Positions 1 through 64,000 of a stretch of DNA of 64,000 nt are shown one piece after another. Below the pieces are notes generated by a model. It made no database searches. It was given only the letters and a program-made list of their open reading frames with translations, and had not been told where the DNA came from. The position numbers and the translations under genes are program-made. The stretch comes from an uncultured Phycisphaerales bacterium (lineage in GTDB: Bacteria; Planctomycetota; Phycisphaerae; Sedimentisphaerales; Anaerobacaceae): positions 2,432,001 through 2,496,000 of the forward strand of contig OY970359.1 in NCBI GenBank assembly GCA_963718665.1. The letters are read 5' to 3'. How positions within the stretch are numbered: the first letter of the stretch is position 1; each line of letters opens with the position of its first letter.

Positions 1-2834
1 TTGGGGTCCGGTCCGCCCTTGACCCATGTCCAGTGGTTCCAGCGGCCGCCAAAGTCCAGCAATGGCAAGTATGTCATTAAACCGCCGTAGTAAACAGGTT
101 GTGCGGGCGAAACGTGCAGGTATAAACCAGTTTGCGCTGTGGCAGCACCCGCCGTGAGACGTGACGGACAAGGAACTTCCACTTGTTCTGCGCTATTGTC
201 TGAGAGCCAGACACCCCAAATACCTGGGTATTGAACAATGAAATCGGCTAACATGCTTGCGTTAGACCACACTGAGACGGTTATTCCGCCGCCATCAGGT
301 GTCGAATGGTTGCTGTCAGTCATAAAGTTCACAGCGGCTGGAGGGGCGGAAACGTAACTCTGAGCGTTTGCAGATCCACCTCCCGCGGTTGGGATTGGCT
401 GAATGAAGTAGCACGCGCCGCCATTACGGCCGTCAGTAGCGTCCCAGTTGAGTGCAGCCCAGTTGCTGACTGTGCCTGTATAACTGCCCGTTGAACCGTA
501 ATCAACAACGTTAGTCGTGGTGCCGGTATCGTTGAATTTGTACCAGAGTACCGGTGTCTTGGGTTTCGTAATAGTAGCGAAGGTGCGTAACTCTGCTTTC
601 TGGAGCCAATACTCCGCGAAGATGCTCAAATCATTGATGTCAACGTCGCAGTCGCCGTCCATATCAGCCGATAGGGTAACAGACGGGTTGCATGTCGAGG
701 CATACAGCCGGATGTTGTCAAACATCACGTTGCCGTCGCCGGCGCTGCCCCCAGGGTTGGCGAAGAGACAACGCTGACCAAAGCCGAGGTGGAAAGCGCT
801 CACTGCTGCCATGTTCACAGACCCTGGATATGCATTGGTGGTGAAGTTGGGGTCATTGAGAGGGATATACCATTGTTGCCAGGCGGTCGCCAGTTGGGCG
901 TTGGGGTTATTGAGGTACACGCCGACATGGCCAGCCGTATCTTCGATAGCTACATACATTACGTTGTAAGTCGGATCGACCGCGTTAAGCGAGGCCCCGA
1001 TATAATCTACTCTTAAGGCCTTGGGCTGCGTAGAAAGCACGTTGGTGTTGCCTGTGAATATCGTGCCGCCGCTGTAAAAGCGTGAGACCTCTGAGAATGG
1101 TTGTGCGTTATAGTAGTAACTGCCATGTTTCCCAAGTGAATCGAGTGCAAAGGTCAAAGTACCACTCGGGATTACATTAGGGAATGTTGTTTGGTAGGTA
1201 AAGTCGTAGCAAGAAGCGATGGTATTACCCATTGTCCAGTTGGCGTTTACATCAGCCGTGTTGTTGTAATCTTCAAAGTCATCGATGGTGATAATCCCCG
1301 AAGGTGTAAAGGTCCAAAGTACAGGTGCAGTGACGCCGCTGAGGCCGGTTGAACCCCATTGCGTTGTGCCGTTAACTTCCGTTACCTTCCACCAGTAGGT
1401 TGTGCCCGGCACTAAAGGTCCGTACCAGTTAGTCGCTAAGCCCGTAAGTGAATATGAGGTGCCGGTCTGTGTGCTTCTGTAAACTTTAGTAGTGCTGCTG
1501 GTGGCGCTGTAGACCGTCGCGCTGTCCGTGCCAACAAATACCATGTGGCTGGTTGCAAAGTCGCCTTTCGTCCAGCGTAATGCCAACGGTTCGGTTAAGC
1601 CATTCCGTCCGTTATACGGGTTTGGATTGTATGCCTTGCCGTCATGGCTCGTGAATTTCCAGACCAGGCCTTTATAAAGCGTGGTGTTAGAGCCGATAAT
1701 ATTGCCGCTTCCGTCGTATATGTTTGATGTGATTGCATTATCATCAACTCGCCAATAGTAGTTAGTATTAGTTTTGAAGTTGAAATTGTTGACATCCCAC
1801 TGGTTCGGTTCTGCATTGGCTTCATTTACTTCGTGCATGAATTGTGGTGATGTTATGGTTGCGGCACTAATGTCCGCGGTGGATGTCCCGAAATACACGT
1901 CATGGTTTATGACGTTGGGTTCGCTGCCACTGTTCCAACTGAGCATAATGCCGACATTAACATCGCCGACTCTGTAATGAACGTTCGTCGAGTTCATATC
2001 CGGCGAAGGTCCCCAGGGCCTTAGCATGTTGACGCTGTCACTTACTAATATTGTATTGGTGCCGTCAAATACAGGTATTCCGATGTTGCCGCGTGTGGAC
2101 ACAATGCTCTTGCCCGCGATGAGACCGGGAAGATTCGGACTGGTAATCAAATAGTTGCCTGCAAGTTGCAGTGTGCCGCCGCTGATATCGATTTTGTTTT
2201 CCGGATAGTCCTGGTAGAAAATGAAATTGTTGTCTCCTATGCACTGCAGAGTTCCGCCATACAGGGCAATATTGCCATGATAGAGAGCGACCCTTGGGAC
2301 GCTAATGAGTCCGCCATACATCGTCACTACACCTTTGTTCATAAGTTGATAAGTGGTCGAGCCGCCGCCGATATAAAGACCGTTTCCCGTGACAGAAGTC
2401 GGGGTAGTTACCGTGCCGCCAAGAACTGTCAGTCCGGCAGTGCCCACTGAGTTGGCGTCACCATATGTGAAATCGGTGCCGTTACTGGCGAGGTAGATAC
2501 ATTCTCCGGCATTAAAATCTCCTGAATTAACTTCGACGGCTGTGCTCGGAGCGCCTGACCATGACCAATCTAATACCGCCAAAGCTGAGCATGCCGCATC
2601 GCCGTTGATTATCGGGCCGGGGTACGGTTCGATAACCACAAATGTGTTGCCGTCTGGTGGAATTGCTCCGGCAGGTTCGCCGGCATTATGGACCCAGTTA
2701 CCGGCGTCAAACCAGTCCTGGTTACTGTTGGTATTGTGCCATACCACAGTTGTGTTCCAGTCGAAGGCCATAGCATAATTGCACATGGCCAAAAAACATA
2801 GAAGTGCTAAAATGGATACAATTTTCCTTGACAT
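1..2834 (-). CDS. Large secreted protein (partial, runs off the left edge) with dockerin-like and LamG/jelly-roll-like regions
   Basis: Missing from the ORF track because it is truncated. Hand translation from ATG at 2834 (RBS AGGAGG): MSRKIVSILALLCFLAMCNYAMAFDW (signal peptide), HDVYFGT and YYWRVD beta-sandwich motifs, DDFEDY, dockerin-like DMDGDCDVDINDLSIFAEYWL, LWYKFND and WNHWTWV (LamG-like). Frame stays open to the edge. Confidence 0.85.
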   Translation of the reverse strand, partial: MSRKIVSILALLCFLAMCNYAMAFDWNTTVVWHNTNSNQDWFDAGNWVHNAGEPAGAIPPDGNTFVVIEPYPGPIINGDAACSALAVLDWSWSGAPSTAVEVNSGDFNAGECIYLASNGTDFTYGDANSVGTAGLTVLGGTVTTPTSVTGNGLYIGGGSTTYQLMNKGVVTMYGGLISVPRVALYHGNIALYGGTLQCIGDNNFIFYQDYPENKIDISGGTLQLAGNYLITSPNLPGLIAGKSIVSTRGNIGIPVFDGTNTILVSDSVNMLRPWGPSPDMNSTNVHYRVGDVNVGIMLSWNSGSEPNVINHDVYFGTSTADISAATITSPQFMHEVNEANAEPNQWDVNNFNFKTNTNYYWRVDDNAITSNIYDGSGNIIGSNTTLYKGLVWKFTSHDGKAYNPNPYNGRNGLTEPLALRWTKGDFATSHMVFVGTDSATVYSATSSTTKVYRSTQTGTSYSLTGLATNWYGPLVPGTTYWWKVTEVNGTTQWGSTGLSGVTAPVLWTFTPSGIITIDDFEDYNNTADVNANWTMGNTIASCYDFTYQTTFPNVIPSGTLTFALDSLGKHGSYYYNAQPFSEVSRFYSGGTIFTGNTNVLSTQPKALRVDYIGASLNAVDPTYNVMYVAIEDTAGHVGVYLNNPNAQLATAWQQWYIPLNDPNFTTNAYPGSVNMAAVSAFHLGFGQRCLFANPGGSAGDGNVMFDNIRLYASTCNPSVTLSADMDGDCDVDINDLSIFAEYWLQKAELRTFATITKPKTPVLWYKFNDTGTTTNVVDYGSTGSYTGTVSNWAALNWDATDGRNGGACYFIQPIPTAGGGSANAQSYVSAPPAAVNFMTDSNHSTPDGGGITVSVWSNASMLADFIVQYPGIWGVWLSDNSAEQVEVPCPSRLTAGAATAQTGLYLHVSPAQPVYYGGLMTYLPLLDFGGRWNHWTWVKGGPDP

Positions 2835-3213
2835 TATGTTTCCTCCTAATCACCCTAAAAAACGACTACATTATAAAACTATGGATGCCTGGCGGACGCC
2901 GCCAGACGTTATTCACCAAGTATAATACCAGACCAATACTGAAAAATCAAGCTATTTTTGCAGTTTCGCGAAGTTTTTTTGGACCATAAGTTGCCGATAT
3001 TTCGCGTAACTTCTTGTCTGACAATACATTATGCGATAAAAACAAGTCAGTATCATCGATGGAACAAAATTTAATTGTTGTAACATATTGTAATTACTGT
3101 ACTTAGAGCTTAAAGCCCTGTTATCGCCCGTTAATATGGTCAAAATTTGTTTAAAGGCCTAAAAATCCCCTGTTTTTATAAAGAGCTGCTATTTTTACCG
3201 CCTAAGCGGCTTA

Positions 3214-4956
3214 TTACATATTCCATTCCTGGGCAAAATGGGCAAAGTCAACGAAAGTGTATGGGTTAAGCCATGTGCTGGTGAAATCCTTAAGGTCCCA
3301 GATGTTTACATGGCAATCGGGAACCCCTGATGGGCCGGTCAAATCCCACGTCGGCGGGGAGGCCTGCAGAACTATATGGCAAACAGTTGTTGCCGGTATA
3401 GTATATGTGAAGGAGTTATTTGTGATAGAGCTGATTGGCGTTGTGGCCATGATATTTACGCTGTTATTGTCAAATTTCCAGACATTGCCTGATGTGAAGG
3501 TTTGCGGGCTGGTAATATTGAAGGTTCCGGTGATGGCATTTGTGATGTTCTTGTTGATGACTATAAGGTGCATCTCGCAGGTATAGCCGTTGAACACAGA
3601 GGCATAAATGGAGCTGTCAGCCGTGTCGGACATTGTCGAATAAACTTCCGTATCTCCGAATGTGGATTTGTTGTTGTCGTAGTTTGTGTAGATTTTTACC
3701 GCGGCATCTACATAGTTACCGTCACCCCAGTAACTCGCAAGGTAAACTCCGTATTTGCCGAAGATACCAAGGACATCCGTGGTGGCTATGCCGCCTGAGT
3801 AGTGGGTTTCTCCGCCGTAAGCATACTCGGTTATCGTAAGATTGGTGTCAGGATAATAAGTATTTATTGATTTCTGTATCCTGGGGATTATTGGCAGGTA
3901 ACTACTGTACCACTCATTAATCCAGCTATTTTCACCGTTAGCCCCAACGTAAGTCGGGTCCCATAGGGTTCTCGGTGCCTGCATACGTGCGTTATACATT
4001 GCCGTGGTCCTTATGTCATTAGTAATCCTATTACCATCGGTAAAATCGGGGGTATCCTGTGCCTCAGGATACCAGTGAACATCGAGGGCGTCGAGGAGTC
4101 GCTTGCCGGCGACGGATGAATTTGCATCCATCTTGTCTAAGTAGTAATCGAGGAACCAGCTATAGCCGGCGCTAAGGGGGGCAGCCCAGTCGGGTGCGTT
4201 CTGGAAACTATAATAACCATTAAATCCATAACTTACGGGGCCAAGCATCTGGGCATTGGGGTCAACATTTTTTACAGCTAAGGATATTGCCACGCTTTTA
4301 TTTTTATATTCCGCGCAGCCGGTCGCGGCAGGGTGAACTTCAGGGTGAGTGCTGTCCCAGAGGTCGGGTTCGTTGTCCATACAATAAAACTTTACGCCGT
4401 TCGGGTCACCCCCGTGGCCATACTTGCTAACAAGGAAATTAACAAATTCATCCATATAAACAACACCGTCGGAAGTATTCGGACTGCCGGGCGGATTGCA
4501 GAATGGCGATCCTTTGGCGAAAACAACCGGATAAAAATAAATTGATGGAGCCGATTGAGTAGCGAGATTTATCTGTACCCAAATAGGGGCTGAGACATAT
4601 CCTGCCATTTGCACTGTTACGATAGAGTCCTGATGGTTCGCAACGCATAAATCGCGGAAATCGTTGGTAATGGCGTAGCCGGGTATCGAACTCGAACTCA
4701 TTTCCTGGTCGTTTTCATAATACCAGTCATTGCCTGCGTTGGACCAGTTGTTTTCCCAGTTGTAGGCGGTCAGGCGATTACCGCCGCTTCTTACTACGGT
4801 GTAATTTGAGTTGCCTGTATCGTTTGTGCCGTAAACGTATTTGCTGATAGGCGTCCTGTTGACGTCGGTATTGATATTATAGGTGACGTTTATGTTGGCT
4901 GATGTGACTGATGCGCAGAAAACAAAGACCACCAGTATCGGGGCGGTACGCCTCAT
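3214..4956 (-). CDS. Glycoside hydrolase family 44 endoglucanase/xyloglucanase with C-terminal dockerin-like tail
   Basis: Signal peptide; GGNRLTAYNWENNWSNAGNDW, DNEPDLWDSTHPEVH (acid/base) and ITEY (nucleophile) motifs typical of GH44; RBS AGGAGGAG. Confidence 0.88.
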   Translation of the reverse strand: MRRTAPILVVFVFCASVTSANINVTYNINTDVNRTPISKYVYGTNDTGNSNYTVVRSGGNRLTAYNWENNWSNAGNDWYYENDQEMSSSSIPGYAITNDFRDLCVANHQDSIVTVQMAGYVSAPIWVQINLATQSAPSIYFYPVVFAKGSPFCNPPGSPNTSDGVVYMDEFVNFLVSKYGHGGDPNGVKFYCMDNEPDLWDSTHPEVHPAATGCAEYKNKSVAISLAVKNVDPNAQMLGPVSYGFNGYYSFQNAPDWAAPLSAGYSWFLDYYLDKMDANSSVAGKRLLDALDVHWYPEAQDTPDFTDGNRITNDIRTTAMYNARMQAPRTLWDPTYVGANGENSWINEWYSSYLPIIPRIQKSINTYYPDTNLTITEYAYGGETHYSGGIATTDVLGIFGKYGVYLASYWGDGNYVDAAVKIYTNYDNNKSTFGDTEVYSTMSDTADSSIYASVFNGYTCEMHLIVINKNITNAITGTFNITSPQTFTSGNVWKFDNNSVNIMATTPISSITNNSFTYTIPATTVCHIVLQASPPTWDLTGPSGVPDCHVNIWDLKDFTSTWLNPYTFVDFAHFAQEWNM

Positions 4957-5171
4957 ATCTACTCCTCCTTGCTAAGCTATGCTGCCCGCCGAAAAATACT
5001 ACCCCCCGGCAGGAAGCTGGTTTCGGGTATGGCTATCTTATTATATATCACAGAAAGGGCAAAGTCAACGAATTTGTCCGGAAAAGTGTTGCATCATTAT
5101 AATATAACCCGCAAAATACCTTACTATATTGATGGCCTGTTTTGTGAAACAACATGAATACGGAGAGAAAA

Positions 5172-7652
5172 ATGAAGACGCAAAGAGGATTTTTGATTGT
5201 AACGATTGTAGCGTTTGTGTTTATGCTGAGTTTATCCTGCGAACCGAAGTTTGAGCCATTTCAGATACAACCACAAACCGGCGAAAATACCGCCGGACGA
5301 CAGGTAGTCAATTTCAACGGCGACTGGAAGTTCGCCAAAGGCGGGCAGAATGGGGCACAGGCGGTTGATTTTAATGATTCGTCGTGGAAGGCGGTTCGGC
5401 TGCCTCACGACTGGGCAATTGCCGGGCCATTCAATCCAAAGGAAGACGGCTACGCCGGCAAACTGCCCTGGTGGGGGCAGGGCTGGTATCGCAAAAGCTT
5501 TAAGCTCGACAAGGCCGACGCTGGTAAACGCGTATATTTTGATTTCGACGGCGTAATGGCGTTTCCGAAGGTTTATGTCAACGGGCAATTGGCCGGTGAA
5601 TGGGACTATGGTTATATGTCTTTCCGTGTCGATGCGACCCCATTCGTGAAATTCGGCGCCGACAACGTAATTGCGGTGTATGTTGATACTCGCAATCACG
5701 GCACGCGATGGTATCCCGGGGCGGGTATTTATCGCAAAGTAACAATGACTATAACTGAGCCGGTTCACGTCGCACACTGGGGAACTTATATTACGACTTC
5801 CGAAGTGGCCGACGCGTCAGCGAAGGTCAATGTTCGCTCGACTATTGAAAATCATAGCAAGGGCAAATCGAAGGTCAGCGTTGAGGTTACACTGTTTGAC
5901 CCGGATGGCAAGACGGCTGCGACCCTCAAGACCGACGGCGTTGCCATATCGGCAGGAGGGGCAAAGGACGTTAACCAGTCGTTTGTGATTGCAAACCCGC
6001 AGAGATGGGACATCACAAGCCCGAAACTTTATACGGCGAAGACAATTATTCGCCAGGGCGATAAAGTAGTGGATACTGATACGACCACATTTGGCATACG
6101 CGAATTCAAATTCACCGCTGATGACGGATTTCATCTCAATGGCAAACGAGTGCAGCTTCACGGCGTGTGCCTGCATCACGACCAGGGCGCTCTCGGCGGG
6201 GCGTTTTATACCCGCGCGATGGAACGCCAATTAGAGATTATGCGTGATATGGGCGTAAACGCAATTCGCACAAGCCACAACCCGCCTGCGCCGGAATTGG
6301 TGGAGCTTTGCGACCGGATGGGTTTTGTCGTGTGGGATGAGTGCTTTGACAAGTGGGACAAGACCGCGGACAGATTTGACCCCAATAATATGCCGTTAGA
6401 AAAATACGGCGAAAAACAGATTCGCAATTTCGTGCAGCGCGACCGCAATCACCCAAGCGTTGTTGTCTGGTCAATCGGCAACGAAATTGACTCACCGCCC
6501 AAAGACCCGCAGGGCCTGACAAAAGAGCGGGTGAAATTTATGAGCGATTTTGTTCGCAAATACGATTTGACCCGCCCGGTTGGTATGGCCTGTTGTTTTC
6601 CCTACCAGGTGGCAAAATCGGTATTCGACGCACTGGACCTTACCGGGTGGAATTATCAGCGAAGATACGCCCAATACAGGCAGCGATATCCGGATAAGCC
6701 CATCGTTTACAGCGAGTCGGCTTCTGCGCTTAGCACTCGTGGTTTTTATGATTTGCCGCTCAAGGGTTCTAAAACACAATACTCAAAGGAGTTTCAGGTC
6801 GATTCTTACGACCGTAACGCGGCGCAATGGTCGGATATCCCGGACCGCGAGTTTGCTTTGATGGAAAAGGATAAGTTTGTCGCGGGCGAGTTTGTCTGGA
6901 CGGGTTTTGATTATCTCGGCGAGCCAACGCCTTACAGCAGGCAGGCAAGAAGCTCATATTTCGGCATTGTTGACCTCGCGGGCATACCAAAGGACCGCTT
7001 TTATCTTTACCGCAGTCACTGGCGGCCCGATGTTGCCACGGTGCATATACTGCCTCACTGGAACTGGCCCGACAGAATCGGGCAAAATGTCCCCGTGTAT
7101 GTTTATACCAACGGTGACACAGTTGAGCTGTTCCTCAACGGCAAATCCTTAGGCAAACAGACCAAGGCGAAAGAAGCGGGGCCATCTTACTATGGTTCAA
7201 TAGATAAATACCGCCTCTGCTTCAACGACGTAAATTATGAGCCGGGCGAGCTGAAGGCGGTCGCCTATAAGGATGGCTCGGAGATAGGTCAGGAGATTGT
7301 GCGCACGGCGGGTGAGCCAGCGAAAATCCGTCTTACTCCGGATAGAAAAGAGTTGTCTGCCACCGGCGATGACCTCTGCTACATCCTCGTTGAGGCCCTC
7401 GATGCCAATGATACTTTGTGCCCGCTGGCGGATAATCTGATTAAGTTCAAAGTCGATGGCCCCGCTGAAATCGCTGGGGTCGATAATGGCAATCCTCTTT
7501 CTTATGAGCCGTTCCAGGCGGATTACAGGAAGCTGTTCTTCGGCAAAGCAGTGCTGATTCTGCGGACTAAAGAAGGGCAGGCCGGAGACATTCACATAAT
7601 CGCCGACAGTGACGACCTGACCCCTGCGGGCGTTGTCGTCCAAAGCAGGTAG
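5172..7652 (+). CDS. Glycoside hydrolase family 2 (beta-galactosidase-like), probable lipoprotein
   Basis: LPHDWAI, WYRK, GVCLHHDQG, IRTSHNPP, RDRNHPSVVVWSIGNE and FVWTGFDYLGEP motifs; lipobox-like LSLSC. Alternative start 5154. Confidence 0.9.
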   Translation: MKTQRGFLIVTIVAFVFMLSLSCEPKFEPFQIQPQTGENTAGRQVVNFNGDWKFAKGGQNGAQAVDFNDSSWKAVRLPHDWAIAGPFNPKEDGYAGKLPWWGQGWYRKSFKLDKADAGKRVYFDFDGVMAFPKVYVNGQLAGEWDYGYMSFRVDATPFVKFGADNVIAVYVDTRNHGTRWYPGAGIYRKVTMTITEPVHVAHWGTYITTSEVADASAKVNVRSTIENHSKGKSKVSVEVTLFDPDGKTAATLKTDGVAISAGGAKDVNQSFVIANPQRWDITSPKLYTAKTIIRQGDKVVDTDTTTFGIREFKFTADDGFHLNGKRVQLHGVCLHHDQGALGGAFYTRAMERQLEIMRDMGVNAIRTSHNPPAPELVELCDRMGFVVWDECFDKWDKTADRFDPNNMPLEKYGEKQIRNFVQRDRNHPSVVVWSIGNEIDSPPKDPQGLTKERVKFMSDFVRKYDLTRPVGMACCFPYQVAKSVFDALDLTGWNYQRRYAQYRQRYPDKPIVYSESASALSTRGFYDLPLKGSKTQYSKEFQVDSYDRNAAQWSDIPDREFALMEKDKFVAGEFVWTGFDYLGEPTPYSRQARSSYFGIVDLAGIPKDRFYLYRSHWRPDVATVHILPHWNWPDRIGQNVPVYVYTNGDTVELFLNGKSLGKQTKAKEAGPSYYGSIDKYRLCFNDVNYEPGELKAVAYKDGSEIGQEIVRTAGEPAKIRLTPDRKELSATGDDLCYILVEALDANDTLCPLADNLIKFKVDGPAEIAGVDNGNPLSYEPFQADYRKLFFGKAVLILRTKEGQAGDIHIIADSDDLTPAGVVVQSR

Positions 7653-7675
7653 TATCTAACTAATGGAACTTAGTT

Positions 7676-7720
7676 AAAAAGAGGGCCGGCTGAAAAATGG
7701 CCGGTCCTCTTTGTTTTTAT
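7676..7720. terminator. Probable bidirectional intrinsic terminator
   Basis: Stem GAGGGCCGGC/GCCGGTCCTC with an A-tract on the left and a T-tract on the right, between convergent genes. Confidence 0.7.
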
Positions 7721-7741
7721 GAGTATAGCCCAATCGCTGAC

Positions 7742-8607
7742 TCAAGGATTTAACGTTGATGCTGTAGCTGAACCCCATGCAGCAATCTGTGCCCAGCGAA
7801 TGTCCCTGGTTTGCGTCGCAGGGGTTATTATGTAGCCGGCTGTTCCTTTCTTGGCGGCGTCGAGAGTGCTGGATTCCTGCCATTTGTGGTATTCGGCGTG
7901 GCCATCAGCAAAAGAAAATGTTGTTCCGTCGCCGTGCCGTGCCGATGGCGCGTCCCACCATTGCGGCGGGCTTTGGAAAGTGACCGTCCAACCGCCCTCC
8001 GTTGTTCCTTCACAGCCGCCATCGTCAACAAAAATCATACGTTCGTATGCTTTCTTAATGTCCTGGCGGGTCTTAATGAGCATTACGTTCGTATTTAACA
8101 CAGCAGCCGCGATTACTGTGACATTCATCTGGTCAACTACAGAAAATGACCTCGTCTCGTCGGCAGTAGCCCTCGGGCATTTGTAGGCCTTTACGTCTTT
8201 GACATACCTGAACAATGCCCCATTTGCTATCTGTGTTTTTTTTTCGGCCTGACCAAATACAGCCCCTGTCGGCCAACATGGCGGAGCGCCCAGTCCCTTA
8301 AAACCCAGGGCCATTCATTGTAATGATTTCCGCCTGCCGCATAAGCTAAAGTGGCTGAAGTGCATGGCGGTTCCGCAACTTGCCCGTATTCTTCCGAGTC
8401 GCCGCAGACGATTTTGTCGCCGTTATCGTCAGCGTACATCATCCATGCGGCAGTCAATTGCCTCTGATAATTAAGACAAACAGCCCGTTTTCCCTGTTCT
8501 CTGGCTCGGCTCAGCGCGGGCATCAACACTGCCATCAGCAGAGCGATAATGGCGATAACAACCAATAGTTCGACTAATGTAAACCCGGACCCGCTGCGTT
8601 TGCTCAT
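7742..8607 (-). pseudogene. Prepilin-type N-terminal methylation / DUF1559 (H-X9-DG) protein, split by one frameshift (real or sequencing error)
   Basis: ORF 8227-8607 has GFTLVELLVVIAIIALLMAVLMPALSRAREQ. ORF 7742-8314 has GALFRYVKDVKAYKCP and RHGDGTTFSFADGH. The frames join around 8236-8292. Confidence 0.85.
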
Positions 8608-8792
8608 AATAATCTTTAGCCACAGAGTAACTTTTTAGCCACAGAGCACACAGAGAAAAGCTCAATCCCTTTGCGTTTTACAGACGTAAACAGTTATTTA
8701 CACAACAACACATTATATTTTGCATCAGGCGGGGCAAAAAAAGAACGCCATTTTTTGCTTAACATCCACCATTTTCGGCATATAATACGGGT

Positions 8793-9971
8793 GTGAAGAA
8801 TCTTAAAAGAGTCGCGTTGATGATTGAAAGCTCTCGGGCATTCGGCAGAGACCTGGTCCGCGGGATTATGAGGTATTCGCGGCTGCACGGGCCGTGGGTG
8901 TTTCCGTGGGTGTTCTACAGGCAGGACCTGTTTTACGTTGCTCGCGGGAGCGAACGAGCCGAATTAGAGCACCTGAAAAAGTGGGGGCCCCAGGGCATAA
9001 TATCGCGCGATACGAGAGATATCGAAGAGTTGGCAAGATGGGACATTCCATTATTTGTCGCGGTGGCGATGGAGCCGCCCGCGGCGAAGCGAAACAACAT
9101 AGTAACTGATAATCGTGCGGTAGGCAGGATGGCCGCGGAGCACCTTCTTGAGCGGGGATTCCGTAATTTCGGGTACTGCGGTTTTGATGATATGTACTGG
9201 TCCTGCCAGCGAGGGGAGAATTTCGGCGCACGCATATCAGAGGCAGGTTTCAAAACGAGCTTTTACAAACAGCCCAAATCCCGCGCGAATCGTTTATGGT
9301 ACAGAGAGGAGGCGATTCTTACGGAATGGCTGCGCGGGCTGCCAAAACCGGTAGGGATTATGGCGTGCAACGATGACAGGGGGCAGCATATTACCGAGGC
9401 CTGCGCCAATGCGAAGCTCGATGTGCCTTATGAGGTGGCTATTATCGGCGTAGATAACGACGACCAGGTATGCGATATTTCAAACCCGCCGTTGTCGAGT
9501 GTTGCCCTGGATGTCGAGAAGGCCGGCTTCCAGGCGAGCGAACTGCTTGACAGGATGATGGCGGGAGAAAAGATGCCGCCCCAGATGGTGATTATTCCCC
9601 CGAACAGGGTGGTGATGAGGCAGTCAACCAATATCGTTGCGGTAGAGGATAAATTAGTCAGCCATGCGTTGAATTTTATTCATCATAACGCCAAACGCCT
9701 TATACAGGTGGATGACGTCATAAAAAATCTGAGTGTTTCCCGGCGTAACCTGCACGACAAATTTATGAAGACGCTGGGACGTTCGGTTTATGACGAGATT
9801 AAGCGAGTTCGGATAGACCTTATCAGCCAGATGCTGATTGAGACGGATTTGTCGATATCGGATATTGCGTTAGGCCTGGGATACGATAATACTAATCATA
9901 TTGCCCGGTACTTCAAGCAGAAAATGGGAATATCGCCGCTGGAGTACCGCAAGCTTCACGGCCACAAATAG
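8793..9971 (+). CDS. xylR: XylR-family transcriptional regulator (periplasmic-binding fold plus AraC HTH)
   Basis: VALMIES, GIMACNDDRG, VPYEVAIIGVDND and PPLSSV motifs; C-terminal AraC HTH (IALGLGY...FKQKMGISPLEYR). Confidence 0.88.
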   Translation: MKNLKRVALMIESSRAFGRDLVRGIMRYSRLHGPWVFPWVFYRQDLFYVARGSERAELEHLKKWGPQGIISRDTRDIEELARWDIPLFVAVAMEPPAAKRNNIVTDNRAVGRMAAEHLLERGFRNFGYCGFDDMYWSCQRGENFGARISEAGFKTSFYKQPKSRANRLWYREEAILTEWLRGLPKPVGIMACNDDRGQHITEACANAKLDVPYEVAIIGVDNDDQVCDISNPPLSSVALDVEKAGFQASELLDRMMAGEKMPPQMVIIPPNRVVMRQSTNIVAVEDKLVSHALNFIHHNAKRLIQVDDVIKNLSVSRRNLHDKFMKTLGRSVYDEIKRVRIDLISQMLIETDLSISDIALGLGYDNTNHIARYFKQKMGISPLEYRKLHGHK

Positions 9972-10027
9972 CCGCGAAATGTTTTAAAAATTCCGGCATA
10001 ATTGATTGAAAGCAGGAGAAATGTGAA

Positions 10028-12208
10028 ATGAAAACTGAAAAGCGGTTCAACAAACAGCGTTCAGCGTTCAGCGTTCAGTGTTTGGCGATAATTGTTCTTT
10101 GTTCATCGGTTGTTTTTGCGGCGTATCCCTTCGAAGACCCGAATCTCCCGATAGAAGACAGGGTGAATAATATCGTTTCTCTTATGACACTGGAGGAAAA
10201 AATATCCTGTCTCAGTACCGACCCCAATGTTTTGCGGCTCGGTATCAAAGGTTCCCGGCATATCGAAGGGCTTCACGGGGTTGCGCTTGGCGGGCCGGGC
10301 GGATGGGGCAGGGATAATCCCGTCCCTACGACGCAGTTTCCGCAGGCGATTGGTATGGCAGAGACCTGGGACACAGACATAATTAAGCAGGCGGGCGAAA
10401 TCGAGGGCTACGAAGCGCGATACACATTCCAGAAGTTAAACAGGGGCGCGCTTGTCGTAAGGGCACCGAACGCCGATTTGGGCAGGGACCCGCGGTGGGG
10501 GAGGACCGAGGAGTGTTACGGCGAGGACCCGTATTTTAACGGGACACTCGTCGTTGCCTTTGTGAAAGGGCTTCAGGGGGACAATCCGAAGTACTGGCAG
10601 ACGGCCGCGCTTATGAAGCACTTCCTGGCCAACAGCAATGAGAACGGCCGCGGCAAATCATCCTCCAATTTTAACGAACGCCTTTTGAGAGAGTATTATT
10701 CGGTTCCTTTCAGGATGGGTGTTGTCGAGGGCGGCTCCCGCGCTTATATGGCCTCATACAATGCCTACAATGGGATACCCTGCACAGTTCAGCCGATTCT
10801 GAAAGATATCACAATCAAAGAGTGGGGACAGGACGGCATAATCTGCACCGACGGGGGCGCTTATAAAAACCTGGTTACTCAGCACAGGTATTATCTCGAA
10901 ATGGATATGGCTGCCGCGGCGTGTATTAAGGCGGGCATCAACCAGTTTCTGGACAGATACCGCGATGGTGTAAACGATGCGCTTAAAAATAAGCTGCTGA
11001 CCGAGGCGGACATCGATAATGTTATAAAAGGTAATTACAGGGTTATGATTCGGCTTGGTCTGCTCGACCCGCCTGATAATAACCCTTATGCCAAAATCGG
11101 CAGGACCGATGCACAGGACCCCTGGCTTACAGACAAGCATAAGCAATTTGCCCGATTGATTACGCAAAAATCGATCGTCCTGCTGAAAAACACCAATAAT
11201 TTATTGCCTCTTGATAAGGACAAGCTGAAATCCGTCGCGGTAATCGGTCCACGTGCCGATGAGGTCCTGCTCGACTGGTATAGCGGCACGCCGCCTTATA
11301 CTGTTTCACCGTATGAGGGAATAAAAAATAAACTCTCTGGCAGGGCGACGGTTCAGCTCGCTATTGATGATACCAACAACGCTGCGGTTAATCTGGCGAA
11401 ACAATCCGACGTAGTTATTGTCTGCGTCGGTAATCACCCGACCTGTGACGCCAATTTTGGAAATTGCCCGAATCCCGGCGAGGGCAAGGAGGCGATTGAC
11501 CGGAAAATCATCACTCTCAGTCAGGAAGAACTGATAAAAAAGGTATATCGAGCAAATCCCAATACGGTTGTCGTGTTAATCAGCAGTTTCCCCTATGCTA
11601 TTACATGGACACAGCATAATGTCCCCGCGATAATTCATATGACGCACAACAGCCAGGAACTTGGCAACGCTTTAGCGGATGTTCTTTTTGGCGATTATAA
11701 TCCGGCTGGCCGGCTCGTCCAGACGTGGCCTCGTTCTCTTGACCAGTTGCCGCCTATGATGGATTATGATATTCGCGACGGCAGAACGTATATGTATTTC
11801 AAAGGCGAGCCGCTTTATCCATTCGGATATGGTTTGAGTTACACCACTTTCAAATATACGAATATGCGGACAAGTTCAGACAGCATTTCCGAGAATGGCC
11901 GGATTACTGTAAGCGTGGATATTACAAATACCGGCTCACTCCCTGGCGACGAGGTCGTTCAGATGTATGTCAGGCACCTTGGTTCCGAAATTCAAAGACC
12001 GCTTAAAGAGCTGAAAGGTTTCAGGCGAATTACGCTGCAGCCGAATGAAACGAAGACCGTCCAGATACAGTTAAAGGCAGAATCGCTCGCTTACTGGAAC
12101 ACGGATGCGCAGCGATTTGTTGTGGAGCGTGACAAAATCCATATAATGCTCGGCGGGTCTTCCGCACAGACCAAACTCGAAAAAACCGTAAGCGTAGTTG
12201 GGGGGTAA
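10028..12208 (+). CDS. Glycoside hydrolase family 3 (beta-glucosidase/beta-xylosidase)
   Basis: [29 protein letters not shown] (nucleophile Asp) and [10 protein letters not shown] motifs; FnIII-like C-terminus. Confidence 0.92.
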
Positions 12209-12213
12209 TTACA

Positions 12214-14589
12214 ATGAATCTTAAAATAAACGATGCCGTAAAAACGATAGGTTGCATGTTGGTTATTTGCTTCGCGGGCTTTGGCAATGGTGCGTCCGCT
12301 GACGACCTGACGTTGTGGTACACACAGCCGGCGAAACAATGGGTTGAGGCGCTGCCCATCGGCAACGGCCGGCTTGGTGCTATGGTCTTTGGCGGCATCG
12401 ATAAAGAACGTATCCAGCTTAACGAAGACACCCTTTCCGCTGGCGGGCCATACGACCCGACTAATCCAAATGCCCTCGCTGCGCTGCCCGAGGCACGCCG
12501 GCTCATCTTCGCGGGTGACTTTAATCAGGCCAATAAGCTCATCGGCGAGAAAATGATGGGCAGGCCGATAACGCAGATGCCGTATCAGACGGTAGGCGAT
12601 TTGTATCTTACGTTTGCGAATATCGAAGGGGCCGCAAATTATCGCCGGCAGCTTGACCTTGATACTGCTATTGCCCGTGTGGATTTCCGCGCCGGCGATG
12701 TAAATTTCACACGCGAAGTATTTTCCAGCCCGATTGACCAGATAATTGTTATTCGCCTAACAGCGGACAAACCGGGAAAGATTTCGTTTGCCGCGGCGAT
12801 GCGCACTCCACAGAAAGCAACCATAATGGTGGAATCGCCAGATACGATGATAATGCGAGGCGTCAATCCGCAGGCGGCTGGCATAAGGGGGGCATTGAAG
12901 TTTCAGGCCCTTTTGAAAGTGATGGTTACTGGCGGGCAAATTAGCAGTGACCAGAACCAGGTTTCCGTTACCAACGCGGATTCCGCAACGCTTCTGGTCG
13001 ATGCGGCGACGAGTTATAAAAGTTTCAAGGATGTCACCGGCGACCCGGACGCTATTATACGTAAGCATATTGGCGAGGCGACAAAAAGAGCTTTTGAAAT
13101 TATTCGCAAAGACCATATAGCCGAACATCAACGGCTGTTTAGCCGGGTAAAGTTAGACCTCGGCACTACGGAAGCTTCCAAACGTCCCACCGATGCGAGA
13201 ATCAAAACCTTTGCTTCCGCCAATGACCCTCAGCTTGCGGCCTTATATTTTCAATTCGGGCGTTACCTGCTTATTTGCTGTTCTCGTCCCGGTGGCCAGC
13301 CGGCGAACCTGCAGGGTTTATGGAATGAAAGCACCAATCCGCCCTGGGGCTGTAAATATACGGTTAATATCAATACCGAAATGAACTACTGGCATGTGGA
13401 AACGACGAACATTTCTGAGTGTGTAGAACCGCTGATAGCGATGATAATGGACTTGAACGAAACCGGTGCTCACACCGCTAAAGTGTGCTGGGATGCCGAC
13501 GGCTGGGTTTGTAATCATAACACTGATTTGTGGCGTGCTACTGCGCCGGTCGATGGGCCATTGTGGGGCTTTTGGCCTACGGGCGGGGCGTGGCTTTGCC
13601 AGCACATCTGGGAACACTACCTTTTCACTTGCGACAAGGAATTTCTGGCAAAGACGTATCCTGTGATGAAAGGTGCGGCTCAGTTCTTTCTCGATACCCT
13701 TGTTGAAGAGCCGAATCATCACTGGCTTGTTACCTGCCCGTCACTGTCTCCTGAGAACATTCATCCTTTCGGAAACGTTAGCATTTGCGCGGGGCCGACG
13801 ATGGATACGGAAATTCTGCGTGACCTGTTTTCCAACTGTATAAGCGCATCGGAAATCCTCGGCATTGATAAAGATTTTCGTGAACGTCTTGCTGTCGCGC
13901 GAGCCCGTCTTGCGCCGTTACAAATCGGCAAAGCGGGCCAGCTTCAGGAATGGCTCGATGACTGGGATATGCAGGCGCCGGAAATTCATCACCGTCACGT
14001 ATCGCATCTTTACGGGCTTTTTCCGAGCGACCAGATTTCAGTGCACAAGACGCCTGAACTTGCCGCGGCAGCCCGCAAATCGCTGGAGATTCGCGGCGAT
14101 GACGCCACCGGTTGGGGACTTGGCTGGCGTTTGAATCTCTGGGCGCGACTTCACGACGCCGAACACGCTTATAAAATCCTCCGTATGCTGCTGTCCCCGG
14201 ACCGCACCTACCCGAATATGTTCGACGCACATCCGCCTTTCCAGATAGACGGCAACTTCGGCGGAACCTCCGGTATAGTGGAAATGCTTCTACAGAGCAT
14301 AAATGGTGAAATAGAAATGCTGCCCGCGCTGCCGAAGGCCTGGCCGACCGGCTCAGTAAAAGGATTAAGGGCGAGAGGCGGGTTTGAGGTAGATATTGCG
14401 TGGAAAGATGGTCTCCTGGACAACGCAACTATAAGATCGCTCAACGGCAACGCTGTTCGCGTTCGCACGGCAGCGCCGATAAATGTCACCTTAAAGGGGA
14501 AAGCCGTTGAGGTAACCAGACCACAAGCCAATGTCGTGGCCTTCAAAACCAAGGCAAACCAAAGTTATAATCTCACGGTCAGCCAATAA
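12214..14589 (+). CDS. Glycoside hydrolase family 95 alpha-L-fucosidase
   Basis: [50 protein letters not shown] and [11 protein letters not shown] motifs. Confidence 0.93.
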
Positions 14590-14600
14590 AAGGACGAGTT

Positions 14601-17369
14601 ATGAGAGCAGCAAATACAATTATTGTATCGATACTTGTGATTTGCTCTGCATCTGCTTTTGCCGGAGACAACTTGGTTAATCTTGCGGGTCAATGGCGGT
14701 TTGCTCTCGATGTAAACAACGCAGGGATAAAAGATAAATGGTTCGAGAAATCCTTAGACGACACCATTCAACTTCCCGGCACCACCGACGAAAACCGCAA
14801 GGGAATACTCAACAATGCCCGCGAAACAAGCCGGCTTACGCGTTTGTATCCATTTGTCGGCTCCGCCTGGTATCAGCAGGATATAAACATACCGGCTGAA
14901 TGGTCAAACAAACGTATCACATTATTTCTCGAATGCACAAAAAACAGTCGGCTTTGGGTTGACGCCAACGGTCTCAGCACACAGGATTCGTTAGTTGCTC
15001 CTCATATTTATTCGCTTGGCCCTTTGTCGCCGGGCAGGCATCAGTTAACGCTGCGAATCAATAATTCCGAATACCCGCCCATCGGCGACCCGCACCAGAT
15101 TAGTGACCAGACGCAAACTAACTGGAATGGCGTCATCGGCAAAATCGGACTTATCGCGACCGACCCTGTCTGTATCGACGACGTTCAGGTTTATCCGGAT
15201 GTTGTCGCAAAAACAGTCAAAGTTCGCGTCAGTGTAATCAACACTACGGGGCTGCAGGCCAATTCAACCTTGACGTTTAAAGCATCGAAAACAGACGGGA
15301 CGCCGCAGGGCCAGCCCGTTTCGATTTCTTTTCCGGCAGGCGACAAGCCGGTGGTAGTTGAAGTCAACTATCCGCTCGGTGATAACGCGAAATATTGGGA
15401 TGAGTTTTCTCCTGTGCTTTACAGGATTACCGTTTCTCTTGATGCTTCGTCGGCAGGAAAAAAATATGCCGACAGCAGGGAGGTTACTTTTGGCCTGCGA
15501 GAATTCAAGGCGAAGGGGACACAATTCAATATCAACGGAAGGACAACATTCCTTCGCGGCAAACACGACGCCTGTGTCTTTCCGCTCACGGGTTATCCGC
15601 CTATGACTGTCGCGGGCTGGCTGAAGGTTTTCAATACCGCAAAATCATACGGCATAAATCATTATCGTTTTCATACCTGGTGTCCGCCCGAGGCAGCGTT
15701 CGAGGCGGCGGACCAGGTGGGCGTATATATGGAGGTGGAATTGCCGAACTGGGCCAACTTCGGCGAGCCAAACCATGATAATTTCTGTCTGGCAGAAGGC
15801 GAACGGCTTCTGAAAACTTTCGGCAATCACCCGTCTTTTGTTATGCTTGCCCTGGGAAATGAGCTGGGCGGCAAACAGGAGCTGATGGTGCCGGTCGTGA
15901 GGCAATTGCGTCTGCTTGACTCCCGCCATCTCTATGCTCAGGGCACCAACAACTGGTTCGGTATGGTTGACCCCAACGACGATTTCTGGGTGAGTTGGCA
16001 GGTTCGCTGGCAGAAAATCCGCGGTTCATACGCAGCGGTCGATACCCCTCTGGGACATATACAGGTCGGCCCGCCGGGGACAGATAAAGATTACACCCGT
16101 GAAATCAAAGGCATTACCGTACCTGTTATTTCTACCGAAATAGGCCAATATCAAATATATCCCGACTACCGTGAAATCGACAAATACACTGGCGTTGTGC
16201 GGGCGCGCAATTTTGAAATCTTCCGTGACCGTCTCAAACAAAATGGAATGCTTGACCAGGCAGGCGATTTCTTCCGTGCGTCAGGGGCATTGGCAGTGCT
16301 GTGCTATCGTGAGGATATCGAGGCAGCATTGCGAACTCGTGGTTTTGGCGGCTTCCAGCTTCTCGATTTGCAGGATTTTCCCGGGCAGGGCACCGCTCTT
16401 GTGGGCATACTCGATGCTTTTATGGAATCGAAGGGTCTCATCGAGCCGGCCAAGTGGCGTCAATTTTGTTGCGAAACTGTTCCTCTTGTCCGTATGAGTA
16501 AATACACTTGGACAGTGGGCGAGACATTTAACGCCAAGACGCAGGTTGCTCACTTTGGTTCGTCCGACATCAATAACGCCGTCGGCGTCTGGATCCTGCA
16601 AAATGCCAAAGGGAACACTCTTGCCTCCGGGCGATTGCCTGCACAAAATATATCTCAGGGGACGCTTGCGTCACTTGGGGATATCAATATCCCGCTTAAG
16701 GATGTTGCTTCGCCGACAAAACTTAAACTTACGTTTGCGATTGAAGGAACCAACTTCGCTAATTCATACAATATCTGGGTATATCCTGATAAGGCCGACA
16801 CATCCGTGGGTAATGTCATCATAAGCCGAAAGTATGATGATGCGACGCGAGAGGCATTGAATATCGGCAAAAGTGTTCTGCTCATACCGGAAGCCAACGA
16901 CCTTAACAATTCGCTCCCCGGTATGTTTGCCTCTGATTTTTGGAATTACGGAATGTTTAAAAAGCTGGCCGAGGAGAGAAAAGTCCCTGTTGCTCCTGGG
17001 ACTCTGGGTATACTTTGCGACCCTTATCATCCTGCGTTTGCTGATTTCCCCACGGAGTTCCACTCCAACTGGCAGTGGTTCAATCTGCTTCGCAATTCCC
17101 GCACGATGATTCTTGACGCGATGCCTGCCGGCTACAGGCCGATCGTCCAGGTTATTGATAACTGCGAACGGGCAAAGAAACTGGGCAATATCTTTGAAGT
17201 CAAAATGGGTAAGGGGAAACTGCTGGTCTGCTCAATAAATCTGCCTGCGATACAGGATAAACCCGAAGCGAGGCAGCTATTGCACAGTTTATTACGGTAT
17301 ATGAACTCAAACCGTTTTGAGCCGAAAACGACAATTGATGACACGACCCTTGGCCGCATACTTCAGTAG
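14601..17369 (+). CDS. Glycoside hydrolase family 2-like secreted protein
   Basis: Signal peptide; LAGQWRF, FGLREF, YGINHYRFHTWCPPEAAF, NHPSFVMLALGNE and LDLQDFPGQG motifs. Confidence 0.82.
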   Translation: MRAANTIIVSILVICSASAFAGDNLVNLAGQWRFALDVNNAGIKDKWFEKSLDDTIQLPGTTDENRKGILNNARETSRLTRLYPFVGSAWYQQDINIPAEWSNKRITLFLECTKNSRLWVDANGLSTQDSLVAPHIYSLGPLSPGRHQLTLRINNSEYPPIGDPHQISDQTQTNWNGVIGKIGLIATDPVCIDDVQVYPDVVAKTVKVRVSVINTTGLQANSTLTFKASKTDGTPQGQPVSISFPAGDKPVVVEVNYPLGDNAKYWDEFSPVLYRITVSLDASSAGKKYADSREVTFGLREFKAKGTQFNINGRTTFLRGKHDACVFPLTGYPPMTVAGWLKVFNTAKSYGINHYRFHTWCPPEAAFEAADQVGVYMEVELPNWANFGEPNHDNFCLAEGERLLKTFGNHPSFVMLALGNELGGKQELMVPVVRQLRLLDSRHLYAQGTNNWFGMVDPNDDFWVSWQVRWQKIRGSYAAVDTPLGHIQVGPPGTDKDYTREIKGITVPVISTEIGQYQIYPDYREIDKYTGVVRARNFEIFRDRLKQNGMLDQAGDFFRASGALAVLCYREDIEAALRTRGFGGFQLLDLQDFPGQGTALVGILDAFMESKGLIEPAKWRQFCCETVPLVRMSKYTWTVGETFNAKTQVAHFGSSDINNAVGVWILQNAKGNTLASGRLPAQNISQGTLASLGDINIPLKDVASPTKLKLTFAIEGTNFANSYNIWVYPDKADTSVGNVIISRKYDDATREALNIGKSVLLIPEANDLNNSLPGMFASDFWNYGMFKKLAEERKVPVAPGTLGILCDPYHPAFADFPTEFHSNWQWFNLLRNSRTMILDAMPAGYRPIVQVIDNCERAKKLGNIFEVKMGKGKLLVCSINLPAIQDKPEARQLLHSLLRYMNSNRFEPKTTIDDTTLGRILQ

Positions 17370-17420
17370 GTTAGCGGGAACAGAATAATATAAACAGACA
17401 GGCGAGCAGGAGTCAGGTTG

Positions 17421-17504
17421 TTATTTCTTTTTTTTGCCTTTGCTCTTTTTGGCCTTTTTGATGCTCTTTTTCATTCCCGACCGACATCCACACGTATTAC
17501 ACAT
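17421..17504 (-). CDS. Small 27-aa Cys/Lys-rich peptide MCNTCGCRSGMKKSIKKAKKSKGKKKK
   Basis: ATG at 17504 with AGGAAAGGA RBS about 6 nt upstream; CxxCxC N-terminus and poly-Lys tail; lies wholly in intergenic space. Confidence 0.6.
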   Translation of the reverse strand: MCNTCGCRSGMKKSIKKAKKSKGKKKK

Positions 17505-17688
17505 TTTTATTCCTTTCCTAAACCTGATACATGTTGACTTGTTTGCCGCACAGGTTATACTACCATCCTGCCCCGAAATGGTCAACAACCCACTGTCTGA
17601 GGCGAGATTGACTGGCGCATTTGCGTTGATTTTGCCGAACATTTAAATAAATGGCCGATAAGGCAGGACGGCAACATTGGGATGCCAG

Positions 17689-18492
17689 ATGTTACAAAGT
17701 GTTGTTTTAGCTGAACTGAATCCGTTAAAGCCGGTGATAGCTGCGCCGTTGTTTCGTTTTTCAATAGACGGATACGAGATTATATTCAGCAACCACATGC
17801 TGATGGTAACGGTTGCTGCGGTTGTCTTGCTGATAATAATCCCTCTTGGGATAAGCAGGAAAAGCTTGACGCCTCGCGGGTGGCAGAACTTTGTCGAAAG
17901 TTTATGCGTTTTTCTTCGTGATGAGGTCGCCCGGCCAGTCCTCGGACATAACACAGACAGGTTCATCTTTTTCGTCTGGACGATGTTTTTCTTCATTTTG
18001 ACGATGAATCTGCTCGGGATGGTTCCTACTGAAGCGATGGTTTATCTTATAACGGGCAAGGAGTATCGCTATGGCGGCGGTGCCACAGCCAACATCTGGA
18101 TTACAGGCGCCCTGGCGATGGTGACATTCGTCCTTACTCACGCTGTCGGGATAAAAGAATACGGACTATTAAAATATCTCTCGATGCTGGCGCCGAAGGT
18201 GCCGTGGCCCATCCTGCCTTTGATTTACGTCCTGGAGATATTAAGCGCGCTGGTCAGGCCTTTCGCCTTGGCTGTCCGTTTGTTCGCTAATATGCTCGCG
18301 GGCCATATAGTACTGGCGACCTTCATCGGCCTCATACTGATTTTCAAGAACTGGTTTGTCGTAGCGGGTTCGGTTGGGGCGATAATAGTGATGTCATCTC
18401 TTGAGCTGCTTATTGCTTTTATACAGGCGTATATTTTCACTTTGCTTTCAGCTTTATTTATAAGCTTGGCTTTGGAATCAGAACATAGTTGA
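17689..18492 (+). CDS. atpB: ATP synthase Fo subunit a
   Basis: PRGWQNFVE, RPFALAVRLFANMLAGH and ELLIAFIQAYIFTLLS motifs. Alternative TTG start at 17677. Confidence 0.95.
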   Translation: MLQSVVLAELNPLKPVIAAPLFRFSIDGYEIIFSNHMLMVTVAAVVLLIIIPLGISRKSLTPRGWQNFVESLCVFLRDEVARPVLGHNTDRFIFFVWTMFFFILTMNLLGMVPTEAMVYLITGKEYRYGGGATANIWITGALAMVTFVLTHAVGIKEYGLLKYLSMLAPKVPWPILPLIYVLEILSALVRPFALAVRLFANMLAGHIVLATFIGLILIFKNWFVVAGSVGAIIVMSSLELLIAFIQAYIFTLLSALFISLALESEHS

Positions 18493-18522
18493 TGGGTTAA
18501 TGTTTTTGGAGGTTTTGAGCAA

Positions 18523-18798
18523 ATGACAGAATTAGCAGGAAGCGTGTTGGCGGCCGAGGTAGGCGTCGGCAATGGTTTGGCGATACTCGGCGCCGTCGTC
18601 GGTTGCGGCCTGGCGATTCTCGGCGCAGGTATCGGTATCGGTTTCATCGGCGGTAAATCGACCGAGGCGATTGCCCGCCAGCCGCAAATAGGCGGAAGAA
18701 TCGTTTCGGCGATGATTATCGCAGCTGCGCTCATTGAGGGCGTTACTTTGTTTGCCTTAGTCATCGGCTTTTTGGCAATCTTCTGGATGAAGGGTTAA
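18523..18798 (+). CDS. atpE: ATP synthase Fo subunit c
   Basis: GAGIGIG, ARQP loop and LIEG carboxylate. Confidence 0.95.
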   Translation: MTELAGSVLAAEVGVGNGLAILGAVVGCGLAILGAGIGIGFIGGKSTEAIARQPQIGGRIVSAMIIAAALIEGVTLFALVIGFLAIFWMKG

Positions 18799-18814
18799 AC
18801 AAGAGGGCAAATAA

Positions 18815-19393
18815 ATGTTCAGATTAAAAACAACAGTAGTCGTGTTGCTGGTGCTTTCAGCAGGCGCATGCGCATTGGCGTCAGGCGGCGAGGCGTCGAC
18901 CGAGGAGCAGGGCATTTTCAGCGGCACGTTCGCTGATTCGTTATGGACTCTGATTGCCTTTGTGCTGCTCCTTGTAATCCTTACCAAAGTTGCGTGGAAG
19001 CCGCTGGTTAAGCAGCTCCAGGCCCGTCAGGATTATATAAAACAGCAGATAGACGCAGCGGACACGTCTCGCAAAAATGCCGAGGCGCTGCTCGACCAGT
19101 ACAAACAGCAGGGTATCGAGATTGTGAACAAACTGACCGCGCAGGCACAATTGCTTGAAAAGGAAATGGTCAGCAAAGCCGGCGACGAAGTTGCCCAGAT
19201 GAAACGAAGAGCACAGGCAGACATCGAATACGCCAGAATCTCGGCATCGCAGCGGATGTGGCAGGAGGCCGAGGATATGCTGCTTGCGCTTAGCGGCGAA
19301 ATTGTCGGAAGGGCCGTTACTCATGAGGACAATCTCCGGCTTCTCTATGAATCCATAGAAAAGCTCAAACGCGAACAGACGGGTGGACGATGA
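18815..19393 (+). CDS. atpF: ATP synthase Fo subunit b
   Basis: TM helix followed by AWKPL and a coiled coil; operon position. Confidence 0.9.
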   Translation: MFRLKTTVVVLLVLSAGACALASGGEASTEEQGIFSGTFADSLWTLIAFVLLLVILTKVAWKPLVKQLQARQDYIKQQIDAADTSRKNAEALLDQYKQQGIEIVNKLTAQAQLLEKEMVSKAGDEVAQMKRRAQADIEYARISASQRMWQEAEDMLLALSGEIVGRAVTHEDNLRLLYESIEKLKREQTGGR

Positions 19394-19980
19394 CCGGAAC
19401 CGATATAGGGCTGCACGTTGGCGACCTCTACTCAAAGGCGTTGTATGACCTTGCAGCGGAGTTCGGAATTGTCGAAGAGGTCAAAGACGAGCTGACGATG
19501 CTTGAGACGCTTATCGCGCAGGAAAAGGAATTTCTGCACATTATGGCGTCGCCGCAGTTTACCGCCGAATACAAGCAGTCGCTGCTGAACAAAATGTTCT
19601 CGGGTAAAACAAGTGATTTGACCCTGAATTTTCTGCTCGCAGTTGACAGGCACAACAGGACGATGTACCTGCCGCAAATGATAACCAGTTTCGGCGAATT
19701 ATGGGATGCCCATCATGGTATCAGTATTGTTGAGCTGACGCTTCACGACAATATCAATCCTGATGAGCTGGCCGGCATTACACAGGCCATTTCGAACGCG
19801 ATGGGCAAACAGATTCAGCTTAAATTGAAGGTTAAGCCCGCCATTATGGGCGGGGCGGTCATAAGATACGGTGAAAGTGTTATCGATAATTCGATAAAGA
19901 ATCGGCTGTATCACGCCGTGCGTACTGTAATGGACAGTTGTAAACAGATAAGGATAAAAGATGAAGTCCAATGTCAGTGA
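19390..19980 (+). CDS. atpH: ATP synthase F1 subunit delta
   Basis: YSKALYDLA and [21 protein letters not shown] motifs; operon position. Confidence 0.9.
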
Positions 19981-21469
19981 AATCAGCAGTATTCTAAAGC
20001 AGGAAATAACCCGCTATAAAAACAAGCTCGACGTTTCCTCTGTCGGAAGGGTTGTCGAGGTGGGCGACGGCATCGCGCGTATCTACGGCCTGGATAACGC
20101 TATGTCCAGCGAGATGCTTCGCTTTGAAAACGACGTCCGCGGCGAGGTGTTCAACCTCGAAGAGGATTCCATAGGAGCCGTCATCTACGGCGACTATACG
20201 AGCGTCAAGGAAGGGTCCGACGTCTATGGGACGGGCCAGGTTCTTTCGGTGCCGGTCGGGCCTGAGCTTATCGGCCGAATCGTAAACCCGCTTTGTGAGC
20301 CGATTGACGGCAAATCGCTCATAACATCCGCATCCAGAAGATTCATCGAATCGGAAGCCCCGAATATCTCCGAAAGACAGCCGGTCAAACAGCCGCTGCA
20401 GACGGGCATAAAAAGCATTGATTCTATGATACCCATCGGAAGGGGACAAAGAGAGCTTATCATCGGCGACCGCAAGACGGGCAAAACCGCTATTGCCGTT
20501 GACACGATAATTAACCAGAAGGGGCAAAACGTAATCTGCGTTTATGTCGCCATCGGCCAGAAGGAATCCACCGTCGCTGAAATAGTCGAGACGCTCAGGC
20601 GTTTCGGCGCGATGGAATATACAATTATTGTCGCCGCCGCTGCCGCCGACAGCGCGCCTATGCAATATATAGCTCCTTACGCGGGCTGCGCAATCGCGGA
20701 ATATTTTATGTATGAGCAGCACCGCGACACGCTTTGCATTTACGACGACCTCAGCAAGCACGCGGTAGCATATCGCCAGTTGAGCTTGCTTCTTCGGCGT
20801 CCTCCGGGACGAGAGGCATACCCGGGCGACATATTCTATCTGCACAGCCGGTTGCTCGAACGTAGTGTGAAGCTTTCCGATGCGCTTGGCGGCGGCTCGC
20901 TTACCGCGCTGCCAGTAGTCGAAACGCTCGAAGGCCAGGTATCGGCGTATATTCCCACCAACATTATTTCAATCACCGATGGCCAGATTTATTTGCAGAA
21001 AGACCTTTTCCACGCCGGCATCAGGCCCGCTATCGACGTCGGCATCAGCGTCAGCCGAGTAGGCGGAAACGCGCAGGTCGCCGCGATGAAGCGCGTCGCC
21101 GCGAAACTGCGTCTTGACCTGGCGTCATATAACGAGCTGCTCAATTTCGCCCGGCTTGGAACCGAGCTTGACGCGACGGCGCAGGCACAACTCGACAGAG
21201 GCGCCCGAATGGTCGAATTGCTCAAACAGCCGCAATTTACCCCGATGACCGTCGGCGAACAGGTCATAACTATTTTCGCCGGCTCTACGGGACTCCTCGA
21301 TGATATCCCCGTTGACAAGGTCAATGAATTCGGCGTCCCGCTCATAAAATGGATTGCACAGGAGCATCCGGCTTACATAACCGAAATTAATACAACCGGC
21401 AAATTAGACGATGTGCTGGCGGCAAATATTACCGCGGCTATCAGTAAATTCAAGGAAACCCGTAAATAG
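19961..21469 (+). CDS. atpA: ATP synthase F1 subunit alpha
   Basis: [17 protein letters not shown] and [10 protein letters not shown] motifs. Confidence 0.97.
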
Positions 21470-21483
21470 AAATACGCTGAACA

Positions 21484-23807
<2,324 letters not shown>

Positions 23808-23825
23808 TATCGGCCTGCTTTGAAT

Positions 23826-24287
23826 ATGGATAATACTTTTCAATGTGTTGTAGTTGCCCCGCTGGGCAAGATAATCGATTGTAAAGCCACATCGATTGTA
23901 TTCCCCGCCCACGATGGTATGGTCGGCGTCCTTTATGACCATATGCCGATGTTCTGCGAGCTTGGCCTGGGGATGATGGAAATCGAATATGTGTCCGAAG
24001 AAGCCGGCAAGCCGCAGCACAATAAGGCGCTCGTGGTTATTGACACGGGGTTTGCCCTCATCGCACAAAATCTGGCGACTATCGTCTCGAACGATGCTTT
24101 TTCCTCGACCGATATCAAAAAGGAAAGAATCGAGCGTGTGATTGAACGAATCGAGAAAAAGCTGTCAGCCGCCGCTTACCCCCCGGATCAGCAGGAACAC
24201 GAAACACAAAAAGTCGCCCTGCTGAAGACCTTGTTGGCGGGGGGCGAATCGAATCCGCTTGATTTGGCCGGTAAGAGTTCCGTATAA
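23826..24287 (+). CDS. atpC: ATP synthase F1 subunit epsilon
   Basis: VVAP...FPAHDGMVGVLYDHMP; follows atpD. Alternative start 23820. Confidence 0.88.
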   Translation: MDNTFQCVVVAPLGKIIDCKATSIVFPAHDGMVGVLYDHMPMFCELGLGMMEIEYVSEEAGKPQHNKALVVIDTGFALIAQNLATIVSNDAFSSTDIKKERIERVIERIEKKLSAAAYPPDQQEHETQKVALLKTLLAGGESNPLDLAGKSSV

Positions 24288-24518
24288 ATGTCCCCGCAGG
24301 AAAACCAGTCGGAAAACAAAAAATGGAAGGCCCTTATGAAATGGTCGGGGCTTGGTGTCGAGTTTGCCGGCGTTATTATCCTGTTCTGCTATTTCGGCTA
24401 TAAACTCGACGAAAAATTACAGACCAGTCCCTGGTTTCTTCTCGCCGGTTTCTTTCTCGGCTTCATCGGGATGTTATACATCATAATCAAGGACACCCGT
24501 AACCTCTGGCGGGACTAA
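24288..24518 (+). CDS. atpZ: AtpZ/AtpI-family small membrane protein
   Basis: GVEFAG...GYKLDEKLQTSPWFLLAGFFLGFIGM, the typical two-TM AtpZ pattern. Confidence 0.8.
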   Translation: MSPQENQSENKKWKALMKWSGLGVEFAGVIILFCYFGYKLDEKLQTSPWFLLAGFFLGFIGMLYIIIKDTRNLWRD

Positions 24519-24519
24519 A

Positions 24520-25782
24520 ATGGATACGCCGAACGACACACGTCCCCAAAATACTCGTCGGAAATTCGCCGCTATGGTTGGGGTATATTTCGTCGGCACC
24601 CTCAACGATAATTTTTGCCGCCAGTGTGTGATGCTTCTGGCCGTGGCGTGGGGCCTGGCCCGTATGCAGAGTTATATTACCGTTCTGTTTACGGTGCCGT
24701 TTATTATTTTCGCCGCTTACGCGGGTTTTCTGGCGGACCGTTTCTCGAAACGCTCGGTGGTGATTGGCGTTAAGCTCGTCTCCTTCGTCGCGTATATTCT
24801 GGGAATCATCGGGTTTTGTCTGAATAGCTGGGCGATTATTTTGGTTACGGTATTTATCCTCGGCCTTCAGGCCGCGGTTTTTAGTCCCGCGATAAATGGT
24901 ATCATTCCGGAACTATATCCTCCCGCTTTCGTCGTTACCGCAAATGGCATTATCGCCGCGGCTGTCAACATCGCGATATTGCTGGGAATCGCTGGCGCGG
25001 GCCTTGTTCTCGACATCAAAGGCACAGTATGCGATGCTCCCCTCGGTATGTTTCTTGCCGCGACAGTCGGCTTAAGCGTCGCTTTTATCACGTTTGTAGT
25101 ATCCTTTTTTGTCCCCGGATTTCCCGCCGCCTCACCCAAAGCCCGTTTCCCCTGGCAGGGGCCCTGGGAGTCGGTAATCACGATTGCTAAAACCAGAGGC
25201 GATTCTCTGCTCGCTAATTCGATTTTCGCCAAGGCCTTTTTCTGGTTCGCCGCTTCGCTGCAAATTCTTGTTATTAATCCGCTGGGCTTGACGCAGTTCG
25301 GCCTTACCAAGACAATGACCAGCGCTCTGATTGTCATTGAGCTTGTGGGAGTCGGTATCGGCAGTTTGCTCGCTCCTTTGATTGCAAAAGGTGAGAAATG
25401 GTATCGGGTGCTGGTCCCCTCGGGCGTTGTGATGGCCATTGCTATGTTCGCGGTGACGACCGTTCCATATCTGCCTTTGTTTACGCACAAACCGGTCGTC
25501 ATAGGCGCACTGGCGTTTCTGGGAATTGCCGGCGGCGTATTTTCGATTCCAGTAACGAGTTTTGTTCAGGTCAGGCCCGCCCCTGAAATGAAAGGCAGAA
25601 TGATTGCCTCGTCGAACTTTGCCGACTTTGCGGGTATATTACTTTCAGGCGCGGTATTTTATATTTTTAACCGCCTGAATATAATGCCAAGCAACTGTTT
25701 TGCGATTGTGGCTGTTTTAACATTCGCAGCAGCGGGCTGGCTCTTAATGTCACTGCGGGAGAGAACCCAGAATGCTTATTGA
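24520..25782 (+). CDS. MFS transporter, lysophospholipid transporter (LplT/Aas-associated) type
   Basis: GTLNDN, AGFLADRFSKR and FSPAINGIIPEL motifs; many hydrophobic segments; adjacent to the Aas-like gene. Confidence 0.82.
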   Translation: MDTPNDTRPQNTRRKFAAMVGVYFVGTLNDNFCRQCVMLLAVAWGLARMQSYITVLFTVPFIIFAAYAGFLADRFSKRSVVIGVKLVSFVAYILGIIGFCLNSWAIILVTVFILGLQAAVFSPAINGIIPELYPPAFVVTANGIIAAAVNIAILLGIAGAGLVLDIKGTVCDAPLGMFLAATVGLSVAFITFVVSFFVPGFPAASPKARFPWQGPWESVITIAKTRGDSLLANSIFAKAFFWFAASLQILVINPLGLTQFGLTKTMTSALIVIELVGVGIGSLLAPLIAKGEKWYRVLVPSGVVMAIAMFAVTTVPYLPLFTHKPVVIGALAFLGIAGGVFSIPVTSFVQVRPAPEMKGRMIASSNFADFAGILLSGAVFYIFNRLNIMPSNCFAIVAVLTFAAAGWLLMSLRERTQNAY

Positions 25783-28445
25783 TGTTGGGATGATAACGGT
25801 GTCGAGATTCCTGCTTTGGTTGCGGTACCGAATACGCCTCGTCGGTCTCGATGCAATCGAGGCGAAGGGAAAGACCGGAATAGTTTTTCTGCCGAATCAT
25901 CCCGCCCTTATGGACCCCATTATCCTTTATACATATCTTCAGAAGCGTTTCGCGCCTCACGGTTTCGGCGACGTTGACCAGGTCGATAGACCTCTTATTG
26001 GCTTTTTTGCCCGCAGGTGGGGCGTGCGAACTGTTCCGAGTATCGAGAAGTATGGCCCGTCTGCCAGGGCCGAGATTGAAAAGGTCCTCGACGAGACGAT
26101 TACTGGGCTTAAACATGGCGAAAACCTTGTTTTGTGGCCCGCAGGAAGGTTATGTCATAGTTACAAAGAATCGCTCGGCGCAAACAGCTCCGTCGAGAGT
26201 ATTTTGAAAAGTTGCCCCGATGTCCGCGTCGTTCTTGTCCGCACACGCGGTTTTTGGGGCAGCTCATTCAGTAGGGCGTCCGGCAATGAGCCGCTTGTGA
26301 TGTCGGTTTTGCGTAAGGGCATTTTGCAATTGCTCGCCAGTTTTATTTTCTTTGCACCTCGCAGGGAAATCACAATAGAATTTTACGAGCCGCCTGACCT
26401 CCCTCGAAACGCGGACCGTAATATTTTCAATCGTTTCCTCGAAGATTTTTATAACGCCGATGCTCCGCCAAATACCTATGTCCCCTATACGCTCTGGGAA
26501 AGGGGCGGCGTTCGCGTTGTCCCTGAGCCGATGCCGCCGACGTTGCAGTCCGATTATTCGAAAATCCCGTCCGCGACGCGGCAGATTGTTATGACGTATA
26601 TGTCCGAAAAAACAGGCATATCGAACCTCAAAGAGACCGACCGGCTGGCCGCTGATTTGGGAATGGACAGCTTGGTTCGCACCGATTTGCTCCTCTGGCT
26701 CGAAAAGGAATTCGGCTTCCGTCAGGCCGACGCTGACGCGATGCAGACAATCGGCGACGTTATGCTTGCCGCCTGTGGGCAGTTTGTCTATCTTGCTACG
26801 ACTTCCATTAAACCGGTTCCGGCAGGGTGGTTCAGGCCTCATCCCCAAATCTGTGCATCAGTGCCCGACGGCGATTCTATTACCGATATCTTCCTTATGC
26901 AGGCCGCGCGTCAGCCGGACCATATTGTCATTGCCGACCAGATTGCCGGCGCAAAATCATACCGTGACATCGTTACCGCCTGTCTCGTTCTTCGCCCTCT
27001 TATCAAACAGTTCGAAGGCGACCGCATCGGCATAATGCTGCCTGCCTCCGTAACTGCCGATATCCTTTATCTCGCGACGCTTTTCGCCGAAAAAGTCCCC
27101 GTTATGGTTAATTGGACCGCCGGGCCGCGGAATATCCTCGCTTCACTCGATGCCGTCGGCGTAAAACATATCCTCACGAGTAAGGCCCTCGTTGACAGGA
27201 TAACTTTGCAGGGTATTGACCTCTCAGCCGTTACCGAACGGCTCTGTTTTCTCGAACAGTTGAGCGGGAAAATCTCTCGAACTCGCAAACTAATCGCCTG
27301 GCTTGCCGCCCAATTGTCCTGGGCTTCTCTGCGTAACGCCAAAGTCCCCCAAACCGCCGCCATCCTTTTCACAAGCGGCTCCGAAACGCTACCAAAAGCT
27401 GTCCCGCTTTCGCACGTCAATATACTTGCCAACATACGCGATGTGCTTGGCACAGTCAAAATTTACGAAACAGACCGTCTCATCGGTTTTCTGCCTCCGT
27501 TCCATTCCTTCGGCCTGACCGTTACCGTTGTGCTGCCCGTTGTCATCGGCGCAGGCCGTCTATTACGCCAACCCTACCGAATCCGATACCCTCGCCAAAA
27601 TCATCAGTGCGTACGGTGTTACCGTTCTTCTCGGCACGCCGACGTTTCTGGGCGGTATCGTCCGCGTCGCAACCGTTGAACAGCTCGACTCCCTGCGTTT
27701 TGCCGTAACCGGCGCGGAAAAATGTCCCCAACAGGTTTATGATTCTCTTGCCGCGAAATGCAAAAAGGCCGTAATATTCGAGGGCTACGGTGTTACCGAA
27801 TGTTCTCCCATTATATCGCTCAATGATGAAAACGACCCAAAACCATTTTCCATAGGTAAACTCCTTCCCTCGCTCGAATGTCTCCTCCTTCATCCCGACA
27901 CGGAGCGCAGCGCAGGGCCTGCTTCAGCAACATTGAAGCCACTTTCTCCGCCCGCCACCGGCATCCTTCTCGTCCGCGGCCCAAGCGTTTTCGCCGGCTA
28001 TCTCAACTATCCTGGCAAATCGCCTTTTGTCGAAATCGGAGGCAAACAATATTACAACACCGGCGATATTGTCTGCATCGACCATGATGGCCTTATGACT
28101 TTTCAGGGACGACTCAAAAGATTTGCCAAGCTCGGCGGCGAAATGATTTCCCTGCCCGCCATCGAATCCATTCTCGAAGCTGCTTTCCCTGCCCTGAGCG
28201 GGGTCGAAGGACCCTCTGAATCAGATAAGTGGCCGACTCTTGCTGTCGAAGCAACCGAGGCCGAGCAACCTGAGCTTGTCTTGTTTACCTCTCGTGATAT
28301 CGAACGCGAGGAAGCCAATAAAAAAATCCGCGACGCGGGCCTTTCAGGTCTTCACAGTATCCGCAGGGTAATCAAGCTCGACCAGATTCCCCTCCTCGGC
28401 ACAGGCAAAACCGATTACCGTGCACTGAAGCAGCTTCTGAAATAA
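25772..28445 (+). CDS. Aas-like acyltransferase (PlsC)-carrier protein-AMP-dependent acyl ligase, with a frameshift near 27550
   Basis: NHPALMD and WPAG (PlsC); DLGMDSL (ACP Ser); LFTSGSETLPK; second frame AVYYANP, EGYGVTECSP, YNTGD, GRLKRFAKLGGEMISL, LLGTGKTDY. Confidence 0.85.
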
Positions 28446-28671
28446 ACCACGAACCTGTCCTCTGACTTGTCCGCCATAGTTTTAACGAAGGCGGAAGTCC
28501 TTCAGGGACGTAGGAGGATTACACAGATTTCACGGATTAAGTTTGCCGTAAAAAAGCTTGTTTTCTATCATCATAGAACAATATAATGATTCCTTAAGGC
28601 CGGGTGATATGATTTTGCATTACAAAGGAAATAGGTGTGGTGTCCTCAGGATTTGAGAAAGTTGAGTAACT

Positions 28672-29016
28672 ATGAGATGGTTTAAGAAGTATTTCGGATC
28701 TCAACAGGGAAAACGTTGGGCAAAGTTAGAAGCTATACAGGCCAAACTTCGGGAGCTATGCAAGATGCCAACCGAGGGACTCTCGCTCAAGGAGATTTAT
28801 GACCGGCAAATGGGTCCTATCCTTGATCTAGGGATTGAGTTGAGCCGTCTTGGCGGTGTAGAATTTATGCGTGCGGCATTAATCGGCTTCTCGGTGCACG
28901 ATCAGAAAATAATTTCTTATGCTTGGGAAGGACACGGCGGTTGGAGCGATCCAGCAAACAAAGAGATGGATAAAAAAGTGTGGGATGACCTCATAAACAT
29001 TTTTGGTCGTCCATGA
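28672..29016 (+). CDS. Hypothetical protein (114 aa)
   Basis: Intact ORF in an AT-richer intergenic stretch; no motif recognised. Confidence 0.6.
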   Translation: MRWFKKYFGSQQGKRWAKLEAIQAKLRELCKMPTEGLSLKEIYDRQMGPILDLGIELSRLGGVEFMRAALIGFSVHDQKIISYAWEGHGGWSDPANKEMDKKVWDDLINIFGRP

Positions 29017-29136
29017 TAACACACTTCCGAACTATCGTTCAAACCGGGGGACAGCTATCGTTTTCGGCGTTATTCTTTTTCCCTTTTTACTTTTGTCTTA
29101 TACTCTTGTGCCTTATGTGCCTTTTCGTGGCTAAGG

Positions 29137-29970
29137 TCAACGCGTGAACTTTCTGAACTCCTCCATCAATGTCTTCGTCCACTTGCCGGGTTTGCCGTCG
29201 CCCGTCATTTTGCCGTCGAATTTAACAACCGGGATTATGTCCCTTGTCGTTACCGCCAAAAACAGCTCATCTGCGCCTGCCGCCTCTTTGGGTGTCAGCG
29301 ATTTTTCGACAATCCCCAGCCCGATGTTCTTCGCCGCCAGCTCGACGTATTTTCGTGTTACCGAGGGCAATATATTCGCCTTGAGAGGCGACGTGCGCAG
29401 TTTGCCTTTAACAATCCCGAAAAACGCCGAAGATGACCCCTCCGTAATCATCCCGTTATCATCTACAAATACGGCCTCCCAGCATCCCTTTTTGTCCGCG
29501 TCGCCTTTGGCAAGGACGTTCGGCAGCAAATTCAGCGACTTGATATCGCATCTCTTCCAGCGAATATCGGGATACATCGATACCGCGACGCCCTCGTTTT
29601 TCAGCTTGGGGTTATCCTTCAGTTCAGTAATCGTCAAAAAGAAATTCGGCTTCAAATCCGCCGCCGGTAAATGGTCTCTCATCCCTGAACCACGGGTGAT
29701 ATGAAAATATATCTTTGCGTTTGCTATCCCCGCCTTCTCAAACGCCTTTAGCACTTTCGAGCGGATTTCCCCAACGTCAACGCCGGCTATCTCAATCGCC
29801 TTCAAGCTGTTGGCAAAACGCTCAAAATGCTCATCTATTGCGAATATCCTGCCGTTATAGCTCCTTAGCACTTCATAAACTCCGTCGCCGAAGAATATCC
29901 CCCGGTCAAGGTACTCGCTGCCTACCTCCTCGATGCCCATCATTTTGTCGTTTATCATCGCTATCTGCAT
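29137..29970 (-). CDS. Aminotransferase class IV (D-amino-acid aminotransferase-like)
   Basis: DRGIFFGDGVYEV, RWKRCDIKSLNLLPNVLAK (PLP Lys), TEGSSS and ILPSVTR motifs. Confidence 0.9.
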   Translation of the reverse strand: MQIAMINDKMMGIEEVGSEYLDRGIFFGDGVYEVLRSYNGRIFAIDEHFERFANSLKAIEIAGVDVGEIRSKVLKAFEKAGIANAKIYFHITRGSGMRDHLPAADLKPNFFLTITELKDNPKLKNEGVAVSMYPDIRWKRCDIKSLNLLPNVLAKGDADKKGCWEAVFVDDNGMITEGSSSAFFGIVKGKLRTSPLKANILPSVTRKYVELAAKNIGLGIVEKSLTPKEAAGADELFLAVTTRDIIPVVKFDGKMTGDGKPGKWTKTLMEEFRKFTR

Positions 29971-30039
29971 AATTATGATTCCTTAAAATTACTCCCGGGT
30001 TTATCCCGTGGGATTCGTTAAAAATATCCGATATTTCTC

Positions 30040-30067
30040 TTTACTGCAATACCGCAGTTGCTATAAT
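30040..30067 (+). promoter_or_regulatory. Putative sigma70 promoter of rplU
   Basis: TTTACT, 16-nt spacer ending TGC, then TATAAT (extended -10). Confidence 0.55.
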
Positions 30068-30113
30068 ACTCAGCTTTTACGAATGTTTGAATTTGAACGT
30101 CGGAGTGATTGAA

Positions 30114-30443
30114 ATGTACGCAGTAATCGAACAAGGCAGTAAACAATATAAGGTCTCGCAGGGCGATACGCTCGATATCGAGCTTACGGAAGTTGCCCCA
30201 GACGCGAAAAACATCGAGCTTGGCAAGGTCCTGCTCGTCAGCGATGGCAAAGACGTCAAAATCGGCGCCCCATACCTCGCAGGCGCAAAGGTTATCGCCT
30301 CATTCAAAACCTCAGCGGAACAGGCGGTTGTTAAGGGCGAGAAAATTCAGTCCCAGTATTTCCGCAGACGCAAAAACTACAACAAGAAAACCGGCCATCG
30401 CCAGAAATTTCTCCGCGTTACCATCGACAAAATCGAATCCTAA
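30114..30443 (+). CDS. rplU: 50S ribosomal protein L21
   Basis: MYAVIEQGSKQYKV, IGAPYL and GHRQ motifs. Confidence 0.95.
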   Translation: MYAVIEQGSKQYKVSQGDTLDIELTEVAPDAKNIELGKVLLVSDGKDVKIGAPYLAGAKVIASFKTSAEQAVVKGEKIQSQYFRRRKNYNKKTGHRQKFLRVTIDKIES

Positions 30444-30449
30444 AAATGT

Positions 30450-30484
30450 TTAGCCCCTAGGTCTGCCTGGGGGTTATTTTTTTT
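30450..30484. terminator. Hairpin between convergent rplU and U32 genes, probable terminator (TTAG-hairpin family)
   Basis: CCCCTAGG-TCTG-CCTGGGGG followed by a T-tract. Confidence 0.6.
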
Positions 30485-32303
30485 CGTGGGAGTATATTAT
30501 TTCCATCCCACATTTTCCGCATCGAAATTTTACTTCGTATTCCCTGTCATCCTCATCCAGCAAAATCATCGGCTCCACGGGTGTTTTTTCATCTTTTCCG
30601 CCGCATAGCCCCAGTTCCTGTCGTAGGCAGTATTTTGTCGTCATTACCACCTGTCCCGACAAATCCAGCCCCGATTCCGCCGCCGGCTCGATTGTCTCAA
30701 CGCCGTGGCGATGGTAAAACTCCTCCGCCTTTTTGTTCAGCACGTTGCCTCTGAAATCCAAAGTTTGTTGCGGGTAGGGCACATCATTTTTCAGGATATG
30801 ACCCGCCGCGCGAGGCCGATTCACTTCTCTTGCCTCAAGCATTTTTTCAGCCAGTTCCCGTTTCGCGGCGTTCAATCGTGACACAGGCAGAAAATAAACA
30901 TCCAGCGTCTCTACCCGCACCTCCGAACACTCGAAAATCGTATTTCCGAGTTTGCTTAACTGCGTAATAATCGTTTGCTTTGCCTGCTCTTTTTTCAACG
31001 CCGGCTGTTTATCTCCGTTTATTTCCACCGTTGCCTCATTGCTGTCCTCATCAGCCCCGATGAGAATCAATCCCTTGGCCGACTCACGCATAACCATCGT
31101 TAATCCGATTTTGCGTTCTGCGGATTGGCCCGACAGCTTGCGATAAAACTCGTAATCGTAATTACGGTAAATCTTCTCACCCCTTCTTATATCCTGCATC
31201 TTTTGCGGGTAAATCTTTCTGCCCTCAACCCGATTGATGACCGTCCCGGCCAAATTCTTCTGTCTGTCAAAAAAGCAAAGCCCGTCCGCGTTATGCAGTT
31301 CCTGTTCGCCGTCTATGGCAAAGTAATTATTTCCCGTTTCCGTTACCGTGCCCACAAATTCGCCCATCGATTTGGGCGTATCAATTGAGCCAAGATTTGC
31401 TTTCTTGCCTGTAATGCCGTAATCAGAAAATCCCCGATTAAACGTCTTCTCCGGGTTCGGCTCAAAGTTAATTTGTGGCGTTCCCGATGATGCGCGTTTG
31501 AGTTTCTTTTTCGCTATTATTTCATCCAAACGCCTGCGATAAAAACTCACGGTATTCGCGACGTATGCCGTGTCCTTCAATCGTCCTTCAATCTTGAACG
31601 CATCAACCCCCGCGTCAATCAGCTCTTCCAGATGCTCGACTAAGTTCAAATCCTTCAGCGATAACAAGTGTCTGTCTTTGGCGATTATTTTCCCCTGTTG
31701 GTCTTTGACGCTGTATATCCTCCTGCATGGCTGTGCGCATTGTCCCCTGTTGCCGCTTCGTCCGCCGATTGCGTAACTCATATAACATTGTCCGCTCGCC
31801 CCGACACATAATGCGCCGTGTATAAAACACTCAAGCTCGATTGTCGTCGCCTTGCGGATTTGCCTGATTTGTTCGAGTGTCAATTCCCTCGCCAATATCG
31901 CCCGCGAAAAGCCGACGTCCTGAAGAAATTGCACCTTCTCAGGCGTATCGTTATTCATTTGCGTGCTCGCGATTATCGGCAGGCCGGGCAAATCTAATTC
32001 CAATAGCCCCGTGTCCTGTATAATCAGCCCGTCGATTCCTGCTTTTTGAAGCTGGCCAATCATCATCTCCGCCGGCGCAAGCTCATCATCCTTCAAAAGC
32101 GTATTCAGCGTAACATAGACCTTCGCGTAATACTGGTGAGCGAAGTCCGCGACCTGCTTTATTGATTCAACGGTGTTATACGCCGCCTCGCGTGCCCCGA
32201 AGCGTTGTGCCCCCATATAGACCGCGTCCGCTCCGCATTGTATTGCTGTTATCGCTGTTGCCGCGTCCTTCGCCGGCGCCAATAATTCGATTCTTCTGGT
32301 CAT
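30474..32303 (-). CDS. rlhA: U32 peptidase-family protein with DUF3656 (RlhA/YdcP-like rRNA hydroxylase)
   Basis: IELLAPA, GADAVYMG, HGALC-SGQC-RSGNRGQCAQPCR, FKIEGR and VMTTKYC motifs. Confidence 0.85.
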   Translation of the reverse strand: MTRRIELLAPAKDAATAITAIQCGADAVYMGAQRFGAREAAYNTVESIKQVADFAHQYYAKVYVTLNTLLKDDELAPAEMMIGQLQKAGIDGLIIQDTGLLELDLPGLPIIASTQMNNDTPEKVQFLQDVGFSRAILARELTLEQIRQIRKATTIELECFIHGALCVGASGQCYMSYAIGGRSGNRGQCAQPCRRIYSVKDQQGKIIAKDRHLLSLKDLNLVEHLEELIDAGVDAFKIEGRLKDTAYVANTVSFYRRRLDEIIAKKKLKRASSGTPQINFEPNPEKTFNRGFSDYGITGKKANLGSIDTPKSMGEFVGTVTETGNNYFAIDGEQELHNADGLCFFDRQKNLAGTVINRVEGRKIYPQKMQDIRRGEKIYRNYDYEFYRKLSGQSAERKIGLTMVMRESAKGLILIGADEDSNEATVEINGDKQPALKKEQAKQTIITQLSKLGNTIFECSEVRVETLDVYFLPVSRLNAAKRELAEKMLEAREVNRPRAAGHILKNDVPYPQQTLDFRGNVLNKKAEEFYHRHGVETIEPAAESGLDLSGQVVMTTKYCLRQELGLCGGKDEKTPVEPMILLDEDDREYEVKFRCGKCGMEIIYSHEKK

Positions 32304-32847
32304 TACTGTGATTTTAGAACAAATCACGCCTTTAGAAAAGGATTTATCGTCGCTGTTGGCTGTAGTATGATGGACAAAACTTGGAATGAGGTATTTCAAA
32401 CCCGACCTTTGATATATCAAGTTTCATCCGTGACATATCATTGTTCAGCTGAGGCAATCAGCCACAAAAAGGGCTTCTACAGCGTCAAAAATGCTGTTCG
32501 CCGCAAAAATGCACAAAAGGGGCACAAGAAGGGATTAGGAAAGCTTATGTTGGACTAGTTCACGGTTATCAGACACAGATTCACGCAGATTTACCTGATA
32601 TTTCCCATATTAAACGCTTGGCTACGCAACCAAGCCTTCCAGTTCCATAATAATATCAAAATCTTCCTCGAATGACAATAATCCAAGCTGGTTTTTTAGA
32701 TTTTGTCTCCAAATCCGCATCTTATTCAAAACGTTACTTTTATTTGGGAAACCAGATTAACATTTCTTAACGGATAATGTTATTTATGTGCCGGACCTGA
32801 CGATTTTCTGTGACAACTGGCCGCACTAATTGTCAATAAACCTGTGA

Positions 32848-33969
32848 TTATGATGGGTATTGCGATCCTTGCTTGGCTAATTCACAACTTACGTTGTTAT
32901 GCATGCTCTTCGTTTCGGGCTTCAATAGTTTCCTATTCTTCTTGTTCCTATCAGTTTTGTCAAAATAGTCGTCAATCTCATAATAGTACTTGGCAACGAG
33001 CTTCGCCTTGATTGTGATCATTTCACAAAATTCTGAAGCCCAATCTCCACTGAATTTAAAATATTTCAGGTACACATTAACAGGGCAGTAACTCACTAAC
33101 GGGTATTTTCTTGCTGATTCCGAACCGTAAGCTCTCTCTTGAATGTAGGCGCGAAGTTTGTGGTTTCTCTGTTCGTCAATACCTCTGTGTACGTCTCCAA
33201 TCGCAAATTGAGTGCCGAGCTCCATTGCTCTGTGACAAGGATAAAGAATGCCTTGCCAATCGCAAGCGAGCCCCTCGGCTGTAATGCCGCACATTTGGGG
33301 ACAACTGACCTTCTTTAACATCTCATAAAGTTGCCTCGCACAAAGCAAGATACCCTCGCCACGTAGCATTCCCTGTACCAACTTTTCGTATTCCTTCTCA
33401 AAGAGATCAACATCTTTGCGAGTATACCATCCGTAGTTCTGAATCACATTGATGTAAACTCCGTTCTGAAATCCAACATCCCATAGATATCGGAGATTAT
33501 CGTACAGACTAGGAATAATTCCAGCCTGCATCGCAATTGTAACTCTCCCTAACGAGGCCAAACGCGGCAACCATCTACTTATACGGTCAAATCCCCCCCG
33601 CATGGTATCGTGGCGTTTTTTCCGACCATCCAAGCTCAAGAGGACAGAAATTGGCTCACTTTCAAGGAGCGCCATGGTTTTTTTGCCGATTAGAGTTCCA
33701 TTTGTGACAACGCCAATACTTGTATCTGGAAGTTTATGGCGAAGAGCCTCAACTATATGTTCAAACGCATCTTTGCATAGGAGCGGTTCTCCTCCGAAAA
33801 TCTCGACATGATGCGGTCTGCATTTCACGCAGTATTCAACAAAATTATCAATTACCTCTCGGCTAGCTCTTGCCTTGGGCTGCTTATGATATTTTGTGCC
33901 CTGAAAACAATATTTGCATTCTAGGTTGCAACTCGGTGTCAACAGAATATATATGGTCTTGCTATCCAT
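32848..33969 (-). CDS. Radical SAM enzyme with C-terminal SPASM/Twitch-like region, putative peptide maturase
   Basis: CNLECKYC, FGGEPLL, VTNGTL, SLDG..HD.MR and CGIT...DWQGILYPCHR motifs. Confidence 0.9.
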   Translation of the reverse strand: MDSKTIYILLTPSCNLECKYCFQGTKYHKQPKARASREVIDNFVEYCVKCRPHHVEIFGGEPLLCKDAFEHIVEALRHKLPDTSIGVVTNGTLIGKKTMALLESEPISVLLSLDGRKKRHDTMRGGFDRISRWLPRLASLGRVTIAMQAGIIPSLYDNLRYLWDVGFQNGVYINVIQNYGWYTRKDVDLFEKEYEKLVQGMLRGEGILLCARQLYEMLKKVSCPQMCGITAEGLACDWQGILYPCHRAMELGTQFAIGDVHRGIDEQRNHKLRAYIQERAYGSESARKYPLVSYCPVNVYLKYFKFSGDWASEFCEMITIKAKLVAKYYYEIDDYFDKTDRNKKNRKLLKPETKSMHNNVSCELAKQGSQYPS

Positions 33970-34172
33970 TTCAACACAGTCTTTCCTTTGCGTGTCGTCG
34001 GCTCAACCTCTACAGCAACCAGTGATAAACTGAAGGTGGGTTCGAGTCACAAAGACACAAAACTCGCTTTGCGGGTAACTCGCGCCACAAAAACCAGACG
34101 TCACTTGGCAAGCATCTGGCGCAGTTCTCACTCGCTTTCTTCATCAGTTTGTTAAAAGCCGGTCCTACAGAT

Positions 34173-34535
34173 TTAGCCTTGGTTGCTCTGAAGGCACGTG
34201 AACAAACAAGCGGTTCCAATCTGACAACCGCCCGTACTACCGGTTGACTCACAACCCGATGGGGGACATCCTTCAGTCTGAAGAGCCGTGAACAAACAAG
34301 CGGTTCCAGGTTGACAACCGCCCGTACTACCGGTTGACTCACAACCCGATGGGGCACATCCTTTAGAAAGATCTTCGCAAGGTTTTACTTTAATTCGTGC
34401 GAGTATGGTTCTGCTCAATTCAATGAAATGGGATCGTTCTTCCGGTGTGGCGTATTGGTAGGCCATCCTCAATTGAGCCCACAGTGGAATTTCTTTGCCC
34501 TCTGCGTCACTCTGTCTTTTCTGATTTTTAGCCAT
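34173..34535 (-). CDS. Putative RiPP precursor: 58-aa leader plus two tandem Cys-rich 30-aa cores
   Basis: Strong RBS GAAAGGAG; 10 Cys; repeats GC[A/P]PSGCESTGSTGGCQ[P/I]GTACLFT; directly upstream of the radical SAM gene on the same strand. Confidence 0.8.
   Translation of the reverse strand: MAKNQKRQSDAEGKEIPLWAQLRMAYQYATPEERSHFIELSRTILARIKVKPCEDLSKGCAPSGCESTGSTGGCQPGTACLFTALQTEGCPPSGCESTGSTGGCQIGTACLFTCLQSNQG
34187..34363. repeat. Tandem duplication with 90-bp period inside the precursor gene
   Basis: 34187-34273 vs 34277-34363: 80/87 identical by manual alignment. Confidence 0.95.
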
Positions 34536-34800
34536 TGCTCTACTCCTTTCGACATAATAGATAGGAACTTAGATTTCATGACAATGCCCACAAGTCAAAT
34601 GCCGTCGTCCCAGTGGTATTAAGAACACCGCACGCTACACGCTCAACTATTAATTTCCCAACCGGGATTTCCCATTTAAATCTGCTCAGCTACGCCTCTT
34701 AGTCTCATTTCCAATAGAACACAGATAAGTAATACTGCGCCTGTTTTGGAACACATAGCCCACCCATGAGGTTTTCCCTCGCTCAATTCAAATATCTCCT

Positions 34801-35843
34801 TGCTTTGTAGAAACCTTTAATTAAAAGTTCTTTATGAAAAGTAAATAGAGAAGCATCAGGTTGTAGGTCAGAACTCTCATGACGCACTCGGTACTGCGAG
34901 ATTCATTCGTTCGGCTACGAAGGGCGTAGCCAAGACGACGTTTCATGCGAGACATAACACTCTCAACTTGCCATCGCTGACCAAACTTACGTTTCGGGAA
35001 GTTATTCTTCATTTGATTTCGGTAATGGCCTGTAAGCTCGCCTTTTTTACCTCGTCGGTTGTTGATAGCGATAATCGTCGAGCGGATGCCGAGATACTGA
35101 CGACAGAATTTATGGTTGGCTTCTGCGTCATATCCTGCATCACCCAAAAGCCGGTCTATAGGCAGATTAGTTACCGCCTGGGAAACTGCCGGCATAAGGT
35201 AGGAACAATCATTGCTGGGACCAGTGCTGACCAAGCCGGCAGCAATCAGATGGCTGGCATTGTGGCAGACAACCGTAAGTTTTGTCCATCGGCGATATTG
35301 CTGGGTATGTTTGCCTTGACGCATTAGAAAATGTCGGCTGACAAACCGGCTTTCCAGCCCCGTCGAATCAATGGATGCCTCGGGGCGTTCCTCGATTAAG
35401 CCATCGCGGCTGGCAATACTGAAAATGGCGGCTAACAGCTTGTCCCAAGCCCTTTTTTTAGCAGACGTTGCTGTGCTTTTTGAAGGGTAGTGTAGTGAGG
35501 AATTTTTGACAACCCAATCGCAGCTCTCAAGTCCGTGAAGTCCGCCAGCAACTGTACAATCCCACGATAGTCGGTTTGAAAAAACTGTCGCAGAGTCAAA
35601 ATGGCGAACAACTGTGCCTGTGTAAAATCGTGGCGTGAGCGATTGGCTGAATATGGCGAGAGTGCCGTTGTGGCTGTCTGAAGTGCCTGCTTTGCCAGCA
35701 TAACAGGTGATTTGGTCATAACTCCGTGTTTGGCCATCGTGGAATCCTTTCCAACGCGGTTTATGGCTGAAACCTAAGTTATTGTTATTATTAACACTTA
35801 TCGCCATGACTAAACCTTATGCTTCAATCTTTTCTACAGAGCA
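34801..35843 (-). mobile_element. Complete insertion sequence (about 1.04 kb, DDE transposase, IS4/IS5-like)
   Basis: Terminal IRs TGCTTTGTAGAAA / TTTCTACAGAGCA (12/13 match); direct repeat ATATCTCCT at 34792-34800 and 35844-35852. Confidence 0.92.
34821..35719 (-). CDS. DDE transposase in two frames joined at an A7 slippery run
   Basis: Frame 1: MTKSP...FTQAQLFAIL...PHYTTL...LLKKG. Frame 2: SIDSTG, LLGDAGYD, RWQVESVMSRMKR. Junction at 35453-35459. Confidence 0.88.
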
Positions 35844-36133
35844 ATATCTCCTGTCATATCTGAACATATTTTTCTCCCAAGCAAGGCACAATTAAATATA
35901 TCATCCTCCACAGGTGTGGGGCCATGTTGCTTTTGTCAGCTTATGCAAGCCACTGAAGTTGTCAAGTAAATTTTGCCACTTTTTGGGATTTATTTTTATT
36001 AACCGTCAACAATTGGGAGCGGGGGACGCCTTTAATTGTGGGGTTTAAGCTGCGGAGGGTTTCTGCGCGATTAACGACCTTGACAGTGAATCCTGTTCCA
36101 ATTCTTTTGTGATGCTCATTTTACGAACGATTT

Positions 36134-36781
36134 TCAGCGGTCTCCGCGATCCCCGCGGTTAATGATTTCTTCTGCTCTTTTGCGCCACTGCTGGGGCCCT
36201 TTTTGCAGAAAATACTCGAACGACTCATCATCCGCCAGTTTCCCCAATATGGCTTTGCGTTCCGATGCGTCTGCTATCTTTTCGATTATGAACCCTCGAA
36301 TTGCCTCAAGCGAAGCCAGAAATTCCCCGTGCTTTTCTGTAAATATATTTTCCAGTTTCTTTCGCAGGTGTCCCGCGTAAGATGGGCAATTTCCATCGGT
36401 TCCTATCGCAATCTGTAAATCCCCTCGCTGCACCACGGCAGGTACATAAAAATCACAAAGCTCAGGCGAATCGACCACGTTGCACAATATCTCCAATTGC
36501 TGGCAATCCTTGTAAATCTGCCTGTTTAACGCCTCATCATTCGTTGCCGCGATGACCAGCGTCGCCCTTCCGATGTAATCCTTTGAATATTTGCTCTCTA
36601 TCAGCTCTGCTGTAGTCCCTGAGCATACTTTGCGAAGCATCTCATCGAGACGCGGGGCCACCACGACTAAGCGTGCGCCGCTGCACAGAATTGTCTCTGC
36701 CTTTCTTGTGGCCACGCTGCCGCCGCCGATGATAACGACTCGCCTGCCGTTCAAATCCAGGAATATCGGATATTTCGCCAT
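36134..36781 (-). CDS. Precorrin-2 dehydrogenase / sirohydrochlorin ferrochelatase (SirC/Met8/CysG N-terminal type)
   Basis: YPIFLDL, IGGGSVATRK and NVVDSPELCDFYVPA motifs. Confidence 0.9.
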   Translation of the reverse strand: MAKYPIFLDLNGRRVVIIGGGSVATRKAETILCSGARLVVVAPRLDEMLRKVCSGTTAELIESKYSKDYIGRATLVIAATNDEALNRQIYKDCQQLEILCNVVDSPELCDFYVPAVVQRGDLQIAIGTDGNCPSYAGHLRKKLENIFTEKHGEFLASLEAIRGFIIEKIADASERKAILGKLADDESFEYFLQKGPQQWRKRAEEIINRGDRGDR

Positions 36782-36850
36782 AACACACCATTATACCGCG
36801 CATACTTCCTAATTGAAATAATTGCCGACCTGTGTTACACTCCTTCGATT

Positions 36851-37378
36851 ATGGCTGTGAAATTAATCAGACCGCCGTTGACGGATGCGATTATCCGCTC
36901 GCTCAAAGCGGGCGACGAGGTCATTATTGCGGGCACAATCTACACCGCCCGCGATATGGCCCATAAGCGTCTTTGTGAGGCGATTAACAAAGGAGCATCG
37001 CTGCCTTTCGATATCAAAGGCGCACTCATCTATTTCTGCGGCCCGACTCCCGCTCCTCCCGGCAGACCAATCGGCTCCGCAGGTCCGACAACCTCCGCAA
37101 GGATGGATGCCTTCAGCCCTACGCTTATCGCCGCAGGCCTCAAGGCGATGCTTGGCAAGGGCTATCGTAATCAGGCCGTCCGCGATGCTCTCAAACAGCA
37201 TTGTGCCATTCACCTTTCAACCATAGGCGGGGCAGGGGCCTTGCTTGCTAAACATATTACCTCCGCCGAGATTATCGCCTACGAAGACCTCGGCACCGAG
37301 GCAATCAGACGGCTCGAAGTTGTCGATTTCCCCGCCATCGTCGCTTACGACTGTTACGGTAATTCCGTTTATAAATGA
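36851..37378 (+). CDS. Fe-S hydro-lyase (class I fumarase/tartrate dehydratase) beta subunit
   Basis: GTIYTARDMAHKR, GPTTSARMD and LGKG motifs. Confidence 0.9.
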   Translation: MAVKLIRPPLTDAIIRSLKAGDEVIIAGTIYTARDMAHKRLCEAINKGASLPFDIKGALIYFCGPTPAPPGRPIGSAGPTTSARMDAFSPTLIAAGLKAMLGKGYRNQAVRDALKQHCAIHLSTIGGAGALLAKHITSAEIIAYEDLGTEAIRRLEVVDFPAIVAYDCYGNSVYK

Positions 37379-38283
37379 ATAACTCCGACGTATATCTGTA
37401 TGGTATGACCGTGCTTTCAACGATTCACCAGTTGAAGGCGAAATTCCCCTTAGCGGATGGCTATCAGGAAATTACCAATACTTTTGTCATCCCTGGCGGC
37501 GAGGCGGCTAACGGCGCTATCGTGTTAAGTAACCTCGGTGTCCCCGTAACGCTTGATGGTCCCTTCCTCGGTGATGCAACCGCCGAACCTCTTTGCTCGT
37601 ATCTGAAAAATCGCAACGTCGATTGTTCCCTTCTGCATCATCACCCCAGCTTCCCCGGCTGGCGAGATATCGTCTTCTGCGATGGCGATACCCGCACCGT
37701 CTTCGGCTGGTTTGTCGATTATTTCTCCGGCGGACACAAATTCTGGAATAAACCAAATGAACAGGCAATCAAATCCGCCAAATGCGTCGCCCTCGACCCA
37801 TTCTTCGGCTCAGAATCCGAAGATGTCGCCAAATTATGCCAGAAAAATCATAAGGATTATGTAACCATCGACAGCCGTTTCGATACCGTTATCGCCAAAG
37901 GCGCAAGGGCGATTGTCTGCTCGCGGGAATTTCTCGACCGCGAATATGCGGGCATCGAACCTCAGGAGTTATTAAAGCAATACCAGTCAAACTGCGCAGG
38001 CCTTATAATTTTCACCTTCGGCAGTCGCACCGTTTTATTTGCCTCCGCGAAAACATCTGTTCAATCATTTCAACCATATCCAATAAAGGTTGTGGACACT
38101 TTGGCCGCAGGCGATACCTTCCGTGCAGGCGTCGTATATGGCATATTGAAGGGCTGGTCCGATTTGGAGGTCGTCCGTTTCGCCTCCGCCACCGCCGCCG
38201 TCTCCTGCCTCCGCTTCCCCTCTGTATATGAACCGCCTACACTTGCCGAGATAACGGATTTGATAAACTCGCGTTTGGATTAA
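37375..38283 (+). CDS. PfkB-family carbohydrate kinase
   Basis: PGGEAANGA and VDTLAAGDTFRAG motifs. Confidence 0.85.
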   Translation: MNNSDVYLYGMTVLSTIHQLKAKFPLADGYQEITNTFVIPGGEAANGAIVLSNLGVPVTLDGPFLGDATAEPLCSYLKNRNVDCSLLHHHPSFPGWRDIVFCDGDTRTVFGWFVDYFSGGHKFWNKPNEQAIKSAKCVALDPFFGSESEDVAKLCQKNHKDYVTIDSRFDTVIAKGARAIVCSREFLDREYAGIEPQELLKQYQSNCAGLIIFTFGSRTVLFASAKTSVQSFQPYPIKVVDTLAAGDTFRAGVVYGILKGWSDLEVVRFASATAAVSCLRFPSVYEPPTLAEITDLINSRLD

Positions 38284-38358
38284 ACACCCTTGTTTTCCAC
38301 CTGTGATTCTCCTATAATCGTCCTTGTCCAAAAATCGTAAAATAAAGGAGATATCCCT

Positions 38359-39399
38359 TTGAAAGTCGCGTTACTTGGTTTGATGCAGTCAGGCAAAAGC
38401 ACCCTCTTTTCCGCAATCAGCGGCAAGGCGATGTTGCCCGCCGGAACTACTAACATCGAGCAGGCAATCATAGCCTCTCCTGATGAACGAATCGAATGGC
38501 TCACTAATTTATACAAGCCAAAGAAAACGGTTCACGCGACAATCGAATGTCTCGATGTCCCCGGCCTCAACTTCTCCGACGACCACGGCCGCGCCGCCGC
38601 AAAACGCCTCATCGACCAGATTCGCATCGTCGATATGATTGCCCTCGTTATCGGCGCGTATGAAAATTCTGCCAACCCCGCCAAAGACCTCATCGACCTC
38701 CGCACCGAGCTGTTGCTTACAGACCTTGCCCTCGTAACGACGCGAATCGAAAAACTCGAAAAGGATGCCCACAAGCCCTCAAAAACCCAGGCCCACGACA
38801 AAGCCGAGCTTGAGCTTCACAAAAAACTCCAGGAGGCAATCGAATCAGAAAAGCCAATCCGCTCAGTAATCACCAGTGAGGCCGAGCTGGAAATGGTGAA
38901 GGCGCTTGGTTTTCTCACCCTCAAGCCGATGGTCGTCGCCGTAAATATAGGCGAAGGCGCACAGGAGCAGAAACTGGAAATCGCCGGCGACGCTTCAACG
39001 CCCATAATCAGTGTCTGCGCAAAGCTCGAATACGAATTGTCGCAACTGGACGCCGAAAGCAAAAAACAGTTTATGTCCGATTTGGGTATCACCGAGTCCG
39101 CCGCGGGCAAATTCGTCCACGCCTGTTTCAAAACGCTCGGCCTGATTAGCTTCCTCACCGTCGGCCCCGACGAAGTCCGCGCCTGGCCCATAAAGCAGGG
39201 CACTACCGCTCTCGACGCCGCCGGCAAAGTCCACTCCGATATCAAACGCGGCTTCATTCGCGCCGAAACATTCGCTTACAGTGATATAAAACAGTTAGGC
39301 GATGAAAAGGCCGTCAAAGCCGCCGGCAAATTCCGCCTCGAAGGCAAGGAATACGTCGTCCGTGATGGCGATATAATCAACTTCCGCTTCAACGTCTGA
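38359..39399 (+). CDS. ychF: YchF-family ATPase (DUF933 C-terminus)
   Basis: GLMQSGKSTL, DVPG, EVRAW, AAGKVHSDIKRGFIRAE and EGKEYVVRDGD motifs. Confidence 0.88.
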   Translation: MKVALLGLMQSGKSTLFSAISGKAMLPAGTTNIEQAIIASPDERIEWLTNLYKPKKTVHATIECLDVPGLNFSDDHGRAAAKRLIDQIRIVDMIALVIGAYENSANPAKDLIDLRTELLLTDLALVTTRIEKLEKDAHKPSKTQAHDKAELELHKKLQEAIESEKPIRSVITSEAELEMVKALGFLTLKPMVVAVNIGEGAQEQKLEIAGDASTPIISVCAKLEYELSQLDAESKKQFMSDLGITESAAGKFVHACFKTLGLISFLTVGPDEVRAWPIKQGTTALDAAGKVHSDIKRGFIRAETFAYSDIKQLGDEKAVKAAGKFRLEGKEYVVRDGDIINFRFNV

Positions 39400-39434
39400 C
39401 CGTCCTCCGTTCTCTGTCTTCTGTCCTCCGTAAC

Positions 39435-39508
39435 TGCGGCTGAAGGGGCTCGAACCCCCAACCTTTGGTTCCGTAGACCAACGCTCTATCCAGTTGAGCT
39501 ACAGCCGC
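39435..39508 (-). tRNA. tRNA-Arg (anticodon ACG), CCA not encoded
   Basis: GCGGCTGTAGCTCAACTGGATAGAGCGTTGGTCTACGGAACCAAAGGTTGGGGGTTCGAGCCCCTTCAGCCGCA folds into a cloverleaf. Confidence 0.96.
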
Positions 39509-39555
39509 TATTGTCGAACATAAAAATCGCCTATAATTCCACGTCCAACACCTTA

Positions 39556-39583
39556 ATTATATGTGTCCGCCCCTGTTTTGCAA
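39556..39583 (-). promoter_or_regulatory. Putative sigma70 promoter of the tRNA
   Basis: TTGCAA-16 nt-TATAAT upstream of the tRNA. Confidence 0.6.
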
Positions 39584-39623
39584 GCAAATTAGGCGGCTGT
39601 CCGCTGGTCGTGATTGTTTGGCG

Positions 39624-41030
39624 TTACCTGTGCCGGTAAAACTCCCAGCCCATATAATTGCCTATTGCCTCGGTAATTGCGTCGGCCTTTTGCGACATAT
39701 TCATTGCCACGTGATGCTCGAAGCCCATCCTGCATATAAACTGCAAAAGGTTCTGCAGATTCGGTATCTTTATCACGCCGTAACCCCCGAATGTGTCGAG
39801 CCGGTCGTTTGTGAACTCGCCTTCGCCCACGTATGCGCTGATAACGCCCGCCGCGTCGTCCGTAGAAGTCCTGCAGAATGTCGCGCTGCCCGGCGCGATT
39901 CTCCCCACTATTGTCCCGTATGTGTTGTCCTTGCCTACCGACCCCGCGATGATTGCCTGGTAATCCATCTGTGCGGATTTGAAAAAGCTCTTCGGCAGGT
40001 TGCTGCAGTGGAACAGCACGCATTTGTCCGGCTCGTCCGCGTAATTGTTGTTCCAGTCCAGCAGCGCGCTCGGCGTCCCTGAAGCTAATTGCAGGATATA
40101 CATCCCCAATAGTCCCGTGATATCGACCTCGCATGCGCTTGGCATCAACGACTCGCTCATCATGCTCATCACCGTGCAGGGCACTATCCCGAAAAATTCC
40201 TCAAGCGACGTCCAGCACTGAATCGCTGTCCCGTCAAGCTCGTTTTCCTTTATCCACTGGTCAACCACGTATCCGAACTTCGCCATTTTCAAAAGCGATT
40301 CAGCCGGAATCGATTCAGTTGATGTGTATTGCTGGATTGCGCCCAGTTTCTTTTTTACGTTCCTGTCGTTGTCGGTAAGCTGTGTGATTCTGCCCACGAT
40401 TTCCGAAAGGTCAATCGTCTCGACCGCTATGCCCGACAATTCCAGAATCTTTTCGCTGTATCGGACGGTGTTGAATGCCCCTGTCCTTGCGCCGATTGCG
40501 CCGAAGCGGGCGTTCTTTAACCCTTTGACAATCCTGCAAACCGACGCGAAATCATCCAGCTCCTGTTTGAACTCCGCCGAAGCAACCCCCATGGTATGGG
40601 TTTTTGTCAGGGTGTACGGTATGCCTGCCTGCTTCAGGTTATTGCAGACGCTCATTTTCCCGCAGAACGAGTCCCGCCTTCGTTCTATCTGCATATTCTC
40701 AGTTGCATCGGGTTCCGCCTGTATCAGAATCGGCACATCGAGCCCCGCGCGTTTTACTGATTCCGCCACGCCTTTTTCATCGCCGAAGTTGGGCAGCGTT
40801 ACTATGATACCGTCGATTTTTTCGCTATTTTTCGCGAATAGTTCCGCGCACTTTTTCGCGTCCGCGTATGTCTCAACCGACCCGTATTTGGTATCCTGCA
40901 TCGACAGAGCGATAGCGCCGAACCCGTTGCTCTTGAGCACTTCGAGAATATCTTTGCGTCCCTGCTTTGCCAGTATATCCGGGAAAAATCCCCTGTTTCC
41001 GACTATTACTCCAAACGTCGTCTTTTGCAT
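39624..41030 (-). CDS. L-fucose/L-arabinose isomerase-family protein
   Basis: LPNFGDE, RRDSFCGK, QCW, CEVD, FHCSN and GFEHHVA motifs. Confidence 0.85.
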   Translation of the reverse strand: MQKTTFGVIVGNRGFFPDILAKQGRKDILEVLKSNGFGAIALSMQDTKYGSVETYADAKKCAELFAKNSEKIDGIIVTLPNFGDEKGVAESVKRAGLDVPILIQAEPDATENMQIERRRDSFCGKMSVCNNLKQAGIPYTLTKTHTMGVASAEFKQELDDFASVCRIVKGLKNARFGAIGARTGAFNTVRYSEKILELSGIAVETIDLSEIVGRITQLTDNDRNVKKKLGAIQQYTSTESIPAESLLKMAKFGYVVDQWIKENELDGTAIQCWTSLEEFFGIVPCTVMSMMSESLMPSACEVDITGLLGMYILQLASGTPSALLDWNNNYADEPDKCVLFHCSNLPKSFFKSAQMDYQAIIAGSVGKDNTYGTIVGRIAPGSATFCRTSTDDAAGVISAYVGEGEFTNDRLDTFGGYGVIKIPNLQNLLQFICRMGFEHHVAMNMSQKADAITEAIGNYMGWEFYRHR

Positions 41031-41314
41031 TTTATATCCTTTCCAGCCGAAGTGTTACTTACAGATTTTAACCTGTTACGCAGACGGTATTATAACACGT
41101 TGGAGTGCGATATTCCACAGACAGAGCTTCAGGATTTTAGGTTGCCGAATGCCGATTTTAGCCGTGAAGAGAACGGTTCCTGCCCTCTTTTCCTTTTCTT
41201 TCTTCAAAATAGTCATCCAAAAAGTTATAGTATCCTTTTAGAAACGGCCATAGATTCGGTCTTTGGCCTGCTGATGAAACTGATGGCGGTTAATAAAGGT
41301 TGGGGTGTTGACGG

Positions 41315-42349
41315 ATGAATAATAAGCAATGGCAGGTGCTTGTAGATGTTATATCAGGCAAAGACGTTAATTTTTTGCCGGTTGGTTTTATAATAGACAG
41401 TCCCTGGCTGCCGGGCTGGGCGCATATTTCGACTCTTGATTATTTCACCAATGATGAGCTTTGGTTCGAGACCAATAAAAAAGCGGTGCAGACTTTCCCG
41501 GAGGTTTTGTTTTTGCCGGGGTTCTGGGCGGAATACGGTATGTGCACGGAACCGTCGGCGTTTGGCGCTAAATGTGTGTGGCATGAAAATGAGCTGCCGT
41601 ACGCGGAAAAGATTATCTGGCAGATTGAGGACATCGACCAGCTGACCGTGCCTGAGCCGGAAAAGTGCGGGCTGGGGCCGTTTGTGCTGAACCGTCTTAA
41701 GCTCAACCGCAGTAAAATTGAGGCGCTCGGACATTCCATAAAGTTTGCCGTATCGCGTGGGCCTTTAAATATCGCGTCTTTTCTTATGGGTACGACGGAG
41801 TTTTTGATGGCCCTGAAGACAGATACCGAAAAGGTTCACAAACTGCTTCGTGTCATTACGGACTTTACGACAAGATGGCTTCGATTACAGAAAGAGACGT
41901 TCGACACAATTGATGGGGTTTTGATACTGGATGATATTGTTGGGTTCTGCGGAGAGCCCGATTTCAAGGAATTCGCGAAGCCATATCTGAAGGAGATATT
42001 CGGCTGTCTGGACGTGTCCGTTAAGTTTTTCCATAATGACGCTGGCGGAAAGGTATGTGCGCCGCATCTTGCGGACATTGGAATCAATATGTTTAACTTC
42101 AGTTTTGAGCACTCATTGGAACAAATGAAGCAGTGGACCGAAGGCAAAGTTGTGTTGGTTGGAAACATACCGCCGAGGGACGTATTGGCACAGGGCAGCT
42201 CCGAGCAAATCGCTGAAAAGGTCAATGAGCAGATGCAGGGGCTGGATGATAAAACCGGGATACTTTTTTCGTGCGGAGGCGGAATGCCTCCGGGCGTATC
42301 TTCCGAAAATATCATGGCTTTTATACAGGCGGTCCGTGCAAATAATTAG
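41315..42349 (+). CDS. Uroporphyrinogen decarboxylase-fold (URO-D/MtaA-CmuA-like) protein
   Basis: RGPLNIA, LDD, FHND, GNIPP and SCGGGMPPGVSSENI motifs. Confidence 0.8.
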   Translation: MNNKQWQVLVDVISGKDVNFLPVGFIIDSPWLPGWAHISTLDYFTNDELWFETNKKAVQTFPEVLFLPGFWAEYGMCTEPSAFGAKCVWHENELPYAEKIIWQIEDIDQLTVPEPEKCGLGPFVLNRLKLNRSKIEALGHSIKFAVSRGPLNIASFLMGTTEFLMALKTDTEKVHKLLRVITDFTTRWLRLQKETFDTIDGVLILDDIVGFCGEPDFKEFAKPYLKEIFGCLDVSVKFFHNDAGGKVCAPHLADIGINMFNFSFEHSLEQMKQWTEGKVVLVGNIPPRDVLAQGSSEQIAEKVNEQMQGLDDKTGILFSCGGGMPPGVSSENIMAFIQAVRANN

Positions 42350-42370
42350 CTCAAACCAGGGGTAATACAA

Positions 42371-44446
42371 ATGAGGATTAAAATTTACATCGTGGCGGTT
42401 TTGGCTGTTCTTTTGGGAACCGTTAATGTTTTTTCACAGGACTTTTTGGGGCATCGTGATAACTTCAACATCGTTGACTGGAAGTTTTATAAGGGCGATA
42501 TACACTCTGCCGAAAGCGGCGACAAGATATCGGAACAGGGATGGGAAGATGTAACTATACCTCATACCTGGAATGCGAAAGACGTTCTGACTGAGGGAGA
42601 CCATTGTTATCAGGGGGTAGGATGGTATCGAAGCAGTTTTGATTTGCCAAAAAAGCAAAATAGCAGGCGATACTTTATTCGTTTTGAAGGCGTATGCTTG
42701 GTGTCTGATGTATATGTCAACGGTATTTTCATCGGCCGGCACAAAGGCGGTTATTCGGCTTTTTGCTACGAAATTACCCGGCAGGTCAGGACTGGCCGGA
42801 AAAACAGTATTTCCGTCAAGGTGGATAATTCGATGCAGCCGGACGTGGCGCCTTCTGGGACCTATCTTTATCCTTTGTTCGGCGGCATTTACCGTCCTGT
42901 CACCGTATTCAGCACGGATGATTTATGTATTTCACCTCTCGATTACGCTTCGAGTGGGGTATATATTTGCCCCGTGAATGTTTCTGCTAAACAAGCGGAT
43001 ATTGAAGTGGCGACGCTCTTGGATTACAGCGCAGCAAAAGACCCAAACGACGCCGAAGTAATGCTGAAGACGAACGTGCTGGACAATAATAATGTGATTG
43101 CTCAAAAACTTGAGAAAGTCATCGTTAAAAACAGTCAACAGACCAAAAACATTTCGAAAATTCACATAGACAATCCGCATCTCTGGAACGCTAAAAAAGA
43201 CCCGTATTTGTATAAGGTGAATGTTTGCGTGGAAGACACGCAGGGAACAAAAATAGACGAAATAGACCAGCCGCTTGGGCTGCGTTTCTTCGAAGTTGAC
43301 AGGGACAAAGGTCTTATACTGAACGGCCAACCGTATCATTTGCACGGCGTGTGCAGGCACCAGGAATGGGAAGGATTGGGGTCTGCGCTAACCGATAAAC
43401 AGCACGAAAAGGATATCGAACTGATTCTTGAGCTCGGTGCCAATGGCGTTCGTCTGGCTCATTACCAGCAGGCGGACAAGATGTACAGCTTGTGTGACGA
43501 GAAAGGCCTTGTTGTCTGGGCGGAAATCCCGAATACTCCGGCGTATCGGGCGGAAAACCCTGCATATCTTCAGAACTGCAAAGAGCAGCTCACGGAACTT
43601 ATCAAACAAAACTACAATCACCCCGCAATTTTCTTCTGGGGAATGTACAACGAAATTCCAATCTCCGCCGAAGATGTAAAATCGCTGCACCAGACCGCCA
43701 AACAGCTTGACCCCTATCGTTTAACCACTCAGGCGGACTTCACGCAGGTTACAGGCAGACATTTCGTGACCGATGTCGCCGCCTGGAACTGGTACTTCGG
43801 CTGGTACTACGACAAGTTTGACAAATACATCACATGGTATGACAACCTTCACAAACAACACCCCCAAATAAAAGGCGGCCTGAGCGAATACGGCGCCGAA
43901 GGTTGTATCAGCCAGCAACAGGAAGACCCGAATCGCCCTAATCCTTACGGCAGGTTTTTCCCCGAGCAATACCAGCGCCTTTACCACGAGGAGGTCTGGA
44001 AGAATATAAAAGACAGGGACGATATCTGGTGCAAGTTTATATGGAACATGTTCGACTTCAGCTGGACGTTTGCCAAACGCGGCGACCGTGATTTTATTAA
44101 TCACAAAGGGCTTGTTACGCATGACCGCCAGGTGAAAAAAGATGCCTTCTATTTCTACAAGGCAAACTGGTCCGATGAGCCGGTGCTTTACATTCTAAGC
44201 AGACGCAATACACAGCGAACCAAAGAAGCGGCAGAGGTGGCGGTTTATACGAATCTTGACGAGGTCGAGCTGTATGTTAATGAAAAACTGATTTCGAGTA
44301 AGAAAATGGATTCAGATATTCACAAAATTGTCTGGAAAGACATTGTGCTTAGGCCCGGCCCAAATAAGATAAGTGTAATCGGCCAAAAAGGTGATAAGAA
44401 ATACACCGATGCATGCGAATGGACGTATGTAAAAAACAAAGGTTAA
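42371..44446 (+). CDS. Glycoside hydrolase family 2 (beta-galactosidase/glucuronidase-like)
   Basis: IPHTWNA, GVCRHQE, RLAHYQ, NHPAIFFWGMYNE, SEYGA and NHKGLVT motifs. Confidence 0.9.
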   Translation: MRIKIYIVAVLAVLLGTVNVFSQDFLGHRDNFNIVDWKFYKGDIHSAESGDKISEQGWEDVTIPHTWNAKDVLTEGDHCYQGVGWYRSSFDLPKKQNSRRYFIRFEGVCLVSDVYVNGIFIGRHKGGYSAFCYEITRQVRTGRKNSISVKVDNSMQPDVAPSGTYLYPLFGGIYRPVTVFSTDDLCISPLDYASSGVYICPVNVSAKQADIEVATLLDYSAAKDPNDAEVMLKTNVLDNNNVIAQKLEKVIVKNSQQTKNISKIHIDNPHLWNAKKDPYLYKVNVCVEDTQGTKIDEIDQPLGLRFFEVDRDKGLILNGQPYHLHGVCRHQEWEGLGSALTDKQHEKDIELILELGANGVRLAHYQQADKMYSLCDEKGLVVWAEIPNTPAYRAENPAYLQNCKEQLTELIKQNYNHPAIFFWGMYNEIPISAEDVKSLHQTAKQLDPYRLTTQADFTQVTGRHFVTDVAAWNWYFGWYYDKFDKYITWYDNLHKQHPQIKGGLSEYGAEGCISQQQEDPNRPNPYGRFFPEQYQRLYHEEVWKNIKDRDDIWCKFIWNMFDFSWTFAKRGDRDFINHKGLVTHDRQVKKDAFYFYKANWSDEPVLYILSRRNTQRTKEAAEVAVYTNLDEVELYVNEKLISSKKMDSDIHKIVWKDIVLRPGPNKISVIGQKGDKKYTDACEWTYVKNKG

Positions 44447-44525
44447 AAATCAACAATCAAATATAGATTAAAAATTTTAAAAAGATGGCAGTTCCTCGTC
44501 GCGGTTTACATTTGCCTTTTACTTT

Positions 44526-45221
44526 TTAATTGTCTCTTTGTCCGTAATAGGCGCCTTTGCCATGTTTGCGAAGATAGTGTTTGTCCAATAGTTCCCTGCT
44601 GATTTGACGCTGTTTCGGACTTAACACAAGCGTCCTCATCGCCATTGTCGCTATTTCTTCGAGAACAACCATTGACTCGACTGCCTGCCCCGCGGTTTTT
44701 CCCCAGCTAAACGGCCCGTGGTTCGCGACAAGCGCCGCCCGCATTTGCATCGGGTCAATCTTGGCAAATCGTTTGATAATTGCTTTTCCGGTGTTCAGCT
44801 CGTAGTCGTTTTGTATTTCTTTTTTCGTCAGCGGCTTGGTGACGGGCACCGTGCCGTAAAAATAATCCGCGTGAGTTGTGCCTAAGCACGGTATTTCCCT
44901 GCACGCCTGCGCCCAAACCGTCGCGCTCATCGAGTGCGTGTGACATATCCCGCCTATCGACTTGAAGTTTCGATAAAGCGCAAGATGTGTAGGCGTATCG
45001 GATGATGGTTTGAGATTGCCTTCGACAACTTTACCCGCCAAATCCACCAGCACGATCTTGTCGGCTGTCAGCTCCTCGTAAGATACGCCGCTGGGCTTTA
45101 TCGCGACTATTCCCTCCGCACGGTCGATTCCGCTTACATTGCCCCAGTTGTAAATCACGAGGTTTCGTTTTTGCAGTTCGATATTCGCGTCACAAACAAA
45201 TTTTTTCAGTTCTTCGTGCAT
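44526..45221 (-). CDS. araD: L-ribulose-5-phosphate 4-epimerase
   Basis: WGNVSG, KPSSDTPTH, HTHS, GTTHADYF and HYLRKHG.GAYYGQ motifs. Confidence 0.93.
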   Translation of the reverse strand: MHEELKKFVCDANIELQKRNLVIYNWGNVSGIDRAEGIVAIKPSGVSYEELTADKIVLVDLAGKVVEGNLKPSSDTPTHLALYRNFKSIGGICHTHSMSATVWAQACREIPCLGTTHADYFYGTVPVTKPLTKKEIQNDYELNTGKAIIKRFAKIDPMQMRAALVANHGPFSWGKTAGQAVESMVVLEEIATMAMRTLVLSPKQRQISRELLDKHYLRKHGKGAYYGQRDN

Positions 45222-46894
45222 AGGTCCTTAATATTCAAAAGTTTCTTCATAACGTTCGCCATTGTTCCCGAACCAAAAGCATCATGAATCTGTTTATAAA
45301 GGGCGTAACCCCTTTTGTAAATGGCGTGGTTTTCCGCGATAGGTTTGTAAGTGACCTTTTTTATCCCGCACATCGCCCTCTGCGCCTCGGCAAAATTCTT
45401 ATGACCGCCCGCCGTAACCGCCGCCGCGATTGCCGCTCCGAGCGCGCAGCTTTGTGCCGAGCGTGACACCTTCATTTCCCTGCCTGTAACATCCGCGTAA
45501 ATCTGCATGACCAGCGGGCTTTTTTCCGCTATCCCGCCGCAGTTGATTACTTCCGATACCTTCACTCCGTATTCCTCGAACCTGTTTATGATTGTCAGCG
45601 CCCCGAATGCCGTCGCCTCAATCAGCGCACGGTATATCTCTTCGGGCTTGGTATGCAGCGTCTGTCCCAGAAGCAGCCCCGTCAGCCGCTGGTCAACTAA
45701 AATGGTGCGATTCCCGTTGTTCCAGTCCAGTGCCAGTAATCCCGATTGTCCGGGTTTGAGTTTCGCTGCTTTTTTGGTTAGGGCATCGTGCGAACCCGCT
45801 ATTTTGCCTCCCGGCTGGATATAATTCACAAACCAGTTGAATATGTCCCCAACTGCCGACTGTCCCGCCTCCAGTCCGATATACTCTGGCAATATCGACC
45901 CCTCAACTATTCCGCATATCCCCGGTATGTCCGCCAGCTGTTTGCCTTGTTCTGATACGAGCATATCGCATGTGCTTGTCCCTATTATCTTGACTAACTT
46001 GCCCGGAGCGATGCCTGAGCCAACTGCCCCCAAATGTGCATCGAACGCGCCCACTGCAACCGGTATACCCGCATTCAATCCCAACTTTTTCGCCCATTGC
46101 TGCGTAAGTTTACCCGCCTCTGTTTCGATGGTATATGTCTTGTCATACAGCCGGCCGCGAAGCTCGCCAAGTTTGGGGTCCAATTTCGCTAAAAAATCCT
46201 TCGCAGGCAGTCCGCCCCAGTCCGCGTTGAACATCGCCTTATGTCCCGCCGCGCACCTGCTTCGTTTCATCGCCGCTGGCTTTTCTGTCCCCGTCAGCAC
46301 CGCCGGTATATAATCGCAGCACTCAACCCAGCTGTACGCCGCGTCAAATACCTTCGGGTCAGTTCGCAGGCAATGAAGTATCTTGCTGAAAAACCATTCC
46401 GATGAATATACCTGCCCGCACTTTGCCAGATATTCCGGATGCTCTTTTTTCGCCAGCTCCGTTATTTCCGCCGCCTCCGCGAAACCCGTATGGTCCTTCC
46501 ACAGCCACGCCTGCGCGTTTTTATTCTTCTTAAACTCAGGCAGCATCGCCAGGGGTGTCCCGTTTTTGTCCATTGGCAGGGGGGTTGACCCCGTCGTATC
46601 AACGCCGATCCCGATTACCGCTTCAGGTTTGAATTTCTTATCGCTTTTTTTGGCCTGTCCTGAGCATTGTCGAAGGGCAAGAGTAATCGCCTTTTTGATT
46701 GTTACTTCGATACCTTTGATGTAATCCGCCGGATTCTGTCTTGCGAGATTATGGTCGTTCTTATCTAAGATGATACCTGCTTGTCCCGTCGGGTAATTAT
46801 AAACTGCTGTCCCGATTTCTCTCCCGTCCGCGATATCGACAATTACGCACCGAACCGAATTCGTCCCGTAATCCAATCCTATTGTATATGCCAT
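45206..46894 (-). CDS. araB: Ribulokinase
   Basis: IGLDYGTNS, DTTGST, WKDH, YSSEWF, CAAGHKA and LDWNNGNR motifs. Confidence 0.93.
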   Translation of the reverse strand: MAYTIGLDYGTNSVRCVIVDIADGREIGTAVYNYPTGQAGIILDKNDHNLARQNPADYIKGIEVTIKKAITLALRQCSGQAKKSDKKFKPEAVIGIGVDTTGSTPLPMDKNGTPLAMLPEFKKNKNAQAWLWKDHTGFAEAAEITELAKKEHPEYLAKCGQVYSSEWFFSKILHCLRTDPKVFDAAYSWVECCDYIPAVLTGTEKPAAMKRSRCAAGHKAMFNADWGGLPAKDFLAKLDPKLGELRGRLYDKTYTIETEAGKLTQQWAKKLGLNAGIPVAVGAFDAHLGAVGSGIAPGKLVKIIGTSTCDMLVSEQGKQLADIPGICGIVEGSILPEYIGLEAGQSAVGDIFNWFVNYIQPGGKIAGSHDALTKKAAKLKPGQSGLLALDWNNGNRTILVDQRLTGLLLGQTLHTKPEEIYRALIEATAFGALTIINRFEEYGVKVSEVINCGGIAEKSPLVMQIYADVTGREMKVSRSAQSCALGAAIAAAVTAGGHKNFAEAQRAMCGIKKVTYKPIAENHAIYKRGYALYKQIHDAFGSGTMANVMKKLLNIKDLCTKN

Positions 46895-46909
46895 TTTATA
46901 ATCCCGTAA

Positions 46910-47854
46910 TCAGCTTTTTGCCTTTCGTCTGCCGAGAATCTGGTCGGTTATGACGCCGATAAGAATGACTGTCCCCATCACCGCGAAATTCAGCGAGCTT
47001 GGAATACCTAAGAGATTTACAAGATTCTGCAAAACCTGCAATAGGGCGGCGCCTATAACAATACCGATGACCGAACCCTCGCCCCCGCGAAGTGAACACC
47101 CGCCAAGCACCGCTGCCGCGATTGCGTAAAGCTCGTAAAAATTCCCGTGCGACGAAGGCGAAATCGAATTGGTATAAAACGCCAGCAATATCGCCCCGAT
47201 ACCTGCCATTAACGCTGAAACAACATAAGAGCTTGCGATAACTAAAGATGTATTGATGCCCGAAAATCGCGCCGCCTCCTCATTTCTGCCCACCGCGAAA
47301 AGATACCGCCCATAAACCGAGCGATGCAGAATGACCCACATAATAAAACTGATGATAATCAAAAGAACAAACGGCATAGGTACGCCCAGCACCTCGCCTG
47401 TGGTTAATTTCTGCAATGTCTCGAAACCCGTGCAGTACCCGAAGCCCAGCGTCTGGTCTTCCGCAATATATCGTGCCAGTCCCCTGTAAAATAAAAGTCC
47501 GCACAAAGTAACAATAAAAGATTGCAGATGCATCTTCGCGACTAAGAAACCATGAAAAATGCCTATCACGATGGCAATCAGCAGGAGGGCTGCGATAGCC
47601 AATGGCCAAGGCCAGCCCCACCGCATCAGCATAAACGAAAGCAAAACCCCGAACAATGCGAAAAGCGAACCCACCGAAAGGTCAATCCCGCCCGTGATAA
47701 TGACTATACCCACGCCGATGCTGAATATGCCGAACATTCCGACCAATCGCGCTGTGTTCTGCAAATTCATAACGCTAAGAAACAGCGGATTTAGAATCGC
47801 CACCACAATGCATAAAACAACCAGCATCGCGAATATACCGAGTTCCTTTTTCAT
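46910..47854 (-). CDS. Monosaccharide ABC transporter permease
   Basis: GGIDLSVG, AVGRNEEAARFSGI and YELYAIAAAVLGG motifs. Confidence 0.92.
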   Translation of the reverse strand: MKKELGIFAMLVVLCIVVAILNPLFLSVMNLQNTARLVGMFGIFSIGVGIVIITGGIDLSVGSLFALFGVLLSFMLMRWGWPWPLAIAALLLIAIVIGIFHGFLVAKMHLQSFIVTLCGLLFYRGLARYIAEDQTLGFGYCTGFETLQKLTTGEVLGVPMPFVLLIIISFIMWVILHRSVYGRYLFAVGRNEEAARFSGINTSLVIASSYVVSALMAGIGAILLAFYTNSISPSSHGNFYELYAIAAAVLGGCSLRGGEGSVIGIVIGAALLQVLQNLVNLLGIPSSLNFAVMGTVILIGVITDQILGRRKAKS

Positions 47855-47862
47855 TCTGCTCC

Positions 47863-49392
47863 TTAGTTATCTTTATTGCCTGCCCGGCTCGTCTGCCCGA
47901 CCGCCAATCGCATTACGGCCTCTTCCTCGAACTTGTCGCGCGTCAAAATCCCCGTGATTTGCCCTTCATGCATCACTGCGATGCGGTCGCTGACCCCGAG
48001 AATCTCTTCCATATCCGAGCTTATCATTACAATCACAACCCCGCTGTCCGCCAACTCGCGCATAAGGTGATAAATTTCCGCCTTGGAGCCGACATCGATG
48101 CCGCGCGTCGGCTCATCGAAAATCACAACCTTCGGCTTTAACGCGAGCCATTTCGCCAAAACAACTTTCTGCTGATTTCCGCCGCTGAGGTTTTTAACTA
48201 ATGTCTCTACCGACGTAATTTTCATTTTCAGCTTTTCGCATTGCTTCTCTGAGACGCTTGTTTCCCGTCTGCGTTGTATAAGCCCCAAAGTCGTATAACT
48301 GTTCAAATCAGGCAGCGTTATGTTCTCGCGAAAAGTCATATCTGTTATAAGTCCCGATTTCCTGCGGTTCTCCGGTATAAGGTAAATCCCGTTTTCGATA
48401 GCGTCGCCCGCGCATCGTATCCGCAATTTCTCCCCGCCGACGTTTACCGAGCCGCCCGTAGTCGCTTCAACCCCGAAAATCGCATGTGCCATTTCTGTTC
48501 TGCCCGCGCCGACAAGCCCCGCGAATCCGAGTATCTCCCCGCGTGAGGCCTCGAATGTTATTTTATGGTGCGGATATCTCTGTGTCCTCAAATCGCTGAC
48601 GCTAAAATAATTGTCCCCGGCCTGCGACTTCGGCGAGACAAAAAAATCTTCGAGTTTTCTGCCAATCATCAGCCGGACCATATTGTCGTGAGTTATCTTG
48701 TCCCCTTCGAGCGAGCCGACGTTCGCCCCGTCTCGCAGGCCCACAACACGGTCGGCACATTCCTTAACCTCAGACAATCGGTGCGATATGTAAATGATGC
48801 TTACGCCGTTAGAACGTAATTGCCGTATCACCTCGAAAAGCTTTTTCGCCTCCGACAGCGTCAAACTCGACGTCGGCTCATCCATTATCAACAATCGTGC
48901 GTTTAACGATAACGCCTTCGCCACCTCGACCATTTGTTGTTGTGCGATGGACATCTGGCTCAAAATCGTTTTCGCGGGCAGGTTGAGTCCGAGTTGTTTC
49001 AGGTATGGCTCCGTCTCCGCCCACATCCGCCGCCGGTTGATAATCCTCAATGGCCCCAGCCGAGTCGGCTCTCTGCCCAAAAATATATTCCCCGCGATGC
49101 TTAAATTATCCAGGATATTTAACTCTTGGTGAATAAAGCCAATCCCCAGCTTTATTGCTTCGGACACATTTTTAATAACGACGCCTTCCCCGCCGATTTT
49201 GATTGTCCCCGAGTCCTGCTCCAAAACCCCGCCGAGTATGTTCATCAGCGTTGACTTGCCCGCCCCGTTCTCGCCAATCAGCGCTACCACCTCGCCTGCA
49301 TACACCGTCAGGTCAACCTTATCGAGTGCCTTCACGCCCGGAAAGCTCTTCTCGATTCCCTGCATCTCTAACAATTGTATGTCAGCGGTCAT
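47863..49392 (-). CDS. Monosaccharide ABC transporter ATP-binding protein (RbsA/AraG type)
   Basis: GENGAGKST, DEPT twice and LSGGNQQK. Confidence 0.94.
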   Translation of the reverse strand: MTADIQLLEMQGIEKSFPGVKALDKVDLTVYAGEVVALIGENGAGKSTLMNILGGVLEQDSGTIKIGGEGVVIKNVSEAIKLGIGFIHQELNILDNLSIAGNIFLGREPTRLGPLRIINRRRMWAETEPYLKQLGLNLPAKTILSQMSIAQQQMVEVAKALSLNARLLIMDEPTSSLTLSEAKKLFEVIRQLRSNGVSIIYISHRLSEVKECADRVVGLRDGANVGSLEGDKITHDNMVRLMIGRKLEDFFVSPKSQAGDNYFSVSDLRTQRYPHHKITFEASRGEILGFAGLVGAGRTEMAHAIFGVEATTGGSVNVGGEKLRIRCAGDAIENGIYLIPENRRKSGLITDMTFRENITLPDLNSYTTLGLIQRRRETSVSEKQCEKLKMKITSVETLVKNLSGGNQQKVVLAKWLALKPKVVIFDEPTRGIDVGSKAEIYHLMRELADSGVVIVMISSDMEEILGVSDRIAVMHEGQITGILTRDKFEEEAVMRLAVGQTSRAGNKDN

Positions 49393-49418
49393 AAGTTAGT
49401 AGCAATGAATTTGCGTTA

Positions 49419-50390
49419 TTACTTTTTCAGGATTTCGTGGACCTTGTCCATAAACGGCACAACGTTGTCCTTTTTAATAATGATCGTCGGCACAATAATC
49501 ATCCCGTCCGCCGGTATCTTCGCGTCATTGCCTTTTACTATATCAGCCAGCACCTTCATCGAGCGGTATCCGAACTCGAATGGCTGCTGGACCACCGTCC
49601 CGTATATGTGCCCGTCGCGCACGCCCGTCAGCGTCTCCTCGTTCTCATCGAAGCATACGATTTTCACCTTCTCTAATTTCCCCGCGTCCGTGATTGCGTT
49701 GAGAATGGCAGGCCCGTTGTAATTCCAAAGTCCTACGCAGCACGCCAAATCCGGGTATGTCACCAAAGCGTCCGCTACATTTGCCTTTGCACGAACCTGG
49801 TCCACATCGTCCGTCTTCACGTCGATGATTTCTATTTTCGTCCCCCCGATTGCCTCTATGATGCCCTGTATTCTTTCCTTTGCGTTCTGCGTGTCCTGTT
49901 TACCCACAAACAGCATTATCTTCCCCCCGTTCGGCAGGACCTCTTTTATCATCTCGCCCGCCTGCCTGCCCGCCGCCACGTTGTCCGTCCCGATGTAGCA
50001 TTTACGCTTGCTCCCCGGTATGTCACTGTCGCAGGTAATAACTGCTATCTTCCCCGCAAGCTCATCGATAAACGGCTTCTGATTCAGCGGGTCAACGGGC
50101 GATATCGCTATCCCCTTCACGCCCCTGGCCATCAAATCATCGATAATCCTTCGCTGTTCCGCAGGCGTCGCGTCCGATGTAATCCTGAAATCAACCTCAA
50201 CGTCGGGCGATTCGCTCGCCGCCTTCTCGCATCCTCTCTTCGCGAATACCCAGAAATTCGCCGTGTTGTTCGTTATGAAAGCTAATTTTGTTTTCCCCGC
50301 TTTGCCGCCTTCCTTTTTGGAACACCCATCCGTAAATACCCCCAACACAATCGCACATACCATTAAACTGATGAAAACTGTTTTCTTCAT
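49419..50390 (-). CDS. Sugar ABC transporter substrate-binding lipoprotein
   Basis: Signal peptide ending in GC; YIGTDN, VCFD and VQQPFEFG motifs. Confidence 0.9.
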   Translation of the reverse strand: MKKTVFISLMVCAIVLGVFTDGCSKKEGGKAGKTKLAFITNNTANFWVFAKRGCEKAASESPDVEVDFRITSDATPAEQRRIIDDLMARGVKGIAISPVDPLNQKPFIDELAGKIAVITCDSDIPGSKRKCYIGTDNVAAGRQAGEMIKEVLPNGGKIMLFVGKQDTQNAKERIQGIIEAIGGTKIEIIDVKTDDVDQVRAKANVADALVTYPDLACCVGLWNYNGPAILNAITDAGKLEKVKIVCFDENEETLTGVRDGHIYGTVVQQPFEFGYRSMKVLADIVKGNDAKIPADGMIIVPTIIIKKDNVVPFMDKVHEILKK

Positions 50391-50547
50391 TTTTGAATCC
50401 TTTCATATAGGGTTTTTCATAAGTAATAACGCCTGGTGAAGGACTATTATATGTGTTTGCCCGCTTTCATCAACACCCCTTATAATCTTCTTGTGGCCAA
50501 ATTCGCCTCTAACGTTTAAAATGCCCGATTGTTTGAAAGGGGCCAAA

Positions 50548-52074
50548 ATGAAAAGAACAATCAATATCGTTTGCGTGTCAGTCATCATTGCGTTGTTCGC
50601 CGGCTGCGCAAAACAAACCTGCCAAAATAAACCCGCCGATGCCAAATCAAAGCAGACGTTTACCGCCGATTGGGAATCCCTCAAACAACGCAACCCCGCC
50701 CCCGAGTGGTTCCGCGATGCGAAATTCGGAATATATTTCCACTGGGGTGTTTACTCTGTCCCCGCCTTCGGCAACGAATGGTATCCCCGCAATATGTATG
50801 ATATAAACTCGCCGGAATACAGGCATCACGTCAAGACCTGGGGCGAGCCGAATAAATTCGGCTATCCCGATTTTGTCCCGATGTTCAAAGCCGAGAAATT
50901 CAACGCCGACGAGTGGGCAGACCTCTTCAAAAAAGCAGGCGCACAGTTCGCCGGCCCCGTCGCCGAACACCACGATGGCTTCTCGATGTGGGCGAGCAAA
51001 CGCACCCCCTGGAACGCCAAAGATATGGGCCCTCACCGCGACATCGTAGGCGAGCTTGAAAAAGCAATCCGTAAACGGGGTATGCGATTCGTCACCACCT
51101 TTCACCACGAGCGCAATGGCCTCTACGAAATCACAAAAAATGGCAAAACTTACTGGACAGGCCACTACGAATTCGTCAGACGCTATTTTCCCGACCTCCT
51201 CAACGACCCCTGTCGCGCGATTATGTATGGCTATATGCCCGCCGACAAATTCTACCAGATGTGGCAGGATAAGCTCATCGAGGTCATCGACCATTATCAT
51301 CCCGACCTGATGTATTTCGATGCCTGGCTCGACGAAATCCCCGACAAATATAAGATGGCCTATCTTGCCCATTATTTCAACGATGCCGCTCGATTGAATA
51401 AGGAAGTCGTCGTAACCTGCAAAAATGACCAGCTGCCTCGTGAAGTCGGCATGGAGGATTACGAAAAGGGCAGGGCGGACAAACTCACTGATTTCGTCTG
51501 GCTCACCGACGATACAATCAGCCGCGGTTCCTGGTGCTATACGGAAAACCTTAGCATAAAGAGGTCCCTCGAAATCGTGCGTACCCTTGCGGATATCGTC
51601 AGCAAGAATGGCCAGCTGATGCTCAATATCTCCCCCAAAGCCGATGGAACCATACCGGATAACCAGAAAAAAGTGCTTCTCGAAATTGGCGACTGGCTTA
51701 AAACAAATGGCGAGGCCATTTACGGTACAAGACCGTTTGTCGAATACGGCGAAGGCCCCGCGAAAATGGAATCAGGCGGTGGTTTCGCCAAAATGAAGGG
51801 GGGCTATTCCGCCAAAGATATCCGCTACACCCGCAAAGGCGATACCGTTTACGCCATCGTCCTCGGCTGGCCGGGCGAAAACCAGCAGGTCACAATGACC
51901 CTCTTCGCCAAAGGCGGCAAAGCGGAAAATATAAAGGTCAAGGATGTCACTATGCCGGGCGTCTGGGGCAAAATCAAATGGCAAAGGACCGACGCCGGCC
52001 TCGTCGTTACCACCCCCGCCAAAAAACCCAGCGACCTCGCCATTGTCTTTAAATTAACGACCGATGGAAAATAA
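50548..52074 (+). CDS. Glycoside hydrolase family 29 alpha-L-fucosidase, lipoprotein
   Basis: Lipobox FAGC; WFRDAKFGIYFHWG, EHHDGF, YFD, VSKNG and NGEAIYGTRP motifs. Confidence 0.92.
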   Translation: MKRTINIVCVSVIIALFAGCAKQTCQNKPADAKSKQTFTADWESLKQRNPAPEWFRDAKFGIYFHWGVYSVPAFGNEWYPRNMYDINSPEYRHHVKTWGEPNKFGYPDFVPMFKAEKFNADEWADLFKKAGAQFAGPVAEHHDGFSMWASKRTPWNAKDMGPHRDIVGELEKAIRKRGMRFVTTFHHERNGLYEITKNGKTYWTGHYEFVRRYFPDLLNDPCRAIMYGYMPADKFYQMWQDKLIEVIDHYHPDLMYFDAWLDEIPDKYKMAYLAHYFNDAARLNKEVVVTCKNDQLPREVGMEDYEKGRADKLTDFVWLTDDTISRGSWCYTENLSIKRSLEIVRTLADIVSKNGQLMLNISPKADGTIPDNQKKVLLEIGDWLKTNGEAIYGTRPFVEYGEGPAKMESGGGFAKMKGGYSAKDIRYTRKGDTVYAIVLGWPGENQQVTMTLFAKGGKAENIKVKDVTMPGVWGKIKWQRTDAGLVVTTPAKKPSDLAIVFKLTTDGK

Positions 52075-52099
52075 AATTGCAGTAATTTCTTTATAATGT

Positions 52100-52216
52100 T
52101 TAGCCCGGCAACTTTATTGCCGGGTCATGTATTATGGTTAGCCCCGAAGCCTGCTTCGGGGTCATCCAAATAATATTTAGCCCCGCCATCTTCGCCTTTG
52201 GCGAGTGGCGGGGTTA
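52100..52216. repeat. Three tandem REP-like hairpins (TTAG-CCC...GGG-TYA)
   Basis: Hairpins at 52100-52127, 52138-52164 and 52177-52216. Confidence 0.75.
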
Positions 52217-52354
52217 CTAAATACTATCGACTATCAACTCGCGCAGTGTGGTTTCTTCTTGAACACTCCCCATTTCTCGTTACAATGCATCCCAGAAAAA
52301 AAGATGAACTTTGGCAGAGTGAAAAATAGTGTTTTATCTCTTTAGGTTTTTTCT

Positions 52355-53833
52355 ATGAATAAAATCAAATTAGAAATTGCTGAATGGGAATATGACCTTG
52401 ATAGACAATTAGGACCGGAAGGTGGATTTGGAGCTGTTTTTTGGGGGAGAGGGGAAAAACATAGCCCTGTTGCTATCAAGAAACTGAAAATCAACGCTCA
52501 ACAAGCTGCTCATAGAGAATTGAGAATTGCTAAAGAATTGGCTAACCGCAGTTTATCTAATGTGATTCCAATATACGACTCTGGACAAGATGCAAATTCA
52601 AATTCATATTTTATTGTGATGGCTTTGGCAGAAAAGAGTTTGCAGGACGAAATCAAGGTCGCTCAGGTCTGCGAAGGTGCACGAGCCGTCACTATTTTAC
52701 TTGATATCGCGAATGGACTTTCTGAGATATCAGATATATTTGTTCACCGCGACCTTAAGCCAGGTAATGTGCTTTATCATGAAGGAAAATGGAAGGTTGC
52801 AGATTTTGGAATAGCAAGATTTGTAGAAGATTCCACCTCTTTACATACACTTCAGGGTTGTTTAACTCCGCCATATGCAGCCCCTGAACAATGGAGATCT
52901 GAGCATACAACGACAGCGACAGATATTTATGCTCTTGGTTGCATTGGTTACTTTCTTTTAACAGGTAATCCTCCCTTTCAGGGGCACAGTGAAGCAGAGT
53001 TCAGACAGCAACATCTTTCGGGAACACCACCACATTTGGAAGGTAATTGCCCTCAGTTGACTTCCCTACTTGCGATGATGCTCAGAAAAGCACAAGAGGC
53101 GAGGCCAAATTTGAAACGAGTTATAGACAACCTGATGGAGATTGCCAAAAATCCTGATAGCGGCAAATTAGATAAGGGATTCGGTTCATTGGCTTCAGTG
53201 GGAGCAGAAATGGCCACCCAACAGGCGAAAAAGGAAGCTGAGCAACAAGCAATAAAAGCTGAACAGGAACGGCGGAAAGCCATTGCTGCAGAAGCAGAAA
53301 AGATATTTATAGGAATGAGAAAGGAATTATTTGAGAAGATATGTCGAGTAGCTTCGGTAGCAACTTATACTCGTGACGAAATTACTTTGGGTAATGCGAG
53401 CATGTATATTAAACTCCTTTATAGTAACCAAGAACTTGCAAATGTAAAAGCATTTCGACGATCGAATTGGGATGTTCTGAGTGCGGCAATAATAAGGGTA
53501 ATACAAAAAGAACCACAATATCAATGGAGTGCATCGCTGTGGTACTCGAAATTGCCAGGTGAACTTGAGTATCGATGGCGAGAAGTGTCATATTATGTGG
53601 ATCCTTTACGGGCAAAGCTACATTTACATTATATGTATCAACCATTTGGTCTCGAAGACTTAAATGAAGCTGATTTAGCAACTTCTCCCACTTATGGGTC
53701 CATTTACCGGATTGCCTTCGGCCCTGAAATTATTGATGATGAATGTTTCGATGTTTTTTGCTCTCGATGGGTAGAACTATTTGCAACGGCTGTAAAAGGA
53801 CAGCTTAGAAAACCTCGATTACCTTTGAAATGA
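52355..53833 (+). CDS. Hanks-type Ser/Thr protein kinase
   Basis: GGFGAV, VAIK, HRDLKPGN, DFG, YAAPEQ and DIYALG motifs; AT-rich relative to neighbours. Confidence 0.92.
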   Translation: MNKIKLEIAEWEYDLDRQLGPEGGFGAVFWGRGEKHSPVAIKKLKINAQQAAHRELRIAKELANRSLSNVIPIYDSGQDANSNSYFIVMALAEKSLQDEIKVAQVCEGARAVTILLDIANGLSEISDIFVHRDLKPGNVLYHEGKWKVADFGIARFVEDSTSLHTLQGCLTPPYAAPEQWRSEHTTTATDIYALGCIGYFLLTGNPPFQGHSEAEFRQQHLSGTPPHLEGNCPQLTSLLAMMLRKAQEARPNLKRVIDNLMEIAKNPDSGKLDKGFGSLASVGAEMATQQAKKEAEQQAIKAEQERRKAIAAEAEKIFIGMRKELFEKICRVASVATYTRDEITLGNASMYIKLLYSNQELANVKAFRRSNWDVLSAAIIRVIQKEPQYQWSASLWYSKLPGELEYRWREVSYYVDPLRAKLHLHYMYQPFGLEDLNEADLATSPTYGSIYRIAFGPEIIDDECFDVFCSRWVELFATAVKGQLRKPRLPLK

Positions 53834-54512
53834 ATGAGGTATCTTCTTGCAAAATTAGTAAAAGTGTAAAATTACCCAAAGCTGCCCGACAGAGAAGTAA
53901 AAACCCCTCGACAAGCTCAGGGCAGGCAATCTGCGATTTATCCGCCGAATTTCCGGCGGCATCCTAAATTACTAAATACTATCGACTATCAACTAACGAC
54001 TAAATACTAACGACTAACGACGAATAATTAAAACCCCCCGTTTGTAAAACCCCCGGCCTAAGGCGTCGGGGCAATCTGTTAATATAGGCAATTTGGCCAA
54101 ATGTTTGTGCGCGAGGGTCTAAAAAAATCCGGGAATTTTTGAAATTTTTTCTATTCCTTTTCTCACAAGAACTTACCGACTTTGGGCAGAAAAATAATGT
54201 TTCGTAACTCCTTAAAAACCCCGTAATTTCACCCTATATATAGAGGCACATAGTTCCTCTGTAGTAGCGCAGAAGCGCAAGGAAGTTGGGTCCCCGCCAA
54301 AGGCATGCGAGGATCTCCGCTTCGCTCCGACAAGCATTTCGCCCCAGGAGGGCAAGGCATCAGGAACAGAAGTTCCAGGAAGATTTCCGATTTTCGATTG
54401 CCGATTGGCGATTTAACTTTGGATTTCGGATTGTAGTTAAAACAAAAAAACTCTGTGAACTCTGTGGCCTCTGTGGCTAAAAAATTTGCTCTGTGGCAAG
54501 AAAGGAAGAGGA

Positions 54513-55103
54513 ATGAGTATGTCTGCGAAACTAACAATAACAATACCCGTCTGTCTCGACCTTATTTTCACCTGTCCACTGCTGCTTTATCGGCTTTTGC
54601 GATATGGTTATCACTTTCGCCGAATTTACTTAGGCGAAGGCAAATGGACTCTCCTCGACGTTAAGGATTATTATCGTCTCAGAATTTTCAAATGGATTCT
54701 CTATGGCAACGGCACCAACTTATATGCCATCCGGCATCAGTTAATCGAACCAAATAAGACAAAGACCGTGTATATGCACAGGGAAATAATGAATCCGCCT
54801 GCCGACCTTGTCGTTGACCACAGGAATTGTGATGGCCTCGACAATCGCAGGTCAAATCTCCGCTTTGCTACTCACGCTCAAAACACCCGCAACAGGCGAA
54901 AGAAAAAGAACGGCTCTTCCCGGTTTCTCGGCGTCTATTTTAATAAAGAAAAATCCACCTGGGACAGTCAGCTTAGACATAACGAGAAAAGAATATGGGT
55001 TGGCAGATTCAAAACCGAAATCGACGCCGCAAAGGCGTATGATAAAGCTGCTCTCAAATACCATAAGGAATTTGCTCGACTTAACTTTCCGAAGGAAAGT
55101 TGA
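54513..55103 (+). CDS. HNH endonuclease with C-terminal AP2 DNA-binding domain
   Basis: MHREIM, VDHRNCDGLDNRRSNLR (HNH); SRFLGV...GRFKTEIDAAKAYD...HKEFARLNF (AP2). Confidence 0.9.
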   Translation: MSMSAKLTITIPVCLDLIFTCPLLLYRLLRYGYHFRRIYLGEGKWTLLDVKDYYRLRIFKWILYGNGTNLYAIRHQLIEPNKTKTVYMHREIMNPPADLVVDHRNCDGLDNRRSNLRFATHAQNTRNRRKKKNGSSRFLGVYFNKEKSTWDSQLRHNEKRIWVGRFKTEIDAAKAYDKAALKYHKEFARLNFPKES

Positions 55104-55347
55104 CTGAACGCTACACGCTGAACGCTGTTCGCTGTATATACCACGGCGAATTCGCCCGCCTTAACTTTTCGGAGTGAAACGGAGACCTCGGCGTAGTCCT
55201 TCGACGAAGCCGGGCTGGCAAATTATGGAATTTACACGAAATCTGAATCTTGACAGTTGTAGGGGCGGGTCGTATAGTAAACCCTCCATACAAACGATAG
55301 TGATTCCGCTGACTGGCGGCTAAAGGTCGTAATTGAAAGGAGTTATT

Positions 55348-56520
55348 ATGAAGCTCGGCCGGAAGTTGAGGATGGGAATGATTGGGGGAGGCCCCGGGGC
55401 ATTTATCGGGGATGTGCATCGCAAGGCATCACGTTTGGACGGCGAAATCAAGCTTGTCGCAGGCGCATTCGATATCAATCCTGAAAAATCCGAGCAAATG
55501 GGCAGAGAGCTTGCGCTCGACCAGGCGAGGGTTTATGGCACTTATACCGAAATGCTCAAATCGGAGTTGAAGCTGCCTGAAAGCGAGCGGATTGATTTCG
55601 TTTCGATAACGACGCCGAATAACTGGCATTTTCCCATCGCGAGGGATTTCCTCAAGGCGGGATTCCACGTTATGTGCGAAAAGCCGATGACGATTACGAG
55701 CAAGGAAGCAAAGCAGCTTCAGGCGCTTGTGAAAAGCACAGGCAAGGTTTTTGGCCTGATGCACAATTACACCGGCTACCCGATGGTGAAATTGGCCAGG
55801 GATATGGTCAGGAAGGGCGATATGGGCGCGATTCGCAAGGTTGTTGTGCAGTATCCGCAGGGGTGGCTCGCGACGGCTTTGGAAAAAACAGGCAGTATGC
55901 AGGCGGGCTGGCGAACTGACCCCAAGCAAAGCGGCGCGGGCGGCTGCGTCGGCGATATCGGAACTCACGCTGCGAATTTAGCTGAATACATCACAGGAAA
56001 TAAAATCACGCATATCTGCGCGGAGCTGACGGCATTCGTCAAGGGACGTCTGCTTGATGACGATTGCAACTGTCTGCTCAAGTTCGATAACGGGGCCAAA
56101 GGTATTCTGCACGCAAGCCAGATTTCGATTGGCGAGGAAAATAACCTTGCCATCTGGGTTCACGGCGAAAAGGGCAGTTTGGAATGGCATCAGGAAAATC
56201 CTAACTACTTATATACAAGGGCGATGAACGCGCCTGAGCAGGTCTGGAAACGCGGCAATGGCTACATAGGCGAATACAGCGCAGCGGCTGGACGCGGAAC
56301 AAGATTACCCTTTGGACATCCTGAGGCGTTTTTCGAGGCATTTGCGAACAATTACCGCAATTTCGCGGAAACGGTCAAGTGTGCGATTGCGGGCGACAAG
56401 CCCGGTGAGCTTGAGAAGGATTTCCCGGGCGTCAACGAGGGTGTTCGCGGCATATTGTTTATCGAAACGGTTGTCGCAAGCGCAAAGAGCGCGAAAAAGT
56501 GGACGCCGATGAAAAAATAA
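55348..56520 (+). CDS. Gfo/Idh/MocA-family oxidoreductase (cytoplasmic)
   Basis: MIGGGPGAFIG, TPNNWH, CEKP and GDIGTH motifs. Confidence 0.9.
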   Translation: MKLGRKLRMGMIGGGPGAFIGDVHRKASRLDGEIKLVAGAFDINPEKSEQMGRELALDQARVYGTYTEMLKSELKLPESERIDFVSITTPNNWHFPIARDFLKAGFHVMCEKPMTITSKEAKQLQALVKSTGKVFGLMHNYTGYPMVKLARDMVRKGDMGAIRKVVVQYPQGWLATALEKTGSMQAGWRTDPKQSGAGGCVGDIGTHAANLAEYITGNKITHICAELTAFVKGRLLDDDCNCLLKFDNGAKGILHASQISIGEENNLAIWVHGEKGSLEWHQENPNYLYTRAMNAPEQVWKRGNGYIGEYSAAAGRGTRLPFGHPEAFFEAFANNYRNFAETVKCAIAGDKPGELEKDFPGVNEGVRGILFIETVVASAKSAKKWTPMKK

Positions 56521-56636
56521 ACACTTTTTACCGCGGAGCACGCGGATACCGCAGAGAAAAAATAAATAAATGAATCTCGGCGTTCTTTGCGGTCTCGGCG
56601 GTGGATATGTAAACATAAAATTAAGGAGAAGGAAAA

Positions 56637-57635
56637 ATGGCAAGACCGGTAACATTATTCACGGGACAATGGGCGGACCTTCCTCTTGAGGTTTTGGCGG
56701 AGAAGGCGGCGAGCTGGGGATATGACGGGCTGGAGCTGGCCTGCTGGGGCGACCACTTCGACGTTGACAAGGCGCTTGAAGACGATAAATATTGCGAATC
56801 GAAGCGCAAATTGCTGAAAAAGCACGGGCTTGAGGTTTTTGCGATATCGACGCACTTGGTAGGCCAGGCGGTTTGCGATAATATCGACGGGCGTCACAAA
56901 TCGATACTGCCCCCGGACGTCTGGGGCGACGGCGACCCGGAGGGCGTTCGCCAGAGGGCCGCAAAGAAGCTGATGGATACCGCCAAGGCCGCCAAAAAAC
57001 TCGGCGTCAAAGTCGTCAACGGTTTTACCGGCAGCTCGATTTGGCACTATGTGTATTCCTTCCCCCCTGTTTCAGCGGATATGATAAAGGCGGGGTATAA
57101 GGATTTCGCGAAACGGTTTACGCCGATACTGAATGTTTTTAGGAGCCAGGGCGTGAAGTTTGCGCTGGAAGTTCACCCGACGGAGATAGCGTTTGATATC
57201 GCGTCGGCACAGAGGGCGCTGGAGGCGGTGAAGAACCACCCGGCATTCGGGTTTAATTATGACCCGAGCCATTTCGGGTATCAGGGGGTTGATTACGTGA
57301 AGTTCATCCGGACGTTTGGGAAGCGGATATTCCACACACATATGAAAGACGCGTGGTGGGGGCACGGGGATGGGACGGTCGGGGTGTTCGGGGGGCATAC
57401 GGAGTTTGCGGACCCGAGGCGATTCTGGGATTTCAGGTCGATTGGGCACGGCGATATCAATTTTGAAGAGATAATCGTCGCGCTGAACGACATCGGTTAT
57501 CAGGGGCCGCTTTCAGTTGAGTGGGAAGACAGCCGGATGGACCGCGAGCATGGGGCGAAAGAGGCGTGCGAATATATCAAGAGGGCGGACTTTAAGCCGT
57601 CGCAATTGGCATTCGACGCTCAGTTTGACAAATAA
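56637..57635 (+). CDS. Sugar phosphate isomerase/epimerase-family TIM-barrel protein
   Basis: [24 protein letters not shown] and SVEWED motifs. Confidence 0.88.
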
Positions 57636-57675
57636 ACCACGCTGAATAATTGGTTTAGTTAGGTTGTTGATTTAG

Positions 57676-59004
57676 ATGAATGTGAACCTGAATCGGCGCC
57701 GGTTTCTAAGGCAGACGGCCGGTGTCGCAATAGGCGGTATCGCACTTCCATATATAATCCCTGCGCGTACTTGGAGCTGACGGGGGTGTTGCGCCGAGCA
57801 ACCGTATTACGATGGCCGGTATCGGGGTGGGGATGCAGGGGCCGTGGAATGTCAAACAGTTTCTTCAGGAGGGCGACTGTAAGATTGCGGCAATCTGTGA
57901 TATCGACAAGAATAATCTGCGCGACGGCGTTGAGATGGTGAACAGCCATTACGGGAACAAGGATTGTGATGCTTACGCGGATTACCGGGAGGTTTTGGCG
58001 AGGGGCGATATTGATACGGTTGTGATAAGTGTGCCGGACCACTGGCACGCGATTACAGGGATAGCGGCGGCGAAGGCAGGTAAGGATATTTATTGCGAGA
58101 AGCCGTTGTCGCACGATTTGAAGCAGGGCAGGGCGATGTGCGAGGCGGTGAAGCGATATGGAACGGTGTGGCAGACGGGGAGCTGGCAGAGGTCGGAGGA
58201 AAGATTCCGGTATGTTTGTGAACTGGTGCGCAACGGCAGGATAGGCAAGATTAAGCATATTGAGGTTGCGCTTTATCCGGGGCACCGGGATTTCGCGGGG
58301 ACGAAAGGACAGGAAAAAATCGGACCAGCGCCTGCGGAGCTTGATTATGATACATGGCTTGGGCCGGCACCATACGCGCCATATTGTCCGGCAAGGGTAC
58401 ACAGGAACTGGAGATGGAACCTCGATTACGGCGGCGGACAATTGATGGACTGGGTGGGGCATCACGTTGATATAGCTCACTGGTCGATGGGACTTGATTA
58501 CACGGGACCTGTGGAGGTGGAGGGCAAGGGAGAATTTCCGGTTAAGGGCGTGTGGAATAGTCCAACGGATTACGATATAAATGTGAAATACGCCGACGGG
58601 CTGACAATGCTGGTAACCAGCAGGATAAAATACGACCTTGGAAAAGAGTGGACGGACGAAAGCGGAGTGAAATGGTACGGGGAAAAAGGGTGGATTTGCG
58701 TTACGCGCGGGGGAATGGACTCGGAGCCGAAGGACGTGGTGAGGGAGAAGATAGGGCCAAATGATATACGGCTGTATGAATCGCCGGGACACTGGCGGAA
58801 TTTTCTGGATTGCGTGAAAAGCAGGAAGACAACGATATCGCCGGCGGAGATAGCACATCGCTCGGCGACGGTGGGGCACTTAGGGCAGATAGCGATGCTT
58901 CTGGGCGCAAGATACGATTTAAGCCGGAGACGGAAGAAATTATCGATGACGCGACGGCCGCGAGGTTGCTTGGCACAGAGATGCGAAGCCCGTGGCATGT
59001 ATAA
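57676..59004 (+). pseudogene. Tat-exported Gfo/Idh/MocA oxidoreductase with two frameshifts (about 57765 and 58905)
   Basis: MNVNLNRRRFLRQTAG in frame A; GADGGVAPSNR...PDHWH...CEKP in frame B; RKIRFKPETEEII...MRSPWHV in frame C. All match the adjacent paralog. Confidence 0.8.
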
Positions 59005-59030
59005 ATATTTTTTGTAAAGGGGACATAACG

Positions 59031-60341
59031 ATGCCAGAGAACAATAAAGTAAATCGACGGGGCTTTTTAAAGACAGCGGCAGGCGCGGCGGCGGGGGCAA
59101 TAGCGATACCTTATATTGTGCCATCGTCGGTATTCGGAGCCGATGGCGGGGTTGCGCCGAGCAACCGGCTGCACGTGGGGATGATTGGAGTCGGCAGCCA
59201 GGGGACCTGGGACATGCGAGGATTCCTGGATAAGCCGGAGGCGCTGGTTGTGGCCCTGTGCGATATCGATGTCAAACACCAGAAGACCGCAAAGGCGGAG
59301 ACGGACCTGAAATACGGGAACAACGACTGCAAGACGTATGGTGATTTTCGCGATATGATAGCGCGAAGCGATATAGACATAATATCGACGGCGATACCTG
59401 ACCACTGGCATTCGATACCTGCAATAATGGCTGCTGAGGCGGGGAAGGATATTTACGGTCAAAAGCCGCTGGCGCGGACGATTCGCGAAGGGCAGGCGAT
59501 ATGCGACGCGGTGAAGCGATACGGGAGAATTTGGCAAACGGGGAGCTGGCAGCGGTCGGTGTATAATTTCCGGCGGGCGTGCGAGCTTGTGCGCAACGGG
59601 AGGATAGGCAAGGTTCATACGGTTGAGGTTGGTTTGCCGACGGGCAGCACGCGAGGCAACGAATCGATTAAGCCGGTGCCTGAGGGGGTTGACTGGAATA
59701 TGTGGCTGGGGCCCGCACCGTGGGTGCCGTTTAGGGGAATTTTGCACTGGGACTGGCGGTGGATTATGGATTATTCGGGCGGGCAGATGACGGACTGGGC
59801 GGGGCATCATATTGATATCGCGCACTGGGCACTTGATTTGGAGAGAACGGGACCTGTTGAGGTCGAGGGGCACGGGACATATCCGAAGGACGGGATATTT
59901 AACGTTCCTTATCAATACAAGGTAACGACGAAATACGCGAACGGGCTGACGATGATAATCGCAAACGACAGGCAGCTTCCTCACGGTATGGGGACATGCT
60001 GGTACGGGGACAAGGGCTGGCTGCACGTTACGCGAGATGAGCCGATACACGCGGAACCAAAGAGCGTGGTGGACGAGGTAATAGGGCCAAACGAGATTCA
60101 TTTATACGAGAGCAAGGACCATTTTCAGAATTTTCTGGACTGCATAAAAAGCAGGCGGGAGACGATTGCGCCGGCGGAAATTGCTCACCGGTCGCTGACG
60201 CCTGCGCTCTTAGGCGAGATTTCGATGCTGACGGGCAGGAAGCTGAAATGGGACCCGGAAAAAGAGGTTATCATCGGCGATGAAGAGGCCAGCCGGATGT
60301 TGTCACGGCCTATGAGAAGCCCGTGGCATTTGTATATGTAA
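59031..60341 (+). CDS. Tat-exported Gfo/Idh/MocA oxidoreductase
   Basis: NRRGFLK Tat motif; IGVGSQG, PDHWH and DWAGHHIDIAHW motifs. Confidence 0.92.
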   Translation: MPENNKVNRRGFLKTAAGAAAGAIAIPYIVPSSVFGADGGVAPSNRLHVGMIGVGSQGTWDMRGFLDKPEALVVALCDIDVKHQKTAKAETDLKYGNNDCKTYGDFRDMIARSDIDIISTAIPDHWHSIPAIMAAEAGKDIYGQKPLARTIREGQAICDAVKRYGRIWQTGSWQRSVYNFRRACELVRNGRIGKVHTVEVGLPTGSTRGNESIKPVPEGVDWNMWLGPAPWVPFRGILHWDWRWIMDYSGGQMTDWAGHHIDIAHWALDLERTGPVEVEGHGTYPKDGIFNVPYQYKVTTKYANGLTMIIANDRQLPHGMGTCWYGDKGWLHVTRDEPIHAEPKSVVDEVIGPNEIHLYESKDHFQNFLDCIKSRRETIAPAEIAHRSLTPALLGEISMLTGRKLKWDPEKEVIIGDEEASRMLSRPMRSPWHLYM

Positions 60342-60414
60342 ATAAGAAACGTTATACGGTTGCGGTCGCGCGGCTCGCATCGGCAACGTATTGCGAATAG
60401 TTAAGGAAAGAAAG

Positions 60415-61308
60415 ATGAAAAATTTCATATTAACGACTGTTATAGCACTGGGAGTTATTATGGTTTTTGCGAAAAACGTTATGGCGGACGGTTCGCCGAA
60501 GGTACTAAAGCCGGTGTCGGATGAGATGACGGCTAAGATTGAGGCGGCGGCTCCGGAAAAAGCAACCGCCAAACCTCTAAAGGCGAGAAAGATATTAGTA
60601 TTCTGGCTTTGCAGGGGTTATTACCACGAGAGCATACCTGTAGCGAACAAGGCGATTGAGATTATGGGCAAAAAGACCGGGGCATACAGCGTGGTTTTCA
60701 GCGACGATATGAATATGTTCGACGCGAAGAAGCTGGCGGAGTTTGACGCGATATTGTTTAACAGTACGACGAAGCTGGAGTTCAATGAGCCGGGGCAGAG
60801 ACAGGCGCTGATGGATTTCGTGAAGGGCGGGAAGGGCATCATCGGTTTACACGCTGCGACGGATAATTTTTACAACTGGCCCGAGGCGGCGGAAATGATT
60901 GGCGGGCAGTTTATCGCGCACCCGTGGACAGCCAATGGGGTTTGGGCGATAAAGAATTATGAGCCGAATCACCCGCTGAACGCGTCGTTTAAGGGAGAGG
61001 GTTTCAAGGTCAGGGACGAGATTTATCGCCAGAAGAAGCTTAGCCGGGTTGAGAACCGTCGTATTTTGCTGGCGCTCGATTTTGATGACCCTGCGACGAA
61101 GAACGCAAAAGGAGCAATGGAGAGCGACCGGGACATGCCTGTGAGCTGGATAAAAGATTACGGCAAGGGGAGGATATTTTTCTGCGGACTTGGTCATAAT
61201 AACGAGATATATTATCGTCCCGCCATACTGCAGTATGAGCTTGACGGCATCCAGTTTGCGCTGGGTGATTTAAAAGTTGACGCGACGCCTATTAAAGAAG
61301 GCAAATAA
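60415..61308 (+). CDS. ThuA-domain protein, secreted
   Basis: GYYHESIP, GGKGIIGLHAA, DEIY and GRIFFCGLGH motifs. Confidence 0.85.
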   Translation: MKNFILTTVIALGVIMVFAKNVMADGSPKVLKPVSDEMTAKIEAAAPEKATAKPLKARKILVFWLCRGYYHESIPVANKAIEIMGKKTGAYSVVFSDDMNMFDAKKLAEFDAILFNSTTKLEFNEPGQRQALMDFVKGGKGIIGLHAATDNFYNWPEAAEMIGGQFIAHPWTANGVWAIKNYEPNHPLNASFKGEGFKVRDEIYRQKKLSRVENRRILLALDFDDPATKNAKGAMESDRDMPVSWIKDYGKGRIFFCGLGHNNEIYYRPAILQYELDGIQFALGDLKVDATPIKEGK

Positions 61309-61322
61309 GAAAGGAAGAAAAT

Positions 61323-63368
61323 ATGAATCGCCTGTTAAAAGTTTCAGTTGTTGCGGCCGTTGTTTTGTGTTTTGGCGGAGTGATATACGCTGCCGATTCC
61401 AACGAATTTGGCCAGTTGTTAAACAATATCAAGACGTATGATTTCAATAAAAGCCGGGTGGACCTTATCAAAATCAGCGGTATGATTCGCGAAGCGAGCG
61501 GTAAACCCGAAATGAAGGCGATGGAGAAGCAGCTTGATGATTTTCTCAAATCGGACGCCAGTTACGCGGCGAAGGATTTTGTGTGCAGGGAGCTGAGCAT
61601 TGCCGGGACGGAGGCGTCGGTTCCTGCACTGGCTTCGATGCTGACGGATGAGAAGGTTTCGGATATTGCGAGATATGCCCTTGAGCGGATACCCGGGGCG
61701 GCAGTTGATGATGCGCTGCGGCAGACATTATCGAAGTCCGAAGGCAAAGCAAAGGTTGGAATCATAAATACGCTTGGGGTTCGCGGGGACAAGAAGGCGG
61801 TCGAGCAGCTGGCGAAACTGACTAATGACGCAAATGAGACGGTCGCGGTCGCGGCGGTTGCTGCACTTGGAAGGATAGACGACAAGAGCTCTACGGACGC
61901 GATTGCCAAGGTAAAAGACAAGGCGACAGGCGCGGTTAAGACGGCGGCGACTAACGCATATTTGCGGTGTGCGGACCGATTGACGACCAAGGGGGAGAAG
62001 GAAGCGGCGGGGGCGATTTATAAACAGTTATACGCCGCAAGCGAACCAATGATTATCCGCGTAGCGGCGGCGAGAGGTATGATTGTGACTGCTGGCGACA
62101 AGACGGGCGAATTGATTGTTGAGATGCTGAAATCAGCCGACAAGCCGATTCAAACAGTGGCGATAGCGACGCTGAAAGACGTGGCGAAGACCAATGTGAT
62201 AAAGGTGGCTGCGGAGCAGATGCCAAATCTGGAAACCACGCAACAGTTACAATTAATTTCAGCCCTGGCGGATTGTGGGGACAAGGTCGCGCTACCGGTG
62301 GTTCTGTCGGCGGTCAAGAGCAAGGATACGGCTGTGCGTGTTACAGCTTTGAGGGCGATGGGGATATTAGGCGACGTATCGTCTATTGATATGCTTGTAG
62401 CGGCAGCGGTTTCGAGCGGCGGCGAAGAGCAAAAGGCGGCACAGGAGAGCTTATATCGGCTGCGCGGTCCTGACATTGACGACGCGATTTTGAAGAAACT
62501 TCCTGATGCCGAGCCAAAGGCGAAGGTCGAGCTTGTTCGCAGCTGCGAACAACGGGATATAAAGAAATCGGTGCCCGTGCTGATGAAGACAGCTAAAGAC
62601 GCGGACGCGAAGGTGAGAATAGAATCAATCAAGGCGCTGCGAGCGCTGGCGGAGCCGCAGGATATGGCTGCACTTATCGAACTGCAATTGGCAGCCACGG
62701 GCAATGACAGGGGTGAGCTTGAAAAGACGGTAGTAGTTGTGGCTCATAAAATTGCAGAGGACAAAGGGCAGGGACAAGCAGTTCTTGCGGCATTGCCAAC
62801 GGCGAAAGACGTGGACTCGAAATGTTCGCTGCTGAGCGTTCTGGGAAAGATTGGCGACGAGGCAGCGTTGCCGGTTCTGCGGGAATCGCTTGGGGACAAA
62901 GAAGACAAGATTAAGGACGCGGCGGTGAGGGCACTTTCGGACTGGCCAACTGCGGCACCTGCGGCGGATTTGCTGAAGGTTGCGCAGATGTCTGAGAACC
63001 AGGTTCACAAGACATTAGCTCTTCGCGGTTACGTCCGGCTGGCGGGATTGAAGAGCAACAGGCCTGCGGAAGAGACGATGAAGATGTATAAAGACGCGAT
63101 GGCGCTTGCGGCGGATGTTTCCGAGAAAAAAATGGTGCTGTCGGGCCTTGGGAGCACGGAAAGTTTTGAGGCGATGCAAATGGCAGCGGGCTATCTCGAT
63201 GATAAGGATTTGAAGGAGGAGGCCGAGGCGGCGGTGGTTAAGATAGCAGAAGCGACTATGAAGGGACATTCGAGAGAAACAAAAGAGACGCTGCAGAAGG
63301 TGATTGACGGCACGACTAATGAGTCGGTGCGTGAACGGGCGCAGAAACTGCTTAAACAGGGCAAATAA
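61323..63368 (+). CDS. Secreted HEAT-repeat protein
   Basis: Signal peptide; recurring helical repeats (ARYALERI, AALGRI, AVRALSDW). Confidence 0.85.
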   Translation: MNRLLKVSVVAAVVLCFGGVIYAADSNEFGQLLNNIKTYDFNKSRVDLIKISGMIREASGKPEMKAMEKQLDDFLKSDASYAAKDFVCRELSIAGTEASVPALASMLTDEKVSDIARYALERIPGAAVDDALRQTLSKSEGKAKVGIINTLGVRGDKKAVEQLAKLTNDANETVAVAAVAALGRIDDKSSTDAIAKVKDKATGAVKTAATNAYLRCADRLTTKGEKEAAGAIYKQLYAASEPMIIRVAAARGMIVTAGDKTGELIVEMLKSADKPIQTVAIATLKDVAKTNVIKVAAEQMPNLETTQQLQLISALADCGDKVALPVVLSAVKSKDTAVRVTALRAMGILGDVSSIDMLVAAAVSSGGEEQKAAQESLYRLRGPDIDDAILKKLPDAEPKAKVELVRSCEQRDIKKSVPVLMKTAKDADAKVRIESIKALRALAEPQDMAALIELQLAATGNDRGELEKTVVVVAHKIAEDKGQGQAVLAALPTAKDVDSKCSLLSVLGKIGDEAALPVLRESLGDKEDKIKDAAVRALSDWPTAAPAADLLKVAQMSENQVHKTLALRGYVRLAGLKSNRPAEETMKMYKDAMALAADVSEKKMVLSGLGSTESFEAMQMAAGYLDDKDLKEEAEAAVVKIAEATMKGHSRETKETLQKVIDGTTNESVRERAQKLLKQGK

Positions 63369-63404
63369 CGGTTTTATACGCGATACTAAACAGGAGACCT
63401 TATT

Positions 63405-64000
63405 ATGACTAATGAAAACGTCGGCAAAGAAAAGGGATACGGCATTTCACGGAGGCAACTGCTGGGTTCGGCGATGGCGGCAGGGGCGTTTACGATTATT
63501 CCGAGTTATGTGCTGGGAATGGATGGTAAAAAGCCGCCCAGCGAAAAGCTGAACATCGCGACAATCGGCGTGGGCGGTATGGGAGGCAATAATACCCGCA
63601 GATGCGCGGACGCGGGTGAGAATATAGTTGCGCTTTGCGACGTTGACGAGAAACTGCCGGGGACGGTAAGAGTTTTCAACGATTATCCCGACGCGAAGAA
63701 GTATAAAGATTTTCGCAAGATGCTCGAAGAGATGAAGAATATCGACGCGGTGATAGTCGCGACGCCTGACCATACGCACACGGTGGCGGCGATGATGGCG
63801 ATAAAGATGGGTAAGCACGTATATGTGCAGAAACCACTGACGCGTACGGTTTATGAGGCGAGGAAACTAACCGAGGCGGCGAGACAGTATAAGGTAGCGA
63901 GCCAGATGGGTAACCAGGGACATTCGGGCGAGGGAATTCGGCTGATGTGTGAGTGGATATGGGACGGGGCGATTGGGCCTGTGCGGGAGGTTCACGCGTG
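63405..64000 (+). CDS. Tat-exported Gfo/Idh/MocA oxidoreductase (partial, runs off the right edge)
   Basis: RBS AGGAG; MTNEN...SRRQLLG, IGVGGMG, ATPDHTH and QKPL by hand translation. Confidence 0.88.
   Translation, partial: MTNENVGKEKGYGISRRQLLGSAMAAGAFTIIPSYVLGMDGKKPPSEKLNIATIGVGGMGGNNTRRCADAGENIVALCDVDEKLPGTVRVFNDYPDAKKYKDFRKMLEEMKNIDAVIVATPDHTHTVAAMMAIKMGKHVYVQKPLTRTVYEARKLTEAARQYKVASQMGNQGHSGEGIRLMCEWIWDGAIGPVREVHA

Follow-up and report, generated by a model that had tools for sequence, protein, structure and literature searches.

The radical SAM enzyme gene and the short peptide gene described here are best explained as a self-contained, horizontally moving two-gene RiPP unit. Judged by their sequences, the two genes are co-inherited as a unit across unrelated microbes, the leader of the peptide is conserved and its core variable, and the enzyme retains the SAM-binding cluster together with the three AuxI ligands of CteB. 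We consider it probable that the pair founds a new family of thioether RiPP systems, in which the leader would be bound by the enzyme itself and the rings closed with a single auxiliary cluster; the thioether chemistry is what we infer.

In the window, meaning the whole 64,000-nt stretch of DNA that was analysed, the enzyme gene (P0001, 373 aa; 32848..33969, minus strand) encodes a protein without an N-terminal RRE and with an eroded SPASM domain. It follows the precursor peptide gene (P0002, 120 aa, 10 Cys; 34173..34535, minus strand) on the same strand after a gap of 203 nt, and the ribosome-binding site AAGGAG (34543..34548, minus strand) lies 7 nt 5' of the precursor ATG. These values agree with the initial annotation, which had described a 120-aa ORF with a strong ribosome-binding site, co-oriented with the enzyme gene and about 200 nt upstream of it. 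The intergenic gap folds no better than shuffled sequence (z -1.44).

Of the 39 loci sampled (2 genomes, 37 metagenomes), 12 carry distant enzymes; family enzymes have their N-terminus in 21, are without that end in 3 and survive as a C-terminal remnant only in 3. Among the 21 with the enzyme start, 19 have a small ORF bearing the same leader at a distance of 16-232 nt upstream of the enzyme, so the similar upstream peptide sought beside homologs of the enzyme is indeed there; three pairs of loci are identical or nearly so, which leaves ~16 distinct cases. No precursor was found at the other two, where the stretch of upstream DNA is short (91 nt at L006, 403 nt at L003). A leader profile drawn from 16 of the upstream-ORF loci and 3 proteins was tested by leaving each locus out in turn: the upstream ORF ranked first in 15/16 loci, with E <1e-3 in 14, and L019 was missed on being left out. 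In 436,440 bases from 45 loci whose radical SAM genes are distant, this profile matched nothing better than E 0.25.

The conserved leader (residues 17-47; 34395..34487, minus strand) follows the pattern P-[LMG]-W-x-x-L-R...A-x-x-x-E and is predicted to form a helix-turn-helix, with AlphaFold helices at residues 18-25 and 31-47 and a pLDDT of ~90 over residues 21-40. P17 and W19 are invariant in all 20 aligned precursors. On sequence grounds this leader is the defining feature of the precursor family; the Cys/Ser/Thr/Gly tracts of the cores vary and often take the form of CxxxC ladders. Many precursors also have Lys-rich N-termini, which reach 87 residues in L014 and 108 in L019, both matching a histone-H1-like model. 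An apparent natural fusion of precursor and enzyme (P0035) was rejected, its extension lacking the leader and being another frame over the precursor gene.

Core cysteines are present in all 20 aligned precursors, at 1-16 each, with few (1-3) in L014, L004, L015 and L023 and long ladders in L007, L009, L010 and L016. Among 19 precursors (L009 being dropped as a near-copy), whose related sequences are not independent of one another, CxxxC occurs 68 times compared with 22.8 +/- 4.0 in shuffles, a count that 0 of 2000 shuffles reach, and 68 of 112 Cys-Cys intervals are x3. Ser, Thr or Gly stands at +3 of 87/131 Cys (44.8 +/- 4.9 expected). Outside the ladders the +3 bias is 42/63 against a background of 45.5%, and the -1 bias is nearly equal at 39/63; in P0228, Asp and Tyr are found at +3. 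An acceptor at +2 (C-x-[S/T]), the position reported for thermocellin, is not enriched in the precursor family (34 versus 33.3). Aromatic residues number 0-4 per core and are absent from 5/20, and cyclophane chemistry is disfavoured because the cores hold so few of them.

In the window's own peptide, the cores form a 90-nt tandem direct repeat with 91% identity between the DNA of copy 1 (34277..34366, minus strand; 30 codons, 4 Cys) and copy 2 (34187..34276, minus strand; 30 codons, 5 Cys). Both 30-residue units have the spacing C-x4-C-x8-C-x5-C, the two near-identical cores thus being as first described, apart from an extra Cys (x3) in the second; C53 adds one Cys ahead of the first core. An internal repeat of this kind (25 aa at >=72% identity, that is, at least 72%) is unusual: among ATG-started ORFs of 60-150 aa in all six frames of the genome, 124/4116 have at least 8% Cys, and P0002 is the only one of these 124 to contain a repeat. 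C-x-x-[S/T/G] fits 9/10 of its cysteines, Asp or Glu stands at +4 of 0/10, it has a single CxxxC, and its core region is unstructured in the AlphaFold model. The five closest precursors (L001, L005, P0077, P0078 and P0225) have a single core each, and a different core is present in triplicate in P0228, another relative; from these sequences, the two cores of the window read as a recent local 90-nt duplication, and core duplication as recurrent rather than defining. The initial description of a multi-core precursor whose core matched no family recognised is therefore half retained: the two cores are present and no Pfam or NCBIfam model matches the peptide, but the duplication is local and recent, and it is the leader, not the core, that defines the family. 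The ESM Atlas returned nothing usable on the peptide.

A sequence search with the window's enzyme recovered the enzyme itself, 63 relatives and 10 remoter proteins, with a clear gap between the relatives (39-66% identity, 234-545 bits) and the next 10 (22-31%, 74 bits or less). The family alignment comprises the query and 55 of the 63 relatives (56 rows), 8 short ones being omitted. A profile search across 1.84 billion representatives extended the family by a few divergent members and also brought in a sister group scoring near 190-200 bits. Named members belong to Deltaproteobacteria, Alphaproteobacteria and Ignavibacteriaceae, one fragment is labelled Micrarchaeaceae archaeon, and one related precursor is from a planctomycete. 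At E 1e-40, the family was not found in 23/23 congeners, nor in 150/150 genomes of the same family and 400/400 of the same phylum, many of the genomes searched being incomplete. Scanning genome contigs with P0001 and P0057 as single-protein queries returned no family member; the alignment search found 2. Viral contigs gave 32 loci, all distant (35% identity or less), and plasmids gave 133 records, the best 10 of the 133 at 25-28%; neither set held a member of the enzyme family.

There is little doubt that the enzyme belongs to the radical SAM proteins, as initially annotated: it scores 53.5 bits against PF04055 (cut-off 29.5), its CxxxCxxC (C14, C18, C21; 33907..33930, minus strand) is the motif of the SAM-binding cluster, and this motif is found in 53/56 members, the other 3 being truncated or, in one case, having a Tyr. 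The AlphaFold model of the enzyme (pLDDT 91.7, pTM 0.88) is closest to CteB, which ranks first in fold comparison (Z 30.7, rmsd 3.2, 317 residues aligned) ahead of anSME (28.4) and ChlB (27.7), with SkfB (Z 19.4) and the epimerase EpeE (Z 15.7) far lower. Profile comparison with solved proteins gives the same order (CteB E 5e-32, anSME 2e-17), and identity to CteB is ~22%. Among NCBIfam models the best scores are those of PapB (125 bits, E 3e-36), SCIFF maturase (81), CcpM (80) and CXXX-repeat maturase (76), all far below curated cut-offs of 340, 425, 500 and 350 respectively; the anaerobic sulfatase maturase model TIGR03942 gives 48.8 bits against a cut-off of 349.45. By profile, fold and model score, then, the enzyme lies nearer to the thioether synthases than to the anaerobic sulfatase maturases, which upholds the placement initially proposed.

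The SPASM part of that assignment stands less well. C227, C245 and C295 of P0001 align with C344, C362 and C413 of CteB, which we take to be its AuxI ligands, whereas the positions of the AuxII cysteines C400, C403 and C409 are occupied by G282, S285 and L291. C295 also aligns with C330 of anSME, an AuxI ligand according to PMC6231123, which gives the SPASM motif as seven cysteines, CX9-15GX4C-gap-CX2CX5CX3C-gap-C, binding two clusters. The first, second, sixth and seventh of these are present in P0001 and the fifth is absent; the AuxII CxxC is found in 0/56 family members, and PF13186 has no match at the enzyme gene. Within residues 210-315 (33025..33342, minus strand), C210, C227, C245 and C295 are invariant, C315 is present in 54/56 members and C236 in 44/56, C210 lying in the linker ahead of the SPASM hairpin. 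There is no RRE either: 11-28 residues precede the first motif Cys in 52/56 members, 3 members are truncated, and in the remaining one a probably miscalled 78-residue start overlaps with the precursor gene. The genome, 94.6% complete, yielded no PqqD-type protein. Missing both an RRE and the three AuxII ligands, the enzyme falls outside the canonical SPASM thioether synthases. In four sister proteins the CxxC is retained, the third AuxII Cys is missing and residue 210 is Asp. A 33-row tree, whose long branches leave the root unsure, sets these four on a supported branch of their own beside the enzyme family. This pattern suggests that AuxII was lost stepwise, the sister clade being an intermediate stage.

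At the six catalytic-site residues, taken as defined in PMC10288494, the window's enzyme has FFVSHR, a combination found exactly in 28/56 members. CteB has FFTSHQ (4/6 the same), anSME FQQSDF (2/6) and TigE FFVSKG (4/6), and in ChlB 1 of 4 readable residues is the same. The residue after the AuxI Cys is His in 39/56 members, as in CteB and not in anSME or TigE. As sequence features, the catalytic-site residues favour CteB over anSME, and the chemistry of TigE, presumably not a thioether synthase, remains compatible with them.

We therefore propose the following route. The radical SAM enzyme encoded next door would act on the 120-aa product, whose helical-hairpin leader would dock straight onto that enzyme, a step we infer because an RRE is absent from both enzyme and genome, and for which SuiB offers a precedent, its leader helix binding the catalytic and bridging region and not the RRE (PMC8326336). 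The 5'-deoxyadenosyl radical would then take a hydrogen off a small residue near a core Cys, whose thiol, activated at the single auxiliary cluster, would close a thioether ring (-2 Da each), and further rings could form along the core in the same way, to a maximum of nine in P0002. Thioether formation with one auxiliary cluster has been described for SkfB (PMC6231123), and CrpC is stated to need AuxI and not AuxII (PMC13692751). Our guess at the acceptor is tentative: it may be the Ser, Thr or Gly three residues past each Cys, with linkage to the alpha- or the beta/gamma-carbon both possible, and the guess is weak because the -1 bias is nearly as strong as the +3 bias. In CteB and PapB, AuxI is the proposed binding site of the substrate thiol (PMC12373016 and PMC8326336), whereas AuxI of SuiB is completed by a linker Cys, so that such a thiol has nowhere to bind (PMC6231123). 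Because C210 could fill the fourth site of AuxI as that linker Cys does, a CteB-type mechanism may not apply. Also counting against a thioether product are the low identity to CteB, its fold lead of 2-3 Z units on anSME and ChlB, family-model scores far below the curated cut-offs, the 4/6 catalytic-site residues in common with TigE, and the variable Cys spacing of the precursors, some of which have 1-3 Cys.

The strongest competing account accepts the peptide as substrate and changes the chemistry, to C-C or C-O crosslinks, to anSME-like oxidation of Cys or Ser, or to epimerisation, leaving the core cysteines in disulfides or bound to metal. Peptide epimerases use a spare Cys as hydrogen donor, and in the epimerisation variant C210 (or C236 or C315) would play that part. 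We regard this account as unlikely. In its favour, three AuxII ligands have been lost and a new invariant Cys210 gained, replaced by Asp in the sister clade; the RRE-less anSME and ChlB are within 3 Z units of CteB; TigE is the same at 4/6 catalytic-site residues; and SuiB, whose AuxI is fully ligated by a fourth, linker Cys, is not a thioether enzyme (PMC6231123). However, Cys is the sole residue type kept in every core, and it has a strong four-residue period; the His after the AuxI Cys is that of CteB (39/56) and unlike anSME or TigE; aromatics are few for cyclophanes; and the epimerase EpeE ranks far lower by fold. The thioether reading remains the one we prefer.

Nothing else appears to travel with the pair. 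The ORF lists of 18 loci reveal no shared third gene and, with the 32 neighbouring ORFs scanned (14 loci), no conserved peptidase or exporter; those 32 ORFs match no peptidase family and include no sulfatase, and at L006 one ABC exporter without a peptidase domain lies 3' of the enzyme. The initial remark that no peptidase or exporter is adjacent thus extends across loci. Processing in trans was considered and set aside: an ABC ATPase motif is missing from all 3 C39-like domains of the genome, and none of the three is linked to the pair. The product most likely either remains inside the cell as a small stapled protein or undergoes trimming by general proteases, no protease or exporter being dedicated to it.

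The same neighbourhoods bear on whether the peptide is modified at all. It could be a small unmodified protein, metallothionein-like, that serves the enzyme as a metal- or Fe-S-binding partner or as a regulator, with the enzyme acting on something else. CxxxC ladders are able to bind metal, neither a peptidase nor an exporter is conserved near the pair, and long Lys-rich N-termini are seen in several precursors, histone-H1-like in two. We nonetheless judge this improbable, since RiPP precursors are usually built like this (a conserved leader, then an unstructured, hypervariable core with expanding repeats), the nearest described relatives of the enzyme are peptide maturases, and the loci share no other gene able to supply a pathway.

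If the peptide is instead a substrate, as we prefer, a bolder picture can be drawn, which we offer as speculation with much more doubt than assent. This would be the smallest radical-SAM system for peptide stapling: an RRE-less, one-cluster enzyme that reads a helical-hairpin leader directly and modifies almost any Cys-containing tail by way of a new active-site Cys210, with L014 and L019 as a retained, thioether-stapled nucleoid protein. In both, the precursor would form one polypeptide with a Lys-rich, histone-H1-like protein and be kept in the cell rather than secreted as a natural product.

A housekeeping protein of the window shares 90-96% identity with 8 named genomes, most of them labelled Sedimentisphaerales or Phycisphaerales, which places the host among the planctomycetes of this group. 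Several features of the window itself indicate that the pair arrived as an insert. The pair lies within a 3.8-kb region (32304..36133, no strand assigned) between a U32 peptidase-family gene and a SirC/CysG-N gene, and this whole region is missing from 9/9 congeneric loci: we read it as an insert because the U32 gene directly adjoins sirC in 8/9 of them and the ninth has an unrelated 999-aa gene at that site. G+C content is 44.6% in the islet versus 49.2% in the genome, and third-position G+C is 0.41-0.45 in the enzyme and precursor genes versus 0.56-0.65 in four housekeeping genes. The AT-richer islet between housekeeping genes had thus been recognised correctly, but a 1043-bp insertion sequence within it had been missed (34801..35843, minus strand; DDE transposase 34821-35807, terminal inverted repeats, 9-bp target duplication). 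It is one of 7 copies in the genome, the six others, at 99.3-100% identity, lying elsewhere; it separates the peptide gene from sirC and is 265 nt away from the precursor on the upstream side. At L011 and L029, an integrase or transposase adjoins the unit or its remnant. For the flanking repeat, a dif-like or attC identity was weighed on visual inspection and then abandoned.

The islet also contains two copies of a hairpin-bearing, promoter-like element of ~80 nt that occurs genus-wide, one 3' of the enzyme gene (32591..32673, minus strand) and a degenerate one ~130 nt 5' of the precursor (34664..34718, minus strand), in which the hairpin is broken. Predicted promoters (8 versus 6.0 by chance) and terminators (6 versus 3.8) show no clear excess, and Rfam has no match within 32250-36200. 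That the family is a real RiPP system and the window's copy a silent passenger, its expression cut by the upstream insertion sequence and the decayed promoter-like element, is very improbable and would be compatible with our best explanation for the family as a whole: the unit is missing from all 23 congeneric genomes, the insertion sequence lies 265 nt 5' of the precursor and the upstream hairpin is broken, but both frames are intact, all family-invariant residues of the enzyme are kept and the ribosome-binding site is strong.

According to PMC10288494, catalogues of radical-SAM RiPPs rest on RRE domains or adjacent ABC transporters, and an enzyme family with neither would therefore be missed by both filters. 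A word search of that paper's supplementary data set gave no match, and no title or abstract describing the enzyme or precursor family was found in the literature searched, the coverage of which is incomplete, with most subscription papers missing. The enzyme is of interest as a natural deletion experiment on the purpose of the second auxiliary cluster and the RRE; the association of one leader with very different cores suggests a compact, tolerant macrocyclisation catalyst; and a two-gene pair of this size is directly testable in E. coli.

Among known systems, the closest solved structure by profile and fold is CteB of the CteB/CteA pair (thermocellin, a SCIFF ranthipeptide; PDB 5WGG, 5WHY; TIGR03974), which shares 4/6 catalytic-site residues with P0001 and the Cys/Ser/Thr-rich CxxxC cores of many family members. 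Unlike CteB, P0001 lacks an RRE, its model aligning to CteB residues 91-450 only, has lost the AuxII CxxC and the third Cys, and has the extra invariant C210; its partner has an unrelated helical leader, it scores 80.7 bits against a cut-off of 425, and it is not clostridial. The SCIFF peptide model is not among the matches of the 20 precursors (E up to 1). PapB/PapA (freyrasin; NF047865) supplies the top-scoring family model and likewise has repeated Cys motifs within one precursor. The Cys-acceptor spacing of freyrasin is CX3D, whereas an acidic residue at +4 is missing from P0002 (0/10 Cys) and Asp stands there in 5/131 family Cys; P0001 reaches 125.1 bits against a cut-off of 340. Triceptides have aromatic core motifs, which the cores of this family lack. 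PapB itself relies on an RRE together with two auxiliary clusters, and its crosslinks run from Cys to Asp or Glu (PMC12373016).

The CXXX-repeat maturase model TIGR04115 is matched over positions 2-348 of its 359 positions, at 76.3 bits against a cut-off of 350, and the window's peptide matches neither TIGR04114 nor TIGR04117. In the precursor family, these two target models give weak matches to 5/20 and 4/20 members (best E 1e-5 and 0.011), which stem from Cys-ladder members and apparently not from the leader. The RRE-less overall architecture is that of anSME (4K36-4K39) and ChlB (9GM3, 9GMC), at Z 27.7-28.4, and the ChlB structure entry, by its title, describes a leader bound by an RRE-less SPASM enzyme. 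In anSME, by contrast, both auxiliary clusters are fully ligated, whereas P0001 has lost the AuxII ligands and has no sulfatase adjacent, and the catalytic-site residues differ from those of anSME (2/6) and ChlB (1 of 4 readable). SkfB, a sactisynthase with a Twitch domain (PDB 6EFN), is a thioether synthase with a single auxiliary cluster (PMC6231123); there, however, an RRE is joined to a truncated Twitch domain, and P0001 keeps a C-terminus of SPASM length with its ligands substituted. By score and by defining features, the pair is outside the SCIFF, freyrasin, TIGR04115 and anSME families, and it would work most like the CteB/PapB-type systems.

The junction between the U32 gene and sirC may be a hotspot of insertion, because one congeneric locus (L052) holds an unrelated insert at this same site, a gene for a 999-aa secreted-looking protein (L052:4988-7987). 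The U32 gene of the window can be read from a longer TTG start (30474-32420), but its start most likely lies at 32303, since similarity to the congeners begins there.

Next to the precursor gene lies an IS4/IS5-type element (34801-35843) that is recently active; its 7 copies are 99.3-100% identical and are bordered by 9-bp target duplications. Its transposase scores below every NCBIfam transposase cut-off, the best match being the IS5 model (97.8 vs 140). The minus strand also carries two copies of an element of ~80 nt (32591-32673 and 34664-34718), whose 5' half is promoter-like and which contains an 8-bp hairpin; covariation is slight (2 of 11 pairs), and the element has no match in Rfam. 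The element occurs 7 times in the host genome and in 21 of 23 congeners, at 1-18 copies each. Eleven other loci were examined, and at 10 of them an ORF of at least 60 aa begins no more than ~105 nt 3' of the element; the starts of these ORFs are often signal-peptide-like. One intact and one decayed copy bracket the cassette in direct orientation, an arrangement that may have a bearing on cassette insertion or expression.

Elsewhere among the loci retrieved with the enzyme family, three (L029:1062-1229, L030:1951-2118 and L033:444-614) retain only the C-terminal ~55 codons of the enzyme, and these fragments are leftovers of lost cassettes; two of them, L029 and L030, have an ORF for an IS200-like transposase upstream of the remnant. 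In L011, a tyrosine integrase (L011:6517-7248), integron-like as judged by eye, is immediately upstream of the precursor, and a series of opposite-strand ORFs follows past it.

Precursors at two loci (L019:7454-7960 and L014:177-584) are fused to long histone-H1-like Lys/Ala repeats, with a single Cys left in that of L014. In the L002 precursor (L002:7614-7967), a hydrophobic N-terminal stretch resembling a signal peptide precedes the leader motif. Within the window itself, a plus-strand acyltransferase/acyl-carrier/AMP-ligase-like gene (25772-28445; family assigned by eye) seems to be divided between two overlapping frames, 25772-27679 and 27528-28445, whether by frameshift or by sequence error.

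Four enzymes that lack the RRE domain (P0088, P0091, P0093 and P0104) constitute a sister clade of the family, in which the CxxC is kept, the third AuxII Cys is missing, and position 210 (window enzyme numbering) is Asp. Compared with the ranthipeptide synthase CteB, two of the four carry the catalytic-site profile FFTSHR, identical to that of CteB at 5 of 6 positions.
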